Shown here in pieces: positions 1 to 64,000 of a stretch of DNA of 64,000 bases. Position 1 is the stretch's first letter. Each line of letters starts with the position of its first letter. The notes under the pieces were generated by a model. That model saw nothing but the letters and a program-made list of their open reading frames with translations, searched no databases and was not told the DNA's origin. The translations under genes were made by a program, and so were the position numbers. Origin of the DNA: a virus; the IMG/VR virus record IMGVR_UViG_3300035701_009377, positions 1-64,000 of that record. The stretch is one strand, 5' to 3'.

Positions 1-92
1 GTCTGGATCAACCCTCCGGCCGACCGGCCGGAACCCCGTGTGTTAGGGCTACCGCGCGACACTAATTCCGAAAAGCAGTTGTCTCAAACCGG

Positions 93-584
93 TTGACACG
101 CTCCGCTTTGGTTAATAGGGAGTTTCTGAAGCCTGATGAAAGGTTGTTTGTGACGCTGTGTGAGGAGGGGCGGTTGTATGAATACCTGATGGGACGGAGG
201 GAAATCCTGGTTCGAGACTGGATTAAGGAAGAGTTTTTCCAAATGATTTATGGGAAGAACAGCTTTCGGTCGCCGTTGAAGGATGATTTTAGGGAGTTGT
301 TCTCCGGTGTGGCGCAGGTCATGCAGGTTCATAAACGCCGAGATTATAGATTTCTGCCACGCCTGATGCAGAATATCGAGGCCAATTTCGTGATCAATGG
401 GCTTTGCCGCAGACTTATGAGGGAATTGCCTGAGGCCCCGGTATTTACGATCCACGACAGCTTGCTAACGACGGGGCAGTACGTGCAGGCATTTCAGGAG
501 GTGATCCTGGAGGAGTTTGCCCGTTTGGGTCTCCAGCCAACGCTGCATGTGAAGGACTATGGGGTCACAGGCGAAAGCTCGTGA
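93..584 (+). CDS. Family-A polymerase-like palm-domain fragment (probably truncated)
   Basis: LMQNIEA and FTIHDSLL resemble PolA/single-subunit polymerase C-terminal motifs. In-frame TAA at 63-65 limits upstream extension. Confidence 0.4.
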   Translation: MTRSALVNREFLKPDERLFVTLCEEGRLYEYLMGRREILVRDWIKEEFFQMIYGKNSFRSPLKDDFRELFSGVAQVMQVHKRRDYRFLPRLMQNIEANFVINGLCRRLMRELPEAPVFTIHDSLLTTGQYVQAFQEVILEEFARLGLQPTLHVKDYGVTGESS

Positions 585-1052
585 GAAAGGGCGGGCGTTC
601 TGTGGGAATGTGGCGGAGGGCTCTGTGGGGCTCGTGGCGGGGCTGCAATAAGAAGGGACGGCCGGGGAAGTCGTCTGAATTCAACAAGCCGCCAGATTGC
701 GTCCTGGGGGCTCACCGAGGCCGACTGGGTTGTCGGAACGCTTCTGTTCCAACTTTTGTACTGGTCCCAACGTCGTGATGCCGCCACGGAATAAGGCACT
801 GGTTAGGCCAGCCCCCTCTTGCAGGGACTGCGCCGTAACTGCGCTGGTGAAGAAATGCCCAGGTCAGCACCCCTGCAAGCCACTGAACTGTTCAGTCCCC
901 TTGGCGACAACCTTCCGTTTCTTCACGTCTGGACTGATTCCGATGCCGACTTCTGACGAGTGACACGTGACGGCGGCCAAACCAAGAGTTGTTCCCTTGG
1001 GCCAGCCGGTTGCTGATCCCGAATGGGGTGGCCGAGCAAAGTGCTACAACGC

Positions 1053-2054
1053 CTACGCCTTTGCGATCCGCCGTTCCGCAATCTTCAGGTACTTCTTCTC
1101 CCGGTCGATGCCGATCGCCTTGCTGGCACCTTGATCCAGCCCGGCCAAGAGCATCGTGCCGCTGCCACAAAAAGGGTCGAGCAAAACTCCTTTCTTGGGC
1201 AAAATGTGGCGGCACCACCACGCCGCCAGATCATAAGGCGTCACGGCTGGATGGTCTTCGGTCTCAAGGGACTGGCCGCTGGCCGAAATTGGCAGGAGAT
1301 TGAAAGGCGTTGTTCCACCACGCTGGTCCGCTGCCTTCGTGATCGTGTCGTTGCGGCAGCATCGTCCGCTGGGGCCGATCCTCAACGCCATGTCCGAGCG
1401 GCGTTTTGCCGCCAACGAATCGGACGGAGACCAAAGCACCGCATCCTAGTTTCGGAAGCAATCGTGCGGGCCAAGCCAAACGCACATCTTCACGCTGGGG
1501 CGTAGCAGGCCGAACTCACGTTTTGCCCCTCGGGTCGGGGTGGCCGTGTAATTCCACCAATAGACATCTTCCACTAAGTTCCAGGTCTTTCCCGCCCAAA
1601 CCACGAACTCCCACAGCCAAAGCCGCATTTTTCCCATCCGCTCGGCGTTGGACTGAAGGACGAACACCGCCGATCCCTTTGGCTTCAGGATTCGACGGCA
1701 CTCGATGACGACATCCTTCATCAACGAGTGCCATTCCCTTTCGGAAATCCGTCCATATTCCCCCCTCGGCCGCACTTCGGCATACGGTGGGTCGCAGATG
1801 ATCGCATCAACGCTCTTGCTGGGCATCGTTTTCAGAACTTTGTGGCAGTCGCCGTGGATCAGTGTCGCCGCTTCAATCCTGTTTTTCTGCTCCACCGAAG
1901 GACCGGCGACGACCTTGGCGACTTCGTGGCCTTGTAGGTCTTGCCATCGATGCCAACCCGCCGACCCTGTTGGATAAAATATCCAACTGACTCCAGTTCG
2001 CCTCGGACGCTGGCAACGGTCGCATGGTGGACGCCGAGCATCTTGCCGATCCAT
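1053..2054 (-). pseudogene. HTH-fused N4/N6 DNA methyltransferase, disrupted
   Basis: IHGDC and DPPY in 1446-2054; LDPFCGSGT in 1053-1439. The two are joined in frame across a TAG at 1448-1446. An upstream HTH-like segment (MLGVHHATVASVR) is in another frame (1859-2041). Confidence 0.8.
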
Positions 2055-2080
2055 CTGGATGTCCGAGCCGAAATGGAAGC

Positions 2081-2101
2081 AACTGGTAAAATTTACCAGT
2101 T
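2081..2101. promoter_or_regulatory. 21-bp perfect palindrome (operator- or recombination-site-like)
   Basis: AACTGGTAAA-A-TTTACCAGTT. Confidence 0.4.
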
Positions 2102-2340
2102 GGAAAAGACGGTCGGCGAGGACGGAGAATCTCGCCCTTCAGGGGGACGACCTCTGATATTGTAATTCCTGGCGACGACCCTGCCGAGATTGGTAGGGGA
2201 TTGGGCCGCAGACGGTGCAGGGTCGCAGGGCTGCTCGTCCACAGGTGTTCTCGACTGCGGAGCTTCGCAGGCCGTCGGGATCGAGCGGATCGGGAAGTAT
2301 TCGAAGACGGCGAGGGAGAGGATTGGGCGGCGATGAAGGA

Positions 2341-2366
2341 ATCAAAATCGCATTTGCGATGTTGAT
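2341..2366. promoter_or_regulatory. Near-perfect palindrome, operator-like
   Basis: ATCAAAATCGCA-TT-TGCGATGTTGAT (one mismatch). Confidence 0.3.
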
Positions 2367-2653
2367 CTTCGACGGTCGCCGACGGCGACCACAGCAGGCT
2401 TCCACATTTCCATTTTTGGAAATCTGGAAACCTGAAATTCTGGACTGCCTCTCCCATTCGCTCGGGTGAAGCGGGCGAGTTTCCGATCTTCGCTGCAACG
2501 CTGTCCGTGTACTCCTTCCCGCACCAAGGCGGATCACCCCGTCGGGTTTAGGGCGACTATTGCGGCCCAAAGCGGCAACAGCCATCTGGCGGATCAACGG
2601 CGATGTTAAGGCGATCCTACGGTGGCGCTCGGCTGCCGTCCATTTTGCCGACC

Positions 2654-2692
2654 AAATAGTTAGCAAAATAGTTAGCAGAAGCCAAAGTTAGC
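2654..2692. repeat. Direct repeats, integrase arm-site-like, on the 3' side of the tRNA
   Basis: AAATAGTTAGCA at 2654-2665 and 2666-2677, plus a partial AAAGTTAGCA copy ending at 2692. Confidence 0.55.
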
Positions 2693-2703
2693 AGCCAGAC
2701 ACG

Positions 2704-2741
2704 AAAAAAGCCTTACGCAACTCGTTGCTGCGTAAGGCTTT
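2704..2741 (-). terminator. Intrinsic terminator downstream of tRNA-Lys
   Basis: 13-bp stem AAAGCCTTACGCA/TGCGTAAGGCTTT with a T-tract on the minus strand. Confidence 0.8.
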
Positions 2742-2747
2742 AACTTA

Positions 2748-2820
2748 TGCCCCCTGAAGGACTTGAACCTTCGACCACCTGATTAAGAGTCAGATGCTCT
2801 ACCAACTGAGCTAAGGGGGC
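2748..2820 (-). tRNA. tRNA-Lys (anticodon CTT), CCA not encoded; probable integration site
   Basis: Reverse complement GCCCCCTTAGCTCAGTTGGTAGAGCATCTGACTCTTAATCAGGTGGTCGAAGGTTCAAGTCCTTCAGGGGGCA folds into a canonical cloverleaf. Confidence 0.97.
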
Positions 2821-2895
2821 GACGGAAGCTAAGTGCTTGTCAGTATTAGTCTTAACTGGCCTCGCAACTCGTACCTCCGTAGTGGCAATCTCCGG

Positions 2896-2919
2896 GACGA
2901 CAGTAGGTGACGACAGTAG
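2896..2919. repeat. 11-bp direct repeat, integrase arm-site-like
   Basis: GACGACAGTAG at 2896-2906 and 2909-2919, between the tRNA 5' end and the integrase. Confidence 0.6.
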
Positions 2920-2975
2920 TTTACCCAAATTACCAGTCGTCGGGCCAATAGTCTATCCTTTAATGGAGAGGTGCC

Positions 2976-4250
2976 ATGCGTCATTCTACCAAAGCCCCAC
3001 GCCCTCACAAGCCCTACCCGGACTTCCCTCTTTTCCCCCACCGCAATGGACAATGGGCCAAGGTGATTCGGGGGGAAATGCACTACTTCGGCTCGTGGAA
3101 AACCGGTACTTGGCAAGACGCCCTTGCCGAGTTTCAGCGGCAGGCCCCGGCGTTGTACAATGGACAACAACCGGACCCCAAGCCGCAAGGCATGACCATC
3201 AAGGAAATGGTCAACCACTTCATGCATCACAGCAGCCTGAAGGTCAAGGCCGGGGAGTTGAAGCAGCGGACGTGGAACGAATATCAGACCTACGGCAACC
3301 GCATCATCGACGTGCTCGGGGCGGACTTCCCCTTGGAAGCCGTGGGACCACGAGCCGGGGAAAAGCTGTTTGAGGCCATGACGAAATGCCACCAATCGCC
3401 CCACTCGCTGGAAGGTGACAAGGCGAAGATCATGGTCTTCTTCAACTACGCCAACGACCAAGACTTCACCGAGCGGCCCATGAAACTGGGGTCACTGTTC
3501 CGGCGGGCCAGCCGCCGCGTGAAGCGCAAGCGCCGGCAAGAGACGCGCGGCCACAAGTTCTTCGAGGCCCAGGAAATTCGCCAGTTGCTAGCGGAGGCCC
3601 CGCCGCGACTGAAAGCGATGATCCTCTTGGCGGTCAATTGCGGTTTCGGCAACGAAGATTGCGCCACGCTTCGCTGTTCCGTCGTCGATCTGGAGAAGGG
3701 TTGGATCGACTTTAGCCGGGCGAAGACCGGCAAAGAACGCCGCTGCCCCCTTTGGCCCGAGACCGTGGCCGCGTTGCGGGAAGTCTATGCCCACCGCAAG
3801 GTGCCAAGCGACTCAGATCACTCCGACTTGGTGTTCGTGACGAAGTACGCGAACGCCTACAACGCGAAATCCAAAGACGGATCGGACAACCCGATCTCGC
3901 AGGTCTTTACGAAGCTGACGAAGAAGTTGCACCTGCATCGTAAAGGGCGTGGCTTCTATGCGCTGCGCCACGTCACCTACACCATCGGTCGGCGGCGGAG
4001 TGCCCTGGGAGCACAAATCATCATGGGCCACCTGGATGCTGAGCGGGTGGGCGAGTTCAGCAACCAGATTTCCGACGAGTGGTATGATGAAGCGGGCAAC
4101 ACCGCGATGGATCATCTGCTGCTGGCGGTGTCGAACTTCATTCACGATTGGCTGTTCCCGAGCAATACTCCGGCACCGGCGGTAGTGGTCGGCGACGCGG
4201 CGAACGCCGTCGCGGCGTCGGCGATTGTAGAGACGCCTGTATCGACGTGA
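2976..4250 (+). CDS. int: Tyrosine recombinase / phage integrase
   Basis: N-terminal arm-binding-like region; LLAVNCGFGNED, RAKTG, FYALRH, IMGH and downstream Tyr; adjacent to tRNA. Confidence 0.9.
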   Translation: MRHSTKAPRPHKPYPDFPLFPHRNGQWAKVIRGEMHYFGSWKTGTWQDALAEFQRQAPALYNGQQPDPKPQGMTIKEMVNHFMHHSSLKVKAGELKQRTWNEYQTYGNRIIDVLGADFPLEAVGPRAGEKLFEAMTKCHQSPHSLEGDKAKIMVFFNYANDQDFTERPMKLGSLFRRASRRVKRKRRQETRGHKFFEAQEIRQLLAEAPPRLKAMILLAVNCGFGNEDCATLRCSVVDLEKGWIDFSRAKTGKERRCPLWPETVAALREVYAHRKVPSDSDHSDLVFVTKYANAYNAKSKDGSDNPISQVFTKLTKKLHLHRKGRGFYALRHVTYTIGRRRSALGAQIIMGHLDAERVGEFSNQISDEWYDEAGNTAMDHLLLAVSNFIHDWLFPSNTPAPAVVVGDAANAVAASAIVETPVST

Positions 4251-4578
4251 AGGCTTCCAAGTCATGCCGATAAATGCGGTAACGAGGGCGACCTTCGTCG
4301 GTAACGTTCAACGCCTTCAACTTGCCCTTGCGTATCCAGCCGAGAACTTTCGACCGCCTGACCCGTAGCGCCTGTGCCACTTCGGGGACGGTCAACGGTT
4401 GATCGTGTGAATGGGCTGCTTTCTCCGTCATGGCCAGCTTCTCGGCGGTGACCGGGGCCAGCATCATGGTGTGAACCTCCAGCATCACCGAGGCCAGCGT
4501 CAAGGTGGCCGCGGCAACCTTGTCACCCCCGGTCTGGTTCAGGTACTCGCCGTAAAGGGCGTTGACGGCAGCGTTCAC
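4138..4578 (-). CDS. Excisionase-like HTH DNA-binding protein
   Basis: LTVPEVAQALRVRRSKVLGWIRKGKLKA...RYRI; convergent with integrase; GTG start overlaps the upstream stop. Confidence 0.75.
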   Translation of the reverse strand: MNAAVNALYGEYLNQTGGDKVAAATLTLASVMLEVHTMMLAPVTAEKLAMTEKAAHSHDQPLTVPEVAQALRVRRSKVLGWIRKGKLKALNVTDEGRPRYRIYRHDLEAFTSIQASLQSPTPRRRSPRRRPLPPVPEYCSGTANRE

Positions 4579-4766
4579 GTTGCTCGATCTTCTTGATAAG
4601 GATGGTTTCTGCCCGGTTCCGGCGGCATCCGCATCCACCGCTTCTGCAACTCTTCAACCTGCCGGCGGCGCGGGTCGAACTCGGGGATGTTCGCCAACAA
4701 TTCCTGGATTGCCGGATTGACCGGCGGCTGGCTGCGGCGGATTTCGTCTTCGTTAGGCATCGGCAC
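4575..4766 (-). CDS. Hypothetical protein
   Basis: Strong RBS (GGAGGT); coupled to neighbours. Confidence 0.55.
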   Translation of the reverse strand: MPMPNEDEIRRSQPPVNPAIQELLANIPEFDPRRRQVEELQKRWMRMPPEPGRNHPYQEDRAT

Positions 4767-4772
4767 CTCCCT

Positions 4773-5738
4773 TCATCGAACCCTGGTTCTGCGACGGGCC
4801 GGCAACGGGAAATCCTTGATCCAGCCCACCAATTCGGCGGCCTGATAGAGCGCCCCGTCCGCCCGTTGCAGAGCCATTCCGGCCCGCGAGGTGAGCGGCA
4901 CCATCTCCAGCGCGGTTTCCATTGCGTCGGCCAACTGGTCCTGCATCCGCGTGAGTAGGTCGGCGATGGCCGGCAGGTCGCAGCATTCGTCGAAACGCTT
5001 GGGTTCGGTCTCGACGCCTGGGTAGTAGACGTGGCTGTCGAAGTTGCGGTGAGACTGCGCGCACAGCGCGTCGTCCAAGGCAGAGCGGGCGGCGTTGAGG
5101 TTCTTTTCGACGCAGAAAAGCGCCTTGGCGACGGGGCGCGTCTTGCCCAGGTGACCGGCGACATCGCAGGCCAAGCGGCAGGCTTGATTGTTGAGGGCGT
5201 GAAGCGCCAGTCCCAGTTCGCGGTGCGTCGTCGGCCCAAGGGGACACTTCTCGCGTTGGTGCAGCACGATCCGCTGCGTGTGCCCCGGATACCAGTAGGA
5301 ATTGGGCAAAACGTGCCAGGTCAGATCGAGGGCCTTGGCCAGCGCGTCGAGCAGCTTGGCCGTGTCGCCGCAGAAGTGGTAAGGCTCGGAGACGAAGCAA
5401 ACGCCCGCCTTTGCGCAACAATCATAGCGGTTCTCTATGCAGGTGCCCCAGTGGTCCAGCCACCAGGGCATGTCCTTGACGGTAGCCTCCTCGGCGATTC
5501 GTCGAATCGTGTCGGAGAACGAGTCATCGCAGGAATACCGGGTGTCGGGCCACGTCCTGCGCCTGCGATAGGCCCGCAGCCGCACGTTTAGCCAAGCGGG
5601 GATTTGGCCCAGCTTGACCTTTCTCGGTTGCAGAATTTCGCGGGCGGCCTTGATCTGCCGGTCCCGCACCTCCGCTGCGGCGCGGTCGGCGGCACGCTTG
5701 GCCGCGCGTTGGGCATCGTCGGAAACAGTGGTCGGCAT
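4773..5738 (-). CDS. Hypothetical protein
   Basis: 321-aa ORF in operon orientation with RBS. Confidence 0.65.
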   Translation of the reverse strand: MPTTVSDDAQRAAKRAADRAAAEVRDRQIKAAREILQPRKVKLGQIPAWLNVRLRAYRRRRTWPDTRYSCDDSFSDTIRRIAEEATVKDMPWWLDHWGTCIENRYDCCAKAGVCFVSEPYHFCGDTAKLLDALAKALDLTWHVLPNSYWYPGHTQRIVLHQREKCPLGPTTHRELGLALHALNNQACRLACDVAGHLGKTRPVAKALFCVEKNLNAARSALDDALCAQSHRNFDSHVYYPGVETEPKRFDECCDLPAIADLLTRMQDQLADAMETALEMVPLTSRAGMALQRADGALYQAAELVGWIKDFPLPARRRTRVR

Positions 5739-5768
5739 TGGTTTCTCCGAACTGTTGGTTTTTGGGGA

Positions 5769-6044
5769 TTACAAGAGGCGGTTGTCGCGGTGCCTCTCGT
5801 GGATTTCATTCAGCACGTTCTTGACGTAGCGGCGGGCCACCTTGAAGCGCAGCACCAGGGCCGAGCCGAGGCAGCCGCCGACCGCCATCCCGACGCCTTG
5901 GAGGGCAGAGCTGCCCAGTTGGGTCAGCGTCTCCGTGCGGTGCGTCATGGCGTAGGTGACGGCTGACCCGGTTGCGGCGGCGACGACAATCAGGGCCAAG
6001 GCCCCCGTGCTGTAGGCAACCAGTTGTTGCAGTTTCACTTTCAT
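5769..6044 (-). CDS. Small membrane protein (2 TM)
   Basis: Two hydrophobic segments after MKVKLQQL. Confidence 0.55.
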   Translation of the reverse strand: MKVKLQQLVAYSTGALALIVVAAATGSAVTYAMTHRTETLTQLGSSALQGVGMAVGGCLGSALVLRFKVARRYVKNVLNEIHERHRDNRLL

Positions 6045-6138
6045 GGGTTCTTTTCCAGCCTCCGAACGAAAAGTGACCACGCCGCCAAAGCGGCAACGGC
6101 CAGGGTGGCTTGGATCGTTGGCTCGATCAAATACCGGA

Positions 6139-6396
6139 TCATCGAAATATCCCACTGCCGGGACGAGTCGTGCGTTTTCCATAAGGGGGCTTTGCGGGAA
6201 CATGGAAGCTGACCTCCGTTTCCAAATCCCAGATGGCTTGTTCGAGGTCGTTTGGGATCGGGGTGCCTGCTTCACGGTACATCTGCATCATCGTCCGCAC
6301 CGCTCGCATTCGCTCGTGCAAGTTGCCAAGGGAATTAACGGAAGTTCCCAGGCGATACTGGCGGTGGCGTTCGATGTCGGCCTTCGTGAGCTTCAT
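6139..6396 (-). CDS. Hypothetical protein
   Basis: GGAGGT RBS; ATGA overlap with upstream gene. Confidence 0.55.
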   Translation of the reverse strand: MKLTKADIERHRQYRLGTSVNSLGNLHERMRAVRTMMQMYREAGTPIPNDLEQAIWDLETEVSFHVPAKPPYGKRTTRPGSGIFR

Positions 6397-6740
6397 GGTT
6401 GCGACACCTCCCTCGTACCGGCGCTGGCCTCCACAGCCGGCGTCCCGACAGCCTTGTGGTGCTTTTCGATCCGCGTCCACACGCGCTGGATGATCTTGTT
6501 GGCGGCGGCTTCCAGCTTCTCGATGTCCGCGGCGGCCTTCACGAGGACTTCGAGAGTCAGCACGTTCTCGTTGATCGTGCCGACGATTGCCGCGAAGTCG
6601 GGTGAGGCCGGGTCCAGTTCGTCCAGCGGCGGCAGCTTGGTGCCCACGTCCTGCCGCAGGGCGGCGATTGTCTCCGTCAATTCAGTGCGGACCTGGTGGA
6701 GGCTCGCCGGGGTGAGTTGTGTGAGTCGGTCGAGAGTCAT
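6393..6740 (-). CDS. Hypothetical helical protein
   Basis: ATGA-coupled ORF. Confidence 0.6.
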   Translation of the reverse strand: MTLDRLTQLTPASLHQVRTELTETIAALRQDVGTKLPPLDELDPASPDFAAIVGTINENVLTLEVLVKAAADIEKLEAAANKIIQRVWTRIEKHHKAVGTPAVEASAGTREVSQP

Positions 6741-7090
6741 TTGTCGTTCTCCAAAGGTTGCGGGGCAATGCCCAGACTGGCAATCAGGACGACGCGGTAT
6801 TCGTCGGGGTCACGGGTCTCTTCGATGCGGGTCTGCCAAGTGGCGACACGGCGGCGAAAATCTCTGCGGATTCGCCGGCAGAAGCGGCCTACAAGTTCGC
6901 TGGTCGCGTAGCGCAATTCCTCAAATCCCAATCCGGCCTTAACGATCCATCCGTCTTCCATGACATCGGGGACGATGGGATCGGCCATTGGCTCGATGGC
7001 CTTGATCTCGGACTCGTTGAGGACTTCGGCTACGAAGTTGTTGACGACGCGGCAATATCTGGCTCGTTCGCGGTTGACAGGCTTCTTCAT
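6737..7090 (-). CDS. Hypothetical protein
   Basis: ATGA-coupled ORF. Confidence 0.55.
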   Translation of the reverse strand: MKKPVNRERARYCRVVNNFVAEVLNESEIKAIEPMADPIVPDVMEDGWIVKAGLGFEELRYATSELVGRFCRRIRRDFRRRVATWQTRIEETRDPDEYRVVLIASLGIAPQPLENDK

Positions 7091-7794
7091 GGCATCGACC
7101 TCAGACGGCTGACTCCCAGTCGAATCAGCCGCACGACCGCCAGCGCGTCTTCCACAGCGGTGTGGGCCACTTTGCCATCCAGCCCCGCCCGCTCGTAACA
7201 GGTCTTACTGTCCGGCAGCTTTTCATCATCTGGGCAGAGGAACAGAATGGCGGGGTCGATGGTGCGGTGGGACAGCCTTACGACCTGCTCGAAGCGTGGT
7301 AATCGCTTCAAGAATTGCCGGTCGAAGGAGGCGAAGTTCTTGCCGGCGGGGGTCAATGCCCTCTCCCCGTCCCAGCCGCAGGCGTCCCGCAGCCAGGCCG
7401 CGAAGTCGTCGGCAACCTGATCTGGGTCGCGCCACCACGGCTCTTGTTGGCCCGAAAGGTGCCGCAGCAAGTTGGCGTTCATCGCCAAGGCATAGGCGCT
7501 GCCGCGATATTCTTTGTGGTAGATCAGCCGGTGATAGACCGGCAGGTTATCAATGGGCTTCGTCCAGTTGTCGAACACGGCCCCAATTTCGAGTATCTGG
7601 CAGGTCTCGGGATCGAGGCCCGTGGTCTCGATGTCGATGCTGACGTAGGGCATCTTAGGCGTAACGGCCGGCAGCACTGGCTCCTTGGCGGCCCGCCAGT
7701 AGTGGCCGGTCCAGCCGCAGCCGGCGCAGCGCCCGACCTCGGGGCTCTCGGTCGGCTTCAATAGCTCTTCGCAGTTCGGGCAGAGTTTCTTCAC
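7087..7794 (-). CDS. DEDDh 3'-5' exonuclease (oligoribonuclease/DnaQ-like) with N-terminal Zn ribbon
   Basis: SIDIETTGLD, GKNFASFD, HTAVEDA; CPNC...CAGC. Confidence 0.85.
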   Translation of the reverse strand: MKKLCPNCEELLKPTESPEVGRCAGCGWTGHYWRAAKEPVLPAVTPKMPYVSIDIETTGLDPETCQILEIGAVFDNWTKPIDNLPVYHRLIYHKEYRGSAYALAMNANLLRHLSGQQEPWWRDPDQVADDFAAWLRDACGWDGERALTPAGKNFASFDRQFLKRLPRFEQVVRLSHRTIDPAILFLCPDDEKLPDSKTCYERAGLDGKVAHTAVEDALAVVRLIRLGVSRLRSMP

Positions 7795-8222
7795 GACTGG
7801 GCAGACTCCTTTAGGGCCGAGAGGATCGCTTCGAGGGCCGTCTGGCGCGATTTCAAGTGTTTTGCAAGAAGGCCGGCTCGGGCTGGGTCGTAGCCCCTGA
7901 GCGCGGCGGCGTTAGTGACGCTCAAGGCTTTCCTACTTCCCCATTCGACATAGCCTTCGGCATCCAGACTGAACTCTTGGGGCTGCGGAGAGGCAGCGAC
8001 CTCGCGCCACGGATTATTGCGTGCCCAATTGAGGTAGTTACTTGCGACAGGCCCATAACCCAGTTTGCGCAGGCGATAGCGCACCTGTCTGCGATTAACG
8101 CAGTGCCAGTCGTCGCCGTCCGACTCAAGCCATTGGCAATTGCCGTTGGCGAACGCCACGAAGCGGATGTGCTCGCCACATTCATTTAGAAGACGGGCGA
8201 GTTCGCGGTAACTGATCTTCAT
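7791..8222 (-). CDS. Hypothetical protein
   Basis: Coupled ORF. Confidence 0.55.
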   Translation of the reverse strand: MKISYRELARLLNECGEHIRFVAFANGNCQWLESDGDDWHCVNRRQVRYRLRKLGYGPVASNYLNWARNNPWREVAASPQPQEFSLDAEGYVEWGSRKALSVTNAAALRGYDPARAGLLAKHLKSRQTALEAILSALKESAQS

Positions 8223-8530
8223 AACTCTTGCTTTCCTACCCAAGCGGAATCGAAGGCCAGATACGCCAGATCAGGCGTCGGGCCGCGGGCCTGCAAGTCG
8301 CCGTAACTGGCGACCCACTCGTTGCCCTCGTAGGTGAGGACCGGCCTAAGCACAATTGCCGGCCGCAACTGCTGCTCGAACTGCCGCTTGGCCAGCCCGA
8401 GGTTTTCGAGGGCCTGCTTGGAGGTCAGCAGATCGTTCAAGGCCCGCGCCTCCTCGTACTCGGCGATGCGGTTGTACATCGCCACCTGATTCTGCGCCGC
8501 ATGGGCGAACACGCCGTCGATCATGCTCAT
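8219..8530 (-). CDS. Hypothetical protein
   Basis: Coupled ORF starting MSMIDGVF. Confidence 0.55.
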   Translation of the reverse strand: MSMIDGVFAHAAQNQVAMYNRIAEYEEARALNDLLTSKQALENLGLAKRQFEQQLRPAIVLRPVLTYEGNEWVASYGDLQARGPTPDLAYLAFDSAWVGKQEL

Positions 8531-8907
8531 AGACCTAGCTCCCGCAGGACGAAGATTTCTTCTTTCGTGAGCTTCTTGAGCGCTTGCCGGCGGAGCCGGG
8601 CGAACTCGTCGTAGACGGCTTTCTCCCGGCGGTACACATCGACGGTTTTCTGGTACGCTTGACGGCAGGCTTCTTTCGTCCCTTTGCCGCTGCCTCCGCA
8701 GGCGGCACAGCGGATGGGTTGCCGGTACTTGCTGCCTTCGACCGGGCACGGCGGGTCCGTGGGGTCGTAGACCGTTCCTTGCCCTCCGCAGACGAGGCAG
8801 GGATAGGGATTTCCGAGGCTGCTTCCGTGGGCGAGGCAGAAGAGTCCGAAGTTCTTGTAGGGCCGGTGGGGCTTGACGCGCCATCCGATGATGGAGTCTC
8901 GGGACAT
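8527..8907 (-). CDS. DnaJ-type zinc-finger protein
   Basis: CLVCGGQG...CAACGGSG; purine-rich RBS. Confidence 0.65.
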   Translation of the reverse strand: MSRDSIIGWRVKPHRPYKNFGLFCLAHGSSLGNPYPCLVCGGQGTVYDPTDPPCPVEGSKYRQPIRCAACGGSGKGTKEACRQAYQKTVDVYRREKAVYDEFARLRRQALKKLTKEEIFVLRELGL

Positions 8908-9335
8908 TCTTCTTCCTCTTGGTATTTGGCTTTTCGCGGCCGAGTCAGCAGTTCGTAGACCTTGTGATTGAGTTTCTTGCGGACCCAGGCCGGATAGCCG
9001 TTGGGCAGCTTGCCAAAGAGTTCCGTTAGTTGACGGATGCCCGTGGCCTCGCAGGCTTTGGTCCACAGTCGTTTGTGCCGCTCGCACGTCTCCTCGGCCT
9101 TGCCTCGTGTCTTGAAGAGGCGGTGGGCCGGATCGGTGAAGTCCCACATCTCGAACGACTGGCCTTCGATCCCGCCATAGTTCGGGACGATCGTGCGCAC
9201 GGTGGCCTGGAAGCGGACGGGCACACGGACGCCGCAAACCTCTTTGCGCCAGACGATCCTGTAGCCCTCCTCGCACAGCCAGGTGCGGCGGACTTTCTGG
9301 TTCTGGCCCGGGAGCCTCTTCCGCTTGAACTGCAT
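8535..9335 (-). CDS. Hypothetical basic protein; disordered tail overlaps next gene
   Basis: Globular-looking N-terminal ~140 aa followed by S/T/A/P/K-rich tail. Confidence 0.55.
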   Translation of the reverse strand: MQFKRKRLPGQNQKVRRTWLCEEGYRIVWRKEVCGVRVPVRFQATVRTIVPNYGGIEGQSFEMWDFTDPAHRLFKTRGKAEETCERHKRLWTKACEATGIRQLTELFGKLPNGYPAWVRKKLNHKVYELLTRPRKAKYQEEEECPETPSSDGASSPTGPTRTSDSSASPTEAASEIPIPASSAEGKERSTTPRTRRARSKAASTGNPSAVPPAEAAAKGRKKPAVKRTRKPSMCTAGRKPSTTSSPGSAGKRSRSSRKKKSSSCGS

Positions 9336-9658
9336 CAGGCGGCTCCTTGTGGCGCGGCCTCCGGCCCCTCAAAGTTGCGAGTCCAGGCATCGTAAATTTC
9401 GGCGTAGAGCACGCCCCACGGTCCCTCGTGTCGATAGGCTTGCTCGATGGCGCGGACGTGCGCCCATTCGTGGAGCAGTGTGTCCACCAGGCCGGCATCG
9501 GGCTGCTTGGAGTTGACGCGGATGCGGTAGATGCTGCCGTCGAAGGTTGTCAGGCCGCAGTCGCAGTTGACGGGATAGCGGATCACCTTGACGGTGCCCT
9601 GGACGGGGAAGTGCTTCCGCAGCTTGCGAATCAGGGCACGCCATTCGCTGGTCTTCAT
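9335..9658 (-). CDS. SprT-like zincin metallopeptidase
   Basis: DTLLHEWAH...HEGPW. Confidence 0.75.
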   Translation of the reverse strand: MKTSEWRALIRKLRKHFPVQGTVKVIRYPVNCDCGLTTFDGSIYRIRVNSKQPDAGLVDTLLHEWAHVRAIEQAYRHEGPWGVLYAEIYDAWTRNFEGPEAAPQGAA

Positions 9659-9659
9659 G

Positions 9660-9851
9660 TCAGCCTCGGCCACGTTTCTTGCGAGGGTGCATTGGACTGT
9701 ATTTGTTGTGGGCCGCCGGGGCATTGGTCAGGACGCGGCGGCCCTTCTTCTTTCCGCACTTCGGGCAGCGGTAAGGCGGCCGGGCGAGCATCGCCTGGAA
9801 CGCCTCGAACTGGTGCCCACACGCGCTGCACCCGATGTCATACAACGGCAT
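9660..9851 (-). CDS. FmdB-family zinc-ribbon protein
   Basis: MPLYDIGCSACGHQFE...CPKCG. Confidence 0.85.
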   Translation of the reverse strand: MPLYDIGCSACGHQFEAFQAMLARPPYRCPKCGKKKGRRVLTNAPAAHNKYSPMHPRKKRGRG

Positions 9852-9977
9852 CTCAGCTTTCCGATTCGACGATGACCACGTTTGTTAGGAATTGGTGCCG
9901 ACCGTCGATCAACACGCTCCGGCACCGGGAGCCGATTCCAACCCAGGAAGGAGGCAAGGGTCTGGTTGCTTGACGGG

Positions 9978-10634
9978 CTACGGACGGCACACCCGCGTCG
10001 AGGTCGATGGCTTCCGAGGGGAAGTCTTCGATCTCGACGATTTCCGCCGCGCCGGCCCGTAGAAGTCGTACCCCTCGGGCACTTGGTAGTCGGCCGGCGG
10101 GAATTCGTGGTCGAGGCCCTTCGACAATTCCATCGCTATCTCGTTCCGGGCGGCCCGGAAGTTGGCCACACGGTTCATGCGGGTCCACAGTTCCTTGCTG
10201 GGCGTTTGGCGTAGCTCGACCATGGCGCGGAACTCGGGCCAGAATTCGGGGGGAATCTCGTGTCGCTTGAGGATGGCGTGCAGGCGTCGAGTGGTCATTG
10301 GTCGGTCGTGCGTTGGTCGTTGTTGGCTGCACGGCGCGGTCGCCGAACCCGCAAGAACTGAGCCTTCGGGCTCGATGTCTTCGGATCGCAACGATTCATA
10401 GGGCACCGGCGACCGGTAGTCGGCCGGCGGAAACTTGTGTCCTAGCGGCTTGGAGAGTTCGGTCAGAATCTCTTTCAGAGCCGCCTTGTAGTTGCGGACG
10501 CGGTTCAGGCGAGTCACCAGGGTGCGGCAGGGGCGCACCCCGTCTTCAACGAGCCCGTGCATCTCGGGCCAGAACTTCTCGGGGATCGCATGGCGCTTCA
10601 GGATGTCATCGAGGATGGGCAGTTTGACAATCAT
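9978..10634 (-). CDS. Hypothetical protein with two copies of an unrecognised ~85-aa domain
   Basis: Internal duplication IL.RH.I...FWPE...TR.NRV.N..AA..EI..ELSK.L.H.FPPADY. Confidence 0.75.
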   Translation of the reverse strand: MIVKLPILDDILKRHAIPEKFWPEMHGLVEDGVRPCRTLVTRLNRVRNYKAALKEILTELSKPLGHKFPPADYRSPVPYESLRSEDIEPEGSVLAGSATAPCSQQRPTHDRPMTTRRLHAILKRHEIPPEFWPEFRAMVELRQTPSKELWTRMNRVANFRAARNEIAMELSKGLDHEFPPADYQVPEGYDFYGPARRKSSRSKTSPRKPSTSTRVCRP

Positions 10635-10685
10635 GGTTGGTCCCTTTCGGTTAGGGGTCTGGTTGTTTCACGGGCTGCGGCCGGC

Positions 10686-10976
10686 TCACCCGCCCGATGC
10701 CATAGTCATGGCATCTTCGGGACTCAGCGACTCGTATCTTTGCTGTTCCCACCGGCTGCGGAAATCGGCCGGCGGCCACTTGTGGTCCACCCGCGTGCAA
10801 AGCTCGGCCAAGATGTCGTTCAGGGCGGCCTTGTAGTTGGCCACGTAGACCAGCCGCGTCAGCAATTCCCGTCCCGGCCAGCGCCGCTCTTGGACGAACT
10901 GGCGAATCTCCGGCCAGAACTTGGGGTGGATTCCATGCTTCGCCAGGATGTCGTTCAGTGCGGGCAGTGCGATCAT
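10686..10976 (-). CDS. Hypothetical protein, single copy of the same domain
   Basis: ILAKHGIHPKFWPE...ANYKAALNDILAEL...HKWPPADF; same RBS context as 10634. Confidence 0.75.
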   Translation of the reverse strand: MIALPALNDILAKHGIHPKFWPEIRQFVQERRWPGRELLTRLVYVANYKAALNDILAELCTRVDHKWPPADFRSRWEQQRYESLSPEDAMTMASGG

Positions 10977-11020
10977 GGTTGGTGGTCCCTTTCGTGTTGG
11001 CGTTCGCAATTGCACGTCCC

Positions 11021-11060
11021 TCTACCAGTTAAATCACCGAAAAGTGCTGGCCGGAACGGT
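11021..11060 (-). promoter_or_regulatory. Putative phage-specific promoter, copy 1
   Basis: Minus strand ACCGTTCCG-N12-CGGTGATTTAACTGGTAGA; same motif and spacing at 21491-21530. Confidence 0.65.
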
Positions 11061-11126
11061 CGCCAATTCGTTTTCTCAAGGCCCGATACAGTAAGTCCCA
11101 GGCGAGGATTGTGACGATCAGCATGG

Positions 11127-11531
11127 TTAGAACTCGACGTAGTTCACGCAGTTGGGCTTCGGCGTCGGCCGCTTTTGAGAGGTATCGAGATCGACCTTGA
11201 TCGTTAGGGTCACTTCATCGCGGTGTACGGTGACGTGAACAGTTGTGCCGGGCGGATGCCGCTGGATGGCGGCAATCAAATCGTCAAACCTTGGCGTCGG
11301 GTAATTGTTCACGCAGATGATGGTGTCACGGATTTGCAGACCGGCGCGTTCGGCCGTACTGCGGGCGGACACCTGTTCAATCTCGTTGGTCTTGGCCCGA
11401 AAGGTGATGCCTAGAAGTTCCAAGGCGGCCAGCCGTGCTGCTACTTCGTTGTCAACCTCGCGTAGGGCCTCAAGCTCGTTTTGACCGCTGATGTCGTCGT
11501 CAGGCTGTTCGCGCCAGTCGTTGTCGATCAT
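11127..11531 (-). CDS. PDZ-domain protein
   Basis: LLGITF...IEQVSARSTAERAGLQIRDTIICVN...PGTTVHVTVHRD. Confidence 0.8.
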   Translation of the reverse strand: MIDNDWREQPDDDISGQNELEALREVDNEVAARLAALELLGITFRAKTNEIEQVSARSTAERAGLQIRDTIICVNNYPTPRFDDLIAAIQRHPPGTTVHVTVHRDEVTLTIKVDLDTSQKRPTPKPNCVNYVEF

Positions 11532-11761
11532 TCGGTCATCTCCTTTGGCCAGGGCCAGTCGATGATCTCAAGGTCTTCCTCGGTTTCCCATTCCATGAAG
11601 GCCACGCGGTCCCAAATGCAGGGGACTTTCTTCGGCCGCTGCTGCGAAGGGTCGGCGGCCTCCAAGGCCGCGAGTCGTTTGCGGATTTCCAATTCATCCG
11701 CTCTTACTGAGTCGAAGTCGCTGCACATCTCAAAGATCAGGTCGTCTACGTTGCGATTCAT
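11528..11761 (-). CDS. Hypothetical protein
   Basis: Coupled ORF. Confidence 0.5.
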   Translation of the reverse strand: MNRNVDDLIFEMCSDFDSVRADELEIRKRLAALEAADPSQQRPKKVPCIWDRVAFMEWETEEDLEIIDWPWPKEMTE

Positions 11762-13035
11762 TACTCCGTCTCCCAGATCGCGCGGTGGATATATTGGCTT
11801 CGTACCATGCCGTGTTCCTCCGCGATCTTGGCGCAATAGCCGGCGTCGAGTTCGATCAGCGTGCAAGGGTTGCCAGTGCGTTTACACACCCTGAGCGTCG
11901 TGCCCGTGCCGCCGAAGGGGTCCAAGACAGATTCGCCCTCCGGCGTAGTGAGCCTGACGCAACGCTCGATCAGGCCCTCGTTGAGTTGCGTCGGATGCCA
12001 GGGCCGTCGCTGCTTGGAGTTGCCAGTCACGCGAGGGAAGTTGAAGACATCGCTCATTGCCAACTCACCCGTGACATGCCGCCATGTCTTCCGATCCTTG
12101 ATGGCCCGGATGTTGGCTTCCGTGACACCGTATTGTCGAGCAAGGCAGGTCGGGGTATCGGGTGACTGGTAAATGCGAACGACATCTTCGGTGGTCAACT
12201 TTGCCAATCCATTGTTCTCACCGTTTGGATGGTTCCCTCTCCGCTTGCTTTCTTTATCGCGGTTGTTGTCGTCATCAGTTCCGATGAATAGATGGTTCGG
12301 GTTGCAGCAACCAGGGTTATCGCAGGCGTGCAACACGAGTTGACCGATGGGGTCAACTCCGTGCGTCAGCCGCCACATGAGGCGCGTGGCAACGTATAGT
12401 TGCTCACCGACGCGGAAACGGCCGTAACCTGCGCGCTTACCGGCTGTCCATTCCCAACAATCCGTTTCACTGCGGCGGTCGATCTTTGCCAAAAAGCGTT
12501 CAACGTCTTGCGTGGTCCAATTCGGCAGCGGCAACGTGTCACGCTCGCCATACTCGAAATGAGCCACGTCGCCGGGCACCCGGCCGCGAGGATCGGCTCG
12601 CTTATCGCCGTTCTCTTGCCGCCAACTTGGGATGCGAATGGCGTCGGGGCACAACGGGGCTTCGGACCAGCGCAGCCGGAGCAGCGGCCGATGGTTGTTT
12701 CCCAGGTCATGGTGGCAATGCTGCCCGAATGTGAAGGTCTGGACGCACGGCTTGGCTTCCAGTCCGCTGGTGCGCCGGACCATTTCGGTCACGATCCGGC
12801 CGACCTCGAAGGTCCAGCGGGCGTTGTAGCTGAACCAGACGGTTTTGGCTTTGTGGATGAATAGATGAAGCCAGGTTTCGAGCAGATCGACGTACTGATG
12901 GTCAGGCAACTTGTCCTTGTAGGTCTGGTAGCCCAGGCCGATGTTATCGGGCGGGTCCGAAAAAATCGTGCAGAACACCTGTGGGGTTCCGTTGAGATAG
13001 TCGAGACAATTGGCGTTAATCAGGATGTGCTTCAT
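11761..13035 (-). CDS. N4/N6 DNA methyltransferase (beta-class) with in-frame HNH endonuclease insertion
   Basis: SDPPDN, HPTQL, VLDPFGGTGTT; insert CWEWTAG...GYGRF...VLHACDNPGCCNPNHL...N plus C-terminal HTH. Confidence 0.85.
   Translation of the reverse strand: MKHILINANCLDYLNGTPQVFCTIFSDPPDNIGLGYQTYKDKLPDHQYVDLLETWLHLFIHKAKTVWFSYNARWTFEVGRIVTEMVRRTSGLEAKPCVQTFTFGQHCHHDLGNNHRPLLRLRWSEAPLCPDAIRIPSWRQENGDKRADPRGRVPGDVAHFEYGERDTLPLPNWTTQDVERFLAKIDRRSETDCWEWTAGKRAGYGRFRVGEQLYVATRLMWRLTHGVDPIGQLVLHACDNPGCCNPNHLFIGTDDDNNRDKESKRRGNHPNGENNGLAKLTTEDVVRIYQSPDTPTCLARQYGVTEANIRAIKDRKTWRHVTGELAMSDVFNFPRVTGNSKQRRPWHPTQLNEGLIERCVRLTTPEGESVLDPFGGTGTTLRVCKRTGNPCTLIELDAGYCAKIAEEHGMVRSQYIHRAIWETE
12052..12564 (-). 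mobile_element. HNH homing-endonuclease-like insertion inside methyltransferase
   Basis: ~171 codons, visibly AT-richer, flanked by duplicated GDV/SDV motif. Confidence 0.75.
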
Positions 13036-13304
13036 TGCTGCCTCGGGTTGCTGCCGCTGTGGCCGCGCTTGGCGACCACGACGTAGGTGCCGATCCAGCC
13101 GCCGAGGATGTACGCGGCCACAGCCAAGAAGCACTTCTCGACGATCAGCACTGTGGAGACGATGGTGCAAAGGTAGAGGACGGCACTCAGGTTCGCGGCG
13201 GCCATTGGTCGCCGTTGCATCACGGCGTTGACACAGCACGTCCACACCCAGTCCATTGCGAACCCGCAGGCGAAGGCACCCAGGAGCACTGTTACACTTG
13301 TCAT
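13032..13304 (-). CDS. Small membrane protein (3 TM)
   Basis: Hydrophobic throughout; AYILGGWIGTY. Confidence 0.65.
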   Translation of the reverse strand: MTSVTVLLGAFACGFAMDWVWTCCVNAVMQRRPMAAANLSAVLYLCTIVSTVLIVEKCFLAVAAYILGGWIGTYVVVAKRGHSGSNPRQQ

Positions 13305-13534
13305 GCTTCTTTCTCTTTCCGAATGGCCGCGGGGCGCAAAGCGACGGTGATGATCGGCACCAGATCGTCGGGGCCGAGCTGGTCGGCTTCCGAGACGTAC
13401 ACCAGGTCGATAGCCGCCTGGGGAACGCCGAACTTGTTGACTACTTCTTCAAGCCGCTTGAAGGCTTCGACAAAATGCTCGGGATTGAGCGTCGATTGGC
13501 GCAATCGACGCAGGGATTCCTCGTAGACTTGCAT
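13301..13534 (-). CDS. Hypothetical protein (start uncertain)
   Basis: ORF in operon orientation. Confidence 0.5.
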   Translation of the reverse strand: MQVYEESLRRLRQSTLNPEHFVEAFKRLEEVVNKFGVPQAAIDLVYVSEADQLGPDDLVPIITVALRPAAIRKEKEA

Positions 13535-13559
13535 TTGTGGCACGTCTTGGACTGCTGAA

Positions 13560-14552
13560 TCAAAAGAACGCGGGACGAGTGACCTTGTTGAACCACTGGT
13601 CCAGTTCGGTGTTGCCATCCAGGCCCACGGCCGTCTCTTCCAGGACTTGGCAGCGGGCGTCGGATTCCTCGCGGGTCATGGCCATGAAGACGTGGCCGCT
13701 GGTGATGGCCTGCCAGCAGCGGGCGACCCGTTCCAGGAGCTTCATCTGGTAGTCGCCCTTGACCCGGCCGCGATGGTTAGCGACCCGCAGGAGCGGCCTG
13801 GCCTCGGCGGGCTTGGCGACGATTTCCTCAATCATGCAGACCACGTTCTCGTCGCCTGGCTTCTCGCCCAGCAGCCAGCCGTAGAGGCAAAGCTGGTCGG
13901 CGTACTCGTCGCTGCACGTTTCCAGGTAGCCAGCGTTGATCGTCAGCCCGCGATGGTCCATCGGCAGATAGGAAGCGTGCTCTTTGCCGTGACTGCGGCT
14001 GGGCTTGTCGCCGTTGTAGGCATCGCGGCAGAGCATGTAGCCCTTCGACGGGCTGGCCCCGTGCTTGGAGCAGTAGCCCCGGACCTTCCAATCAAGGATG
14101 CAATGGACCGGTCCCTGGCCGAAGTCGAGCACGAACCGGCAGTCCGGTTTGCCGGTGAAGGGAGCACCCGCGATGGTGCCGTCCAGCTTGAACTCGAAGC
14201 GGGGCCGCTCAACGGACGCCCGGAGCAGGGCGAGCAAGTCGTCGTAGGCGCCAGTCAGCTTGTAGCACTCGAAGACGTGCTGCCCGGCCTCCAAAGCGAA
14301 GTCCCGGCATTGTGGCTCCACTTGGGACTCGAAGATGGCGGCAAACTCGAATTGCGGATCGGTGCCAACGCCGAACAGGGCCTCGTGCAAGGCGGCCTTC
14401 ACGCGGGCGTCGAAGCTGGCACCCACGGCCATCGGCGGTTCCTGCGGCAGCCGAGGGGCCGGCCTTTCAGCCAGATAGCGGATGTAGAACTCTTCGGGGT
14501 TCTTCTCGAAGAGCGACAGCGACGAATAGCTGAGCGAGCGCGGGGTTCTCAT
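13560..14552 (-). CDS. PD-(D/E)XK / RecB-Cas4-like exonuclease
   Basis: LSYSSLSLF, GKPD...ILDWK, QLCLY. Confidence 0.8.
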   Translation of the reverse strand: MRTPRSLSYSSLSLFEKNPEEFYIRYLAERPAPRLPQEPPMAVGASFDARVKAALHEALFGVGTDPQFEFAAIFESQVEPQCRDFALEAGQHVFECYKLTGAYDDLLALLRASVERPRFEFKLDGTIAGAPFTGKPDCRFVLDFGQGPVHCILDWKVRGYCSKHGASPSKGYMLCRDAYNGDKPSRSHGKEHASYLPMDHRGLTINAGYLETCSDEYADQLCLYGWLLGEKPGDENVVCMIEEIVAKPAEARPLLRVANHRGRVKGDYQMKLLERVARCWQAITSGHVFMAMTREESDARCQVLEETAVGLDGNTELDQWFNKVTRPAFF

Positions 14553-14555
14553 GGT

Positions 14556-14846
14556 CTACCTTCGGCGGAAGAAGCGGCGATAGCAGGACTGATAGCAAGG
14601 CGAACACGATGGCATAGTGGCTGACGCCTCGGGCGTCGGCTTGGCCGCAGGTTTTGCCGGCTCGGTGGGGAGCGGTGCAACCGGGAGCCGTGCGACAGGC
14701 GGTGCTGACACCGCTTCGGCGGCCACTTCAAGGGCAACCGGCATGGTGACGACGACCGGCACGGGCGCGGCCTCGTCCACCTTGTTCGGCGGCGGCGTAT
14801 AGACACAGCCGCAGATCAGAACGACAAATATGATCAGGTAACGCAT
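14556..14846 (-). CDS. Putative lipoprotein, Pro/Ala-rich with Cys/Arg C-terminus
   Basis: MRYLIIFVVLICG-C lipobox-like; ends CSPCYQSCYRRFFRRR. Confidence 0.6.
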   Translation of the reverse strand: MRYLIIFVVLICGCVYTPPPNKVDEAAPVPVVVTMPVALEVAAEAVSAPPVARLPVAPLPTEPAKPAAKPTPEASATMPSCSPCYQSCYRRFFRRR

Positions 14847-15040
14847 GGCTGTTCCCTCGGGTCCAGTGGATCGTGGCCGAGAATCTTGGCAACGACCACT
14901 TGCCGCCGTAGTTCCGGCGGCAGGGCGGCCAGGGTCTTGATCTTTCCCAGACAGCACTTCTTGGCTTTCTTGCCGCTGCCGCACGGGCACTTCTCGTTGC
15001 GCCGCGGCAGTTTCTCGCATCGGATCGGTTGCGGCTTCAT
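14834..15040 (-). CDS. SEC-C motif protein
   Basis: RNEKCPCGSGKKAKKCC. Confidence 0.8.
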   Translation of the reverse strand: MKPQPIRCEKLPRRNEKCPCGSGKKAKKCCLGKIKTLAALPPELRRQVVVAKILGHDPLDPREQPCVT

Positions 15041-15044
15041 GGTT

Positions 15045-15260
15045 TCAGTTCGCCTTGCCGTAAGGAATCTGGTGCCAGATTCGTTCGTGGTAATAGAAGA
15101 GGACCAGCTTCACGACGAAGCAGATGGCCGTGAACACGGCGCAGCCTCCGACGTTGCCGAATGTGGCGTAAGCCAATACGAAGCAGACGAGGTTGCTGAA
15201 TGTCTCCCAACTGACGGCCTTCGCAAACGACCGCTTGGGAGTGCTCGGGTCCGGTCTCAT
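15045..15260 (-). CDS. DUF2061-like membrane protein
   Basis: KRSFAKAVSW...KLVLFYYHERIW. Confidence 0.75.
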   Translation of the reverse strand: MRPDPSTPKRSFAKAVSWETFSNLVCFVLAYATFGNVGGCAVFTAICFVVKLVLFYYHERIWHQIPYGKAN

Positions 15261-15814
15261 CCCTGGTACTCCCCGGTGAAGTTGAAGAAGTACCAACGAT
15301 TGAGTCGGTCAATTACGGGATCATGCGCGATGTGCCGTAGGTAAGCGTGGACTTCCTTCCATGTCGAGAAGATCATCTCGAACGGCAGCGTGCCGAACAG
15401 CCAATCTGGACAGTGTTCCTTGCCCTGCGTAATCCGCACGAGGACCGGCTTCTTCATGCGGTTTGCCCAGAACAGTTCCTCGTAAGTGCCGGTCGCGTGG
15501 ACTTGCAGGTCGATGTTCACCACGAGGAAGTCGCAGATGTCCACCATCCGCAGATCGACCGGGCGAATCTGTTTCATCTGTTCGCGGACAAACTGAAAAT
15601 CACCGTGTTCCTTTGCCTTCTTGCGAAGCTGACGGTTCTCCAAGTCTTCAACGCCAATATCGATGGGCTTGCACGTCGGATCGAGCCAGATAATCTTGAG
15701 GTCTTTGAGGGCTGTCTTGATGTGCTCGCGCCAGCCGACCCCGCCATCCTTCACGCGGTCCATTGCACCACACAGATACCCTCGGTTCAGGGCCAGTCGG
15801 TTGAGTCTTGTCAT
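15257..15814 (-). CDS. Nucleoside 2-deoxyribosyltransferase / nucleotide N-glycosidase superfamily
   Basis: YLCGAM, DLRMVDICDFLVV, GTYEELFWA..KKPV. Confidence 0.8.
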   Translation of the reverse strand: MTRLNRLALNRGYLCGAMDRVKDGGVGWREHIKTALKDLKIIWLDPTCKPIDIGVEDLENRQLRKKAKEHGDFQFVREQMKQIRPVDLRMVDICDFLVVNIDLQVHATGTYEELFWANRMKKPVLVRITQGKEHCPDWLFGTLPFEMIFSTWKEVHAYLRHIAHDPVIDRLNRWYFFNFTGEYQG

Positions 15815-16458
15815 GGCAGCAGCCCCCGGTAGGTGGACGCGCCGAGGCGGGTGCAGCCCAAGTCCAAATACAAGGCGGCGTCGGCGTAGGTCTTAATTCC
15901 TCCGCTGGCTTTCACCCCTGCCTTGCCATCGACGGCTTCCAAAATGGCCTTGACCGCTTCGAGCGTGGCCCCGCCGGGGCCGAAGCCGGTGGATGTCTTC
16001 ACGAAGTCCACGCCGCTTTCGACGCAGAGGCGGCACGCCTCGTGAATCTGCTCCGGCGTGTAGTGGGCCGTCTCTAAGATGGCTTTCACGAGCACGCCGC
16101 GAGGATGGGCAGCCTTGACGATGTTGGCGATGTCCCAGAAGGCGTCATGCCGGCCGCCATCGAGAAACCGGCCGTAGTTGACCACTACATCGAGTTCCTT
16201 CGCCCCGCAGTCCATCGCCACCACGGCCTCGGCGTACTTGGCCTCGGGCAGCGTGTTTCCGTGGGGAAAAGCAATCACCGCGCAGATGTTGCGGTACAGA
16301 CCGCTCGCCATCGGCACCCAGGCTGGCGCAACGCAAACCGCCTTGACCTTGCCGGCCACCGCCAAGGCGCAGGCGGCGCGCACGTCGGCGGCCGTGGCAG
16401 TCGGCTTGAGGACAGCCAAGTCCAGGGCGGCGGCAATCTGTTCCTTCGTGTAGCTCAT
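15811..16458 (-). CDS. deoC: Deoxyribose-phosphate aldolase
   Basis: VIAFPHG, ELDVV, KAILET, FVKTSTGF, GVKASGGI, RLGAS. Confidence 0.95.
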   Translation of the reverse strand: MSYTKEQIAAALDLAVLKPTATAADVRAACALAVAGKVKAVCVAPAWVPMASGLYRNICAVIAFPHGNTLPEAKYAEAVVAMDCGAKELDVVVNYGRFLDGGRHDAFWDIANIVKAAHPRGVLVKAILETAHYTPEQIHEACRLCVESGVDFVKTSTGFGPGGATLEAVKAILEAVDGKAGVKASGGIKTYADAALYLDLGCTRLGASTYRGLLP

Positions 16459-17840
16459 AAGGTTCTCGATTCCAAGCGGGCGGCCGTGATGTCACAGTTG
16501 TGGGCATCCAGCTCGACGCCGATGCAGGGACGACCCAGTTTCTTTGCGGCGATGAGGGTTGTCCCACTGCCGGCGAAGGGGTCCAGAATGACGCCGCCGG
16601 TCGGCGTGGAGAGCAGCGTCAGCAGATAGCCCATCAAGTCGAGCGGCTTGACCGTGGGATGGTCGTTGCCCAGGCCGCGCTCCTTCTTTGTCGACTTGCC
16701 GCAGTAGAAGAACCGAGATGCCCCGCCGGAGTCGCCGAAGGTGCCGGTGGCCGAGGCCGTGTCCGGGAAACCTCCGTGATAGCCGCCCTCTCCCTTGCTG
16801 CGGTTGCGCTGCTGGCCGGCCTTCATCTTGCCGCTGGTGAGCGTGCCAGTCTGGGCGTCCAGCCTTCCCACCGGACAGTCGGGATGGCATTCGTAGACGG
16901 GCACGACCTCATTGCCGTAGACGCGAGCATTTGGCTCGCCATCGCCAGAGTCCGCGCCCACGTTGCCGAACCCGCCGGGCCGGCGGCCGGCGCAGTTGCC
17001 CCGCGGATCGCCGCGCAGGACCGTCGTACCGACTTGCCGGCACTCGGGATGGTGCTCCAAGAGCAGGTTCGCCGGCCAGCGGCCGAGGGGAAATACGCGT
17101 TCTGCGACGCTGCGGGTCTCTTCGTACTCGGTGGCGTGCCAGGGGCCGGCTTTTCCCTTCCCTGACGAAAGCCACTTCTCGCCGTACTCGGCGGCATAGT
17201 CGCATGGTATCCGGCAGGCGTCGATGTTCATGCCGGCGACGCCGTGGCGTTGAGCGTTCTGTGCAAAGGTGCCATCGAGCGGCTTCATCGCCAGGACGAT
17301 CGGTTCCCAGGCGGGCTTCAGGGAGGAGCCCCAGCCGTTCCAGCGATTGGCAACTTCGGTGGCCGGAATGGTGTCGAGGATTTCGACATTGCCGGCCTTG
17401 CCGTGTCGCTGCCGGTTCTGGTAGCTGTCGCCGCGGATGTCCGGCTGCGTGCGTCTGCCAACCACCTCCCGCTCTGCCCCTGCCGCCTTGTCGAGGGCCT
17501 TGGAGATGTCCAGCGATTTCGGGAATCCCTGGCCATAGAGCCACATCAAGCAGTCACGGATTTCCCAGCCGGCATCCTCGATGGCATCGACGAGCCGGTG
17601 CCAGGTCCGCGTGCCGCCAAAGGCCAGCAGCATTGCGCCGGGCTTGCACACGCCGGCAATCGCCTTCCAGTAAGGCGGGCCGGGAACATCGAAATCCCAG
17701 TCCTTTTCCATGAAGCCCAGGCCGTAGGGCGGATCGGTGACAACGAAGTCCACCGTGTTCGGCTGCATCGCTTGGGGCAGCACCTCCCGCAGGTCGCCGT
17801 GGTAAAGCGTGATGTCGTTTTTCTCGTAGTAAGGCTGCAT
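16455..17840 (-). CDS. N4/N6 DNA methyltransferase (beta-class)
   Basis: TDPPYG, HPTVKP, ILDPFAGSGTT. Confidence 0.92.
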   Translation of the reverse strand: MQPYYEKNDITLYHGDLREVLPQAMQPNTVDFVVTDPPYGLGFMEKDWDFDVPGPPYWKAIAGVCKPGAMLLAFGGTRTWHRLVDAIEDAGWEIRDCLMWLYGQGFPKSLDISKALDKAAGAEREVVGRRTQPDIRGDSYQNRQRHGKAGNVEILDTIPATEVANRWNGWGSSLKPAWEPIVLAMKPLDGTFAQNAQRHGVAGMNIDACRIPCDYAAEYGEKWLSSGKGKAGPWHATEYEETRSVAERVFPLGRWPANLLLEHHPECRQVGTTVLRGDPRGNCAGRRPGGFGNVGADSGDGEPNARVYGNEVVPVYECHPDCPVGRLDAQTGTLTSGKMKAGQQRNRSKGEGGYHGGFPDTASATGTFGDSGGASRFFYCGKSTKKERGLGNDHPTVKPLDLMGYLLTLLSTPTGGVILDPFAGSGTTLIAAKKLGRPCIGVELDAHNCDITAARLESRTL

Positions 17841-17962
17841 GGGCGCGTAGCGCGAGACAGTTGTTGATAAGTGGGCCGTGACCGACTGGCGGAGCGGCCG
17901 GGCGGTCTTACGTGGATTCGCAGGCTTCCCCGAAGCGGGGGACGATCATCTCGGATGTGTCT

Positions 17963-18469
17963 TCATCGGTGCCTCGCGGTTGTTGTGCAGTACGCGCCTT
18001 TCAATGGGCACTGCAGCAGCAGTTGTGCGTTCTTCTCGCCGTAGGCCAGCAACACGGATGGCCCGCCGGAGTTGCCCTTGGCCCTGGTTCCGTCGAATTG
18101 GTAAAAGTGCAACCGACCTTCGAGAAACAGGGCTCCGGTGACCTTTCCCCACACATGCTCGAAGAACATCGCCGTCTCGGTCCGGGCGAAGACCAGAGCG
18201 ATGCCATTGCCGTGCTGACTGAGGCGTTCCAGCCACAGCCCCGTCTGCTGACCGTAGGGGGCGTTCAGCCATAAACGCCCAAACCACGGCAGTGCGAGAC
18301 CATCTTGCGGCGGGGAGTATTGATGCCTCGCCGTGGGCCACGGCTGGCCCGGTGCGGCACAAGGGTCAAGATCGAACGGCCCCAGCGCCTGGATGATCTC
18401 CGGCGGCGTCAGCCAGCAGTCGGTCTTTCCTCGGAAGGCACGGGTGTGGCTTCCGATGCCGGTCGTCAT
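17963..18469 (-). CDS. Phage N6-adenine DNA methyltransferase (small)
   Basis: WLTPPE, FDLDPCA, LWLNAPYG, LVFARTET. Confidence 0.85.
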   Translation of the reverse strand: MTTGIGSHTRAFRGKTDCWLTPPEIIQALGPFDLDPCAAPGQPWPTARHQYSPPQDGLALPWFGRLWLNAPYGQQTGLWLERLSQHGNGIALVFARTETAMFFEHVWGKVTGALFLEGRLHFYQFDGTRAKGNSGGPSVLLAYGEKNAQLLLQCPLKGAYCTTTARHR

Positions 18470-18539
18470 TCCACGTTCCTCTGGATGCAGGGGTGTTCGG
18501 CCGGGAAAAGGTGATTGGCGAAGTCGGCGGTGTAGGCCA

Positions 18540-18686
18540 TTACATGCCTTTCGATGCTTTCCAGCCGAAAAAGCAGACGGCGGCCAGTCCCAGGACCATG
18601 ACGACGGCGGCTATCGGCGGCGCGGTGATGGTGATGACGACTCCGGCCACGATGCCGGCGATGGTAATGGTGACGGCTTGGCTCAT
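18540..18686 (-). CDS. Small membrane peptide
   Basis: 48 aa, almost entirely hydrophobic, coupled. Confidence 0.5.
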   Translation of the reverse strand: MSQAVTITIAGIVAGVVITITAPPIAAVVMVLGLAAVCFFGWKASKGM

Positions 18687-19408
18687 TACTCTCCTTTCAT
18701 GCGTTTGATGGTTTGCAGGTAATACGTCTCGCAATTGCGGCAGAGCCGGCAGTACGATCCTTCCAGACTTCCGCAGTAGGAAACGAGCCGATTGCCCCTG
18801 AACAGGCCCATGACGTAGCGGATGAAGCCGGCGGTCGGACACCAGTACGAGTTGATGTGTCGCACCCGCCACTCGTAGCACGGGCCGCCCACGGACGTGG
18901 CGACTTCCTCGGGGACTTTCGGCTCGCGGTCGTAATAGGCCATGAACGTGAGCACCACGGGCACGAGCCAATCGGACCAGCGGGAAACCTGTTTGCGGAT
19001 CAGGTTGAGATTGGTAGCCGAGACCCGTAGGCGAGCGAACGTCAGATTGTCAGGTGGTTTGATTCCGTATGGGTCGGCCCCCATCTCCTCTTCCTGGGGA
19101 TTCGCTGTCAGCACAACGGGAGCCGGAAAAGCGAACGTCGGGATCGAGGTGTTGAAGAAGCGGCGCGGATACTTGGCCGTGGCCGCAATCACTTCGTCCC
19201 GGCCGATGTTGCTGTCGTGGCCGCAGTTGACCCGCACGATGCCATCGCCCACCTCCTCGGGATCGGGCATGTGCGGCTTGTGGATGTCCACGTAGAAAGC
19301 GCCTTCCCGATTGTAGAAGCACTGATTGCAGCCAATCGGACACGGCCCGGTTTGCGGCTTGCAGTCGAAGAGGTTGCTGCCCTCTTGCTTTGGGTTTCGT
19401 TTGGTCAT
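18686..19408 (-). CDS. Radical-SAM-like Fe-S protein (short; Gp88-like architecture)
   Basis: N-terminal CPIGCNQCF (CxxxCxxC) and C-terminal C...CRLCRNC. Confidence 0.65.
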   Translation of the reverse strand: MTKRNPKQEGSNLFDCKPQTGPCPIGCNQCFYNREGAFYVDIHKPHMPDPEEVGDGIVRVNCGHDSNIGRDEVIAATAKYPRRFFNTSIPTFAFPAPVVLTANPQEEEMGADPYGIKPPDNLTFARLRVSATNLNLIRKQVSRWSDWLVPVVLTFMAYYDREPKVPEEVATSVGGPCYEWRVRHINSYWCPTAGFIRYVMGLFRGNRLVSYCGSLEGSYCRLCRNCETYYLQTIKRMKGE

Positions 19409-19410
19409 GG

Positions 19411-20175
19411 TCAGAAGTTCGTGAATAGGACTTCGGTTTTCGTTTTGCCCCGGTAGTTGTGCCGTCCGGTTCCGGCGCGGCTGGCGGTCACGCGGTCGAT
19501 GCGGTTCCAGCCGCGGTAGAACTCTGCGGCGTCGGGGTACTCGGAGACAACCACCTTGGCTTTGGCCGAGTGCAGCAGTTCCACCATCGCCGGATAGTCG
19601 ATGCGGTAGCGGTACTCGTTTTCGTGTCCCAGATACGGTGGGTCCATGTACAAAAGGCAGGTGGGGTCGTGGTACACCCGCTCGATGGCAACCAAGGCAT
19701 CCTCGTGAAGCAACTGGACCCCTCGCAGCCGGTTAGCGGCAGGCAGTATCCGGCGGAACCAGTCGGCCCAAACCTCGGGCTTCGGCTTGTGCGGGGCCGG
19801 GCACTTGTCGAGCGACCAGGTGGACGAGTTGCCGTTCCCGCAATAGAACTGTGCTCCCTGGGCCATTAGCAGCACAGCCTGGTCGATGTCACCCACGGGC
19901 TGGTCCCGCCAGTTGGCGGCCGTGTATGGCGTTGCCCAAAGCAGAGCGGCCAGTTGCTCTGGCTGCGACTTGATCGCGCGCCACATACTCGCAATCGCCT
20001 CATCCAGATCGTTGATGATCTCGACGAATGAACGGGGCTTGGCGAGCAATACGGCGGCAGACCCAGCAGCCGGCTCCATGTAGACCCGGTGTGGCGGGAA
20101 GTGCGAGACGATCCATTTGGCGATGGACGCCTTGCCGCCGTACTGACGATAGATGATCTTGGGCATCGCGGTCAC
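19411..20175 (-). CDS. D12-class (Dam-like) N6-adenine DNA methyltransferase
   Basis: YGGK, EPAAGSAAV, EIINDLD, YMDPPY, TEVLFTNF. Confidence 0.9.
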   Translation of the reverse strand: MTAMPKIIYRQYGGKASIAKWIVSHFPPHRVYMEPAAGSAAVLLAKPRSFVEIINDLDEAIASMWRAIKSQPEQLAALLWATPYTAANWRDQPVGDIDQAVLLMAQGAQFYCGNGNSSTWSLDKCPAPHKPKPEVWADWFRRILPAANRLRGVQLLHEDALVAIERVYHDPTCLLYMDPPYLGHENEYRYRIDYPAMVELLHSAKAKVVVSEYPDAAEFYRGWNRIDRVTASRAGTGRHNYRGKTKTEVLFTNF

Positions 20176-21293
20176 TCGGCGTCCCTCCGCCGCCAGAAGC
20201 GGGCCTCTTTCGGGATACCGTCATCGCTGAGTTCGCGGTATTTGAACGTGACCGTCTGACCCTTCTTGAACAGCTTGCCTTCGACCCAGTACGGCGCGTC
20301 CTGGCCGGGGTTGTTGACGGCCCAGTCGCGGGCCATCGGATCGGAGAACGCGCGCTCGGCATCGGTGAGGCCGGATAGTTCCAGCCGCCTGCCCCTGTAA
20401 TCCACGATCAACGCGCCGATCTTGCCGAGGAGTCGACTACCCTTGTTCGTCTCCCGGCCGCTGGTAAAGCCCGCAACGCGGCCCTCGGCATCGAGGAAGG
20501 GCTTGTACTTGAGGATGCCGCTGTGCCGCTTCGGTGTCCAAACGGCGCTGGGATTGCGAATCACCACGCCCTCGCCGCCCTGGTCGAGCACCCGCTGGAG
20601 GAAGATTTCCACCTGCGCGGCGGCCCCATCGGGGAAGTCAACTAGCTTCTCCTGCCGGTGCAGGCAGCATGGCGCATCTGGGTCGCACTTGCTCAGGACG
20701 ACTCGCATGAACTCCAACTCGTCTGCGAAAGCCGCACCCGGCGGCAGACAGCGGTAGCCACCGGGCCGCCTGTGGCTGCCGTCGAGGACTTTCAGTCGGC
20801 AACGGACCCAATCCTCGACGGAAGTGAAGTCGATAGCGGCAACCATGTTGGCATTCTTGATCTGGCCGGTGGCGAAGATCGCGCTCAGTGGTGGAGAGGA
20901 ATAGACGGCGAAGACAATCTTGTTGAATCGCAGGTCAGGCTCATCGCCGCCGCAAATCGAGCGGCAGAGTTGGAAGTTGCCGCGCCCCGCCCATAGCTCG
21001 CCATCCAGCGGACACGCCGGCAGTTTGTTCAGCCACCAGTCCGGGGCCATGATGGGGTTCCCGTAACGACTCCATAGGCCCGTCGCCACGGGCTTGATCT
21101 TGGATTTCTTCTGGCCGGTCTTCGGGTCGATGATCGACGCCCAGGGAACTTGCTCGGTGGGCAGCCCACGGGTGATTCCGCCGTCCCAGAAGCACCTCGT
21201 CCCGTCCAGCTTTTCCGATATGAACCAACCCGCGACATTATGTTTGTGCGGATCGTAGTGATCGGCCAGTTGCAGAAACTCGCGTTTTGCCAT
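20172..21293 (-). CDS. ATP-dependent DNA ligase
   Basis: SEKLDG, LDGELW, EGVVIR, LKYK; C-terminal OB fold (TFKY.ELS.DGIP). Confidence 0.92.
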   Translation of the reverse strand: MAKREFLQLADHYDPHKHNVAGWFISEKLDGTRCFWDGGITRGLPTEQVPWASIIDPKTGQKKSKIKPVATGLWSRYGNPIMAPDWWLNKLPACPLDGELWAGRGNFQLCRSICGGDEPDLRFNKIVFAVYSSPPLSAIFATGQIKNANMVAAIDFTSVEDWVRCRLKVLDGSHRRPGGYRCLPPGAAFADELEFMRVVLSKCDPDAPCCLHRQEKLVDFPDGAAAQVEIFLQRVLDQGGEGVVIRNPSAVWTPKRHSGILKYKPFLDAEGRVAGFTSGRETNKGSRLLGKIGALIVDYRGRRLELSGLTDAERAFSDPMARDWAVNNPGQDAPYWVEGKLFKKGQTVTFKYRELSDDGIPKEARFWRRRDAE

Positions 21294-21460
21294 CAGTGTG
21301 CCTGTGCCGGGAGCAAGGATCGGAGCAGCAGTTCCACGTCAGTGGCCCGCCGGGTATACAGCCGCCGCTCGATGGTGATGGGCCGGCTGTAGACCACCAA
21401 GCCCGGCCAGAACGCGGCCCGCTCCACCCACTCGGCCGGAATGAAATCGACGGTATACAT
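21293..21460 (-). CDS. Small hypothetical protein (55 aa, not in ORF track)
   Basis: MYTVDFIPAEW...QAH*; TGATG-coupled to ligase; directly below promoter copy 2. Confidence 0.5.
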   Translation of the reverse strand: MYTVDFIPAEWVERAAFWPGLVVYSRPITIERRLYTRRATDVELLLRSLLPAQAH

Positions 21461-21490
21461 GGCTTTGACTTGGGGACAATAGTGAAGCTC

Positions 21491-21530
21491 TCTATCAGTT
21501 AAATCACCGTCGCTGTTGAGTCGGAACGGT
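21491..21530 (-). promoter_or_regulatory. Putative phage-specific promoter, copy 2
   Basis: Minus strand ACCGTTCCG-N12-CGGTGATTTAACTGATAGA. Confidence 0.65.
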
Positions 21531-22079
21531 GCTGTGCAATCTTTCTTTGAGGTAGACCAGCGGCTTTCGTCCCCAGGCCGAGTTCCAAGGCCGCGGCACC
21601 AGTATGCCCACCCCGCCGTGGGCCTCGAATTGGCGGATGTTCTCTTCGTTGTCGTCGATTAGCACCGCGCCCGGCTGGGCCAGAAAGTGTTTGCGCGGCG
21701 TGAGGACGTACTGGCGGTGCATCCAGGCCGGGAAGTGGCGATGAATCCACTCCAATTTGCCGGCCACGCAGTCGGGGTCTTTTGTCGGGGCAGTGGCGAT
21801 GCAGACGTTTTCCCGGCCCACGAGACGTGCGGCCTCCTCCAACAGCCAGGGGAAGACCTCGGACTCGGGCACCGTGGCCCACACCTCGCGGCCGATGAAG
21901 TTCCAGAAATCCGGCACTGTGTATTGCCGGCCGCCGAGCCAATTGGTGGCAGCCACGATGTCGTAGCCGACAGGCGGATAATCAGCGTAGTCCGTGGCGC
22001 TCACCTTGCAGCCAAGTTGGTGCAGGGCATACATGGTGAACGTGTTGCACACATCATCCTGATCCAGGAAGATTCTCAT
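21504..22079 (-). CDS. HAD 5'(3')-deoxyribonucleotidase
   Basis: MRIFLDQDDV, IATAP, K..W, LIDD. Confidence 0.85.
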   Translation of the reverse strand: MRIFLDQDDVCNTFTMYALHQLGCKVSATDYADYPPVGYDIVAATNWLGGRQYTVPDFWNFIGREVWATVPESEVFPWLLEEAARLVGRENVCIATAPTKDPDCVAGKLEWIHRHFPAWMHRQYVLTPRKHFLAQPGAVLIDDNEENIRQFEAHGGVGILVPRPWNSAWGRKPLVYLKERLHSTVPTQQRR

Positions 22080-22753
22080 GCCTGTTCTTGGCGGCAGCGC
22101 AGGCCACGCTTTTGGCAGTAATCTGCTTCGATACGGTTCACGATGTTTCCGATCTGCGACTTCTTGTATGGCACCTGAGCGGTGATTTGCCGGTATGTGC
22201 AGCCTGATTCGGATAGCCGCAGGATTTTCCGTTCGGTGTCGTCCTTGCAACAAGAGCGGAGCAGGTCGCGGGCCTGAACCTTTTGTGCCTGCGGAGCTAT
22301 CGGCAGGCGGCAGTGGTCAGGCATTGTGTTCACTACGGAGGGCACCTCGATCTCTTCTCCCTTTGCCTTGGCTCGTTGACGGTCCCCGTGTGACACTTGA
22401 ATTGGCGATTCATCTTCCAGCAGATGTCCGACAGCGGCATTGATGGAGACGCCGATATAACCGTTTGCGTTGGTGCGAACCTTGCCTTCGGCGATCTTAT
22501 TGACAGCCTGGACCAGCGCAAGAAAGCCAGCGCTGGTCAGATCGTCGCGGAGATACGCTAGATGGGGAAACTGGGCCAGAAAACTGTCGACTTTGGCAAC
22601 GACTAGCGGCATGTTGCCCTCAATCATCTGCCGGCGGGCATCAGCGTCACCGGCGACGACAAGCGGATAGAGCCGCTCGTTTTCCTCGACGGAGGACGGT
22701 TCGCCGAGGCGGGCCATGTCGGCAGTCAAATCGCTGTTGTATTGGCTACTCAC
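22076..22753 (-). CDS. Sigma-70-family RNA polymerase sigma factor
   Basis: EENERL...GDADARRQMIEGNMPLVV, DDLTSAGFLALVQAV, C-terminal HTH. Confidence 0.8.
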   Translation of the reverse strand: MSSQYNSDLTADMARLGEPSSVEENERLYPLVVAGDADARRQMIEGNMPLVVAKVDSFLAQFPHLAYLRDDLTSAGFLALVQAVNKIAEGKVRTNANGYIGVSINAAVGHLLEDESPIQVSHGDRQRAKAKGEEIEVPSVVNTMPDHCRLPIAPQAQKVQARDLLRSCCKDDTERKILRLSESGCTYRQITAQVPYKKSQIGNIVNRIEADYCQKRGLRCRQEQA

Positions 22754-23243
22754 AGGTGCGTTCTCCGATGGGGTCGATGCGCCAGGCACAGAAGGGAGCG
22801 AAGCTGCGGGCTTCGCAGGCAGCAGGCGAGTAGTCGTACTCGCCCGCGTCCGGGTCGTAGATGCGGCCGTGGTCGTAGGCGACCGCGTGAAATGAGCGCC
22901 GACTGACTCCTTCGATGACGCCTCGGCTGCCGTTGATCGCGCGCGCAAAGCGCCGCCAGCCGGCATCATCGGTGACGACTTCGCGCGGCTCGTACCTGGG
23001 GCCGGGAGAAAGGATCGGGCATAGTTCGACCGGCGTAACCGCCAGGCCGTGCCGTAGGCACACGTCAACCAATTCCTGAACGTGGAAGCCGGCTCGGCAT
23101 AGCGGCTCAGGCAACACGTGGTTGACGATCTTGCCGCCGTCGTGGCCGATCTCTGCCAGGATGGTGGCGACCGGCATGTCCAGCGCGATGGCGAAGGATG
23201 TCGGCAGACACATCCAGCGCTCGGGTTTGCGTTGTAGGCGCAT
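22746..23243 (-). CDS. Papain-fold C39-like cysteine peptidase
   Basis: Q...C (LQRKPERWMC), GFHVQELVDVCLRHGL, HAVAYD..RIYDP. Confidence 0.6.
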   Translation of the reverse strand: MRLQRKPERWMCLPTSFAIALDMPVATILAEIGHDGGKIVNHVLPEPLCRAGFHVQELVDVCLRHGLAVTPVELCPILSPGPRYEPREVVTDDAGWRRFARAINGSRGVIEGVSRRSFHAVAYDHGRIYDPDAGEYDYSPAACEARSFAPFCAWRIDPIGERTCE

Positions 23244-23288
23244 AGCGTCAGGCAGTTGGCGAAAGGCAACAGTTTCGGGAGCTGCGCG

Positions 23289-23690
23289 TCAGGCCGATAT
23301 GCCTTCGCGGACTAGCTCGGCTAACATGGCGTCGATGTCAGGAACCTGACCCCAAGACGCCTTCCAGTAGTCGCGCCAGTTGGGCGACTTGAACAGCTTG
23401 TCGTAGTTCTCCTGGTCGGCACCCGTGAGAATCCAGATGCCGACGCCGGCCGCCTCCCACAGCGGCCACTTGAGTCGCTGGGCCTTGGTGAACGTGTAGT
23501 TCTTGGTCTGCTTGCAGTCGATCCACCGCTGGCCCCACCTCGGGTGCGAGACGAAAAGGTCGGGGAAGCCGGTCTGAAAGAGGCTTCCGTGGGTGTGCTC
23601 GACCAGCCAGCCCCGCACCCGCAAGTACCGGATCAGGGCTTGCTGGATGTGCCATTCCGGGCCGTGTTTCGGGTGGCAGATGCGTCCCAC
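23289..23690 (-). CDS. VRR-NUC-like nuclease / resolvase
   Basis: E..IQ..., GFPDL, WIDCK, TKAQ. Confidence 0.8.
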   Translation of the reverse strand: MGRICHPKHGPEWHIQQALIRYLRVRGWLVEHTHGSLFQTGFPDLFVSHPRWGQRWIDCKQTKNYTFTKAQRLKWPLWEAAGVGIWILTGADQENYDKLFKSPNWRDYWKASWGQVPDIDAMLAELVREGISA

Positions 23691-26161
23691 TACATCATCT
23701 CCGGCGCTATGATCTTGATGGTGCCGCTTTTCTTCTCGGCCCAATTCGCCATTTCCACATTCCAATTCATCCCGATCAGCGGCACCTTGGGCCGGTAGGA
23801 CTCGACCACCTCGCGGACAATCGGGGTGACGCGGGAAACCATATCCGCGCGGGTGACACACATGATCTCGTCATGGATGTTAATGGGCGCGATGTGCCAG
23901 TCGTTCACCCCGGCCGGCTGCAAGTCCCAAATCCTTCGTTGCAGGTGCTTTGTAATCTCTGCCCCGACGCTCTGGATTTCATGGTTCGCCGCCGCCCGCA
24001 TGTTGGCCCCCTGCATCGAGAAGGCGGCACCATAAAGAGCCGACGAAACGGCACCGCCGGCAGTCTGCACTCGATCGCGGCGGACGACCTTGACCTTGCA
24101 GTCCTTCCAGTGCTTGGGCGGCTTGCAGGCGAGATCGAAAATGGCGCGGGCGATGCGGTTTTCCAGCGTGAAGTAGCGACGGAAGCCCAGCATCGTCTCG
24201 GCGTAGTCGGCGGGCTCTTTCCACATCACCTTCGTGCCGATCCCGCCGGGCTGAGTCATGGAGCAGAAAGAGTCGGCGACCCGCTTCCGCCATTTCTTGA
24301 CGCCCGTAAACCGTTTACCGAAGGTTTCAATAGCCTCCTTGGCGACCCCCTCACTGACGCCCAGGCGCTTGACCAGGGTAGTGTGATCGCCGCCGTAGAG
24401 CATCGTGCCGAAAAACCCCTGCTTGCCCTTTGTGTACATATCGTTGGTCGTGCTGCCATCGCTGGCCTTGACCTCCTCGTAGGTCGAGCCAGGGAACAGC
24501 GCCATGCCGAACAGGGCATGAATCTTCCGGCCGGCGATCAACTCGGCGCGCAGAGCCTCGTCGTTGCACACGGCGTCGGCGATCGTCACCTCGAAGGAAC
24601 TGAAGTCGCCGCCGCACAGCAGATACCCGTTCCAAGCGAGGGGGAACATCTGCCGGACCTCCTTGGTGTGCTTGATGCCCTGGGCGTTGAGGCCATCCGC
24701 CCCGGCCATGCGGGACGAAAGCGCGCCAATCACGACAAACGAGGCGTGAAACTTTCCGGCCGAGATGAGCTTGTCGTAAAGCTCCATTTCCTTGGCCGCG
24801 AACTTCACCGCGAGGATTTCCCTGGCGCGTATGCCGGCTGGGTGCTGGCCGGCCTGCAAGACGCCCGTGCCGCCGCAGCGGGGGCATTGAGGATCGCCGC
24901 CCTCGCACCTGCCGCACGGCTCCGGCTCGCCGACGTAGCACAGACCTTTGCACTGCGGGCACATGTCCGCTTCCTTGCCCAGGTGGCCTTTCCCCTTGCA
25001 CTGGGGGCACAGCTCGCCGACGCCCCACTTGCTGATCGCTTCCAGGTTGGCCTTGTTTGTGGAGGCTTGGAGAAAGACATCCTCGGTGGCGTTCATCACG
25101 GCCGTGACATACTTGCGGACCTCGCCCGGCTTGTTGATGTTCACCGGGCTGGCCGCTACCACGGCCTGGGCCTTGGCCCGCAGTCGCTCGATCCCTTGTC
25201 GGTTGATCGTGAATCCGTGCCAGCGGACGGCCGCCACCATACAGGCCAGAATGGAGTCGTTGTCGCCCGGCGGCGGACAGCCGAAGTGCTTGTCGAGCGC
25301 CCGCGTATAAACGATGTCGTCGTTGGCGTACTCCCGCGCGTCGGCGCGGGTGGACCAGTGTTCGATGTGCTGGCGGATCACGCCCGGCCAGGCGTAGCGC
25401 ACCACCTTCTTGTTGTCTTCGCTGGTGTCGATGGCCCAGCCCCGTTCAGGACTGGATACGTGCAGGGCCGTGGGGGCGTAGCCCAGTTCATACGGCCGCC
25501 AAGCGGCCGGCGGCTCAACGTCCTTGAAGTGGAACTTGGGCGTCAGTTTCAGGGCGTGCTCGGCCAGGAATTTGAGGCCGCCGGCCGGATTGAACTTCAA
25601 CACGACATCCTTGAAGTCGGGGTCGATGTCGTCGAAGCGGTCCTTGCGGTCGAACACTTGCCACTTGGGGGCCTCCGGATCGGCGGATTTGGCGAAGTAG
25701 ATGCTGTCCAGTTGGATGCGGCCTTCCAGTTCGCGGGCCAGGGCGTAAGCCAGGGCCGTGGGCACCCGCTTGATGCGGATGTCTTCGCGGGCCATGAGCG
25801 CCTGGTAAGGCCCTTTGCGGCTGTGGAGCATCAAGTCCAGGGCGGACGCCGGCTTGACGCACGGGCCGTCCTGCCCCTTCGGTTCCAGCATCGCTATCTC
25901 GGCGATGTGCTCTTCGGGAATCCAATCCGGGTCGCAGAGCTGGAAGACGGTGTAGATTTTGCAGACGTGGAACCAATCGAAGGACAGGTTGAAGCCCACG
26001 ATGGCGTGGCCGCAAAGCCATTTGATGAGCGCTAGAGTCTCCCGGATCGGCCGCCGCCATACCTCGTGGAGGACGATGGGGCCGTCTTCTTCGGCGTACT
26101 GCAACAGCACCATCGTGCTGTGCAGTCCGCACGTCTCGGTGTCGAGATAAACTTTGCTCAT
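23690..26161 (-). CDS. Family A DNA polymerase with 3'-5' exonuclease and DnaJ-type Zn-finger insert
   Basis: LDTET, GFNLSFD, YANDD; DFSSFE, KQGFFGTMLYG, IHDEI; four CxxC in thumb region. Confidence 0.92.
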   Translation of the reverse strand: MSKVYLDTETCGLHSTMVLLQYAEEDGPIVLHEVWRRPIRETLALIKWLCGHAIVGFNLSFDWFHVCKIYTVFQLCDPDWIPEEHIAEIAMLEPKGQDGPCVKPASALDLMLHSRKGPYQALMAREDIRIKRVPTALAYALARELEGRIQLDSIYFAKSADPEAPKWQVFDRKDRFDDIDPDFKDVVLKFNPAGGLKFLAEHALKLTPKFHFKDVEPPAAWRPYELGYAPTALHVSSPERGWAIDTSEDNKKVVRYAWPGVIRQHIEHWSTRADAREYANDDIVYTRALDKHFGCPPPGDNDSILACMVAAVRWHGFTINRQGIERLRAKAQAVVAASPVNINKPGEVRKYVTAVMNATEDVFLQASTNKANLEAISKWGVGELCPQCKGKGHLGKEADMCPQCKGLCYVGEPEPCGRCEGGDPQCPRCGGTGVLQAGQHPAGIRAREILAVKFAAKEMELYDKLISAGKFHASFVVIGALSSRMAGADGLNAQGIKHTKEVRQMFPLAWNGYLLCGGDFSSFEVTIADAVCNDEALRAELIAGRKIHALFGMALFPGSTYEEVKASDGSTTNDMYTKGKQGFFGTMLYGGDHTTLVKRLGVSEGVAKEAIETFGKRFTGVKKWRKRVADSFCSMTQPGGIGTKVMWKEPADYAETMLGFRRYFTLENRIARAIFDLACKPPKHWKDCKVKVVRRDRVQTAGGAVSSALYGAAFSMQGANMRAAANHEIQSVGAEITKHLQRRIWDLQPAGVNDWHIAPINIHDEIMCVTRADMVSRVTPIVREVVESYRPKVPLIGMNWNVEMANWAEKKSGTIKIIAPEMM

Positions 26162-26164
26162 TTT

Positions 26165-26479
26165 TCAGAACACGTCGTAATGCCAACCCTTGCCGACAAC
26201 CCGCGCCGATGCGACAGGACCGGAAGTGTAGACGCCATTGCGGAACCTGATTCGCATGGCCAACCCCTTGCCGATCCAACCGTTCCGGCCGCCGCTCGGC
26301 CCGATGCTGGAAAGGAGTTGTCCTACCGTGGTCTGATGCAGAGCAGGGTCCGTGGAACTGATTTCCGCCAGGCCCAATGCCGGAGTCATCACCTTTAGCT
26401 CGTAGAGGCGAGTGTCCGTTTCCAGCAGGACGCTGTTGCCCGGCGCGAGCCGCCGCAGGTCGATTCCAGTCTCAGCCAT
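26165..26479 (-). CDS. Hypothetical beta-rich protein
   Basis: ORF with RBS in operon. Confidence 0.6.
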   Translation of the reverse strand: MAETGIDLRRLAPGNSVLLETDTRLYELKVMTPALGLAEISSTDPALHQTTVGQLLSSIGPSGGRNGWIGKGLAMRIRFRNGVYTSGPVASARVVGKGWHYDVF

Positions 26480-27272
26480 CAGTGCGTCCTTCCCGCTCGA
26501 TGTCGGCAATCAGTTCCTCGTCGTTCACGTCGCCGGCGCACCAAGCCGCGACCCGTGGAGCCAAGCCGGCTATGCCCGCGTCGAACATGCGGGCGATCAT
26601 CCTGGAAATCTGGGCCTTTGTCCGCCGATGCTGGAAGCGGCCTTTACACGCCCTGCTCAATCCGGGCAGGAACTTCCCCTTGCCCCGCTCGCGGGCCTCG
26701 GTAATCTCGCGGGCAATCCTGATCTGATCGTCCGGCCCTTCTTCTCCGGCGATCCGATCCAGGTTGACCGCCGAGAGCAGGCCGGCGGCAGCCTTCTGTT
26801 GCACTTCCTCCGGCATTTCCAAGAGCCGCAACCGGACATGGACCCAGCGGGTCGGCTGCTTCAACTCCTGGGCGGCGTGCCGCAGGCTGGCGCCGTTGGG
26901 ATAGAGGTTTCCGATCGCGCGGGCCTCTTCCAGGACATTGAGGCTCTTGCGTTGCAGGTTCTCCACGAAGTTCAACATGCGGGCTTCGTGGTCGCTCAGG
27001 CCCTCACAGACGTAGGCCGGTATCTCGGTCCATTTCAGAAATACGGTCACAGCCTTGAAGCGGCGGTGCCCCACGATCAAACGATATTGGAAACCGCCCT
27101 CGGTCCACGGCTGTACCGCGACTGGGCAGATCAGCCGGCCCGCTTCGGCGATGCTGTCGGCCAGTTCCTTGACGGATTGCAGCGTGAACTCGCCCCGGCA
27201 GTTGAAGTCGGCATCGTAGTAGATGGCCGCCACCGGGACCGAATACGCTTGGTATTTTTCCAGCGGCTTCAT
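26472..27272 (-). CDS. parB: ParB/Spo0J family protein
   Basis: ELADSI...P..V, LIVGHRRFKA, ENLQRKSLNVLEEA, HTH. Confidence 0.88.
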   Translation of the reverse strand: MKPLEKYQAYSVPVAAIYYDADFNCRGEFTLQSVKELADSIAEAGRLICPVAVQPWTEGGFQYRLIVGHRRFKAVTVFLKWTEIPAYVCEGLSDHEARMLNFVENLQRKSLNVLEEARAIGNLYPNGASLRHAAQELKQPTRWVHVRLRLLEMPEEVQQKAAAGLLSAVNLDRIAGEEGPDDQIRIAREITEARERGKGKFLPGLSRACKGRFQHRRTKAQISRMIARMFDAGIAGLAPRVAAWCAGDVNDEELIADIEREGRTDG

Positions 27273-28069
27273 CGCAAAAGGTGCTCGAAAGGAACGGCTT
27301 GCTTGCCGGGCAGCCACTCCCACAGGCTTGTCTGCCCGTTTTCGTCGATTCGAACGAAGGTGTCGTTCGTCCTGGCCCAGGTGCCCGTGTTGAAGTGGTA
27401 ATCGCCGATGCGGCCCGGCTCGTGGGTGTGGCCGTACACTACCACCTCCGCCCCGGCCTCTTTGCGCCACGCCTCCACGCCGTCGATCATTTCGTCCAGG
27501 CGGCCGTGCTGGAACGTCAGCTTCCGCCAGAGGGTCAAGGCGCTTTCCAGTGTGCCGACGAACTGGTCCTCCACGGCATGATGGTGTCCGTCGAACGGTC
27601 CCCGGTTGCGATCTTCCAGCAACCCGGAAATGATTGCCGTAATCTCCCCGCTGCCTGGGTTCAGATCGCGGCAGTAGGGGTCGGACTCATGGCCGTGAAG
27701 GAAGGCGAACCGCCGGCCGCCGATGGTCGCCTCGAAAGCCTTGGACATGGCAGGCAACTCAAGCCCGCGCAGTCCGACCGCGCTGCCCAGAAAGTCGGTC
27801 AGGGCATTGTCGTGGTTGCCGACGACCCACAAGGCCCCAAGCGGCCCCAGGTGTGTCAGGCGGGCTAACAAGTCCTGATAGGCGCGTATCGACTTGCTCA
27901 GATTGGCCTGCCACCAGTCGAATAAGTCGCCCAGGATGTAGAGTTGACCACCCTCGGCCTCCACGAAGTCCAGGAACTCGTGGAAGCGGGCCTCGCGGCC
28001 TTGCACCGCGAAGTTGTCGCGGTAGCCACGGTCGCACAGGTGCAGGTCGCTTACGCAGAAGATGGGCAT
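27269..28069 (-). CDS. Calcineurin-like metallophosphoesterase (LpxH-like)
   Basis: SDLHL, LGDLFD, GNHD, HGH, GHTH. Confidence 0.85.
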   Translation of the reverse strand: MPIFCVSDLHLCDRGYRDNFAVQGREARFHEFLDFVEAEGGQLYILGDLFDWWQANLSKSIRAYQDLLARLTHLGPLGALWVVGNHDNALTDFLGSAVGLRGLELPAMSKAFEATIGGRRFAFLHGHESDPYCRDLNPGSGEITAIISGLLEDRNRGPFDGHHHAVEDQFVGTLESALTLWRKLTFQHGRLDEMIDGVEAWRKEAGAEVVVYGHTHEPGRIGDYHFNTGTWARTNDTFVRIDENGQTSLWEWLPGKQAVPFEHLLR

Positions 28070-28179
28070 TGCTTTCTCCGTGAATGAGGCTGTGGCGGCT
28101 GGGCTCGAACTAGCGACGCACGGCTCTTCGTCCCATTCCTCGGGATGCTCGACAGGCCGGGCGTGGATCGGAACGTGAA

Positions 28180-28455
28180 TCATCGTTGGTGCTTCTCCAA
28201 GTAGTGTTCGATGAGCCGATCCATGCCGGCCTCCACGCTGGGCGACAGCCCGTAGATCAGCGTGGGGCGGGCCTCGCCGTAGCCGAGCAAGAGCGTGTAA
28301 ACGTAGTGCCTGCCGTCCCGACGATCCGTGACCGTCACGCGGCGGTAGTCGCCGCTCGTCACCCGCTCTTGTCCATCCATCGGGCCATCGACGAAGATGG
28401 CGCGAAACGGGCGTGTTTCCTTACAGGTGCGGCTCGTTTGTGAAGTCGAAGACAA
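28180..28455 (-). CDS. Hypothetical protein
   Basis: FVDGPMDG motif common in small phage proteins. Confidence 0.5.
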   Translation of the reverse strand: MSSTSQTSRTCKETRPFRAIFVDGPMDGQERVTSGDYRRVTVTDRRDGRHYVYTLLLGYGEARPTLIYGLSPSVEAGMDRLIEHYLEKHQR

Positions 28456-28596
28456 GCGTGTCGCCTTTGGTGAGGGTCAAGTCCTCGGGAACAACGACTC
28501 GGGCCACCATGCCGCCTGCGGGTCTTTGCCCCACGACGTAATAGGTCTGCATCGCTTTCGGGGACTGGCCCCGGCTGATGCGAAAGATGTCCAGTC

Positions 28597-28824
28597 TCAG
28601 TCTTTCGGGCACGACTTCATCTCCTGCAAGCGCTCGATCAAGCCGTCTGCGTCGAAGCGAAGTTCGTCGCCCGTCGCCAGCACGATGCAGCCGGGTGGAA
28701 AGACCACGCGGCAGGTGCCGTCGTCGCACCGCTGGACCATTTTGTCGGTGACGGCCAGCCGCTCGACGCACTCGCCGTCGCGCCAGTGCTCGATCGTCCA
28801 GCGTCCAGGTCGGTGAGGCATCAC
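28597..28824 (-). CDS. Hypothetical protein
   Basis: Coupled ORF. Confidence 0.5.
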   Translation of the reverse strand: MMPHRPGRWTIEHWRDGECVERLAVTDKMVQRCDDGTCRVVFPPGCIVLATGDELRFDADGLIERLQEMKSCPKD

Positions 28825-28955
28825 TTCTTCCGTTTCTTCGGCTTCGCGCGCGCGGGGAGCTTCTTGCCCTTTGGCGTGTGACCCTCAAACTCCTTTGCCA
28901 ACTTGGGATTGGTCGCCCAGAGGTAGCGCCGCTGGGCCTGACTTTGCATAGGCAT
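28821..28955 (-). CDS. Small basic phage protein (44 aa, not in ORF track)
   Basis: MPMQSQAQRRYLWATNPKLAKEFEGHTPKGKKLPARAKPKKRKK; AGGAG RBS. Confidence 0.65.
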   Translation of the reverse strand: MPMQSQAQRRYLWATNPKLAKEFEGHTPKGKKLPARAKPKKRKK

Positions 28956-28964
28956 TGCGGACTC

Positions 28965-29246
28965 CTACATGAGCAGGTGAATCACCCAGCCGACGCCGAG
29001 GGCGAACAACGGGGCGACGAACACGTCGGCCACCGTCTGTTCCTCTTTCTTGTGGTTGAGCAGAAAGTTGAGAAACACGGTTAGACCGATGGCCGGGGCC
29101 ACGCCCAAGGCGGGCACTCCGAATACCGGAGCGATCAGCCAGCCCCACAGAATCGAGAGGCAGAGGCCGCGCACGAGGACGGCCACGATACAAAGCAAAA
29201 GCACGCCCACGGTGGCGAACCCCAACAGAGCAACCAATTTCTTCAC
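28965..29246 (-). CDS. Membrane protein
   Basis: 3-4 hydrophobic helices. Confidence 0.65.
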   Translation of the reverse strand: MKKLVALLGFATVGVLLLCIVAVLVRGLCLSILWGWLIAPVFGVPALGVAPAIGLTVFLNFLLNHKKEEQTVADVFVAPLFALGVGWVIHLLM

Positions 29247-29247
29247 G

Positions 29248-30573
29248 TCATTTCTCCAAGTCCATCGGGCCGATCTCTCGGCCGCCGTCGATCCGGTAGC
29301 GCCGTGGGCCGTCCTTCTCGGCCGGCGTCCGTAGCTTGACGTTCATCCGCCAGGTGATTCCGTGCTTGGGGTTGACCCCGTGGAACCATTGGCACGGCTC
29401 GCGGTAGCCGCTGAGGCTGTTGTAGGCAAAGGCGTCGGTGCCCACCCACGAGCCGTTGACCAACAACTCGCCATCCACGTCCGAAAGGATGCTGGCGGCA
29501 TGGTGATGGCCGACACAGAAGTACCGGACCCGTGCTGCCCCTGCCGCCGCCCCCAGGGCGATCAGGCCCTTCTGTCGGCGCGTCATGCCGTACCAGGGGA
29601 TGCCCAGGTTCGAGCGGACATCATCGCCGTGGCTGATGTTGAACCCCACACCATTGATCTCGATGTTCGCACTCCAGGAGTCGGGAATCTGGAAGTGGAC
29701 GTTGCGCAGTTCCTTGCAGTAGAGGCGGGTCACTTCGGCGATCAGGTAGTCCCAATTGTCCTTGGCCCCGCCGTAGTCCTTCTTCGGTGTCCGCCGGCCG
29801 TGATTGCCGGCCAGGTAGAGGACATTCACCTGCTCGAAGTGGGGAGCCAGGTCGCGGTACATCAGGGCGTGAAGCTGCCCGATCGCCAAGCAGTTCTTGA
29901 ACTGGTTGCGGTAGTAGGACCGCTCCGCCGCCTTGTGGATTTCGCCGCTGGTGAAGTCGCCGTAGGCGAGCACGCTCAAAACGGGGAACGCGAACTTCGG
30001 AGCCAGCGTGTCCTGCGTCCACTCAATCACCGTGTCCACGTAGCGTTCGGCCCGACAGCACGACACCAGGAAGTCGTGCTTTTCCAGGTTGCCGACTTCC
30101 TCGGGCCGCACCACTTGATCGTGGTGGCCGTCCGAAAGGTGCATGACGACGTGCTCAGTAATCTGGGCCTTGCGCGGACAGGTGGCGGCCGGCGGCAGGG
30201 CCTCGAAGGGCTTGATCCGCTGGTCCATCTCGGCGACGACGGCCTTGAACAGGCCGGCGATCTTGGCGCTGGCCTTGACCCTTGCCCGCTCCCGGTTTCG
30301 TTCCTCGGTCAGGTGGACGATTTCCGATTCCAACTCCATGATCTTGGCATTGGTCGGGTCGTAGTTCTCAATCGGCTTCCGCTGCCCACCCCCGCGCTTC
30401 GGCACGGGCGGCCCGCCTTCGGGCCAGGGGACGCCGGCATAGATGCGCCCCGTGGCGATGTCCGAGACGGTTGACCGGCTGACGCCGAAGAGTCCCGCCA
30501 CCTTGGGCTGCGTCATGCCTTCGGCCAGCTTTGCCTTGAGTTCCTTCACCCGCTCTTCGCTGAGTTTTCTCAT
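29248..30573 (-). CDS. HTH + coiled coil + metallophosphoesterase
   Basis: N-terminal HTH; SDGH, GD, GNHGR, HGD, GHHH, NGS. Confidence 0.85.
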   Translation of the reverse strand: MRKLSEERVKELKAKLAEGMTQPKVAGLFGVSRSTVSDIATGRIYAGVPWPEGGPPVPKRGGGQRKPIENYDPTNAKIMELESEIVHLTEERNRERARVKASAKIAGLFKAVVAEMDQRIKPFEALPPAATCPRKAQITEHVVMHLSDGHHDQVVRPEEVGNLEKHDFLVSCCRAERYVDTVIEWTQDTLAPKFAFPVLSVLAYGDFTSGEIHKAAERSYYRNQFKNCLAIGQLHALMYRDLAPHFEQVNVLYLAGNHGRRTPKKDYGGAKDNWDYLIAEVTRLYCKELRNVHFQIPDSWSANIEINGVGFNISHGDDVRSNLGIPWYGMTRRQKGLIALGAAAGAARVRYFCVGHHHAASILSDVDGELLVNGSWVGTDAFAYNSLSGYREPCQWFHGVNPKHGITWRMNVKLRTPAEKDGPRRYRIDGGREIGPMDLEK

Positions 30574-30592
30574 CCTGTTGCCACCTCTGATG

Positions 30593-30751
30593 TTAGTCGA
30601 ACGCCCAGCCGTCGAGTTTCTTGTCCATCACTTCGGGATTGATGCGTGCCTTCCGCCGGTTCTTTCGATGAAGCGCCTTCTTGAAGTCGCGTTTCGCCTT
30701 CGGGGCATCGCAGGCCCGCGTTGTGCGCTTCCAGCTATTCGGTCGGCCCAT
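30593..30751 (-). CDS. Small basic protein
   Basis: GAGGT RBS; K/R-rich 52 aa. Confidence 0.5.
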   Translation of the reverse strand: MGRPNSWKRTTRACDAPKAKRDFKKALHRKNRRKARINPEVMDKKLDGWAFD

Positions 30752-30880
30752 CGGGCACCTCGTTAAACCCCCAGAGCAGCCCACAGCGAGCTGATTCAAG
30801 AGAGGCCGGGCGGCGCTGCCCGCCGCCGCCCAGTCGAAATCGTCGGTCAGGCCAAGATCGGGCAGACGAGAGGGGTGGCC

Positions 30881-31882
30881 TCAGAGCGACCGACTGCTCG
30901 CGCGAGTAAGGAATCGCTCGACCCACTTGATCCCGTCGTTGAAGTCGAATGGCGGTTTACAGGCAGCAGGCGGCTCCTCGGGACCGTCAATTGCTGGATT
31001 GCGTTGTGGATACCCGCCCGGCGACTGGCCGGCATCTTCCACGGGAATCGCCTCGATCTCCTTCATGGTTGGCATGGGCACATCGGCATTGATGGCCCAC
31101 TCGATCTTCGACGCCTTGGCCCAAGCGTGGATGCGCCGCACGGGAACGATGAAATTGAAGCCCTGCAACTGCATCACGCCCTGGGTCAACATGCCGATGT
31201 ACAGGCCGCTGTCCTTCAGGTACATGCCGCCACCGGACGAACCGGGGAACGAGACGGTCGTGACCTGATCAAAGACCTTGACATTGGCACCCTTCATCGG
31301 CAGGGTTCGGCCTACTTGCGACAGAACGCCGGTGGTATAACTATTGGCCCCGAACTGCCCCAGCAGGCTGCCGCAATGGCTCAGATCGACCCCGATTGCC
31401 GGGATGTAGTTCGGGTCTTTATGGAACCGGGCGCACACGTTGAGTGGATACGCCCCTTTGCAGCGGACCATCAGCACCGCCAGGTCTTCGCCGTAGTCGG
31501 CGTCGCTGGCCTTGATGACCTTGCAGTCGTACTTGACCTCGCCCACCCGGCGGCCGTCCTGCTGCCGTTCCTGGACGATCTCGGCGTCCTTGTATTCGAC
31601 CAGAATCCGGGGCGTGCCCTGGGACGTGACCACGGTGCGCGTGGTGCGGAGGCCATCGACAACATGGGCCGCCGTCCAGATGAAGGTCACGGTATCGTCG
31701 CCCACCTGCCGGGTGACGAGGGTGCCGGAGCCCTGGGCGCGGCCCGCCTTGATGGTGACGCTCACTTTCTGCAAATCATCGGGAACACTGGCGATTGCCG
31801 GGACCGCGGCCAGAGCGATCAGGGTCAGGACCACAAGCACGTATTTCATCGTTGCAACTCCAGGGGTGAAAAGGATGTTCAC
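30881..31882 (-). CDS. Secreted trypsin-like serine protease
   Basis: Signal peptide; GSG, TAAHVV, DLAVL, PGSSGGG triad motifs. Confidence 0.88.
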   Translation of the reverse strand: MNILFTPGVATMKYVLVVLTLIALAAVPAIASVPDDLQKVSVTIKAGRAQGSGTLVTRQVGDDTVTFIWTAAHVVDGLRTTRTVVTSQGTPRILVEYKDAEIVQERQQDGRRVGEVKYDCKVIKASDADYGEDLAVLMVRCKGAYPLNVCARFHKDPNYIPAIGVDLSHCGSLLGQFGANSYTTGVLSQVGRTLPMKGANVKVFDQVTTVSFPGSSGGGMYLKDSGLYIGMLTQGVMQLQGFNFIVPVRRIHAWAKASKIEWAINADVPMPTMKEIEAIPVEDAGQSPGGYPQRNPAIDGPEEPPAACKPPFDFNDGIKWVERFLTRASSRSL

Positions 31883-32190
31883 TCAATCACTTCAACTTCG
31901 ACCATCGACTCGTACTCGGGCTGGAAGGAGGCGAGCAAGGCTTCAACGATGTCGTCACGAACGGTCTCGCAGTGCCAGTGGCGAGGCCGCACCGTGGCCT
32001 CAGCCACCAGAATCGCGTCCTCTCCCGGCTCCTCGAACTTCAGACGAGTGAGCATGGCGAGCGACGGCGGCAGGTCTTCGTCCGCAGGTGGCGGGAAGAT
32101 CGACCGCAGCAGTTCTCGTAGACCGTGCTTGGACGGCTGGGTTTCCCATGTGCCTTCGGAAAGCGCCACTCTGCAAACAACATGGCTCAC
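31879..32190 (-). CDS. Hypothetical protein
   Basis: GTGA-coupled ORF. Confidence 0.5.
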   Translation of the reverse strand: MSHVVCRVALSEGTWETQPSKHGLRELLRSIFPPPADEDLPPSLAMLTRLKFEEPGEDAILVAEATVRPRHWHCETVRDDIVEALLASFQPEYESMVEVEVIE

Positions 32191-34154
32191 GTTACCGCTT
32201 CCTCCACCTGTAACTCTCCGTTGCCGGTATCGTTCCAATCGACGCCCTCCAAGACCTCTCCCAAGGTCATCAGTTCTAAGCGGCGATTCGCACGAATGAC
32301 CTCAAGGACGCGCTCGTCGCTTGGCAGGTGAATCAGGTCCACGATCGTGCATCCCAGGTTCTCGTCCATGCCTTTGCGGTGGATGCGGTCTTCGCTCTGC
32401 ACGCGGTACTCGGGCTTCCAGGAGTTGGACCAGTAAACCGCCATGCGGGCCTCGACCAGGGTCAGCGACATGCCGCCGGACTCCGGGTTGGCGACGAAGG
32501 CCACCTTGGGATGCTCCAGGTTGGCCCAATAGTCCAGCGGCTCCTCGCTGATGTCGCTCTTCCCATCTCCTTCATCGTTGGAGAACACTTGGAACTCACC
32601 CTGATCGCACCGCACCACGTCCCAGCCTTGCGTGAGGCACAGCCTGACGATGCGGTCCACCGAGCCGGTGAAACCGGCAAACACCACCAGCCGGCCGACT
32701 TCCTCGTTCTCCTCCAAGAGCATCTTGAGGGCGGCGTCTTTCGGACAGGGAATCTCCTGGGCGATGCGCGTGATCTTGGCGACTTCCCGCGTGCCGCCGC
32801 AGGCCGGGCAAGGCGCGGTCTGTCTTACGAGCGTGGCAACAAACTCCGGGTCCATCAGGTCCACCGTGCGGTAGACCCGCTCGGGATCGCTCGGATCGAC
32901 CCACTCGTCCACTGTTCCGTCAGTACAGTGCGTGCATCGCGTCACGCCGTCCTTGATCTCGCGGTACTGGAAGCCGTCGCTCAATTCGCGCAAGAGCGTC
33001 ATGCCCGTGACCGCGTTCACAGCCGAATCGACGAGCGCCTGGGCGACCCGCAAGGTGCTGGGAGTCGGCTTGCAGACGATCTTGCGGTATCGCTTTTCGG
33101 GCAGGTTCAGGCAGTCCTTCTTGTGCTTGACGATCGCCAGCCCCTTGAGCCGTTCGTAGAGCAAGGCAACCTCGTTCTTGCTCGGCTCATAGGAGTGGTA
33201 GCCATCGTCGAAGTCGTCGGGATCGTGCGGACCTTCTTCCCGTAGCTTGCCGCACTTGATGCACTTCCGTTGGTCGTCCTTCCAGCCAATGCGCTTCTTG
33301 AAGGTGCCCACGGACTCGTAGGTCTGATCGACCATGAAGCCGAGGCGCTGTTCCATCGCCTTCGGGCTGCCCTCTTTGAGAAAGCCTGGCCACGCAATCT
33401 CGCACTGACTCCACCAGTCCACGGGCGTCTTGGGTGAAGGCGTGCCCGACATCTCGATGACGTAGCCCTCGTGGTCGTACCTCTCGCGGATCATGTCGGC
33501 GAGCTTCTGGCACGCCTCCGAACGCTGCGCCGCGGCGTTCTTACACCGGCTCGACTCGTCGCAAATGAATCCTTGCGGCAAGACTTGCGATCCGTCCCAA
33601 TGATCCACGACGGTCTTCAAGCCCTCGTAGGTAAAGAACTCGACCTGAATCTTGTCAAACGGGAAATGCCACTTACGCAGTTCCCGCTTGATGTTCGGCA
33701 GGCTCGTCTTGGGGCCGACCCACCACCACAAATTGATGCCAGAGCGCTCCATGACTTCCTGGGCAGCCAGGGTCTTGCCCGTGCCCATTTCGGCCGCGAA
33801 TATCTGGAAGTGGTAGGTCAGGCCGGCGTCGGCCAGGTCGCGCTGGTGCGGCATCAGCGGACGGGCGTAGTCGTGGCGCACGAGCGGCTGGTCGAACCAC
33901 ACAAACACGTTCTCGCCCATCAGGAAGGCAAGCTGGAAGCGGTTGCGTTGGCAGTCCTCCACGGACCACATCTTCTGTGGCTTCTCGTCGTCGTAGCCGT
34001 GCCACCGCGAGCCGCGCATCGCCTTGATCTCATCCTTGAGCGAGTAGGGCGACTCGACGAACCAGATGCGGCCGTCCTTGCGCTCGATCTTGGCGGCGAC
34101 CCGGATCAGGCTGCCGGAGTCGGTGCGGGTCGTCAGCTTGATGTTCTCGATCAT
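32187..34154 (-). CDS. SNF2-like SF2 helicase with Zn-finger inserts
   Basis: EMGTGKT, DESS, SGTP, QSEDRIHRKG; CIKC, CTHC...CPACGG. Confidence 0.9.
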   Translation of the reverse strand: MIENIKLTTRTDSGSLIRVAAKIERKDGRIWFVESPYSLKDEIKAMRGSRWHGYDDEKPQKMWSVEDCQRNRFQLAFLMGENVFVWFDQPLVRHDYARPLMPHQRDLADAGLTYHFQIFAAEMGTGKTLAAQEVMERSGINLWWWVGPKTSLPNIKRELRKWHFPFDKIQVEFFTYEGLKTVVDHWDGSQVLPQGFICDESSRCKNAAAQRSEACQKLADMIRERYDHEGYVIEMSGTPSPKTPVDWWSQCEIAWPGFLKEGSPKAMEQRLGFMVDQTYESVGTFKKRIGWKDDQRKCIKCGKLREEGPHDPDDFDDGYHSYEPSKNEVALLYERLKGLAIVKHKKDCLNLPEKRYRKIVCKPTPSTLRVAQALVDSAVNAVTGMTLLRELSDGFQYREIKDGVTRCTHCTDGTVDEWVDPSDPERVYRTVDLMDPEFVATLVRQTAPCPACGGTREVAKITRIAQEIPCPKDAALKMLLEENEEVGRLVVFAGFTGSVDRIVRLCLTQGWDVVRCDQGEFQVFSNDEGDGKSDISEEPLDYWANLEHPKVAFVANPESGGMSLTLVEARMAVYWSNSWKPEYRVQSEDRIHRKGMDENLGCTIVDLIHLPSDERVLEVIRANRRLELMTLGEVLEGVDWNDTGNGELQVEEAVT

Positions 34155-34345
34155 CAGATGACTCCCTGCTCGATCTGGTCGGCGATCTCGCGGAGCACCT
34201 GGGCCTCGTGCGACTTGGCAATGACGTGCCGAGGGCGGTCAAAGATGTAGGCGAGGCGAGAGACCTCATTGGAAGTCGCCGAGGCCCGCTGCCGAAGGGA
34301 AGCGGCGATTCGTTTACGGTCGTTTACACGTACTTGTTCGCTCAT
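34154..34345 (-). CDS. Hypothetical protein
   Basis: AAGGA RBS; coupled to helicase. Confidence 0.55.
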   Translation of the reverse strand: MSEQVRVNDRKRIAASLRQRASATSNEVSRLAYIFDRPRHVIAKSHEAQVLREIADQIEQGVI

Positions 34346-34391
34346 GTATTCCTTCTCTCGTTCACTGAAGTCGCAAAACACTTGAAAGCGC

Positions 34392-35561
34392 CTACAAGGA
34401 TTCCAGTCGGCTCGTCGCGATCTCGCAGTAGTGCTCGTCGAGTTCAACGCCGATGCAACGACGACCGATTTGTCGGGCGGCCAGGAGCGTCGTGCCGCTG
34501 CCGGCGAACGGGTCGAGGATCACGCCGCCCTCTGGGGTCGAAAGGAGGGTCAGTAGATATTCCATCAGCGCGAGAGGTTTGACCGTGGCGTGATCGTTGC
34601 CCGGCCCGCGCTCCTTCTTCGTGGCCTTCGAGCAATAGAAGAATCGGCTTGCCCCGCCAGAGTCGCCGTAGCTCACCTGCACGTCGCCCGCTTTACCGAT
34701 GCGCCCGTGATAGCCATCACCGGGCTTGCTGCGGACACAGTTCGTGCCGCTGGTGAGAGTGCCGGTCTGGGCGTCGAGAAGGCGGGCTGCTTCCTCGTCC
34801 AAGAGCAGGTTCGCCGGCCAACGACCACACTCTGAACCGCCCACGGGCGAACGATTAGTGCTGGCCCAGCCCGCGTCAGTCAGGCTATCGCCGCGCGTGC
34901 GAACGGTGCTCTCGGTGCCGATGCGGGAGGCGTCGATGTTCATGCCGGCCACGCCCCACGTCAGGGCATTGTGGGCAATCGTGCCGTCCAACGGCTTCAT
35001 CGCGAGGACGAGCGGCTCGAAGGCCGGCTTCAGGGCCATCGCCCAGCCGGTCCATTTCGTCGCTTCGGGAGTAGCCGGGGCTGTGATGGCGCACTCCGCC
35101 TCGGGATTGTGCAGGTCGCCGTAGACCTCGTTCGTGCGGCCATTGTTCGCCAAGGAGTAGCCGGGCCGCCCCAGCTTCGTGCCGATGACTTCGCGCTTGA
35201 TCCCCTTGGCCTTGTCGATGAGCTTGCCGATGTCGCCGCACTTGGGCATCCCCTGCCCATAGAGCCACATCAGGCAGTCCCGGATTTCCCAGCCGGCCTC
35301 TTCGATGGCGCAGGTCAGGCGGTGGTAGGTCCGCGTGCCACCGAAGGCCAGCAGCAGCGCACCCGGCTTGCACACGCGGGCAATGGCCTGCCAATAGAGC
35401 GGGCCGGGGACGCCGTGGTCCCAGCCCTTGCCCATGAAGGAAAGGCCGTAGGGCGGGTCTGTGAGCGCGAAGTCAACCGACGCCTCGGGCAGCGCCGGCA
35501 GCACGTCGAGCAAGTCGCCGTGGTAGATCGTGATGTCGTTCTTGTCGTAGTACGGTTGCAA
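34392..35561 (-). CDS. N4/N6 DNA methyltransferase, paralog of 16455-17840
   Basis: TDPPYG, HATVKP, ILDPFAGSGTT; near-identical termini to paralog. Confidence 0.92.
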   Translation of the reverse strand: MQPYYDKNDITIYHGDLLDVLPALPEASVDFALTDPPYGLSFMGKGWDHGVPGPLYWQAIARVCKPGALLLAFGGTRTYHRLTCAIEEAGWEIRDCLMWLYGQGMPKCGDIGKLIDKAKGIKREVIGTKLGRPGYSLANNGRTNEVYGDLHNPEAECAITAPATPEATKWTGWAMALKPAFEPLVLAMKPLDGTIAHNALTWGVAGMNIDASRIGTESTVRTRGDSLTDAGWASTNRSPVGGSECGRWPANLLLDEEAARLLDAQTGTLTSGTNCVRSKPGDGYHGRIGKAGDVQVSYGDSGGASRFFYCSKATKKERGPGNDHATVKPLALMEYLLTLLSTPEGGVILDPFAGSGTTLLAARQIGRRCIGVELDEHYCEIATSRLESL

Positions 35562-35627
35562 AGGATCACCAAGCCACAACAGGCATGTATCTATCAGTTG
35601 GTATGCAGAACGCTGCCCAAATGGCGG

Positions 35628-36152
35628 CTACTGGCGGCATTTGTTTTCCAGGAAGAAGGTTTGGTCCGGGGCTTCGCGCGAGCGGAAGTCGCCCCAGACG
35701 TTCAGGCCCGCGGCGTTGAACAGGCCGTAGATTTTGTTGAAGCAGCAGCGAACCGACGGTTCGGCCGTAGGGCTTGAACCGGATTTGACGGCATCGCGCC
35801 ATTGGCCGAGCGTGCCGGTTATGACGGCCGCTAACACCCCGCGAGCCAGGCTTTCTGCCGTCACAAACGGCATACTCGCTGCAAACTGCAAGATGTCGAG
35901 CATGTCCCGCTCGTCGGCGGCCAGAAACACGCTGAACGAGACGTGGGCCAACAGATTTGGCAGCAGGCCGACCGGGGCCTGTGGATCGCGCAGCGCCGCC
36001 AGGCAGCTTAGGAACCGCTCGGCGTCCGACAATTCCCGGCGACAGGCGTCTGTTTGCTGCGCCGGGCTGTAGCCCAAGACCTTGTGGCTGACGCCCAGGA
36101 AGGTGCGGAAATCGACGTTGGGCTGCGTAATCAGGATCGCGTCTGGCTGCAT
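35628..36152 (-). CDS. Degenerate ThyX/Thy1-fold protein
   Basis: LLAHVSFSV, ITGTLGQWRDAV, EPSVRCCFNKIY resemble the ThyX core; RHRx7S motif absent. Confidence 0.5.
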   Translation of the reverse strand: MQPDAILITQPNVDFRTFLGVSHKVLGYSPAQQTDACRRELSDAERFLSCLAALRDPQAPVGLLPNLLAHVSFSVFLAADERDMLDILQFAASMPFVTAESLARGVLAAVITGTLGQWRDAVKSGSSPTAEPSVRCCFNKIYGLFNAAGLNVWGDFRSREAPDQTFFLENKCRQ

Positions 36153-36176
36153 TGCCTGCTTCTCTGACGAGGGAAA

Positions 36177-36260
36177 GAACGCCGCCGGGATTCGCACCCG
36201 GACCTCCGAACCGGCCCCAGTCGGGATGCCGGTCGGCGTGCTGCTTGACACCACGGTGTC
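36177..36260 (-). ncRNA. tRNA-like RNA with elongated anticodon arm
   Basis: Acceptor GACACCG/CGGCGTT, D-stem GTGT/GCAC, 31-nt hairpin, AGGT, T-arm CCGGG-TGCGAAT-CCCGG. Confidence 0.65.
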
Positions 36261-36298
36261 GAGAACCCCGCCGGGGCCTTGCGGCAAGTCCGGCAGGG
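36261..36298 (-). terminator. GC-rich hairpin after SSB-like gene
   Basis: CCCTGCCGG...CCGGCGGGG followed by TTCTC. Confidence 0.45.
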
Positions 36299-36308
36299 AG
36301 AAAATGGA

Positions 36309-37052
36309 CTAGCGGACGCGGCCGGACCCGGCTTCCTCTTCGACCCGCTCGACGCCGTTGTCCTTGACGCTCAGGAAGGCGACGATCTGCTTGCAGATTG
36401 CCTCCTCGGACGGGACCTTGGGAAACGGGGTCGAGCACTTCGTCACCAGCGGGGCGTGCCACGCGCCGTAACGGTTCTCCACCAGCTTGGTCCGCAGGGT
36501 GACGGGGACTGGACCATGCGCTTCGAGGCTGCTGACAGCCTCGCCGGCCTCACGCTTGCGCTGGATGTCGCCCTCGGTCAGCGGCAGGTAGGGGAAGATG
36601 CGCTTGGCCTCCCGCAAAGCGCTGGTGTTGCCGCAGAAGAACTCCAAGAACCGGGCCGTCGAGCGCTCGTAGACCAGGAAGGAGATGCCGGCTTGGCAGT
36701 GGGAATTGGGCGTCTTGGTCCGCTCTTCGATGTCCTGGAAGGTCTTGGAAGCGCGGTCGTAGCTGACGACGATGGCCTGCATGTCGCGCATGTCGATGGC
36801 CTTCGGCCGCCGCGCCAGCGGCAGGATGTCCACGGAGGTGCCGAGGTCGATGATCTCGTCCTCCGACTCCTTGATGCCGTAGTGGCCCTGGGGAATGAGG
36901 CCCTGCTGGTTGACCTTGCTCTTGGTAAAGAGTTGCAGCCGGCCGATGAAATCGCTTCCCTTGGCGAGATCGGCGAACTGGTCGTCGGTGCCAATCTGGG
37001 TGGAGGGAAGCTGGTTGAGGTTGACGGGAACCAAAGCAGTGGTGTCGGACAT
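36309..37052 (-). CDS. Putative ssDNA-binding / recombination protein
   Basis: OB-like beta pattern, acidic stretch near C-terminus, replication-module position. Confidence 0.45.
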   Translation of the reverse strand: MSDTTALVPVNLNQLPSTQIGTDDQFADLAKGSDFIGRLQLFTKSKVNQQGLIPQGHYGIKESEDEIIDLGTSVDILPLARRPKAIDMRDMQAIVVSYDRASKTFQDIEERTKTPNSHCQAGISFLVYERSTARFLEFFCGNTSALREAKRIFPYLPLTEGDIQRKREAGEAVSSLEAHGPVPVTLRTKLVENRYGAWHAPLVTKCSTPFPKVPSEEAICKQIVAFLSVKDNGVERVEEEAGSGRVR

Positions 37053-37112
37053 GGTTGTACCTGGGGTTTCGGGATTCGGGACTCGACGGGCGGATTCGGT
37101 GCAGGACTCAGT

Positions 37113-38012
37113 TCACGATTCGTCGTCGCTACATAGGCCCTCCTCGGTCTGCATTTTCAGCCTCATTTGGATTCTGCGGTGCTGTTCTTCGACGCTCGTG
37201 GCGTCCAGGTGGAGCGCCCATTGCAAAGCGAGCCGCCAGCCATCCAGCGGCGATTGGCAGTTCCCTGCCGCGAGCAAGAGCGGCGCGGCGCACGGCTGCT
37301 GGTATTCAGAGACAAGTTCCTTGACGTTGCGCAGGTGCGGCACTGGCGCGGCGTCTGGATCATAGAACACGTCCATCTTTCCGTGCCGCACCGCCTCCTG
37401 GTACTTCTTGAGAAAAGCGCCAACCGTCACGCGGAACTCCGAGACAGGGGCGGCTTTCGCCAGAGGGACAAACTGGGGCTGGTGGACTCGCGGGATTCGC
37501 GCCAGCCTGTAGGCCGATTCCAGCGGAATCTCCCCCCGGTCCACGCACTTCTGGATGTCAGCGCGAAGCGCCAACAGGTGCAGTTTGTCCCGCACCCAGC
37601 CGGGACTCTTGTGGACCATCGTCGCCACCCGCGCGATGGTTGCGCCGGGCTTGCTCGACAATATCTTCTTCAACTGCCGGGCGAACTCCGTGGGCGTCGT
37701 GTCCAGCCGCACCGCATTTGCCTGAATCTGGATCGCCAGCACGTCTTCGTCCGTCAAGTTGTGCTTGACAGTGCATGGCACCACGGGCAGGCACAATTCG
37801 CGGGCGGCGGTGAAACGCCGAAGGCCGTCCACTACTTCATACTTGCCGGAGTGTCGCGGCGACGGCCGCACGCAGATGGAATTCAGGAATCCCTTGTCGG
37901 CCAGCGAGTCCCGCAGTTCCAGGTACTCGACCGACTCCTTGTTCACCAGGCGCAGGACCAGCCACGGTTCCACAAGCTGGTCGGTCGGGATGTCTCGGTT
38001 TTCGTCGGGCAC
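37113..38012 (-). CDS. parB: ParB/Spo0J family protein (second copy)
   Basis: ELRDSL..KGFLNSICVRP, VVDGLRRFTA, QANAVR, HTH. Confidence 0.85.
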   Translation of the reverse strand: MPDENRDIPTDQLVEPWLVLRLVNKESVEYLELRDSLADKGFLNSICVRPSPRHSGKYEVVDGLRRFTAARELCLPVVPCTVKHNLTDEDVLAIQIQANAVRLDTTPTEFARQLKKILSSKPGATIARVATMVHKSPGWVRDKLHLLALRADIQKCVDRGEIPLESAYRLARIPRVHQPQFVPLAKAAPVSEFRVTVGAFLKKYQEAVRHGKMDVFYDPDAAPVPHLRNVKELVSEYQQPCAAPLLLAAGNCQSPLDGWRLALQWALHLDATSVEEQHRRIQMRLKMQTEEGLCSDDES

Positions 38013-38036
38013 TGGCGTCCTTTCGCGTCAACTGGA

Positions 38037-38117
38037 CACCTACACATGAGGCCCAAACACGAAGAATTTCCAAAGAAACTTTGGAAAATCGGAGGTTTTG
38101 GGCCTCATGTGTAGGTG
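38037..38117. repeat. 81-bp nested inverted repeat between divergent arms
   Basis: 21-bp perfect arms CACCTACACATGAGGCCCAAA (38037-38057 / 38097-38117), 9-bp spacers, inner TTTCCAAAG-AAA-CTTTGGAAA. Confidence 0.9.
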
Positions 38118-38189
38118 ACACTGTTCGCGGCAATCGCACGAGCAAGAGCGCGTTGGATAGAGCGTTTATACGCACCTTGAGGACGAGCC

Positions 38190-40847
38190 TTGAAAGTCAC
38201 CGAAGCCTTCCGCAATTTCCTCCAAGCCCGAAAGACGGCGGCCAATGCCGATCTTGCGGACGCCTGGACGCCAGCAATGGAGACGCAGTTGAACGTGGCT
38301 CCAGGGAAAGGCGAGCCGGTCGCCGGGAAACGGTCAACCTGGTCGGACGGGATCAACAGTTGGTTCAACATCCGCATCCCCAAGAACGCCGCCACCGACC
38401 CCTCCTTTGACGATTACACGCTCACCTTCCCGCTCGAAGAGCACGCCGAGGGGATCGGCTGTACGGGTTGGGATTGGCAGAACCGCTCGTCGCGGTGGGT
38501 CGGCTTCGACTTCGATGCCATTACCGGCCATGCCAAGGGAGTCGGCATTTCGGACGAAGCCTTGCAGCAGGTCAAGGAAGCCGCCTGCGCGCTGCCATAC
38601 GTCGAAGTCCGCAAGAGCACCGGCGGGGGCGGCATCCACCTGTACGTGCGCTTCGATGGCATCCCCACGGCGAATCACACCGAGCACGCTGCCTTGGCCC
38701 GATGCGTGTTGGGCATGATGGCGAGTGAAACCGGCTTCGACTTCGCCAGTCAGATCGACGCCTGCGGTGGAGTGATGTGGATTTGGCACCGCAAGATGAC
38801 GGCCGCCAACCAGGGGCTTTCCATCATCAAGCCGGCGACCAAGGTGCTCACCGCTGCCGACCTGCCGGCTAACTGGCGGGACCACATCGAGGTCGTGACC
38901 CGACGCCGCACGAAGGTCCGCATCAACGAGATCGCGGAGGAGTACCTAGACCCCTTCGAGGCGTTGGCCTCGTCCCGGAGGATCGTCCCGTTGGACAAGA
39001 GCCACAAGGCCCAGATCGAGGCCCTGATGCGATCCAACTTCACTACGCTCTGGATCGCCGACCACCATCTGCTACAGACCCATACCTGCGCCCTGAAAGC
39101 CTTGATGGAAGGAGAAGAGGCCAAGGAACTCAAGCTGACGGGCCTTTTCAGGACAAACAGCGAGGGGCGCGACCCCGGCTCTCCCAACTGTTTCCTCTTT
39201 CCGCTCCCCAATGGCGCGTGGAAGGTCTACCGCTTTTCGCAAGGCGTGGGCGAGGCAGAGACCTGGACGCAGGATGGTCAGGGGTGGACTACCTGCTACT
39301 TCAACCGGGCACCCGATTTGGGAACCGTCTGCAAGGCGTTCGGCGGGGTCGAAGACCCGGACCAAGGCGGCTACGTCTTCGCGACCGCCGACAAGGCCGT
39401 CGAAGCCGCCCGCGTCCTGGGTCAGGAGATCGAGCTTTCCGACAAACGGATGCAGGCCCGCCGCGCGACGCTCAAGGCCCACAAGGACGGCCGCCTGGTG
39501 GCCCAGATCGAGAGTGCTAAAGACGACAGGCAATTGCCCAACTGGCTCGACAAAAAGGGCAAGTGGGTGCGCGTCTTCGACGTGAAGATCGACGCCGAGA
39601 AAAAGGACGATCTGGGCTCCACGGAATACGACAGCCTCGTCCGCGCCATCAAGACTACCGGCAAGCACTTCACCGGCTGGGCCGTCAGGGACAACGAGGA
39701 GTGGGTCTGGCAGCCGAGCGGCAACGTCAAGACCTATTTGCAGGACATGGGCCTTCCCAGGAACGAAGCGGAAGCGATCATGGGCGGAGCCGTCAAGCGG
39801 TCTTGGAAGCTCGTGAACATCCCCTTTCACCCGGAGTATCCCGGCGGGCGGCAATGGAACATGGACGCTGCGCAGTTCCGCTTCAAGCCGGTCGAGCTGG
39901 CCGAAGACGAAGCCCCGCTCCATCCGCACTGGGACTTGATCTTCAATCACTTTGGGACCGACTTGACCCCGGCCCTCCAAGAATTGGCCTGGGCACGAGA
40001 GGCCGGGATCAAGACGGGAGGCGACTACATGAAGATGTGGCTGGCCTGCTCCTTCCGCGACCCGTTCGAGCCAGCGCCCTACATCTTCGCCTACGGGCCG
40101 GAGGACTGCGGCAAGTCGATCATCCACGAAGCGATCAAGCTGCTTGTGACCAAGGGCGTCGTCGAAGCCGACGGCGCTCTGGGCAGCAATAACGACTTCA
40201 ACGGCGAGCTGGCCAACGCGGTTCTGTGCGTGGTCGAAGAAGTTGACCTCACCAAGGCCAAGGGCGCGCACGCCAAGATCAAGAAGTGGGTGACGAGCCT
40301 TGTCCTCTCCATCCGCCAGATGCGAACCGACCGCTATGAACAGCCCAACACCACGCACTGGATTCAGTGCGCCAACGACCCGAAAAATTGCCCCGTCTTT
40401 CCCGGCGACACGCGCATCACGGTCATCTACGTCAACGACCTGCCGCCCAAGGCGAAGATTCCCAAGAAGGAACTTCTGCTGAAACTCGAAGCGGAAGCGC
40501 CGCACTTCATGCGAACGCTCTTGGACCTGCAACTACCGACCGTCCAGGACCGCTTGCGGCTGCCGGTCGTCGCCACGGCCCGCAAGCTTCAAGCGGAAGA
40601 AAGCAACCGCACGCTTCTGGAACAGTTCATCGCGGAGTGCTGCATCGAGAGAATGGGCGAGCGCACCCTGTACAAAGACTTCTTCGACCGATTCGAGGCG
40701 TGGATGGACCCCGCCGAGCGGCACCACTGGTCGCGGATAGCGACCATCAGGGAGCTTCCCATCCGCTTCCCCGCCGTCAACGGCCACGCCAACAAGAAGT
40801 ACGTCAGCAACCTCGTGCTGCGACCGGAGACCGGCGAGCCGTGTTAA
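38190..40847 (+). CDS. Primase-polymerase / helicase-like NTPase fusion
   Basis: GFDFD, STGGGGIHLY; Walker A GPEDCGKS, VVEE, GDTR. Confidence 0.85.
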   Translation: MKVTEAFRNFLQARKTAANADLADAWTPAMETQLNVAPGKGEPVAGKRSTWSDGINSWFNIRIPKNAATDPSFDDYTLTFPLEEHAEGIGCTGWDWQNRSSRWVGFDFDAITGHAKGVGISDEALQQVKEAACALPYVEVRKSTGGGGIHLYVRFDGIPTANHTEHAALARCVLGMMASETGFDFASQIDACGGVMWIWHRKMTAANQGLSIIKPATKVLTAADLPANWRDHIEVVTRRRTKVRINEIAEEYLDPFEALASSRRIVPLDKSHKAQIEALMRSNFTTLWIADHHLLQTHTCALKALMEGEEAKELKLTGLFRTNSEGRDPGSPNCFLFPLPNGAWKVYRFSQGVGEAETWTQDGQGWTTCYFNRAPDLGTVCKAFGGVEDPDQGGYVFATADKAVEAARVLGQEIELSDKRMQARRATLKAHKDGRLVAQIESAKDDRQLPNWLDKKGKWVRVFDVKIDAEKKDDLGSTEYDSLVRAIKTTGKHFTGWAVRDNEEWVWQPSGNVKTYLQDMGLPRNEAEAIMGGAVKRSWKLVNIPFHPEYPGGRQWNMDAAQFRFKPVELAEDEAPLHPHWDLIFNHFGTDLTPALQELAWAREAGIKTGGDYMKMWLACSFRDPFEPAPYIFAYGPEDCGKSIIHEAIKLLVTKGVVEADGALGSNNDFNGELANAVLCVVEEVDLTKAKGAHAKIKKWVTSLVLSIRQMRTDRYEQPNTTHWIQCANDPKNCPVFPGDTRITVIYVNDLPPKAKIPKKELLLKLEAEAPHFMRTLLDLQLPTVQDRLRLPVVATARKLQAEESNRTLLEQFIAECCIERMGERTLYKDFFDRFEAWMDPAERHHWSRIATIRELPIRFPAVNGHANKKYVSNLVLRPETGEPC

Positions 40848-41014
40848 TCCGCGTCTACCGAACCGAGCCTTGTACCCCGTCCGTGCTCCGAGCGTCCATG
40901 CTCGCCGAAGTGGAAGTAGGCAGACCGCCCGAAGACCCAGACCTTTTCGCCGACAACTATGGCGGCGATTTCATTGAGATTGAACCCCTTGACCCCGAGG
41001 ACAAGACACCATGA
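40841..41014 (+). CDS. Small hypothetical protein
   Basis: Coupled acidic ORF. Confidence 0.45.
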   Translation: MLIRVYRTEPCTPSVLRASMLAEVEVGRPPEDPDLFADNYGGDFIEIEPLDPEDKTP

Positions 41015-41493
41015 CGCAGATCAAGGATTCCGGCACCCGTTCCAACTTCACGACCGGCGCAGTCCGGGACGGACAAGACGGCAAAGGCCGCATGGACCTC
41101 TTGCCCGTTCGGGCGCTGATCGAGGTCGCCAAGATATTCGAGGCCGGAGCGAAGAAGTACGCCGCAAGGAATTGGGAGAAGGGAATCCCGCTCTCCCGCT
41201 ACATGGACAGCGGCTTGCGCCACGCCATGAAATGGCTGCGGGGCGACCGGGACGAGCCGCACCTGGCGATGGCCTGCTGGAACTTCCTCTGCCTGCAAGA
41301 CACGCAGCTTCGCATCACCGAAGGGCTGCTGCCGATGGAACTCAACGATCTGCCCTGCAATCCCATCCCACGGACGCCGGAAGCCAGGGCTACGCTGATC
41401 GACACGTCGCGACTGACTATCCGCCGACAGCGTAAAGGCACCCGAGAGGCCAAGAACCCCGTCTACCAGAAGACGAGGAAGAGCCGTGGTTAA
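41011..41493 (+). CDS. dATP/dGTP diphosphohydrolase-like (DUF5664) protein
   Basis: GAVRD...KGRMDLLP, GAKKYAARNWEKG, RH, E.HL. Confidence 0.85.
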   Translation: MTQIKDSGTRSNFTTGAVRDGQDGKGRMDLLPVRALIEVAKIFEAGAKKYAARNWEKGIPLSRYMDSGLRHAMKWLRGDRDEPHLAMACWNFLCLQDTQLRITEGLLPMELNDLPCNPIPRTPEARATLIDTSRLTIRRQRKGTREAKNPVYQKTRKSRG

Positions 41494-42100
41494 AGTCTAC
41501 TCGGGCCTGGTCCACCTCAACGGCAACCTCATGGCGGCCGTCGATCTGGAAACGACTGGCACGCAGCCGGGCTACCACGAGATCATCCAGATTGCCGTCG
41601 TGCCCTTGGACTCGGACTTTAAGTTGCCGGAAGGCGTGCGGCCATTCTACACCTACATCAGGCCCAACTACCCGGAGCGGGAGACGCCGGCCGCCACGCA
41701 GAAGCACAAGATTCCGATGACGGAACTTCTGCTCCACGCGCCGAGTTCCGAGCGTGTGCAAGATTGGCTGGTTGAGTGGTGGGAGGCATTGGACCTGCCG
41801 TTCCAGAAAAGCCTGGTGCCGCTGGCTCACAACTGGGCCTTCGAGTCCAGCTTCTTGAAGGCGTGGCTGGGCGTGCCACTGGTGGACAAGCTCTTTCACA
41901 GCCATGCCAGGGACTCGATGCTCTATGCCATCTCGCTCAATGACCGCTACGCCTGCGCCGGCGAGCCGGTCCCCTTCAATCGCGTCAGCCTCGGCTCGCT
42001 CTGCAACAAGCTCGACATCGTGAACACCAATCCCCACGACGCTTTGGCCGACTGCTTGGCCGAGGCCGAGGTCTACCGCACGCTGCTGCGGATGTACTGA
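41486..42100 (+). CDS. DEDDh 3'-5' exonuclease
   Basis: VDLETTG, AHNWAFE, HDALAD. Confidence 0.85.
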   Translation: MVKVYSGLVHLNGNLMAAVDLETTGTQPGYHEIIQIAVVPLDSDFKLPEGVRPFYTYIRPNYPERETPAATQKHKIPMTELLLHAPSSERVQDWLVEWWEALDLPFQKSLVPLAHNWAFESSFLKAWLGVPLVDKLFHSHARDSMLYAISLNDRYACAGEPVPFNRVSLGSLCNKLDIVNTNPHDALADCLAEAEVYRTLLRMY

Positions 42101-42111
42101 GAAAGGCCGCG

Positions 42112-42573
42112 ATGGGCGATACGAAGACCGCATACCCGCCATGCGCAAAACGGCTCGAAGGCAAGGTCAATAGGGTCGTGACGCACGCCAAGTGCAATGA
42201 CCGCTCCAAGGACCGTTGCGGGCAACTCGTCAGGTCAGCGGACTGCCAGCGCTGCATCGCCGGCCCGGAAGCTGAACAGCCCGAATCCTCCAACAAAGAA
42301 GCCGACGGCGCGCCGGTCCCTGAGCCGCCGGGCCTGGTGCGCCGGGCGCTTTCCTACGCGGAGGCCCTTGCCCAATGGACGGCCGCCGGCCGACCCGAAC
42401 GGTCGGACAAGGATGTCGAGCACATCTTCACCGCCTTCTGCAAGCCCTGCCGCTGGTTCCATCGCCACCGGCAAATCTGCCGGGGCTGTGGCTGCCGCGT
42501 GGCCGACAAGGGATTCGCTATCACCAACAAGATCAAGATGGCCACCGAACACTGCCCACGAAACCTGTGGTGA
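42112..42573 (+). CDS. Cys-rich hypothetical protein
   Basis: CKPC...CRGCGC...KIKMATEHCP..LW. Confidence 0.7.
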   Translation: MGDTKTAYPPCAKRLEGKVNRVVTHAKCNDRSKDRCGQLVRSADCQRCIAGPEAEQPESSNKEADGAPVPEPPGLVRRALSYAEALAQWTAAGRPERSDKDVEHIFTAFCKPCRWFHRHRQICRGCGCRVADKGFAITNKIKMATEHCPRNLW

Positions 42574-42578
42574 GAGCC

Positions 42579-42965
42579 ATGCCCTGCGATTGCCCGGAAG
42601 AACAACCTAGACCGACGCCGACCGGCGGCTGCAACTATCTCGTCTATTCTGGCGGCCCGCTGTCGAGCTTCTATCGCCTCGTGGAACAGGCCATCCCCGA
42701 CGTGGAACTCGCGCACAGCCGCCCCACCGTCCACGCAGACGGATCATTAGAATTTCCCGGCTCCCCGCCCGAACTGGCCGGCTATCGCCGCGACGGCCAG
42801 CGCCTCCATCCTATCTGGCCGCCATGCACGCTACGGATGCTCAAGGTCCAGGTCATCGACGCCACGTTGAAGATCGAGGGCGTCTGCGGCAATCCCCAGG
42901 CAGAGCATTTCGGCCACATGGCTGCCGTAGACCAGTGCCGCGATTGTCCGACACGGCGGTCCTGA
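42579..42965 (+). CDS. Cys-rich hypothetical protein
   Basis: MPCDC...C..C; follows previous gene. Confidence 0.6.
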   Translation: MPCDCPEEQPRPTPTGGCNYLVYSGGPLSSFYRLVEQAIPDVELAHSRPTVHADGSLEFPGSPPELAGYRRDGQRLHPIWPPCTLRMLKVQVIDATLKIEGVCGNPQAEHFGHMAAVDQCRDCPTRRS

Positions 42966-43082
42966 TCTCATCCCCGGAATACAAGACGCCCAGGCGGAAA
43001 TCCACCTGGGCATCTCATTCAACCGCGCCTTCGCCCACCAGCCGCACCAACACGCCCGGCCGCCCCGTCTCGTAGACCTTTG

Positions 43083-43262
43083 CTACTTCCCGCGCCGCAG
43101 ACGCCCCAGCGTCTTGGCCAGATTGACCTGGCGCTTCGTCGTGGGTGAAATGGTCTTTGGTGGGTGCGTTATGTAGGCTCCCAGCGACATTCCGGCGGCC
43201 TTCGCTTTGCGCGTCAGCGCGCCGGGGTGCTGGATCGCACCCTGAATCCACTTCTTCGCCAT
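43083..43262 (-). CDS. Small basic phage protein
   Basis: MAKKWIQGAIQHPGAL...RQVNLAKTL; GGGAG RBS. Confidence 0.65.
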   Translation of the reverse strand: MAKKWIQGAIQHPGALTRKAKAAGMSLGAYITHPPKTISPTTKRQVNLAKTLGRLRRGK

Positions 43263-43287
43263 TTTCTGGCTCCCTTCTGATTGAGGT

Positions 43288-44067
43288 TCACGGACAAACG
43301 TAAGAAACATACAGATCGTAGACATAGCGATCCACGTCAAACGCCCCGATCCAGAGCGTTTCATACCATCGAGCGGCAGCATAGTCATAGTGGTAGCCCA
43401 TGCTGATCGGCTGGTCGTAGTAGACGTGACTTCCGGCCGACTCGCTGCTCTGGTAGCTTGGAGTAAGAGCTGGCACCCATCCCGAACCAACGACCGTCGA
43501 GTCCATATTGCTGCACTGATACCAATACTCGTCTTGGCCGCCAACCTGCCGGATTTGTCCAGTATCAACCCAGCGGTCCTGGTAGATGCAATTGAGCCAG
43601 TGCAGGTGCCGCAGCGTGTAGTGAATGATCTGGCCCCCAGGCCCGCCGATGCACTCCACCAGATGCGCCATCGCATCCGTTCCGATGATGGCGGCAGCCG
43701 CCTCGTAGGTGATGTTCCCGTAGAGGTACTGCGTCACCGCGTTGGCCCCTTGCGAGCCGCCGGGTACGCAACACGGCTCATGGGGTTGGCAGTCGCACCA
43801 GCCGTCGTCAATGGCAGCGTCAAGCTCGTCGATGATCGCCTTGAGCCACTTGCCGGTAGAAGGGACGTTGAAGACGTTGTTGGAACAAATCTCCACGAGC
43901 TTGCCGCGTGCCGCCGCGATGTCCGCCGCACTCCATCGGTGCGGCGCGGTCACCAGCGGCAACCCATCCAGGGCATCGCAGCCCTCGGGTGGATTGGCGG
44001 CCAGCACATTGATCCGCTCAATCAGGCCGTTCCATGCTTCCAGCGTCAGTGGACAGGTGGCAGCCAT
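43288..44067 (-). CDS. Tail-distal Cys-rich protein (possible receptor binding)
   Basis: Follows tail tip gene; CDC..CC hinge; aromatic-rich C-terminus. Confidence 0.55.
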   Translation of the reverse strand: MAATCPLTLEAWNGLIERINVLAANPPEGCDALDGLPLVTAPHRWSAADIAAARGKLVEICSNNVFNVPSTGKWLKAIIDELDAAIDDGWCDCQPHEPCCVPGGSQGANAVTQYLYGNITYEAAAAIIGTDAMAHLVECIGGPGGQIIHYTLRHLHWLNCIYQDRWVDTGQIRQVGGQDEYWYQCSNMDSTVVGSGWVPALTPSYQSSESAGSHVYYDQPISMGYHYDYAAARWYETLWIGAFDVDRYVYDLYVSYVCP

Positions 44068-44076
44068 GCTTGCACC

Positions 44077-46989
44077 TCAATCTTGCAGGAACGCCGTTCC
44101 TGCGCCGAACACTTCGCCTTCCGAGTCGAACTGGAAGTCGAACTCGTGCTCACCGCTCTCCTGGTCCCAAAAGGCAACGTCCGTGCGGATGCACAGGTAC
44201 TCGTCGCCGAACTTGAAGACATCCGTGAGCGGGCGGGGGCTGTCCAGGTGCTCCGAGTCCGCCACCATCGCCTCGCGGCTCAGGGCCAATTTCTGGTTCT
44301 CGCCATCCTTGACGATCCCCGCGAGGATCGACGACAGGTAGGCTGTCTTCGTCTCATTCGGGTCCGACGTATCGAGCACCTTAGTCTTGTTCAGGTCCAG
44401 GGTGATCTCCGTGGCCGTCGTGGCGTGCGGCGTGATGGCCGGCAGGCCGCGGCGAGGGTACGTCCGTAAGTTCAAGCGCGGGCGCGAGCCGGGCGAGAGG
44501 TTCACGTAAGTGGACGAGTCCACCACCGGCTGGGCCGTAAAGCCGGCGTCCGTAGGCGTCTTGTCGCCGCGGTCGCTCTGCGACGTGAAGACGACGTTCG
44601 GACCACCCACGAAAATGATGTCCCCTTCGGGGATCGTGGACGTATCACCCACGGGCAAGCTCCCCGTTGCGCCCGAACCTATCCCGTCGCCGCCTGCACA
44701 GCCGGCGGCAATCTCGTCGGCTGGCGGCCAAGTCTCATTCTGCGAAAGGGCCGCCGGCCAGAAGAAATGGTATTGCTCCATTGCGCCGGACACGACGGGG
44801 ACCAGACACTCGAAATCGACGCAGTTGTCCGCTGAGTTGTAGTTGGCCTTCTCGACCATCGCCAACACGGGACCATTAGCCACGTAGGGGGTGGCGAAGT
44901 CCAGCGTCACGGCGTCGAAGGTTTCCAGGTTCAGCTTGTTCAGGAACGTCTTCAGCTTGAGCCGCTTCCAAGTGTTCGACTTACGGATCAGCCAGAACGT
45001 CGCGCACTTATATATAATGTCAGGCTGGTTGTAGATGTAGAAGTCGTACTCCTGCTCCTGGGTGCCGTATTTGGCGACATTGTGCCGCAGGATGATGGTC
45101 TTCTCCGCCTTGTCCTTCGCCTGGTCCGAAAGGTCGGCCCAACTCTGCCGCCACTTCACCTTCATCTTGGTCACGATCTCTTCGGTGGCGGTAAGTTCTA
45201 CCTCGATGCCGCCCTCGGCGTCGATGTCGCTCACGGTAATCGGGCCGGCCGGCGTCGGCTCCTCGGGCAGGTATTTCAAGTAGAACAGCCCATTGCTAAT
45301 CCACAGGGCGCAGCGGGCCTGGAAGGCAATCTCTTGCAAGACCTGGATGGTGTTCTTCCGCTCCAAAAGCGGAAAGTTCGCAGGGAACGGCTGGAGCTTC
45401 TCCTGGAGGTGATCGAAGGATGCCTCGTCCCAATCCAGATCGGTGTAGTGGAGAATCAGGTATCTGAGGATTTCCACGATGTCCGGGCCGACGCTCGACT
45501 CGAAGGTGACGTAAAGATCGTCGCTCCAGCCCTGGTCCGTGATGGAAGAAAGTGGCTTGGCGACGACAATCTGCACCGCCGTCACTGAGCCGTAGGTCTG
45601 GGTCGTGACCGTGTACAGGTCGGTCGGCACGTCTACCAGCCGCCGCTCGCCGGTGAGTTGCTTGTAGGCTTTGACCGCCAAGACGGTGCCCGGCACGATG
45701 GAAGCGATGTAGGTAATCGGCTCGTCGCTGGCAACCTTCACCGATGCGCCGGGATCGGCCCAGAAGTGCTGGGCCACCGGCTCGGTGTCCATCTGGTGCG
45801 TGGTGGCCTGGGTGTTCGTCATCACCGCCCCCTCGTCGATGATCTTATTTCCCTTCGGGAACCCATCGCCATAGCCATTGGGGACTTCCGACTCGTAGCG
45901 ATAGTAGCTCCGCTGTGTCGGCTCCAGACAGACCGCCGGCTCCTCGGTCTTCTCCGTATACGCGGAGGCTGCGGTGGCATCGTTTGCCGGATGCTCTCGG
46001 CTTTGGACGTGGAACACGTCGCCCTCGAAGTACCCGGTGAACAGGCCGCCGTTGACGTTGATGGTGATGGTCCGAGCCTGCGGAAAATCCTCGCCGCCGA
46101 GGATGCGGATGGGATTCTCGCCCAGACCCTTGGCGTTGGCCTCGTCGATTTGCTGTTGCCGGCGGGCCAGGGCGCAGGCCCGTTGGCGGTCGCGCCGCGC
46201 CACGGCTTGCAGGATTTGCTGGTTGAGTGAGTCGATCTGCTTTTGGATGTCGGCCGCCTTTTGGGCATCAACCGGCGGATGGGCAAAGGGTGCCCAACAG
46301 TCCTTCACCCTCTTGAGGTGATTGATCTGAACGAGCATCTGCAAAAGGCTGAGCGTGAATTGCGAGTCGTCGGCACCATCCGGCAGCGAGGCCCATAGGT
46401 CCATGCCGCTCAAGACGCCTACGCCGGTAAGCGTCGTGCCCATGACCGCCTTGTTGACTTGCAGCGTGGGACAATTGACCACCGTGCCGAAGATCATCGG
46501 CCATGCCTTTCCCACCATGTCCGCCGGCAGGTAGGGAAACTGCCCTTCCTCGGCCGAAAAGCCGATTTCCTTGTCTTCCAGTTGCGACAGGATCGTGAAC
46601 TTGACAGTGCGGTCCCGCTCGCTCCAAGTGATGGGCGAACTCAGCTTGCCGCTAAAGAGCAGGAACTTGTCGGAAAGTTCGAGGCCGGTGAAATACTGGA
46701 AGACCCGACAGGTCCGCTTGTGAACGTCGTGGCTATCGAGGATGTCCTTGATGCTGCCGTCCGTGTCGTCCAGCGTGACGGCAAGTTCCTGCGAGCCGCT
46801 GTTGCTACTGACGCCCACGACGTTATCCAAGTCGCCGACCTCGACGATCCGTCCTGGAATGTCGCCTACGGTGCGGTCGGCATAGACGGCCGTGCTGCCG
46901 TCCACCCAATCCACCTCGATGATGGTGATGGGTTCATTGCCGTATCGGTTTGCCAGCTTGGCTAGTCCGGCTGCGGATATGCTTCTCAC
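44077..46989 (-). CDS. Tail tip / hub protein
   Basis: ~970 aa; VGKAWPMIFG; last large gene after tape measure. Confidence 0.7.
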   Translation of the reverse strand: MRSISAAGLAKLANRYGNEPITIIEVDWVDGSTAVYADRTVGDIPGRIVEVGDLDNVVGVSSNSGSQELAVTLDDTDGSIKDILDSHDVHKRTCRVFQYFTGLELSDKFLLFSGKLSSPITWSERDRTVKFTILSQLEDKEIGFSAEEGQFPYLPADMVGKAWPMIFGTVVNCPTLQVNKAVMGTTLTGVGVLSGMDLWASLPDGADDSQFTLSLLQMLVQINHLKRVKDCWAPFAHPPVDAQKAADIQKQIDSLNQQILQAVARRDRQRACALARRQQQIDEANAKGLGENPIRILGGEDFPQARTITINVNGGLFTGYFEGDVFHVQSREHPANDATAASAYTEKTEEPAVCLEPTQRSYYRYESEVPNGYGDGFPKGNKIIDEGAVMTNTQATTHQMDTEPVAQHFWADPGASVKVASDEPITYIASIVPGTVLAVKAYKQLTGERRLVDVPTDLYTVTTQTYGSVTAVQIVVAKPLSSITDQGWSDDLYVTFESSVGPDIVEILRYLILHYTDLDWDEASFDHLQEKLQPFPANFPLLERKNTIQVLQEIAFQARCALWISNGLFYLKYLPEEPTPAGPITVSDIDAEGGIEVELTATEEIVTKMKVKWRQSWADLSDQAKDKAEKTIILRHNVAKYGTQEQEYDFYIYNQPDIIYKCATFWLIRKSNTWKRLKLKTFLNKLNLETFDAVTLDFATPYVANGPVLAMVEKANYNSADNCVDFECLVPVVSGAMEQYHFFWPAALSQNETWPPADEIAAGCAGGDGIGSGATGSLPVGDTSTIPEGDIIFVGGPNVVFTSQSDRGDKTPTDAGFTAQPVVDSSTYVNLSPGSRPRLNLRTYPRRGLPAITPHATTATEITLDLNKTKVLDTSDPNETKTAYLSSILAGIVKDGENQKLALSREAMVADSEHLDSPRPLTDVFKFGDEYLCIRTDVAFWDQESGEHEFDFQFDSEGEVFGAGTAFLQD

Positions 46990-47384
46990 TGCTCGACTCC
47001 CTCGAACTCCAAGTCGATCATCTGCGCCTCGCCGACCGGCCACGGGGCAATTGCCGGCCCGGCCTTGTCGGGCGTGTCGAACTCGAACGGGTTATTCGTG
47101 AAATTGCCCACCCACGTCCGGCCGTTGTGGTCGGTGACCTTCACCGGCGAGGCGAAGTAGGCGAAAAGAAAAGCCCGCAATTCAAGGCCCTTGTTGCGCA
47201 TCAGCCGGAAGGTCCACTTCAGCTTCCGGCGATCGCCCTTCCGCTTGACGTAGGTGTAGCGAGTACCATCCATCGCCGTCTTGCGCGCCACGGTCGCCGT
47301 TAGACCCTCCTGGTCGCTAAACTGCGGGTTGGGCAGCAGCGTCGTGGTCTGCAACATCGGGTAGGGGGCTTGCAGCGTGAACAT
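46986..47384 (-). CDS. Minor (distal) tail protein
   Basis: Position; resembles C-terminal domain of 47415-48851. Confidence 0.6.
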   Translation of the reverse strand: MFTLQAPYPMLQTTTLLPNPQFSDQEGLTATVARKTAMDGTRYTYVKRKGDRRKLKWTFRLMRNKGLELRAFLFAYFASPVKVTDHNGRTWVGNFTNNPFEFDTPDKAGPAIAPWPVGEAQMIDLEFEGVEQ

Positions 47385-47414
47385 GGTCTCTCCTTGCCAA
47401 GCATTAAGTCGGCA

Positions 47415-48851
47415 CTATGCTGGAACCAACTCGCCCTCGAACTCCATGCTTGCCGAGAAACTGTCGCGGGCATCCTGGACGACCGGATCGGTCGGCGTCA
47501 TAATCACGCCCTTCCAGTGCCGCCCTTCCCAGTCCAGCAGTCCGATTTCCTGACCAAGGTGAGCGTCTAGGAAGGCGAGCAACTGCTGCTTCTGGGCGTT
47601 ATGCAGACCAGAGAACGTAAGCACGAGGGTCTGAACCTTCGGCCAGATCGGATCAGCAAAGACGATTAGCGTGCCGCCCCGCGTCTCTCGCACGATCCGG
47701 TTGAAGCTGAGCCGATCCTTGTTGCCGAGGTTCGGCGCGCGCAACGTCACCGAATCGCTGACAAGCCCTTCCGCCGGATAGTAAAGCTGGAAGGGGATGT
47801 CCGTCTGCTCCGGCAGCCCGACCGTCACTGAGGGAGGCGTCGGCGATCCCGCTGCCCCTTCCCCGACGAACGGATGGTACTGCTGCAAGACGCCGCCGAA
47901 GACGATGCTGAAGGTGGCCGACTGGCCCAGGCTCAAAGCCGAGGCCGCGCCGCGCGGCCTGGTCTTCACCGCCGATGCCTGATCCGCCAACGCCAAGACC
48001 GACTTAACGAGCTTGCACGTATCAACAGCGGCAGCCTGACCCAACACCAGCCAGTTCCCGGCTGCCCCGGTCTGGTTCGTGCGAACCTCGCTCAGTAGCT
48101 CCAACACGCTTTCGGCAGACAGCTCGATGGCACCCGGCCTGACGCGCACGGCCGAGGCCGACTGCTCCAGGGCAATGACCTGGCTGGCCAACGCTTCCAG
48201 CGGCCGGGCCACGTCCGCCGCATCCCGCAGGCCCTCGTACACCGGGTAGAAGGTATCCGTCGCCTGATCGTACTCTTCCCTGGCGGTCTGGATCACGGAC
48301 TCGGCCGAGACGTACCAGGGCCGGGCAACCGGGGCCGCCTGCGACAAGGCCAGGACGTTCTCGGCCGCAAGCGACCGCACGACCACCACGCCGGCCGTAT
48401 CGGACAAGGTAAGGAAGTCTGCGGCGATAGCCGACTTGACGCAACCAGCCGCCACGGCCAGATCGAGCGCGCTGCTGGCAGCCACCAGCCGCACCATTGA
48501 ACAACTTGCCGTCGTAGCCAAGTCAAGCGACGATTCAGCCTCGAAACCTTCCGAACTCCGGGCTGTTTGAGACAACTCAAGGATGCTCTCGGCCGCCACA
48601 TTCAGTACGGTTGTGACGGCAGCCGTCGCATCCGGGTTGATCGCGGACTCAGCCGCCAACCCAAGCGCCTTCGCAACGCCGGCCGTCGCCGCCAGGTCGA
48701 GCGTGGTCAAAGCGGAGAATGCGCGGGTTCCCACGAAGGTTGCCGCATCCGACAGCGATAGAGTGCTGTCTGCACTGACCGTGTACACCACAGACAGCGG
48801 CGTAGTCGAGACGAGCGCCTCTAGGAACTGTCGAGTCGTGCGCAGCGCCAT
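47415..48851 (-). CDS. Tail protein with Ala/Ser-rich ~21-aa repeats
   Basis: Repeated A(E)S.L.L...A units; C-terminal distal-tail-like domain. Confidence 0.6.
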   Translation of the reverse strand: MALRTTRQFLEALVSTTPLSVVYTVSADSTLSLSDAATFVGTRAFSALTTLDLAATAGVAKALGLAAESAINPDATAAVTTVLNVAAESILELSQTARSSEGFEAESSLDLATTASCSMVRLVAASSALDLAVAAGCVKSAIAADFLTLSDTAGVVVVRSLAAENVLALSQAAPVARPWYVSAESVIQTAREEYDQATDTFYPVYEGLRDAADVARPLEALASQVIALEQSASAVRVRPGAIELSAESVLELLSEVRTNQTGAAGNWLVLGQAAAVDTCKLVKSVLALADQASAVKTRPRGAASALSLGQSATFSIVFGGVLQQYHPFVGEGAAGSPTPPSVTVGLPEQTDIPFQLYYPAEGLVSDSVTLRAPNLGNKDRLSFNRIVRETRGGTLIVFADPIWPKVQTLVLTFSGLHNAQKQQLLAFLDAHLGQEIGLLDWEGRHWKGVIMTPTDPVVQDARDSFSASMEFEGELVPA

Positions 48852-48853
48852 CG

Positions 48854-49909
48854 CTAGCCCACCTTTATTCCGAACTGTGCGGCGTTCAGGTTCGCCAGGG
48901 TCCAACCCGCGCCCGTATGCGGGTCTGTTTCCAGGACGCGCGTGAAGGTCACGAAACTTGTCGAAGTGACCGTCTGGGCGGTATCATCGGTCTCTGTGGC
49001 ACCCGACTTGCAGGGCATTTTCAGCGAGGAACTACCGGAAGTCATCCGCGCGTCGGTGTTGACCATCACGCCGAAGATTGCACCCGTAGCGGACAGAGCA
49101 CCGTGGCCCCACAACTCCTTCTGTGCGCTGGTCGTGCTCTCCAGATGGTCGGTGTCATCGTTAGCTGGATTCTCGTCCACCAGGGCGTAGTGGTTGCTGC
49201 CCGCGCTGACCGTCCAATCATTTGGGCTGGCATCCGATGTCGGAAACGCCGCGATTACCTTGCAATCACCCAGGAAATTGTTGTGAAGCGAGCCTGAGTT
49301 ATCACACACGTACAGGTCGTCGAAGAAAGGCGGATATTCGCCCGTTGCGGAGAAGGACCAACCAACCTGGTTGTTGTAGGAACCGGCCCCTCCGATCCTG
49401 GTGTCCACGCCGGTCAGGCTGAGGACCGTAGTGCCACCCACGCGAACTTCGATCGTCCCCGCCGAGGCGTACTTTACTTTCAGTTCGATGTAGGACCAGG
49501 CCGCACTGGTGACGTTCGCTCCCGTGCTGGTTCCCAGTAACGAACCTGCCGCGCTGTAGGCCGTGATTTCGTTCGAGGAGGGCAGGTGATTGATGTAGAC
49601 TCCCGCCCCGCTCGGACCAGACAACCGTAGGAGCCTGATTTCAGCGGAGTTGCTGGCGTGCGGCTTGAAGCCGACACCGACAATCAGCGTGTCGGCTGTC
49701 GTGGGCAACACAGGCGTGCGTAAGGCGGAAGCGGTATTGTAGGTGCCCTGCACCGAATAGCCTGAGAGCCGACCGGCCCGTAGGTAGAGGGCAGAGAAGC
49801 CGCCGAAGAGATTGGCGTATTTTCGTGCCAGCACGTCTCCCGAACTAGCCAGGAGGCTGTCCACTGACGTGCCGAAGCCCTCAAAGCCTTCGATCCATAG
49901 CAGTGCCAT
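48854..49909 (-). CDS. Tail-associated beta-sandwich (lectin-like) protein
   Basis: MALLWIEGFE, W.YIELK, DDLYV. Confidence 0.6.
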   Translation of the reverse strand: MALLWIEGFEGFGTSVDSLLASSGDVLARKYANLFGGFSALYLRAGRLSGYSVQGTYNTASALRTPVLPTTADTLIVGVGFKPHASNSAEIRLLRLSGPSGAGVYINHLPSSNEITAYSAAGSLLGTSTGANVTSAAWSYIELKVKYASAGTIEVRVGGTTVLSLTGVDTRIGGAGSYNNQVGWSFSATGEYPPFFDDLYVCDNSGSLHNNFLGDCKVIAAFPTSDASPNDWTVSAGSNHYALVDENPANDDTDHLESTTSAQKELWGHGALSATGAIFGVMVNTDARMTSGSSSLKMPCKSGATETDDTAQTVTSTSFVTFTRVLETDPHTGAGWTLANLNAAQFGIKVG

Positions 49910-49921
49910 TGTCGCCACCCC

Positions 49922-49964
49922 AAAAAGCAGGCCGAGCGGGGCTTCTTGCGAAGGCCCCGCCCGA
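49922..49964 (-). terminator. Hairpin/terminator
   Basis: GGGCGGGGC...GCCCCGCTCG then CTGCTTTTT. Confidence 0.45.
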
Positions 49965-49983
49965 CCCACGGCGAGGGAGTCCG

Positions 49984-50589
49984 TTACGCGCTGACGCTGT
50001 ACGTGACCTTCAACTGGTCCAGGTTGTTCACGGGCACGTCGCCGGTGCCGAAAAAGGCAGTGGCCCAGAGGATGCCGCTGGCCTCATGGTTGCCCTTGTT
50101 CTGGGCGTTGGCGATGCCCCCGACCAGGAACAGGCCCTTGACCGTCGCACTGCCGGTGATGTTGAAGACCACCGGGCTGGCATTGCTGATGGACTGGCTG
50201 GCCGCCGCGCCCTCCGTCCACTCGGGGCGGGTGCTGGCGCTGTCGCCGTTGGCGGCGTCGGTGTAGTTGGTGAACTCGGCCCACTGGTTACCGGCCTGAC
50301 CGATATTCTGGTAGGTGTCGGTGGCCGCCAACGCGGTGTAGCCCGCGTTGTCGATCATCCCTAGCCACCAGGTCGTGATGGCCGAGACGCCGTGGAACAT
50401 CACGTCCAGCAGTTTGTTCTTGCCCTGGTTGGTAATGCCGTTGGGGAACTCGTACTGGCCGATCTTCACGCCGTTGCGGAAGTGCTCGACCACGAATTTC
50501 CCCCGCAGTCCCAACTGGTCTTCAGCCTTGCGGGCGCGGACTACGCTGCAACCCGCGTTCTGGGCCATTTTCATCTGGCTGACACTCAT
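49984..50589 (-). CDS. Minor tail / virion structural protein
   Basis: NGITNQGKN..LD, DQLKVTY; immediately after tape measure. Confidence 0.6.
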   Translation of the reverse strand: MSVSQMKMAQNAGCSVVRARKAEDQLGLRGKFVVEHFRNGVKIGQYEFPNGITNQGKNKLLDVMFHGVSAITTWWLGMIDNAGYTALAATDTYQNIGQAGNQWAEFTNYTDAANGDSASTRPEWTEGAAASQSISNASPVVFNITGSATVKGLFLVGGIANAQNKGNHEASGILWATAFFGTGDVPVNNLDQLKVTYSVSA

Positions 50590-50616
50590 GGTTGTTCCTC
50601 TCTTGACAAAAAGGGG

Positions 50617-53600
50617 TTACAGGGTTGCCGTGCCACGCCGCAGTTCGCGCCGTAACTCGGCGGCGATGGACCTAGCCGTCTGGCGGCTGCTTCCGCCGCC
50701 GCTTACTGTCACGTTGATGTCACCGATGTTGGTGACGCTCCCGCCTTCGCTGCGGTAAACCGGCTGCACGCCGGCATTGATGGCGGTCAGTTGCGCGGCG
50801 AACCGCCGCGCCGAAGCGGCGTTGATGACCACCTCGCCCGGCGAGAGCATCGCCGGGATCACGTCCGTGCCCTGCGGCCTGCCGCCGGCCGCCAGGAAGT
50901 TCCATGCCTTGCCGCCGTGCGCAGCCGTCATTTCGCCCGCCGGCGCTTGGATGTTCCATGAGGCCGTGGCCGCACTCCACATGGCGTCGGCGATGGCCTG
51001 GGTCTGGCGGACCAGGTTGCTCATGTCAATCTGCGAGACTTTCCCCAGGGCATCGTTTGCACCTTTGGCCTCTTCTTTCGCCTCGCCAACACTCTCCTTC
51101 GCCTTCTTGGCCGCCTCTTCGGCCGCCTTCAAGGCGTTCTCGGCGTCGGGGCGGAGCCACATTGCCTTTTCGACCGGCTCCCGCATGGCTTCCATGCCTT
51201 TCACTTGACGCTCCACGTCCTGGGCCTGGTTGACGACCGCAGAGGCGGCGGCAATGAACTGGTAGATGGCCTCCGTGCTCTTGGCGCTCGGCTTGAGGAT
51301 GCTCTTGTAAAGCTCGTAGGCTTCCTCAAGTTTCTTCAAGCTCTCTGCCGAGACCGGCGTATTGGCCTCGGTGAAGGGGGCCATCGCGCGCACGAGTTCG
51401 GTGCGGGCCTGCTTCACCAGCGGGCTGTTCTCGACATGCCCCGTGAACCGCTCCCATATCCCGCCCAGGCTACGAACGTCGGCGATCCAGCCCACACTCA
51501 CCCAGCGGTCGGCCGCCGCAAGGGCCGCCACACGCTGCTGTTCCAGGACGCCTTGGGCCTTCTTGATCGAATCGCCCAGTTCCTCGTACTTGTTGATGGC
51601 TCGGGTCGCCTCCTGCGACCGCTGCTCGATGTGGGCCATTGCCTCGCTGGCGGTCATCCCCTCCGTCTCCTTCCAGAGTTGGAGGTTGGCCGTCCGCGCG
51701 AACTCGATCATCAGGCGCACGGGACCGACGCCCTTTTCGATGTCCGCGCGGAACTTGGCGAAGGTCTCGGGGGCCGAGAAGAGCTGTTTGACCTCCGCCT
51801 GCGAGACGCCGCCCTCCAAGGCCAGCGTGACGCGGCGCTGAAGCTGGTCGAAGGCCAAAAGGTCGGCCACATCGACCTTCTTGCCACCCATCCACAAGTC
51901 CTTGAACTTGGCGATGTTCTCATTGAGCCGCGCCTGCTGTTCCTCCAACGCCTTGGGCGACTTCTCCCCATTCTTGTCGAAGGCTTGCAGGTCGGTGAGG
52001 ATGGCCTTCATCAGGGCCTTCATCTCGTCGAGCCGCTTCTGCTCCTTGGCGGCCTCGTCCGCCAGGCGTTGCGCGCGGGCGGTTTGCAATTCCTCCAACT
52101 TCTTCTCGGCGTTGATCCGCGCTTCCAAGTTGGCGCGAATGCTGCGGTGTGCCTGCTCTTGCAGCCAGGTCTCGCCGGTCTCCTTGGCCAGCGCCGTTCC
52201 CTCGTCAAGGAACGTCTTGGCCCGCTGCTGGACCGCCTGCGCCCGGCGTATGTCGTCTTCGGTCTGCGCCTTGGCGATCATCTGGTTCGCCTGGGCCTCC
52301 AAGCCCCAACTCCGTTCAAGGATGAGCCTCGCCTTGTAGCTGTCCGAGAACTTCACGTCCTCGTCGGTCCACTTCTTGAACATCAGGTCGGAATACTCCG
52401 CCTCCAAGCCGACCCGTCGAGTTTGGGACTCCTGTACGATCCGCATGGCGGCGTTGGCGGCATTGCGATATGCCGCCACGACGCGCTCCTGCGAAGTGAC
52501 CATCGACTGCATGGCCTGCCGGTCGCTCTCGATGATCTCCTTGTTCTTGTCCCTGAGGTCGTCCAGGGCCTTGAAGTATTCCTTACGAATCTTCGAGGCG
52601 CGATCCGCCCAACTGCGGTCCTCTTCCGCCCGCTTCTTTTCCTCTACCTCGCGGAGCACGCGCAGTTCCTCCTCCTTGTTCTTGGCGTACTCGATGACCG
52701 CCTGGCGCTGCTCTTGGGCAAGCTGGCGGGTCTCATTGATCGACTTGGCCGTGAGAAAGCTGCTGGTGCCGAAATAGCCGGAGACTAGCGCCGTGAGGCC
52801 GAGCAGAGTCCAGCCAATCGGGCCAAGGGAGACCTGCGCCGCCATTGCAGCGACACCAAGGACGCCCAAGGCACCGGCGGCCGGAAGGGCAGCCATAGCA
52901 ATCGCCTGGATGCCAGCCGAAAGATCGTTGGCACCGCCAACCATCTGCATCATCGACGCCAGTACATGGGTGAGGGCACCGCCAAAGTCCTGCGTCAAGT
53001 TGATCTTGAGCGCGTTGATCTGGGTGGTCAGTTTCTCCGCGTCCGTGGACTTGAACTGCTCGTAGACCTTGCCGAGCGCCTCGGGGGTCGAAGCCTGCAT
53101 CGCCTTCATGGCCTCTTCGACCTGCTTGGCCCCTTCGCCGGTCAAGCGCAATTCGGCCGTCAAGGCGCGGACGTTGCGGAACGACTTGGCGATCTCCGAG
53201 GCCATGTGGTCCGAGGCACCCGCGACCGCTTCCAGGGCACCCTGGAATCCCTTGGCCTGGATCAGTTGTTCCGCCGAGGTGAAGCCCAACTCACGGAGAA
53301 CCTTCTGCATGTCCTCGGAAGGCTTCAAGAAGGCGGTCATGGCCCCGCGCAGGGCCGTCACCGACTTGTGGGCGTCCATGCCGCCGATGGTCATGGCGAC
53401 CATCGCGGAGTTGACTTCATCCAAGCTGATGCCCAATTCAGCGGCGATGGGAAGCACCTGCCCCAAGGTGTCCGCCAATTCCTTGCCGCGGACGCGGCCC
53501 AGCCGGATTGTGGTGAAGAACTTCGAGGCGATGGAGTCGGTCTGATCGCTCGTCGTTCCGTAGGCGTTCAAGGTGCCGGTAATCAGCATGATGGCCTGGT

Positions 53601-54363
53601 CGAAGTCCATCACGCCGACCTTCGCCAGCTTCATTGCGCCTTGCATCACGTTGGCGCGATCGGACATCCCCGTGAACTGATTGGAGATCGTCTGGTACAG
53701 GCCCTCGGTGGCCTGCGCCAAAGGAATGTTGAATTGTCTGGCAAAATCCGCCGCCTCGTTGGTTAGCTGCCCGAAGCTGCCGCCAAGCTTCGGCGCGATG
53801 GTCTGGACCTCGGCGATCCGCCGCTGGAACTCGATGGACTCCGTGACCGCATCGCTCAAGGCATTGCGAATCTGACTTAGGGCACGGACGATGGCCTGCG
53901 TCATCACGATGCGGCCCAAGGTCTGCCAACTCACCACCCACGACTGGTGGGAGTCGTGCGCGCTCTTGGTAGCCTTGTCCGCCTTGTCCACGGCGTCGGC
54001 AACTTGATTCGCCCCGTTCACCGCCTGGGAATAGTCGGGCGGAAGCCACAGCTTCGGCGTGCCTTGCAGGGAAGAGGCCGGCAGGGAGCCGTTCGGGCCG
54101 GCAACCGTGGAAGGTGGCGGAGAAAGGGCCTTGGCGTATTGCTCGTTCAGGCGGCGCATCGCCGAGGCCGCCTTGCTGGCGTTGTCGGCAATCGTGCTCA
54201 GCACGCTCACCGGCCCCTTGGCGTTGGCGTTCCACGAACCCAGCGAGGCCGCGAACTGCTGGAACGCATCTTGCGTCCCGGCCAGCGCGGTATCAAGCCG
54301 ACGAAGCGCATTGAGCGCGTCATCGACGTTGAAACCGAGTTTGCTGAGAACTTCGTCCGCCAT
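50617..54363 (-). CDS. Tape measure protein (TP901-like core)
   Basis: 1248 aa, Ala-rich helical; GTDVIPAMLSPGEVVIN. Confidence 0.92.
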   Translation of the reverse strand: MADEVLSKLGFNVDDALNALRRLDTALAGTQDAFQQFAASLGSWNANAKGPVSVLSTIADNASKAASAMRRLNEQYAKALSPPPSTVAGPNGSLPASSLQGTPKLWLPPDYSQAVNGANQVADAVDKADKATKSAHDSHQSWVVSWQTLGRIVMTQAIVRALSQIRNALSDAVTESIEFQRRIAEVQTIAPKLGGSFGQLTNEAADFARQFNIPLAQATEGLYQTISNQFTGMSDRANVMQGAMKLAKVGVMDFDQAIMLITGTLNAYGTTSDQTDSIASKFFTTIRLGRVRGKELADTLGQVLPIAAELGISLDEVNSAMVAMTIGGMDAHKSVTALRGAMTAFLKPSEDMQKVLRELGFTSAEQLIQAKGFQGALEAVAGASDHMASEIAKSFRNVRALTAELRLTGEGAKQVEEAMKAMQASTPEALGKVYEQFKSTDAEKLTTQINALKINLTQDFGGALTHVLASMMQMVGGANDLSAGIQAIAMAALPAAGALGVLGVAAMAAQVSLGPIGWTLLGLTALVSGYFGTSSFLTAKSINETRQLAQEQRQAVIEYAKNKEEELRVLREVEEKKRAEEDRSWADRASKIRKEYFKALDDLRDKNKEIIESDRQAMQSMVTSQERVVAAYRNAANAAMRIVQESQTRRVGLEAEYSDLMFKKWTDEDVKFSDSYKARLILERSWGLEAQANQMIAKAQTEDDIRRAQAVQQRAKTFLDEGTALAKETGETWLQEQAHRSIRANLEARINAEKKLEELQTARAQRLADEAAKEQKRLDEMKALMKAILTDLQAFDKNGEKSPKALEEQQARLNENIAKFKDLWMGGKKVDVADLLAFDQLQRRVTLALEGGVSQAEVKQLFSAPETFAKFRADIEKGVGPVRLMIEFARTANLQLWKETEGMTASEAMAHIEQRSQEATRAINKYEELGDSIKKAQGVLEQQRVAALAAADRWVSVGWIADVRSLGGIWERFTGHVENSPLVKQARTELVRAMAPFTEANTPVSAESLKKLEEAYELYKSILKPSAKSTEAIYQFIAAASAVVNQAQDVERQVKGMEAMREPVEKAMWLRPDAENALKAAEEAAKKAKESVGEAKEEAKGANDALGKVSQIDMSNLVRQTQAIADAMWSAATASWNIQAPAGEMTAAHGGKAWNFLAAGGRPQGTDVIPAMLSPGEVVINAASARRFAAQLTAINAGVQPVYRSEGGSVTNIGDINVTVSGGGSSRQTARSIAAELRRELRRGTATL

Positions 54364-54366
54364 CGC

Positions 54367-54867
54367 TTACACCTTGATTCGCGTAGACGTAACGTAGGGG
54401 GCCACGGCCGGCGGCTCGACCGTCTGCGCGAAACGCTTGAATGCCTCGTAACCCTTCACCTGGAAGTTGTAGGGACCGGGCTTGAGAAGTTTGCCAAGAA
54501 GTCCTGGGTCGGGATCGACATTCGCATTGTGGTACTCGTTCCACACCAGCCACGGGAGCCAAGTGCGGTACTCGAAGGCATAGCGGCCCTTCTCCTCGTC
54601 GATCTCCAAAGGGCCGGCGGCGGACGCGATCCCAACACCCCGCCGGTCAATCACCTTGGGTGAAATGGGAATGTTGAATGCGATGCGGCTGGCCAGCGGG
54701 ATGAACGTCGCCCGTGACGCGCCGCTCCACACCGGAATCTCCTCAAGCACCGCCGCCAGCCACGTCACGATGGCCTGCGCCAACGCCTCCTGCATGTGCG
54801 CGTGCAAGGCTTTGCGGTATCCCGCAAGGTCCAACGTCGGCGCGGCCAACGATGCGGTGAACTTCAT
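54367..54867 (-). CDS. HK97 gp10-like tail completion protein
   Basis: PVWSGASRA motif; position. Confidence 0.55.
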   Translation of the reverse strand: MKFTASLAAPTLDLAGYRKALHAHMQEALAQAIVTWLAAVLEEIPVWSGASRATFIPLASRIAFNIPISPKVIDRRGVGIASAAGPLEIDEEKGRYAFEYRTWLPWLVWNEYHNANVDPDPGLLGKLLKPGPYNFQVKGYEAFKRFAQTVEPPAVAPYVTSTRIKV

Positions 54868-55271
54868 GGTCCGGTACTTTCCAGATAAGCAATCGCTCGC
54901 CGCAACAGTGTCGGGCTATCGAAGAAAGCCCCTAAGCCCATGTTGCACCAGTTGCAGAGGAGGCCGCGAACCTCTCCGGTCGTGTGATTGTCGTCCACAC
55001 AGAATTGACCCTTCGCATTGGTGCCCGCGTCCGTCCGCCCGCAAATCTTGCAGCGGCCGTCCTGGGCTTGCAGCAAGGTTCTATACTCCGCCTTCGTGAT
55101 GCCAAACTTGTGAAGAAGTTGATACTCACGCAGACAGTCCTTGCACCGCGGCTTCCGTTTGGCGTTGCCCAATTGATTGGGTTGAAACTCGTGTTTCGGC
55201 TTTTGCGCGCCACAAACAACGCAGCGATACAGTGACCCTTGTTCGGTCAAGCTCGTGTCACTGCTTACCAT
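54864..55271 (-). CDS. Endonuclease VII-like protein
   Basis: FGIT..EY..LL..QDGRCKIC, VDDNH..GEVRGLLCNWCN.GLG. Confidence 0.85.
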   Translation of the reverse strand: MVSSDTSLTEQGSLYRCVVCGAQKPKHEFQPNQLGNAKRKPRCKDCLREYQLLHKFGITKAEYRTLLQAQDGRCKICGRTDAGTNAKGQFCVDDNHTTGEVRGLLCNWCNMGLGAFFDSPTLLRRAIAYLESTGP

Positions 55272-55530
55272 TCGCCCTTCTCTCAGAACAGCCTGTGGGC
55301 ATCCTTGCCCCAAGCAGTTGAGCCTCCCGTTCTTGCTCGTCGTAACTGGCGATCTGATCGAAGGCGACGATAAGAGCCTGAGTCTCAAGGCCGCACTCGT
55401 CCCACGACTGCTTCATTCCCGGCGGCCGGATGCCTAGCCGACGACAGGCCCGCCAGACGGCGTATTCGCCACTTCGGAAAGGGGCGAAGAGAACTCGGGC
55501 GGCATTGGAGCTTGACCAGCAAGAAAAACC
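55258..55530 (-). CDS. Tail assembly chaperone -1 frameshift extension (gpGT-like)
   Basis: -1 frame open from GGTTTTT (55530-55524) to 55258. Confidence 0.55.
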   Translation of the reverse strand, partial: GFSCWSSSNAARVLFAPFRSGEYAVWRACRRLGIRPPGMKQSWDECGLETQALIVAFDQIASYDEQEREAQLLGARMPTGCSERRANGKQ

Positions 55531-55961
55531 TCGCGGGCCTTTTGCAGCTTGGATTCGTCCAGCGCGTTGGCCTCCATGACCAAGGCCAGCACGCGGTTGG
55601 CCTCGATCTGCGTCAGCCCGCCGCTTTTCAAGTCGGTCTCCCAGTTCGGCCAGGTGCGAGGGTCTTCCCGCTTCACCATGTCCCACTCGATCTCGCTCGG
55701 TTCCAGCGAGCGGGTCACGATGTAGCCCAGCCGCTTCTTGCCGTACTCGGCCGTCACTTGCTGGTAGGTCGGATCGTTCAGTTGCGGCACCCAGCCGTCT
55801 TTGGTGAGCTTGCCCGGCGGCTTGGGCACCGGGCAGATGGCATCGAACTCGTCCATGTCGGTCAGGCCGCGGGCACGGAACACGATCTTCTCGTCGCCGC
55901 GCGGCAGGACCAACACGACTTCGTTGCACAGGGTCTTGGGGTCGATTCCGCCAATCTTCAT
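55434..55961 (-). CDS. Tail assembly chaperone (gpG-like)
   Basis: Between major tail and tape measure genes; slippery site near end. Confidence 0.7.
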   Translation of the reverse strand: MKIGGIDPKTLCNEVVLVLPRGDEKIVFRARGLTDMDEFDAICPVPKPPGKLTKDGWVPQLNDPTYQQVTAEYGKKRLGYIVTRSLEPSEIEWDMVKREDPRTWPNWETDLKSGGLTQIEANRVLALVMEANALDESKLQKAREVFLAGQAPMPPEFSSPLSEVANTPSGGPVVG

Positions 55962-56095
55962 GGTTCTCCCTCGCGTTAGAGTTGAGAGTGGTGGGGCCGG
56001 CTCTGGTGCCGGCCCCACCTATTGATTGGTCTTCTTGGTGAAGAGGCCAATCCAACCGGCTAGAGGCCCGCAAGGCGTTCGCCGGGGAGTCGTCG

Positions 56096-57175
56096 CTACG
56101 CGACAGCGCGCTCGACAATCGGCTCGGTGGCGTTGCACTTGCCGCTAATGGAGATCGTGGCGTCCTTGAAGTTGACCTCCTTCGAGTCGGCCCGGAAGTC
56201 CGGGAAGGTCGTCTTCTCATTCTCAGCCGTGCCGCAGGGCGGCGTGTAGAGCACGATCAGATCAATGGCATAGGGTTCACACGGATCGTCCGAGGAGCTA
56301 ACCCACTCGGCCGCTCCGCCCGTCTGCTTCAGCGCGTCCATCGGGCTGACCGGCTCGCTGGTGCCCTGGGTGATGTGCTCGTAGACGGCCTCCAACTTCA
56401 CGTCCATCGGGGCTTCCTTGCTCTCCCGCACGGTGTCCAGGTTGCCCCGGTCCAGCAGGTACTCGTACTCCTTGTGCTCGGTGTACGTGATGTTGCCGTC
56501 GCCGATCTTGATGCTGAGGTTCTGCGGATAGAACGTGACCACAGCATTGTCAAGGTAGGTGCCGCTTCCGAGGGCCGGCGAAAACTCGATGTTGGTCGTG
56601 GTCGAGCCACCTGCCGCCACGCCCACCACCGTGGTTGCCACGGCCACATCCGTGCCGCCGCCGGTGAGGCTGGTGCCATCGCCGACGAGCAAGGGTTGCG
56701 GGGCCGCACCCAGAGCCCCCTTGAACTCGACCACCCAAGGCGTGGCCGGGCCGGGGCCGCCGGTCACGCCCCAATCGCTGGTCGTGTAGCCGTCGTCCAT
56801 CGCCACCAGGGCGGCCTTGACGGCTGCGGCGTCGGCGTTGTAGGCGATACCCGCCGTCTCGTGGCCGCCGAACGACAGGGTGAAAGTGCCGCCCGACGAG
56901 TCGCTGTCGATTGTGACCGACTGTTTGGCGTTGGTGCCGGACTCGTTTTGCGTGCGAGCCGTGACGGTGTGGAACACCGGCGAGGTCTCTCCGACCACCT
57001 TGAAGCGCGCCCCGAGGGGCACCTGGGTGGCAATGGCGGTGTTCAAGGATACGTTGTCGATGTCAAACTGGGTCGCGCCGACCTGGGGCGGGCTGGACGG
57101 CTCGTTCACCGCCGTCGTGCCGCTGAGGCCGTCTTGGAGAATGACATCGCAGTCTCGCAGTTCGATGCGTGCCAT
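56096..57175 (-). CDS. Major tail tube protein with inserted accessory domain
   Basis: Position; T/S/G-rich; insert GGTFTLSF...IAYNADAAAVKAAL. Confidence 0.75.
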   Translation of the reverse strand: MARIELRDCDVILQDGLSGTTAVNEPSSPPQVGATQFDIDNVSLNTAIATQVPLGARFKVVGETSPVFHTVTARTQNESGTNAKQSVTIDSDSSGGTFTLSFGGHETAGIAYNADAAAVKAALVAMDDGYTTSDWGVTGGPGPATPWVVEFKGALGAAPQPLLVGDGTSLTGGGTDVAVATTVVGVAAGGSTTTNIEFSPALGSGTYLDNAVVTFYPQNLSIKIGDGNITYTEHKEYEYLLDRGNLDTVRESKEAPMDVKLEAVYEHITQGTSEPVSPMDALKQTGGAAEWVSSSDDPCEPYAIDLIVLYTPPCGTAENEKTTFPDFRADSKEVNFKDATISISGKCNATEPIVERAVA

Positions 57176-57194
57176 GTTGGTTTTCTCCTAAAGG

Positions 57195-57692
57195 TTAGCT
57201 GTCTTGAAGTTCCATAACGTAGCGAGCGTCAACCATCGACTGCTTCAACCGATCCGTGGGATCAATCTGGCCGAAGTGCAGCACGCGGATGCTGTCGTTG
57301 CGCCCGCTACGCGGGGCCAGACAGCCGATGCTCGCCGATTCATCATCGCCCGGTTCGTCGCCGTACTTGTAGACCGGGATGTTGCAGTCCATCGCCTCCT
57401 GGAAGTCTCCGATGATCTTGAGTATTCCGTAACGGTTCTTGCTCTCTTCCAGGCGGGTGTAGAACAAGACGTTCACGTCCACTTCCAGGCGGAAGTAGTT
57501 GTGGCTCAGTTCCCGGCTAAACGGGCCGCTGATGCGGACCTCGCACCGATCCGTGGCCTTCATCAAAGCGTCCGTGCGCTCGTCCAGCCCTTCCACCAGC
57601 ACGGGAATGCCCGCCTGCTTGGCGACCTCTTTCATGTAGGTCGCCACCGAGGCGAACACCCATCGCGCCCAATTCGGATTCGCGGCCGGCAT
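57195..57692 (-). CDS. Tail terminator-like protein
   Basis: Size and position before tail tube. Confidence 0.55.
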   Translation of the reverse strand: MPAANPNWARWVFASVATYMKEVAKQAGIPVLVEGLDERTDALMKATDRCEVRISGPFSRELSHNYFRLEVDVNVLFYTRLEESKNRYGILKIIGDFQEAMDCNIPVYKYGDEPGDDESASIGCLAPRSGRNDSIRVLHFGQIDPTDRLKQSMVDARYVMELQDS

Positions 57693-57694
57693 GG

Positions 57695-58210
57695 CTACAC
57701 CTCGCCTTCGCTCGCGCTGGTCAAGGCAACACTGGTTGCCGCCGACTCCTCCATGATGGAGCCGCCGATTCCCAGTTCCTCCCCGATCAGCGTCTTGCCG
57801 ACCACGATCCATGCGGAGCTGAACTCGTACTCCTCAAAACTCTCGACGGCGTACCGCCGGCCGTCGTAGCCGATCCAGTCGCTCGCGGTGAGCGTGAGGC
57901 TCGGGGCGTCCCGGCGGTCGATGATGAAGAGGCGTTTGCCCGTCTCGAAGCCGCTCCCGCCGGACACCGCCATCTTGTTGGCGGAGATCACGGAGATCGC
58001 CTGCTTCACTTCCCGCGACACGGTGACGGGCAAGACAACGGCACGCTGGATGCGCACGGCCGTTTTCGTCCTGGTGACTTCACCAGTCTTGGGGTCAGTC
58101 GCTACGCTCTGATTCTGGTAAACAACGATCGCGCCGCCGTACTGCCGCTTCAAGGCGTACAGCACCCGCTGAATCTGGCGGTTCAGGCTGTAGCTCGCAG
58201 GGTAAGTCAT
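57695..58210 (-). CDS. Head closure protein
   Basis: D.I.YDGRRYAV motif; position. Confidence 0.6.
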   Translation of the reverse strand: MTYPASYSLNRQIQRVLYALKRQYGGAIVVYQNQSVATDPKTGEVTRTKTAVRIQRAVVLPVTVSREVKQAISVISANKMAVSGGSGFETGKRLFIIDRRDAPSLTLTASDWIGYDGRRYAVESFEEYEFSSAWIVVGKTLIGEELGIGGSIMEESAATSVALTSASEGEV

Positions 58211-58223
58211 GGCGGCACGTTGA

Positions 58224-58478
58224 TTAACGACGGTGGGAACGACCGTCCTGGTCCAAGGTCTTTTCCAGACGCTCCATCATCATGGTGTTCTGGGCGATGA
58301 CATCCGAGCAACGCTCCACCAAGGGCAGCAAGACCGTGCGTTGCTCGTCTTCCAGCTTGTCAACGCGATTGCACAAGCGGTTTTCGCGGACCCAGCCCTG
58401 CCAAAGGAAGAAGGCCGTGACCACGATCAAAGGCCCATACTGCTTGAGCAGCGTCACTACATCGGTGAACAAGTCCAT
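58224..58478 (-). CDS. Holin-like single-TM protein
   Basis: KQYGPLIVVTAFFLW followed by coiled coil. Confidence 0.55.
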   Translation of the reverse strand: MDLFTDVVTLLKQYGPLIVVTAFFLWQGWVRENRLCNRVDKLEDEQRTVLLPLVERCSDVIAQNTMMMERLEKTLDQDGRSHRR

Positions 58479-58510
58479 TGCAGGGCCTCCGCAGGAAAAG
58501 GGTGACACGA

Positions 58511-58554
58511 GAAAGGCTGCCCGGCCGGGATCGCGCCCGGCCGGGCAAGCCTGT
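58511..58554 (-). terminator. Terminator-like hairpin after major capsid
   Basis: AGGCTTGCCCGGCCGGG/CCCGGCCGGGCAGCCT then TTCTC. Confidence 0.6.
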
Positions 58555-58564
58555 CAGCACACGG

Positions 58565-59962
58565 TTAGCCGAGCATCGGGACGCAGAGGGCCGAGTCGAG
58601 CACCGCCACACCCGCGAGCACGTCGCAGTTGACGATGGTGCCGCCCGCGTTGATGTCGTACTGCATCAGCACGCGCATCCCGATCCCGTTGAAGTCCTGG
58701 ACCGCAGCGGCGACCCCGGCCGTCGGATGGGGCAGGGCCAGGGGCCGAGTCACCAGGGCGATGGCATTCCGATGGAAGGCCAGGTTCATCGTGCCGTAGG
58801 GGCCGGGGAAGGCGGGGTCGTCGTTGGCGACGGCGACCTCCAACGGCCGATCCAGGTACACGGTGCAGCTCGCGCCGGCGTCTTCCGACTCGATCACCGT
58901 GTAGGTCCGGCGGCTACCACCGGTGCCGAAGGCAAGCAACTGGCCGACCTGCGGGGCATGGGCGGCGGTGTAGCCGTCCAGCACGATTCCCTCGCTATAG
59001 CCGGCCGCGTAGCTGGCCGCTGCGGCGCATGCCTTGTAGGCGGTAGCCACGGCGTTGTCCTCGGTGGCGTACTTCAGCGCCTCGTTCAGCTTGAACCAGG
59101 CGGCGTTGGTCGCCGTGCAATAGGTCGGCTGATCGTTGCCGGCGATGACGACGAACTCACCCACGGTGGGAGCCAGGACGGAAGCAAGCTCCGTCCCCGC
59201 GGCGGTGCCCGCGGCATACGGCTCGGTCACAGGATCGGTGTCGCTGTCGGCACCCGAGAGGACGCAGTTGACGTTCTGGTCCATGTAGGTCTCGAAGCCG
59301 AGGATGCGGCCCAGGGTGGCGTTCTGAAGCGCCGTGCCGCCGTCGCCACGCTCGTTGGCCTTGAGGAACAGGTCGGTCTTGAGCATGGCCGTCTCGCTGG
59401 TGGGGGCCATGACCAGGTTCCGGCCGTCCACGGGGCACTTGTTGACGTTCAGTCGCTCGCGGGCCTCAAGCACGTAGTCCTTGGCGTTGCTGGCCGACAG
59501 GCCGCCCAGTTGGCCGACGCGGTTGCTCGGGCCGCCAAGGTAGGCATGGACCCGGCCCAATAGGGCGCGGTCGATGCCCAGGGCAATGCTCTGCATCGCC
59601 GGGCGGAGGTAGATGGTCGTCAACTCCTCGAAGGACTTGCTGCCTTCCCCGTCGCGGATGACGAAGGACTCGTAGAACCACTGGTCCAACGGCACAGGCA
59701 CGTTGGTCGCCGTGGCGTCTTGCTGCACCAGGGTGGTGCCGTCCTTCTTCCGGCGAATCTTGAACTCGCCGGGCTTGCGAGTGTTCACCACGTCGCCAAA
59801 CTTGGCGATGGTGTTCTCGAACTCGCGGTTGACGAGGCCCGCCATGACCGTGTTCTGCGAGAGCATGGCCACGCCTGCGGCAGCCCACAACTCGGGGATG
59901 AAGGCGTCCAGGTCGTTCTCGTAGCAGGCGTAACGGACCTGCGCATGATACTTACGAAGCAT
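58565..59962 (-). CDS. Major capsid protein (P22-coat-like HK97 fold) with insertion domains
   Basis: FIPELWA, LVNREFE...GDVVNTRKP, NLAFHRNAIALVTRPL. Confidence 0.88.
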   Translation of the reverse strand: MLRKYHAQVRYACYENDLDAFIPELWAAAGVAMLSQNTVMAGLVNREFENTIAKFGDVVNTRKPGEFKIRRKKDGTTLVQQDATATNVPVPLDQWFYESFVIRDGEGSKSFEELTTIYLRPAMQSIALGIDRALLGRVHAYLGGPSNRVGQLGGLSASNAKDYVLEARERLNVNKCPVDGRNLVMAPTSETAMLKTDLFLKANERGDGGTALQNATLGRILGFETYMDQNVNCVLSGADSDTDPVTEPYAAGTAAGTELASVLAPTVGEFVVIAGNDQPTYCTATNAAWFKLNEALKYATEDNAVATAYKACAAAASYAAGYSEGIVLDGYTAAHAPQVGQLLAFGTGGSRRTYTVIESEDAGASCTVYLDRPLEVAVANDDPAFPGPYGTMNLAFHRNAIALVTRPLALPHPTAGVAAAVQDFNGIGMRVLMQYDINAGGTIVNCDVLAGVAVLDSALCVPMLG

Positions 59963-60042
59963 CGTTGTTCTCCACTTCACAGGTGTTTCAGTTTGAGTCA
60001 GCACGCAACAGCGCATGCCTCACGATCCGATCCCCTGGAAGA

Positions 60043-60915
60043 TTAACGGCGGCCAGTGGGCCGAGTCCTCAGAAGCTCAGGGTTCTCCTTTTGGATTTTC
60101 AGATATTGCTGCGGAGTGATCTTCCGCAGGTCAATCTGGCCGTTGCCCGACGTAAGGCCGCCGGTAGCCGAACTCGATCCGATGCCCGACCTGACGCCGG
60201 AGCGGAACATATTGCCCCAGGTGTCGGGATCGTCTTTCATCTTCTTCACGGCATCCTCGGGCGTGTACGCCTTGGTCTCCATTTCGCCCGTCGTTTGGTT
60301 GACGGCCTGCATCTCGACCATCGGCTTGTACTTGCCGGTAGGCTTGCCGGTCTTCGGGTCCACCTCGGGGACCAACTTGGTCAGTGGGCGGAGTTGGTTG
60401 GCAAGCTGGAAGGGCTGAAACGCCTCATGCTTCGTGGCGGCATCGGTCAGTGCCCGCTCGACCGTCGAATCGCGGTACAGGTTCTCGAAGAAGGAAGCCT
60501 TCTCGTTGGCCTCTTTGAGTTGCACGGCATACTGCTCCTGCAACTGTTTCTTCTCCACGGTAAGCTGTTCTTCCTTGCTGCGCAATTGGCCTTGCACGGT
60601 TTCCAAGTTCTCTTGCAGGGCCTTGCGGTCCTTCTCGGTCAAGGTGTTGCTGTCCAGGGCGGCCTTGAGTTTCGTTTCCATCTCCTGCAACTTGGTCTGA
60701 TGCTTGCGGCGGTCCTCAGCCAAGTGTTTGTTCAGGTCGTCCTGCGTGAACATCTTGGCCGCACCGCCGCCGCTGCCGCCACCACCGTCATTGACGCTGC
60801 CAGCCGCGCCGCCACTGGCCGCGCCACCGACTGCTCCACCCGCGCCTCCCACGCCGTCTCCGCCTTCGCCCTCGTAGCAAGCGAACCGCACACCAGCCCA
60901 GTACCGCTTCAACAT
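60043..60915 (-). CDS. Capsid scaffolding protein
   Basis: Gly-rich N-terminus, KMFTQDDLN, long coiled coil; directly upstream of capsid. Confidence 0.85.
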   Translation of the reverse strand: MLKRYWAGVRFACYEGEGGDGVGGAGGAVGGAASGGAAGSVNDGGGGSGGGAAKMFTQDDLNKHLAEDRRKHQTKLQEMETKLKAALDSNTLTEKDRKALQENLETVQGQLRSKEEQLTVEKKQLQEQYAVQLKEANEKASFFENLYRDSTVERALTDAATKHEAFQPFQLANQLRPLTKLVPEVDPKTGKPTGKYKPMVEMQAVNQTTGEMETKAYTPEDAVKKMKDDPDTWGNMFRSGVRSGIGSSSATGGLTSGNGQIDLRKITPQQYLKIQKENPELLRTRPTGRR

Positions 60916-61025
60916 TGCTCGTACCTTTCGCCTCTCAAGGTTCAACAGGTTGCTCCCGCCGTTGTGAGTGCCGGCGGGCCTGGCCCGGCTCAAAGGCCGG
61001 TCGTGAAAAGCCAGAGCGACATGCC

Positions 61026-61574
61026 CTAGCTGACTCTTGACAACTTCACGGCATCCCCGTCCCGCAGGAACGGCCGCAACAGCCGCCACGCCACGGAACT
61101 GGGGACCATGTTGATGATGTGCTCGATGGGGACTTGGTTCCGCGAATAGCCGGTTCGCACTTGCCCGTAGCCCATCGACTCCACAGACAGGTTCTCCAAT
61201 TCCAGTTCCGGGTCTTTGCCGTCCAGCAAGGCGTAGGCGATCTCGTAGCACGCCCGGCGGATCGCCTCGGGTATTTCGGTGTCCGCGCCCCGTGGGAACT
61301 CCAGCGATTGGCTGGCCTCGGCCGCTTGGATGTCGCTCGGGTCCGCCGCCGAGTTGGCGTCCAAGAGCGTGTAAACGCCGTGCTTGTAGCCCTTGAAGTT
61401 CAGGCCGTCGATGATCTGCGTGGCGGCAACGAGCGCCTTCTCCCGGTCGGCATCGCGGGCAGCGGACCAAGCAGTCTCGTGGAGCCGCTGGGCGAAGTAG
61501 GCCGTTGGCTCGGCAGTCCGTTCTGCCGCGGTATCGCCGTCCTGCTTGCCGTAGTAGTCGAAGTTGATCGCCAC
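61026..61574 (-). CDS. Head-tail adaptor (DnaT-like)
   Basis: EKALVAAT..ID, Q.LEFPR, IPEAIRRACYEIA, LLRPFL. Confidence 0.7.
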   Translation of the reverse strand: MAINFDYYGKQDGDTAAERTAEPTAYFAQRLHETAWSAARDADREKALVAATQIIDGLNFKGYKHGVYTLLDANSAADPSDIQAAEASQSLEFPRGADTEIPEAIRRACYEIAYALLDGKDPELELENLSVESMGYGQVRTGYSRNQVPIEHIINMVPSSVAWRLLRPFLRDGDAVKLSRVS

Positions 61575-61584
61575 TGCTCGCCCC

Positions 61585-62181
61585 CTAACAAGCGATCCAC
61601 GAGTACCCTTGGTCCGCCGCGCCACCGACGATGTAAACCTTCGCTAGATCGTCCACGTAGATGGGCGGCGACTGCTGGCCGGCGGACAGGATGAAGCCGT
61701 CCTCGGCGTTGTCGGCACGATTACCGACCATGATGACGTTGCCGTTGGCCCCGTTGGCGCGAAGCATGACGTACTTCTTTACCGGCCAGCCAACTGCGTG
61801 GCCGTGCTCGTTGACCGTCACCGCAACATCATGTCCCTCGCCTTCCAGGTCCACGTCTACCGCCATCATGGCCTCGATCAATTGCCAGCGCAGCGCCCCG
61901 GCGAAATCCACGGGCCACGGGCCGCCGGCATCGCCGGAGACGGCGACGTTGCCCGCACCGACGACCGCTTCCAGAGCCGCTTGCACGGCTGCCGCCGCAG
62001 CGTCGAAGGCGATGTCTGCCGTCTCGACGCCATCGACGGCCAACTTGAAGTGGCCCGCCGTTGCCGTCACCGTGACCGTTTGCCGGGCACTGGCTGCACC
62101 AAGACGCACCACCTCCGTGCCCACGGTGCCGCTGCCCGTGCGAAACTCGGCCTGCGATTCACGATCAATGTCAACCAGCAT
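61585..62181 (-). CDS. Head-associated accessory protein sharing a domain with the tail tube
   Basis: ETADIAFDAAAAAVQAAL insert; follows portal. Confidence 0.6.
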   Translation of the reverse strand: MLVDIDRESQAEFRTGSGTVGTEVVRLGAASARQTVTVTATAGHFKLAVDGVETADIAFDAAAAAVQAALEAVVGAGNVAVSGDAGGPWPVDFAGALRWQLIEAMMAVDVDLEGEGHDVAVTVNEHGHAVGWPVKKYVMLRANGANGNVIMVGNRADNAEDGFILSAGQQSPPIYVDDLAKVYIVGGAADQGYSWIAC

Positions 62182-62184
62182 GGC

Positions 62185-63987
62185 CTATTCTCCGGTGAAC
62201 TGGCCCTTGCCGCGCACGCGCCGGGCCGTGGTGTCTCGTAGGTCGGTATTACGGCTGGCGGCCTTCTCGTCCGTGCCGGCATTAGGATCAGCGGAAAGGT
62301 CCGCTACGCCGCGGGCCGCCGGGTCGCTGCCTTTCGCCAAGCCGCCGAGGCCCTGCGACTGCGCCATGGCAATCCGCTCGATGCGGGCCAGATGGTCCGC
62401 ACGGGCCTTCTGGTACTCGTCGTCATCGAACCCCAGAGCGATGGAGGCGGTCTGCTCGCCTACCAACCCGGCTTCGGCCGCTTGAACAATTGTCAGCGGA
62501 TCGCTGGTGGTGAAATGAGCGTTGTCGATTTCCTGGTTGATCTGCTCGATGTTCCCGACACTGATCTTGCCGCCTAGAAGGGCCAGCACGACGCACTTGG
62601 CAAGCTCTCGCTTGATCTTCCGCCCCGGCACCGCCGACATCAGCTTCACCAGGTCTTCGGCCTCCTTCACCCGGTCGGAGTCCGTCTTGAGGCTGTAGCG
62701 ATCCGGGTACTTGATCGTCGCCACCTCGCGGCGGGCCTCGCTCCGTTCCTCATAGGCCGCCCAGTGCTCGGCGATCTGCCGCTCGGCGTTTTCCAACACC
62801 AATCCGATGTAGGACAACCCGGCTTCGAGCCCCTGGTTGTCCATCTGCTTCGACTCTGCCGACACTCGCACCGCCAAGCTCGACACGGCCAGGTTGACCA
62901 ACTCGCGGATGTCCCGCTTGATCCGGTCCTGCAATTCCAGGCTCGCCCGCAGCGGCTCGGCCGAGGGATTGATAAAGGCGGGCGCGTTCATCCCTTTGTC
63001 GTAGGTCCGGCCGTGGGTCGCGCCCACTTTGATGTCGGTGTCGGCCGCGCCTTGGCCGCCGGTTGTCGCCGTCCCATCCGCATTGGCCGCTGGCTTCAAA
63101 TGGGCACCGACCGCCCGCAGGTCCTTCTGCTCGATGTAGAACGGGAAGTTGCTCCGCAAGGCGTAATTCACATCGCTCGAACCGAGGTTGAGTAGTGCGA
63201 CTTGCTGGGCGCAAACGTCCTTAATCATGCTGTCGCCCAGATCAAGCATGACGAAGGGGATGCGCGTCAATTCCAATTGGTAGGCACCGCTCGGAAGGCC
63301 CTCGCGGTTCACCGGCTTTCCGTCCACGTCGTAGAATTGCAGGCTGACCAGGCCGGTCTTCGGGTCGATCCACAACCGGCGGTAGCGGCTCACGGATCGC
63401 GTCGGCAGCAGGTACTCCTCGTCGTACTGCATCACCGTGTCGCGCAGGAGCACCGATTGGAACTCGCTCGGCTCTTCGGCGTTGCCGCACGACCAGCTCA
63501 AAATGTCCTCGATGTCGTACTTGTAGAGGTACGGCCGCACGTCGCCCGCCTCGGCCAGCGTCAGCGGGGCAGGAACCGCCGGAGCGTCCACGTACACGCC
63601 CACGCGGCCCATGACCAACAGTTCCGTCAGCACCTTGACGCCGAAAAAGGCGTTCATCGTCGAGCCGCGGCGGTCCACGCCCAGGTCCAGCCCGGCCACG
63701 GCGTTCTGGTAGGCTTGGCTCCCCCCACGCCGCGTGATGTCCCGCATCCGCTGGAAGATCGCGTTGCGGATGTCGTTGATGGCCGCCTTGGCGAAGGCCG
63801 GGACCGGGGTGATGTTCTTGCGGGTGATGAAATCCGTGTTGTCTTCCCTGGTGGTGAACCGCTCCAAGTAGGAATCGCGGAACTCCTCACCGCCGGAATA
63901 GGTCAGCCGCCACTTGCCCCAGTCAGTCTGATCGCCCAGGTACGAGGGATGGCGACTGTCGATGATGCGAGGTTTCTGGTCGGCCAT
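62185..63987 (-). CDS. Portal protein
   Basis: RHPSY...W, GRVGVYVD, IPFV, SAESK; 600 aa at start of head module. Confidence 0.85.
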   Translation of the reverse strand: MADQKPRIIDSRHPSYLGDQTDWGKWRLTYSGGEEFRDSYLERFTTREDNTDFITRKNITPVPAFAKAAINDIRNAIFQRMRDITRRGGSQAYQNAVAGLDLGVDRRGSTMNAFFGVKVLTELLVMGRVGVYVDAPAVPAPLTLAEAGDVRPYLYKYDIEDILSWSCGNAEEPSEFQSVLLRDTVMQYDEEYLLPTRSVSRYRRLWIDPKTGLVSLQFYDVDGKPVNREGLPSGAYQLELTRIPFVMLDLGDSMIKDVCAQQVALLNLGSSDVNYALRSNFPFYIEQKDLRAVGAHLKPAANADGTATTGGQGAADTDIKVGATHGRTYDKGMNAPAFINPSAEPLRASLELQDRIKRDIRELVNLAVSSLAVRVSAESKQMDNQGLEAGLSYIGLVLENAERQIAEHWAAYEERSEARREVATIKYPDRYSLKTDSDRVKEAEDLVKLMSAVPGRKIKRELAKCVVLALLGGKISVGNIEQINQEIDNAHFTTSDPLTIVQAAEAGLVGEQTASIALGFDDDEYQKARADHLARIERIAMAQSQGLGGLAKGSDPAARGVADLSADPNAGTDEKAASRNTDLRDTTARRVRGKGQFTGE

Positions 63988-64000
63988 CTCTAAATCACCT

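What the first reader, a model, noticed from the sequence alone, without database searches (positions are those of the whole stretch)
59912..60915. Scaffold and major capsid share an N-terminal leader motif: candidate leader-cleavage maturation system
Seen: the scaffold starts MLKRYWAGVRFACYE and the capsid starts MLRKYHAQVRYACYE (consensus ML[KR][KR]YxAxVR[FY]ACYE). The rest of the two proteins is unrelated, and no prohead protease gene lies between portal and capsid. Known: in Firmicutes phages such as 80alpha, scaffold and capsid carry a shared leader cleaved by the cysteine protease Prp, but that motif (LQFF/A) is different. Inference: this is an analogous leader/protease pair with a different motif. 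The phage's standalone C39-like peptidase (22746-23243) or a host protease are the candidates.
Basis: partly seen in the sequence, partly recalled or inferred. Interest (0 to 1): 0.8.

Follow-up and report, generated by a model that had tools for sequence, protein, structure and literature searches.

The report
Shared leader peptide on virion proteins
The scaffold and coat proteins of this prophage start with the same short peptide. In hundreds of related uncultured phages that peptide differs from phage to phage yet always matches among one phage's own virion proteins, so it looks like a removable assembly tag of a new type whose processing enzyme is still unknown.

Summary
Scaffold (60043-60915, minus) and P22-like coat (58565-59962, minus) share 10 of their first 15 residues, and nothing else in the 75-kb provirus carries the motif.

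- **Spread:** the same arrangement occurs in over 130 non-identical scaffold/coat pairs from related viral contigs.
- **Variation:** the leader is hypervariable between phages, with 25 mutually dissimilar types. It matches within each genome (3.7 of 7 residues against 0.6 of 7 across genomes).
- **Level of constraint:** synonymous codons are randomised, so selection acts on the peptide, not on RNA or through gene conversion.
- **Conserved features:** What is constant is a hydrophobic core ending in Tyr/Phe/His, followed by acidic residues.
- **Boundary:** leaderless relatives lack the leader on both proteins, and their coats start exactly at that boundary.
- **Other carriers:** in some relatives the phage's own leader also heads the tail tube, portal or tape measure.

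My best reading (about 0.5) is a portable propeptide read by one phage-specific partner and probably clipped after Tyr14. This is analogous to 80alpha/Prp, but it is not a member of that system.

The C39-like gene (22746-23243) does have a C39 fold and an intact catalytic set, and it is a core gene of the clade. However, it is always operonic with a sigma factor, and nothing links it to the leader.

The parts
60874..60915 (-). Scaffold leader, residues 1-14 (MLKRYWAGVRFACY). The predicted boundary is after Tyr14.
   Evidence: The boundary is inferred from leaderless homologues.
60757..60870 (-). Acidic start (EGEGGDG) and Gly/Ala-rich low-complexity linker of the scaffold, residues 16-53. It tethers the leader to the coiled-coil body.
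   Evidence: The phrog_206 match starts at residue 62.
60043..60915 (-). Scaffolding protein, 290 aa (P0002)
   Evidence: phrog_206, E 8e-13; 157 homologues
59921..59962 (-). Coat-protein leader, residues 1-14 (MLRKYHAQVRYACY). The predicted boundary is after Tyr14, and the mature start would be ENDLDAFIPELWA.
58565..59962 (-). Major capsid protein, P22-coat type, 465 aa (P0001)
   Evidence: PF11651 1.3e-31 and phrog_283 1.4e-60; the profile starts at residue 15
61026..62181 (-). The two genes between portal and scaffold: a 198-aa protein with an Ig-like domain and an Ad1-type head-tail adaptor. Neither is a protease.
62185..63987 (-). Portal protein. It has no leader in this phage, but carries one in relative L250.
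   Evidence: phrog_145; L250 portal MNKKVWKTIF|AAPV
56096..57175 (-). Tail-tube-type protein, leaderless here (MARIELRD...). Homologues in at least 7 relatives carry that phage's own leader.
22746..23243 (-). Stand-alone C39-fold cysteine peptidase (P0253). It is the only phage-encoded candidate for the leader peptidase, and the link is unproven.
   Evidence: Invariant Q4/C12/H119/D130; AF2 pLDDT 86.8; top Foldseek hits are PCAT1/LahT150/ComA peptidase domains, E 5e-5; a core gene of the clade
22076..22753 (-). Sigma-70-family factor (P0404). Its start overlaps the end of P0253 by 8 nt.
   Evidence: The adjacency is conserved in 58 of 74 loci.

Best explanation
The first 14 residues of the scaffold and of the coat are a portable N-terminal leader, that is, a propeptide-like tag. 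It consists of a basic N-end, a hydrophobic core that ends in an aromatic residue (Tyr14 here), and then acidic residues.

Each phage of this large uncultured clade has its own version. It places that version on its scaffold and coat, and in some lineages also on the tail tube, portal or tape measure. This implies one common, phage-specific partner that reads the tag.

The tag is fused with zero spacing to what is the native N-terminus in leaderless homologues. It is therefore most probably cut off right after the aromatic residue: Tyr14|Glu15 in both window proteins. That would give mature proteins identical to the leaderless forms.

In logic this works like the Prp-cleaved leader of staphylococcal phage 80alpha, but with an unrelated, hypervariable sequence and an unidentified enzyme. 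The clade-wide C39-fold peptidase at 22746-23243, co-transcribed with the phage sigma factor, is the only phage-encoded candidate; I put its sub-probability at about 0.3.

Shown: the leader, its distribution, its co-variation, its boundary and its coupled loss. Inferred: recognition by a common factor, cleavage, and the enzyme.
For: 1. Conservation: about 100 coat and about 110 scaffold homologues start with the leader. It is present in 139 non-identical scaffold/coat loci.
2. Within-genome matching: among 25 mutually dissimilar leader types, the own pair shares 3.68 of 7 residues (P8-P2) against 0.60 of 7 across genomes. None of 20000 shuffles reached the observed value.
3. Protein-level selection: at 860 identical residues in 111 pairs the same codon is used 39% of the time, against 36% expected. 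No pair has fully identical codons. In the window pair, 3 of 9 codons are identical.
4. Boundary: P1 is Tyr/Phe/His (Trp in one of the 25 types). P1' is Ala/Asp/Glu in most coats and Glu/Asp in most scaffolds. Leaderless coats begin M-ANDN..., exactly the residue after P1.
5. Coupled absence: leaderless coats sit next to leaderless scaffolds in L280, L305, L307 and L311, in the same module architecture.
6. Portability: the phage's own leader also heads other virion proteins.
   - Tail tube in G032/L192, L209, L225, L230, L231, L237 and L238, as [YFH]|A(Q/P)IDLK (L237 reads F|LVIDLK). Leaderless homologues, the window's included, mostly start MAQIDLK or MARIELR.
   - Portal in L250.
   - Tape measure in L249.
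7. No canonical prohead protease is present.
8. Precedent: 80alpha CP and SP share a leader cleaved by Prp, and the same motif occurs on the major tail protein of phi13 (PMC5744158).
9. Candidate enzyme: C39 fold, intact catalytic residues, and present in every complete genome checked. This includes G049 once a broader HMM was used, E 1.4e-14.
Against: - There is no direct evidence that either protein is cleaved. No proteomic or N-terminal data exist for this uncultured phage.
- Protease recognition sites are normally conserved among related phages. The extreme divergence with intragenomic matching fits a direct leader-leader interaction at least as well.
- The leaders lack the Gly-Gly/Gly-Ala site of C39 substrates.
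- P0253 lies in the replication region, about 36 kb from the head genes. Its conserved neighbour is a sigma factor, which suggests a regulatory role.
- P0253 is a core gene of the whole clade, so its co-occurrence with the leader does not discriminate.
- In 80alpha cleavage is dispensable while the scaffold leader itself is required (PMC5744158). The function may therefore lie in the uncleaved leader.
Confidence: 0.5

Rival explanations
1. Uncleaved homotypic tag. The leaders bind one another, for example as a short hydrophobic beta-strand zipper with a basic end and an acidic end. This would bring scaffold, coat and other virion proteins together, or nucleate co-assembly. Like-with-like pairing would itself explain why the copies in one genome must match while the sequence drifts freely between genomes.
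For: Intragenomic matching with extreme intergenomic divergence is the signature seen in matched interaction motifs. The scaffold carries the leader on a long flexible Gly/Ala/Asp-rich tether. In 80alpha the scaffold leader is needed for assembly whereas cleavage is not (PMC5744158).
Against: The same tag sits on the tail tube, tape measure and portal in some relatives. These proteins assemble separately from the shell interior. The zero-spacing fusion to native N-termini is easier to explain if the tag is removed. A hydrophobic tag kept on hundreds of coat subunits inside a DNA-filled head seems unfavourable (inference).
Confidence: 0.25
2. Mimicry of a host substrate. The leaders copy the N-terminal extension of a host protein, as 80alpha copies ribosomal protein L27, and a host protease removes them.
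For: This is the only experimentally known mechanism for a leader shared by scaffold and coat (PMC5744158). Leader length (9-16 aa) and an aromatic P1 resemble the Prp site FF|A. The phage record encodes no canonical head protease.
Against: Closely related phages (coats 60-75% identical) carry quite different leaders, and 25 dissimilar types exist. A host enzyme with an essential cellular substrate should hold the motif constant. Generic recognition would not force the copies within one genome to match. No Prp or L27 gene lies in the record. The host is unidentified, so its L27 could not be read.
Confidence: 0.1
3. The C39-fold peptidase works on something other than the leader, for example processing the adjacent sigma factor or an anti-sigma or host factor. 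In that case the leader's partner is another, unrecognised phage protein such as a chaperone.
For: The peptidase-sigma gene pair is conserved, in many loci with overlapping stop and start (58 of 74 loci; also found in G049). The sigma factor is weakly most similar to sporulation sigma factors, including SigE and SigK. From my own knowledge, SigE and SigK are made as pro-proteins, with spoIIGA-sigE as a precedent operon.
Against: The sigma factor's N-terminus shows no obvious pro-sequence. Co-transcription with a late sigma factor would also suit an enzyme needed late in infection.
Confidence: 0.1
4. Cysteine-based chemistry or a lipobox-type signal. The xxAC motif would mark lipidation, a disulphide or an N-terminal nucleophile.
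For: FAC and YAC resemble the lipobox FAGC of two lipoproteins encoded in the same phage. The Cys is invariant in the close family.
Against: In more distant but clearly homologous pairs the Cys is Leu, Val, Gly, Ala or Met in both proteins. The segment before it is too short and too polar for a signal peptide. The carriers are cytoplasmic virion proteins.
Confidence: 0.02
5. An RNA-level element, gene conversion or chance similarity.
For: The two gene starts lie less than 1 kb apart and share GCYTGCTACGAG.
Against: Codon identity at identical residues is at chance level (0.39 against 0.36). The upstream regions do not align. The pattern recurs in over 130 loci with different sequences.
Confidence: 0.02

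Closest known systems
Prp-cleaved N-terminal leader of Staphylococcus phage 80alpha capsid and scaffolding proteins (host protease Prp; natural substrate ribosomal protein L27)
   Same: A short N-terminal leader (13-14 aa) is shared by an otherwise unrelated scaffold and coat. The phage has no prohead protease of its own. The residue before the (predicted) cut is aromatic. The same tag also occurs on other virion proteins in related phages, such as the major tail protein of phi13 (PMC5744158).
   Different: The sequence is unrelated and there is no LQFF|A motif. The leader is hypervariable and genome-specific instead of copying a conserved host motif. It occurs on up to five virion protein classes. 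No Prp was found and the host is unknown. Cleavage has not been shown.
C39 double-glycine leader peptidases (PCAT1, ComA, LahT150)
   Same: P0253 has the same fold (Foldseek E 5e-5 to 1e-3, TM 0.53-0.64) and the Gln/Cys/His/Asp catalytic set in the same order. These enzymes specifically remove N-terminal leaders.
   Different: There is no sequence-level match to Pfam, NCBIfam or PDB. P0253 stands alone, is cytoplasmic and sits next to a sigma factor rather than an ABC transporter. The putative substrates end in an aromatic residue, not Gly-Gly.
P22-type scaffold-dependent, protease-independent head assembly
   Same: The coat belongs to PF11651. A separate 290-aa scaffold has a coiled coil and a basic C-terminal end. 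There is no protease between portal and coat. Leaderless relatives have the same module.
   Different: From my own knowledge, P22 coat and scaffold have no shared leader and are not processed.
Prohead-protease consensus sites on many head proteins (for example T4 gp21, cutting after LxE)
   Same: One recognition element is shared by several structural proteins.
   Different: From my own knowledge, those sites are conserved among relatives and may be internal, and the protease is encoded in the head module. Here the tag is strictly N-terminal, it is variable, and no such protease exists.
Matched short terminal motifs of adjacent genes in amyloid-signalling pairs (fungal HET-s/NWD2 and bacterial BASS motifs); an analogy drawn from my own knowledge
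   Same: A short motif co-varies between two neighbouring genes and diverges between loci, as expected for like-with-like pairing.
   Different: Those motifs are longer (about 20-25 aa) and Gly/Asn/Gln-rich, and they link an NLR to an effector. None involves virion proteins.

Membership tests
80alpha/Prp-type leader system | Scaffold and coat share an N-terminal leader of about 13-14 residues | tested here: met
80alpha/Prp-type leader system | The leader matches the L27 extension motif (L-x-L-Q-F-F|A) | tested here: not met
   The leaders read MLKRYWAGVRFACY and MLRKYHAQVRYACY, and 25 other types were found, none with LQFF. The motif is taken from PMC5744158.
80alpha/Prp-type leader system | Prp (PF04327) and an N-terminally extended L27 are present in the host | not testable with these tools
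   The host is unidentified. The provirus record holds neither gene. Host look-ups failed.
80alpha/Prp-type leader system | The leader is removed in procapsids and virions | not testable with these tools
   This needs proteomics. No RNA or protein data were available.
C39 leader peptidase (for P0253) | Papain-like fold closest to C39 peptidase domains | tested here: met
   AF2 pLDDT 86.8. The top 12 Foldseek hits are all PCAT1, LahT150 or ComA peptidase domains.
C39 leader peptidase (for P0253) | Catalytic Gln...Cys...His...Asp conserved | tested here: met
   Q4, C12, H119 and D130 are invariant in 15 sequences down to 38% identity
C39 leader peptidase (for P0253) | Sequence match to the family model (Pfam Peptidase_C39 and relatives) | tested here: not met
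   No Pfam, PHROG, NCBIfam or PDB sequence hit
C39 leader peptidase (for P0253) | The substrate leader ends in Gly-Gly, Gly-Ala or Gly-Ser | tested here: not met
   The leaders end in [C/A/V/...][Y/F/H], and there is no double glycine in the coats
C39 leader peptidase (for P0253) | Fused to or encoded with an ABC exporter | tested here: not met
   The neighbours are an endonuclease-like gene and a sigma factor
P22-type coat protein (PF11651 / phrog_283) | Profile match over the HK97-like body | tested here: met
   PF11651 1.3e-31 (cut-off passed); phrog_283 1.4e-60 over residues 15-464
Canonical prohead protease systems (S78/U35, S49, ClpP) | A protease gene in the head module or elsewhere in the phage | tested here: not met
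   No hit in the 75-kb record, which is 73% complete. The genes between portal and coat are accounted for.
Bacterial lipoprotein signal peptide | Invariant lipobox Cys after a hydrophobic h-region | tested here: not met
   The Cys is replaced by L/V/G/A/M in homologous leaders, and the preceding segment is only 8-12 residues

The most novel reading that the evidence does not exclude
The leader is a genome-specific 'assembly barcode'. It would be a fast-evolving self-recognition tag, read by a co-evolving phage factor or by the leaders themselves. It would ensure that only a phage's own scaffold, coat, tail tube, portal and tape measure enter its assembly line. Its diversification would be driven by conflict with co-infecting relatives, capsid-hijacking satellites, or host sensors of virion proteins.
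Probability: 0.15. Interest if true: 0.9.

Novelty: new variant of a known kind. Interest (0 to 1): 0.72.

Why it matters
A leader shared by scaffold and coat is known experimentally only from 80alpha-type Firmicutes phages, where it copies a host ribosomal protein and its purpose is still unclear.

This case differs in three ways. The same logic appears in a large, environmentally widespread clade of 80-150-kb uncultured phages, found in sediment, freshwater, wetland and wastewater metagenomes. The tag is unrelated in sequence and hypervariable, yet it matches within each genome. It can also move onto tail tube, portal and tape measure.

That pattern makes an open question directly testable: what are such leaders for? 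The candidates are a timing switch through cleavage, a chaperone address, or self/non-self discrimination during assembly. Natural leader-swap, leaderless and multi-protein variants are already in hand.

The finding also gives a precise predicted processing site and a candidate peptidase of a fold not so far linked to virion maturation, as far as my literature searches show.

Tried and rejected
- **Complex prediction, P0253 with scaffold residues 1-40:** no support (score 0.02, mark 0.32). This is not evidence either way.
- **AF2 of the coat with 30 homologues:** poor model, pLDDT 53.8, with the leader at about 30. Uninformative.
- **Host identification failed.**
  - The genome-contig scan used patterns that were too specific and returned only two distant relatives.
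  - The cluster look-up gave no accessions.
  - The protein atlas gave only 'Viruses'.
- **Cultured phages:** none has a close coat (34% identity or less) and none has a scaffold match.
- **Sequencing runs:** only DNA metagenome holders were listed and no RNA holder.
- **TerS-TerL cassette peptidases** (permuted NlpC/P60-like at 68406-69008 and a lipoprotein papain-like protein at 67373-67945 of the record): conserved only in close relatives and not detected in G025, G032, G045 or G049, so they are not general partners of the leader.
- **Apparent absence of P0253 from the complete genome G049:** this was a sensitivity artefact. A broader HMM finds it at 75077-75571, next to a sigma gene.
- **P0253 in a leaderless phage could not be tested.** Leaderless contigs in IMG/VR are short. 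The 43.8-kb metagenome contig behind L307 cannot be searched. A wider leaderless alignment had no usable pattern.
- **Literature searches** found no description of this leader or of a C39-type head-maturation enzyme.
- **A partial-Mantel test of leader against P0253 divergence** was considered and dropped as underpowered and confounded by phylogeny.
Full report
**1. What is in the window**

The genes lie on the minus strand.
- The coat gene is 58565-59962 (465 aa, P0001). It starts at ATG 59962, with GGAGAA 7 nt upstream.
- The scaffold gene is 60043-60915 (290 aa, P0002). It starts at ATG 60915.
- The coat is a P22-type coat: PF11651 at 1.3e-31 and phrog_283 at 1.4e-60. The profile begins at residue 15 of the protein.
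- The scaffold matches phrog_206 from residue 62.
- The two N-termini, MLRKYHAQVRYACYE and MLKRYWAGVRFACYE, share 10 of 15 residues.
- In the scaffold the leader is followed by EGEGGDG and a roughly 38-residue Gly/Ala-rich linker. In the coat it is followed directly by the conserved N-arm NDLDAFIPELWA.
- No other reading frame of the 75.4-kb provirus record has the motif. This record is G000; the window is bases 1-64000 of it. A BLOSUM scan gives 48 for the reciprocal hit and 27 or less for everything else.

The head module reads: TerS-like, a cassette of exported or peptidase-like genes, TerL, portal, a 198-aa Ig-like-domain protein, an Ad1 adaptor, scaffold, coat. There is no prohead protease between portal and coat. 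S78, S49, ClpP and Prp family searches of the record are empty.

**2. The leader is conserved, but not as a fixed motif**

Database searches gave 1383 coat relatives and 157 scaffold relatives. Among the best 120 of each, nearly all full-length proteins start with a leader:
- coats with MN[RS]LYLSxPFxAC[YF]EN;
- scaffolds with M..SLYLSRPWS[AS]C[FY]EGE;
- only the window's small subclade has ML[KR][KR]Y..VR[FY]ACYE.

I fetched 80 viral contigs with the coat alignment, 80 more with a set of divergent coats, and regions of 19 further records. This gave 161 loci with both genes, 139 of them non-identical.

Farther from the window, the leader changes almost completely. Examples are KFFKPVY, YQIKWVG, ARPIAH, LLLLAY, WNPAY, TQPFxLVY, ARFVG[YF] and FLTVH. 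The Cys that looked invariant becomes Leu, Val, Gly, Ala or Met.

What persists is the following:
- a basic N-end;
- a hydrophobic core;
- a last residue that is Tyr, Phe or His (Trp in one of the 25 types);
- then Ala/Asp/Glu-Asn in most coats and Glu/Asp-Gly in most scaffolds.

**3. The copies within one genome match each other**

- From 118 pairs I picked 25 representatives whose leaders are mutually dissimilar (2 of 7 identical or fewer). The scaffold and coat of the same phage share 3.68 of 7 residues at P8-P2. Scaffold and coat from different phages share 0.60 of 7. None of 20000 shuffles reached the observed value. An earlier test on the close family gave the same direction.
- This is not recent copying. 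At 860 positions where the paired leaders have the same amino acid (Met and Trp excluded), the same codon is used in 39% of cases, against 36% expected from codon usage. No pair has all codons identical.
- In the window pair 3 of 9 codons are identical, and the upstream regions do not align.

The constraint therefore acts on the peptide and has been maintained through saturating synonymous change. This excludes an RNA element, gene conversion and chance.

**4. The boundary, and coupled loss**

- A search of 1.8 billion representative proteins returned coats down to 34% identity. Most have an N-terminal extension ending in ...[V/A/C/L/G][Y/F] before ANDNDA-type sequence.
- Several lack the extension and start M-ANDN..., M-ANNND... 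or M-ANS.SA.... That is exactly the residue after the aromatic one.
- Where such leaderless coats could be placed on contigs (L280, L305/L308, L307, L311), the scaffold upstream is also leaderless: MTDVKPISDP..., MSDVANDQGG..., MSDLPNQEAS..., MSDDTNVGNE.... The portal-adaptor-scaffold-coat order is the same and again has no protease.
- I found no clear case with a leader on only one of the two proteins.

The leader is thus an accessory module, gained or lost jointly, on top of a P22-like assembly pathway without a protease.

**5. The leader is portable**

Scanning each locus with that phage's own leader found further carriers.
- **Tail tube.** The homologue of window 56096-57175 carries the leader in several relatives:
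  - G032/L192: MLRLLSRAPFLTVH|APIDLK, beside coat ...RQFLTVH|TQD and scaffold ...KPWLCVH|ADGD;
  - G036/L209: ...PRLVAY|APIDLK, beside ARFVGY and ARFVGF;
  - also L225, L230, L231, L237 and L238, for example MHRVWYSVY|AQIDLK beside KVWRSVY and KVWYSVY.
  - Most leaderless tail-tube homologues, the window's included, start MAQIDLK or MARIELR. The tag is therefore again fused exactly at the native N-terminus.
- **Portal.** In L250 the portal (phrog_145) starts MNKKVWKTIF|AAPV..., beside KSWQAVF and KVWFTVF.
- **Tape measure.** In L249 the tape measure protein starts ...LIYQIKNRKWY|GGEE, beside YVRSRSWY and KIKDRSWY.

Heads and tails assemble separately. A tag common to coat, scaffold, portal, tail tube and tape measure therefore points to one trans-acting reader, not to a coat-scaffold contact alone. 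The zero-spacing fusion argues that the tag is removed to restore the native N-terminus. For the window this predicts cleavage at Tyr14|Glu15 in both proteins. This is an inference, because no protein data exist.

**6. The candidate enzyme**

Points in favour:
- P0253 (22746-23243) has no family or PDB sequence match.
- Even so, Gln4, Cys12, His119 and Asp130 are invariant in 15 homologues down to 38% identity.
- The AF2 model is confident, at pLDDT 86.8.
- Its 12 best Foldseek matches are the C39 leader-peptidase domains of PCAT1, LahT150 and ComA, with E 5e-5 to 1e-3.
- The gene is a core gene of the clade.
  - It was found in 14 of 16 close records.
  - It occurs in 60 viral contigs at 30-61% identity, and 25 of 30 such records checked also hold the coat.
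  - It was found in 12 of 20 more distant leader-bearing records.
  - With a broader HMM it also appears in the complete genome G049 that had seemed to lack it.

Points that leave the link open:
- It sits in the replication region, between a DNA polymerase and endonuclease-like gene and a nucleotidase and ligase.
- In 58 of 74 loci a sigma-70-family gene follows it directly, in many of them overlapping its end (P0404, 22076-22753). That suits either an enzyme made together with a late sigma factor or a regulator of that factor.
- The leaders have no Gly-Gly site.
- Because every member of the clade has the gene, co-occurrence with the leader does not discriminate.
- The test that would discriminate, a long leaderless genome, was out of reach.
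- The two peptidase-like genes in the TerS-TerL cassette are confined to close relatives.

**7. Weighing the mechanisms**

- **Cleaved, phage-specific leader (about 0.5).** This explains portability, the precise boundary, the coupled loss and the 80alpha precedent. In 80alpha, Prp cuts CP and SP at F|A, the same motif occurs on a tail protein of phi13, the SP leader is required, and cleavage is dispensable (PMC5744158).
- **Uncleaved like-with-like tag (about 0.25).** This explains the hypervariability with matching most naturally. It explains the tail-protein carriers and the zero spacing less well.
- **Host Prp-like enzyme (about 0.1).** This is disfavoured by 25 dissimilar leader types among related phages, but it could not be tested because the host stayed unknown.
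- **Cys chemistry or a lipobox, and RNA or gene-conversion explanations.** These are contradicted.

**8. Comparison and novelty**

In function this resembles the 80alpha/Prp leader. It is not a member of that system, since the motif test failed and Prp could not be tested. It resembles C39 systems only through the fold of one unlinked gene. I found no description of it in the searchable literature, and no cultured relative exists. I class it as a new variant of a known kind, with an unusual property: intragenomic matching of a hypervariable tag across up to five virion protein classes. That property could turn out to be a new principle, an assembly barcode, if confirmed.

Noticed in passing
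window 22076-23243 (minus strand): The C39-fold peptidase gene and a sigma-70-family gene form a conserved pair, here with an 8-nt overlap. An endonuclease-like gene precedes them. The pair is present across the whole phage clade. The sigma factor is weakly most similar to sporulation sigma factors. This could be a protease-sigma regulatory module in the manner of spoIIGA-sigE.
   Followed up: partly
L044-L047 at about 9900-10001, and L050 at about 7000-7220 (viral contigs related to the window): The coat gene loses its 5' end near codons 17-25. It is preceded there by an inserted ORF, which in L050 carries a LAGLIDADG-like motif (LSWLGGIVDGEG). This is probably an intron or homing-endonuclease insertion splitting the coat gene just after the leader.
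   Followed up: partly
G000 65685-69737 (L003 3685-7737), just beyond the window end: A cassette lies between the TerS-like gene and TerL. It holds a permuted NlpC/P60-like protein, an HNH-AP2 endonuclease, a lipoprotein papain-like protein, an exported thioredoxin-like protein, a TM protein and a WCVPC thioredoxin lipoprotein. Both lipoproteins have the lipobox FAGC. The cassette is conserved only in close relatives.
   Followed up: partly
window 61585-62181 and 56096-57175: The 198-aa head-cluster protein and the tail-tube-type protein both match the same PHROG tail-protein families (phrog_10909, phrog_2839) over a 70-110-residue stretch. This suggests a shared Ig-like display domain on head and tail.
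   Followed up: no
window 2748-2820 and 2976-4250: A tRNA-Lys(CTT) gene lies next to a tyrosine integrase, which is the likely attachment site. DNA methylase fragments at 1053-2054 lie outside it. A serine recombinase and a second integrase sit at the other end of the record (71142-71930 and 74778-75407).
   Followed up: no
G046 (IMG/VR record behind L120; 129 kb, rated complete): The record holds a P0253 homologue (53% identity) and the adjacent sigma gene, but the coat profile found no match. Either its coat gene is split or divergent, or the peptidase-sigma pair also occurs outside the leader-bearing head type.
   Followed up: no
window 58224-58508 (minus strand): A 94-aa ORF with one predicted hydrophobic helix lies directly downstream of the coat gene. 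It is conserved at that position in 19 of the 20 related viral loci checked with ±10-kb flanks, and elsewhere in one of four more distant complete genomes. Its function is unknown.
   Followed up: no
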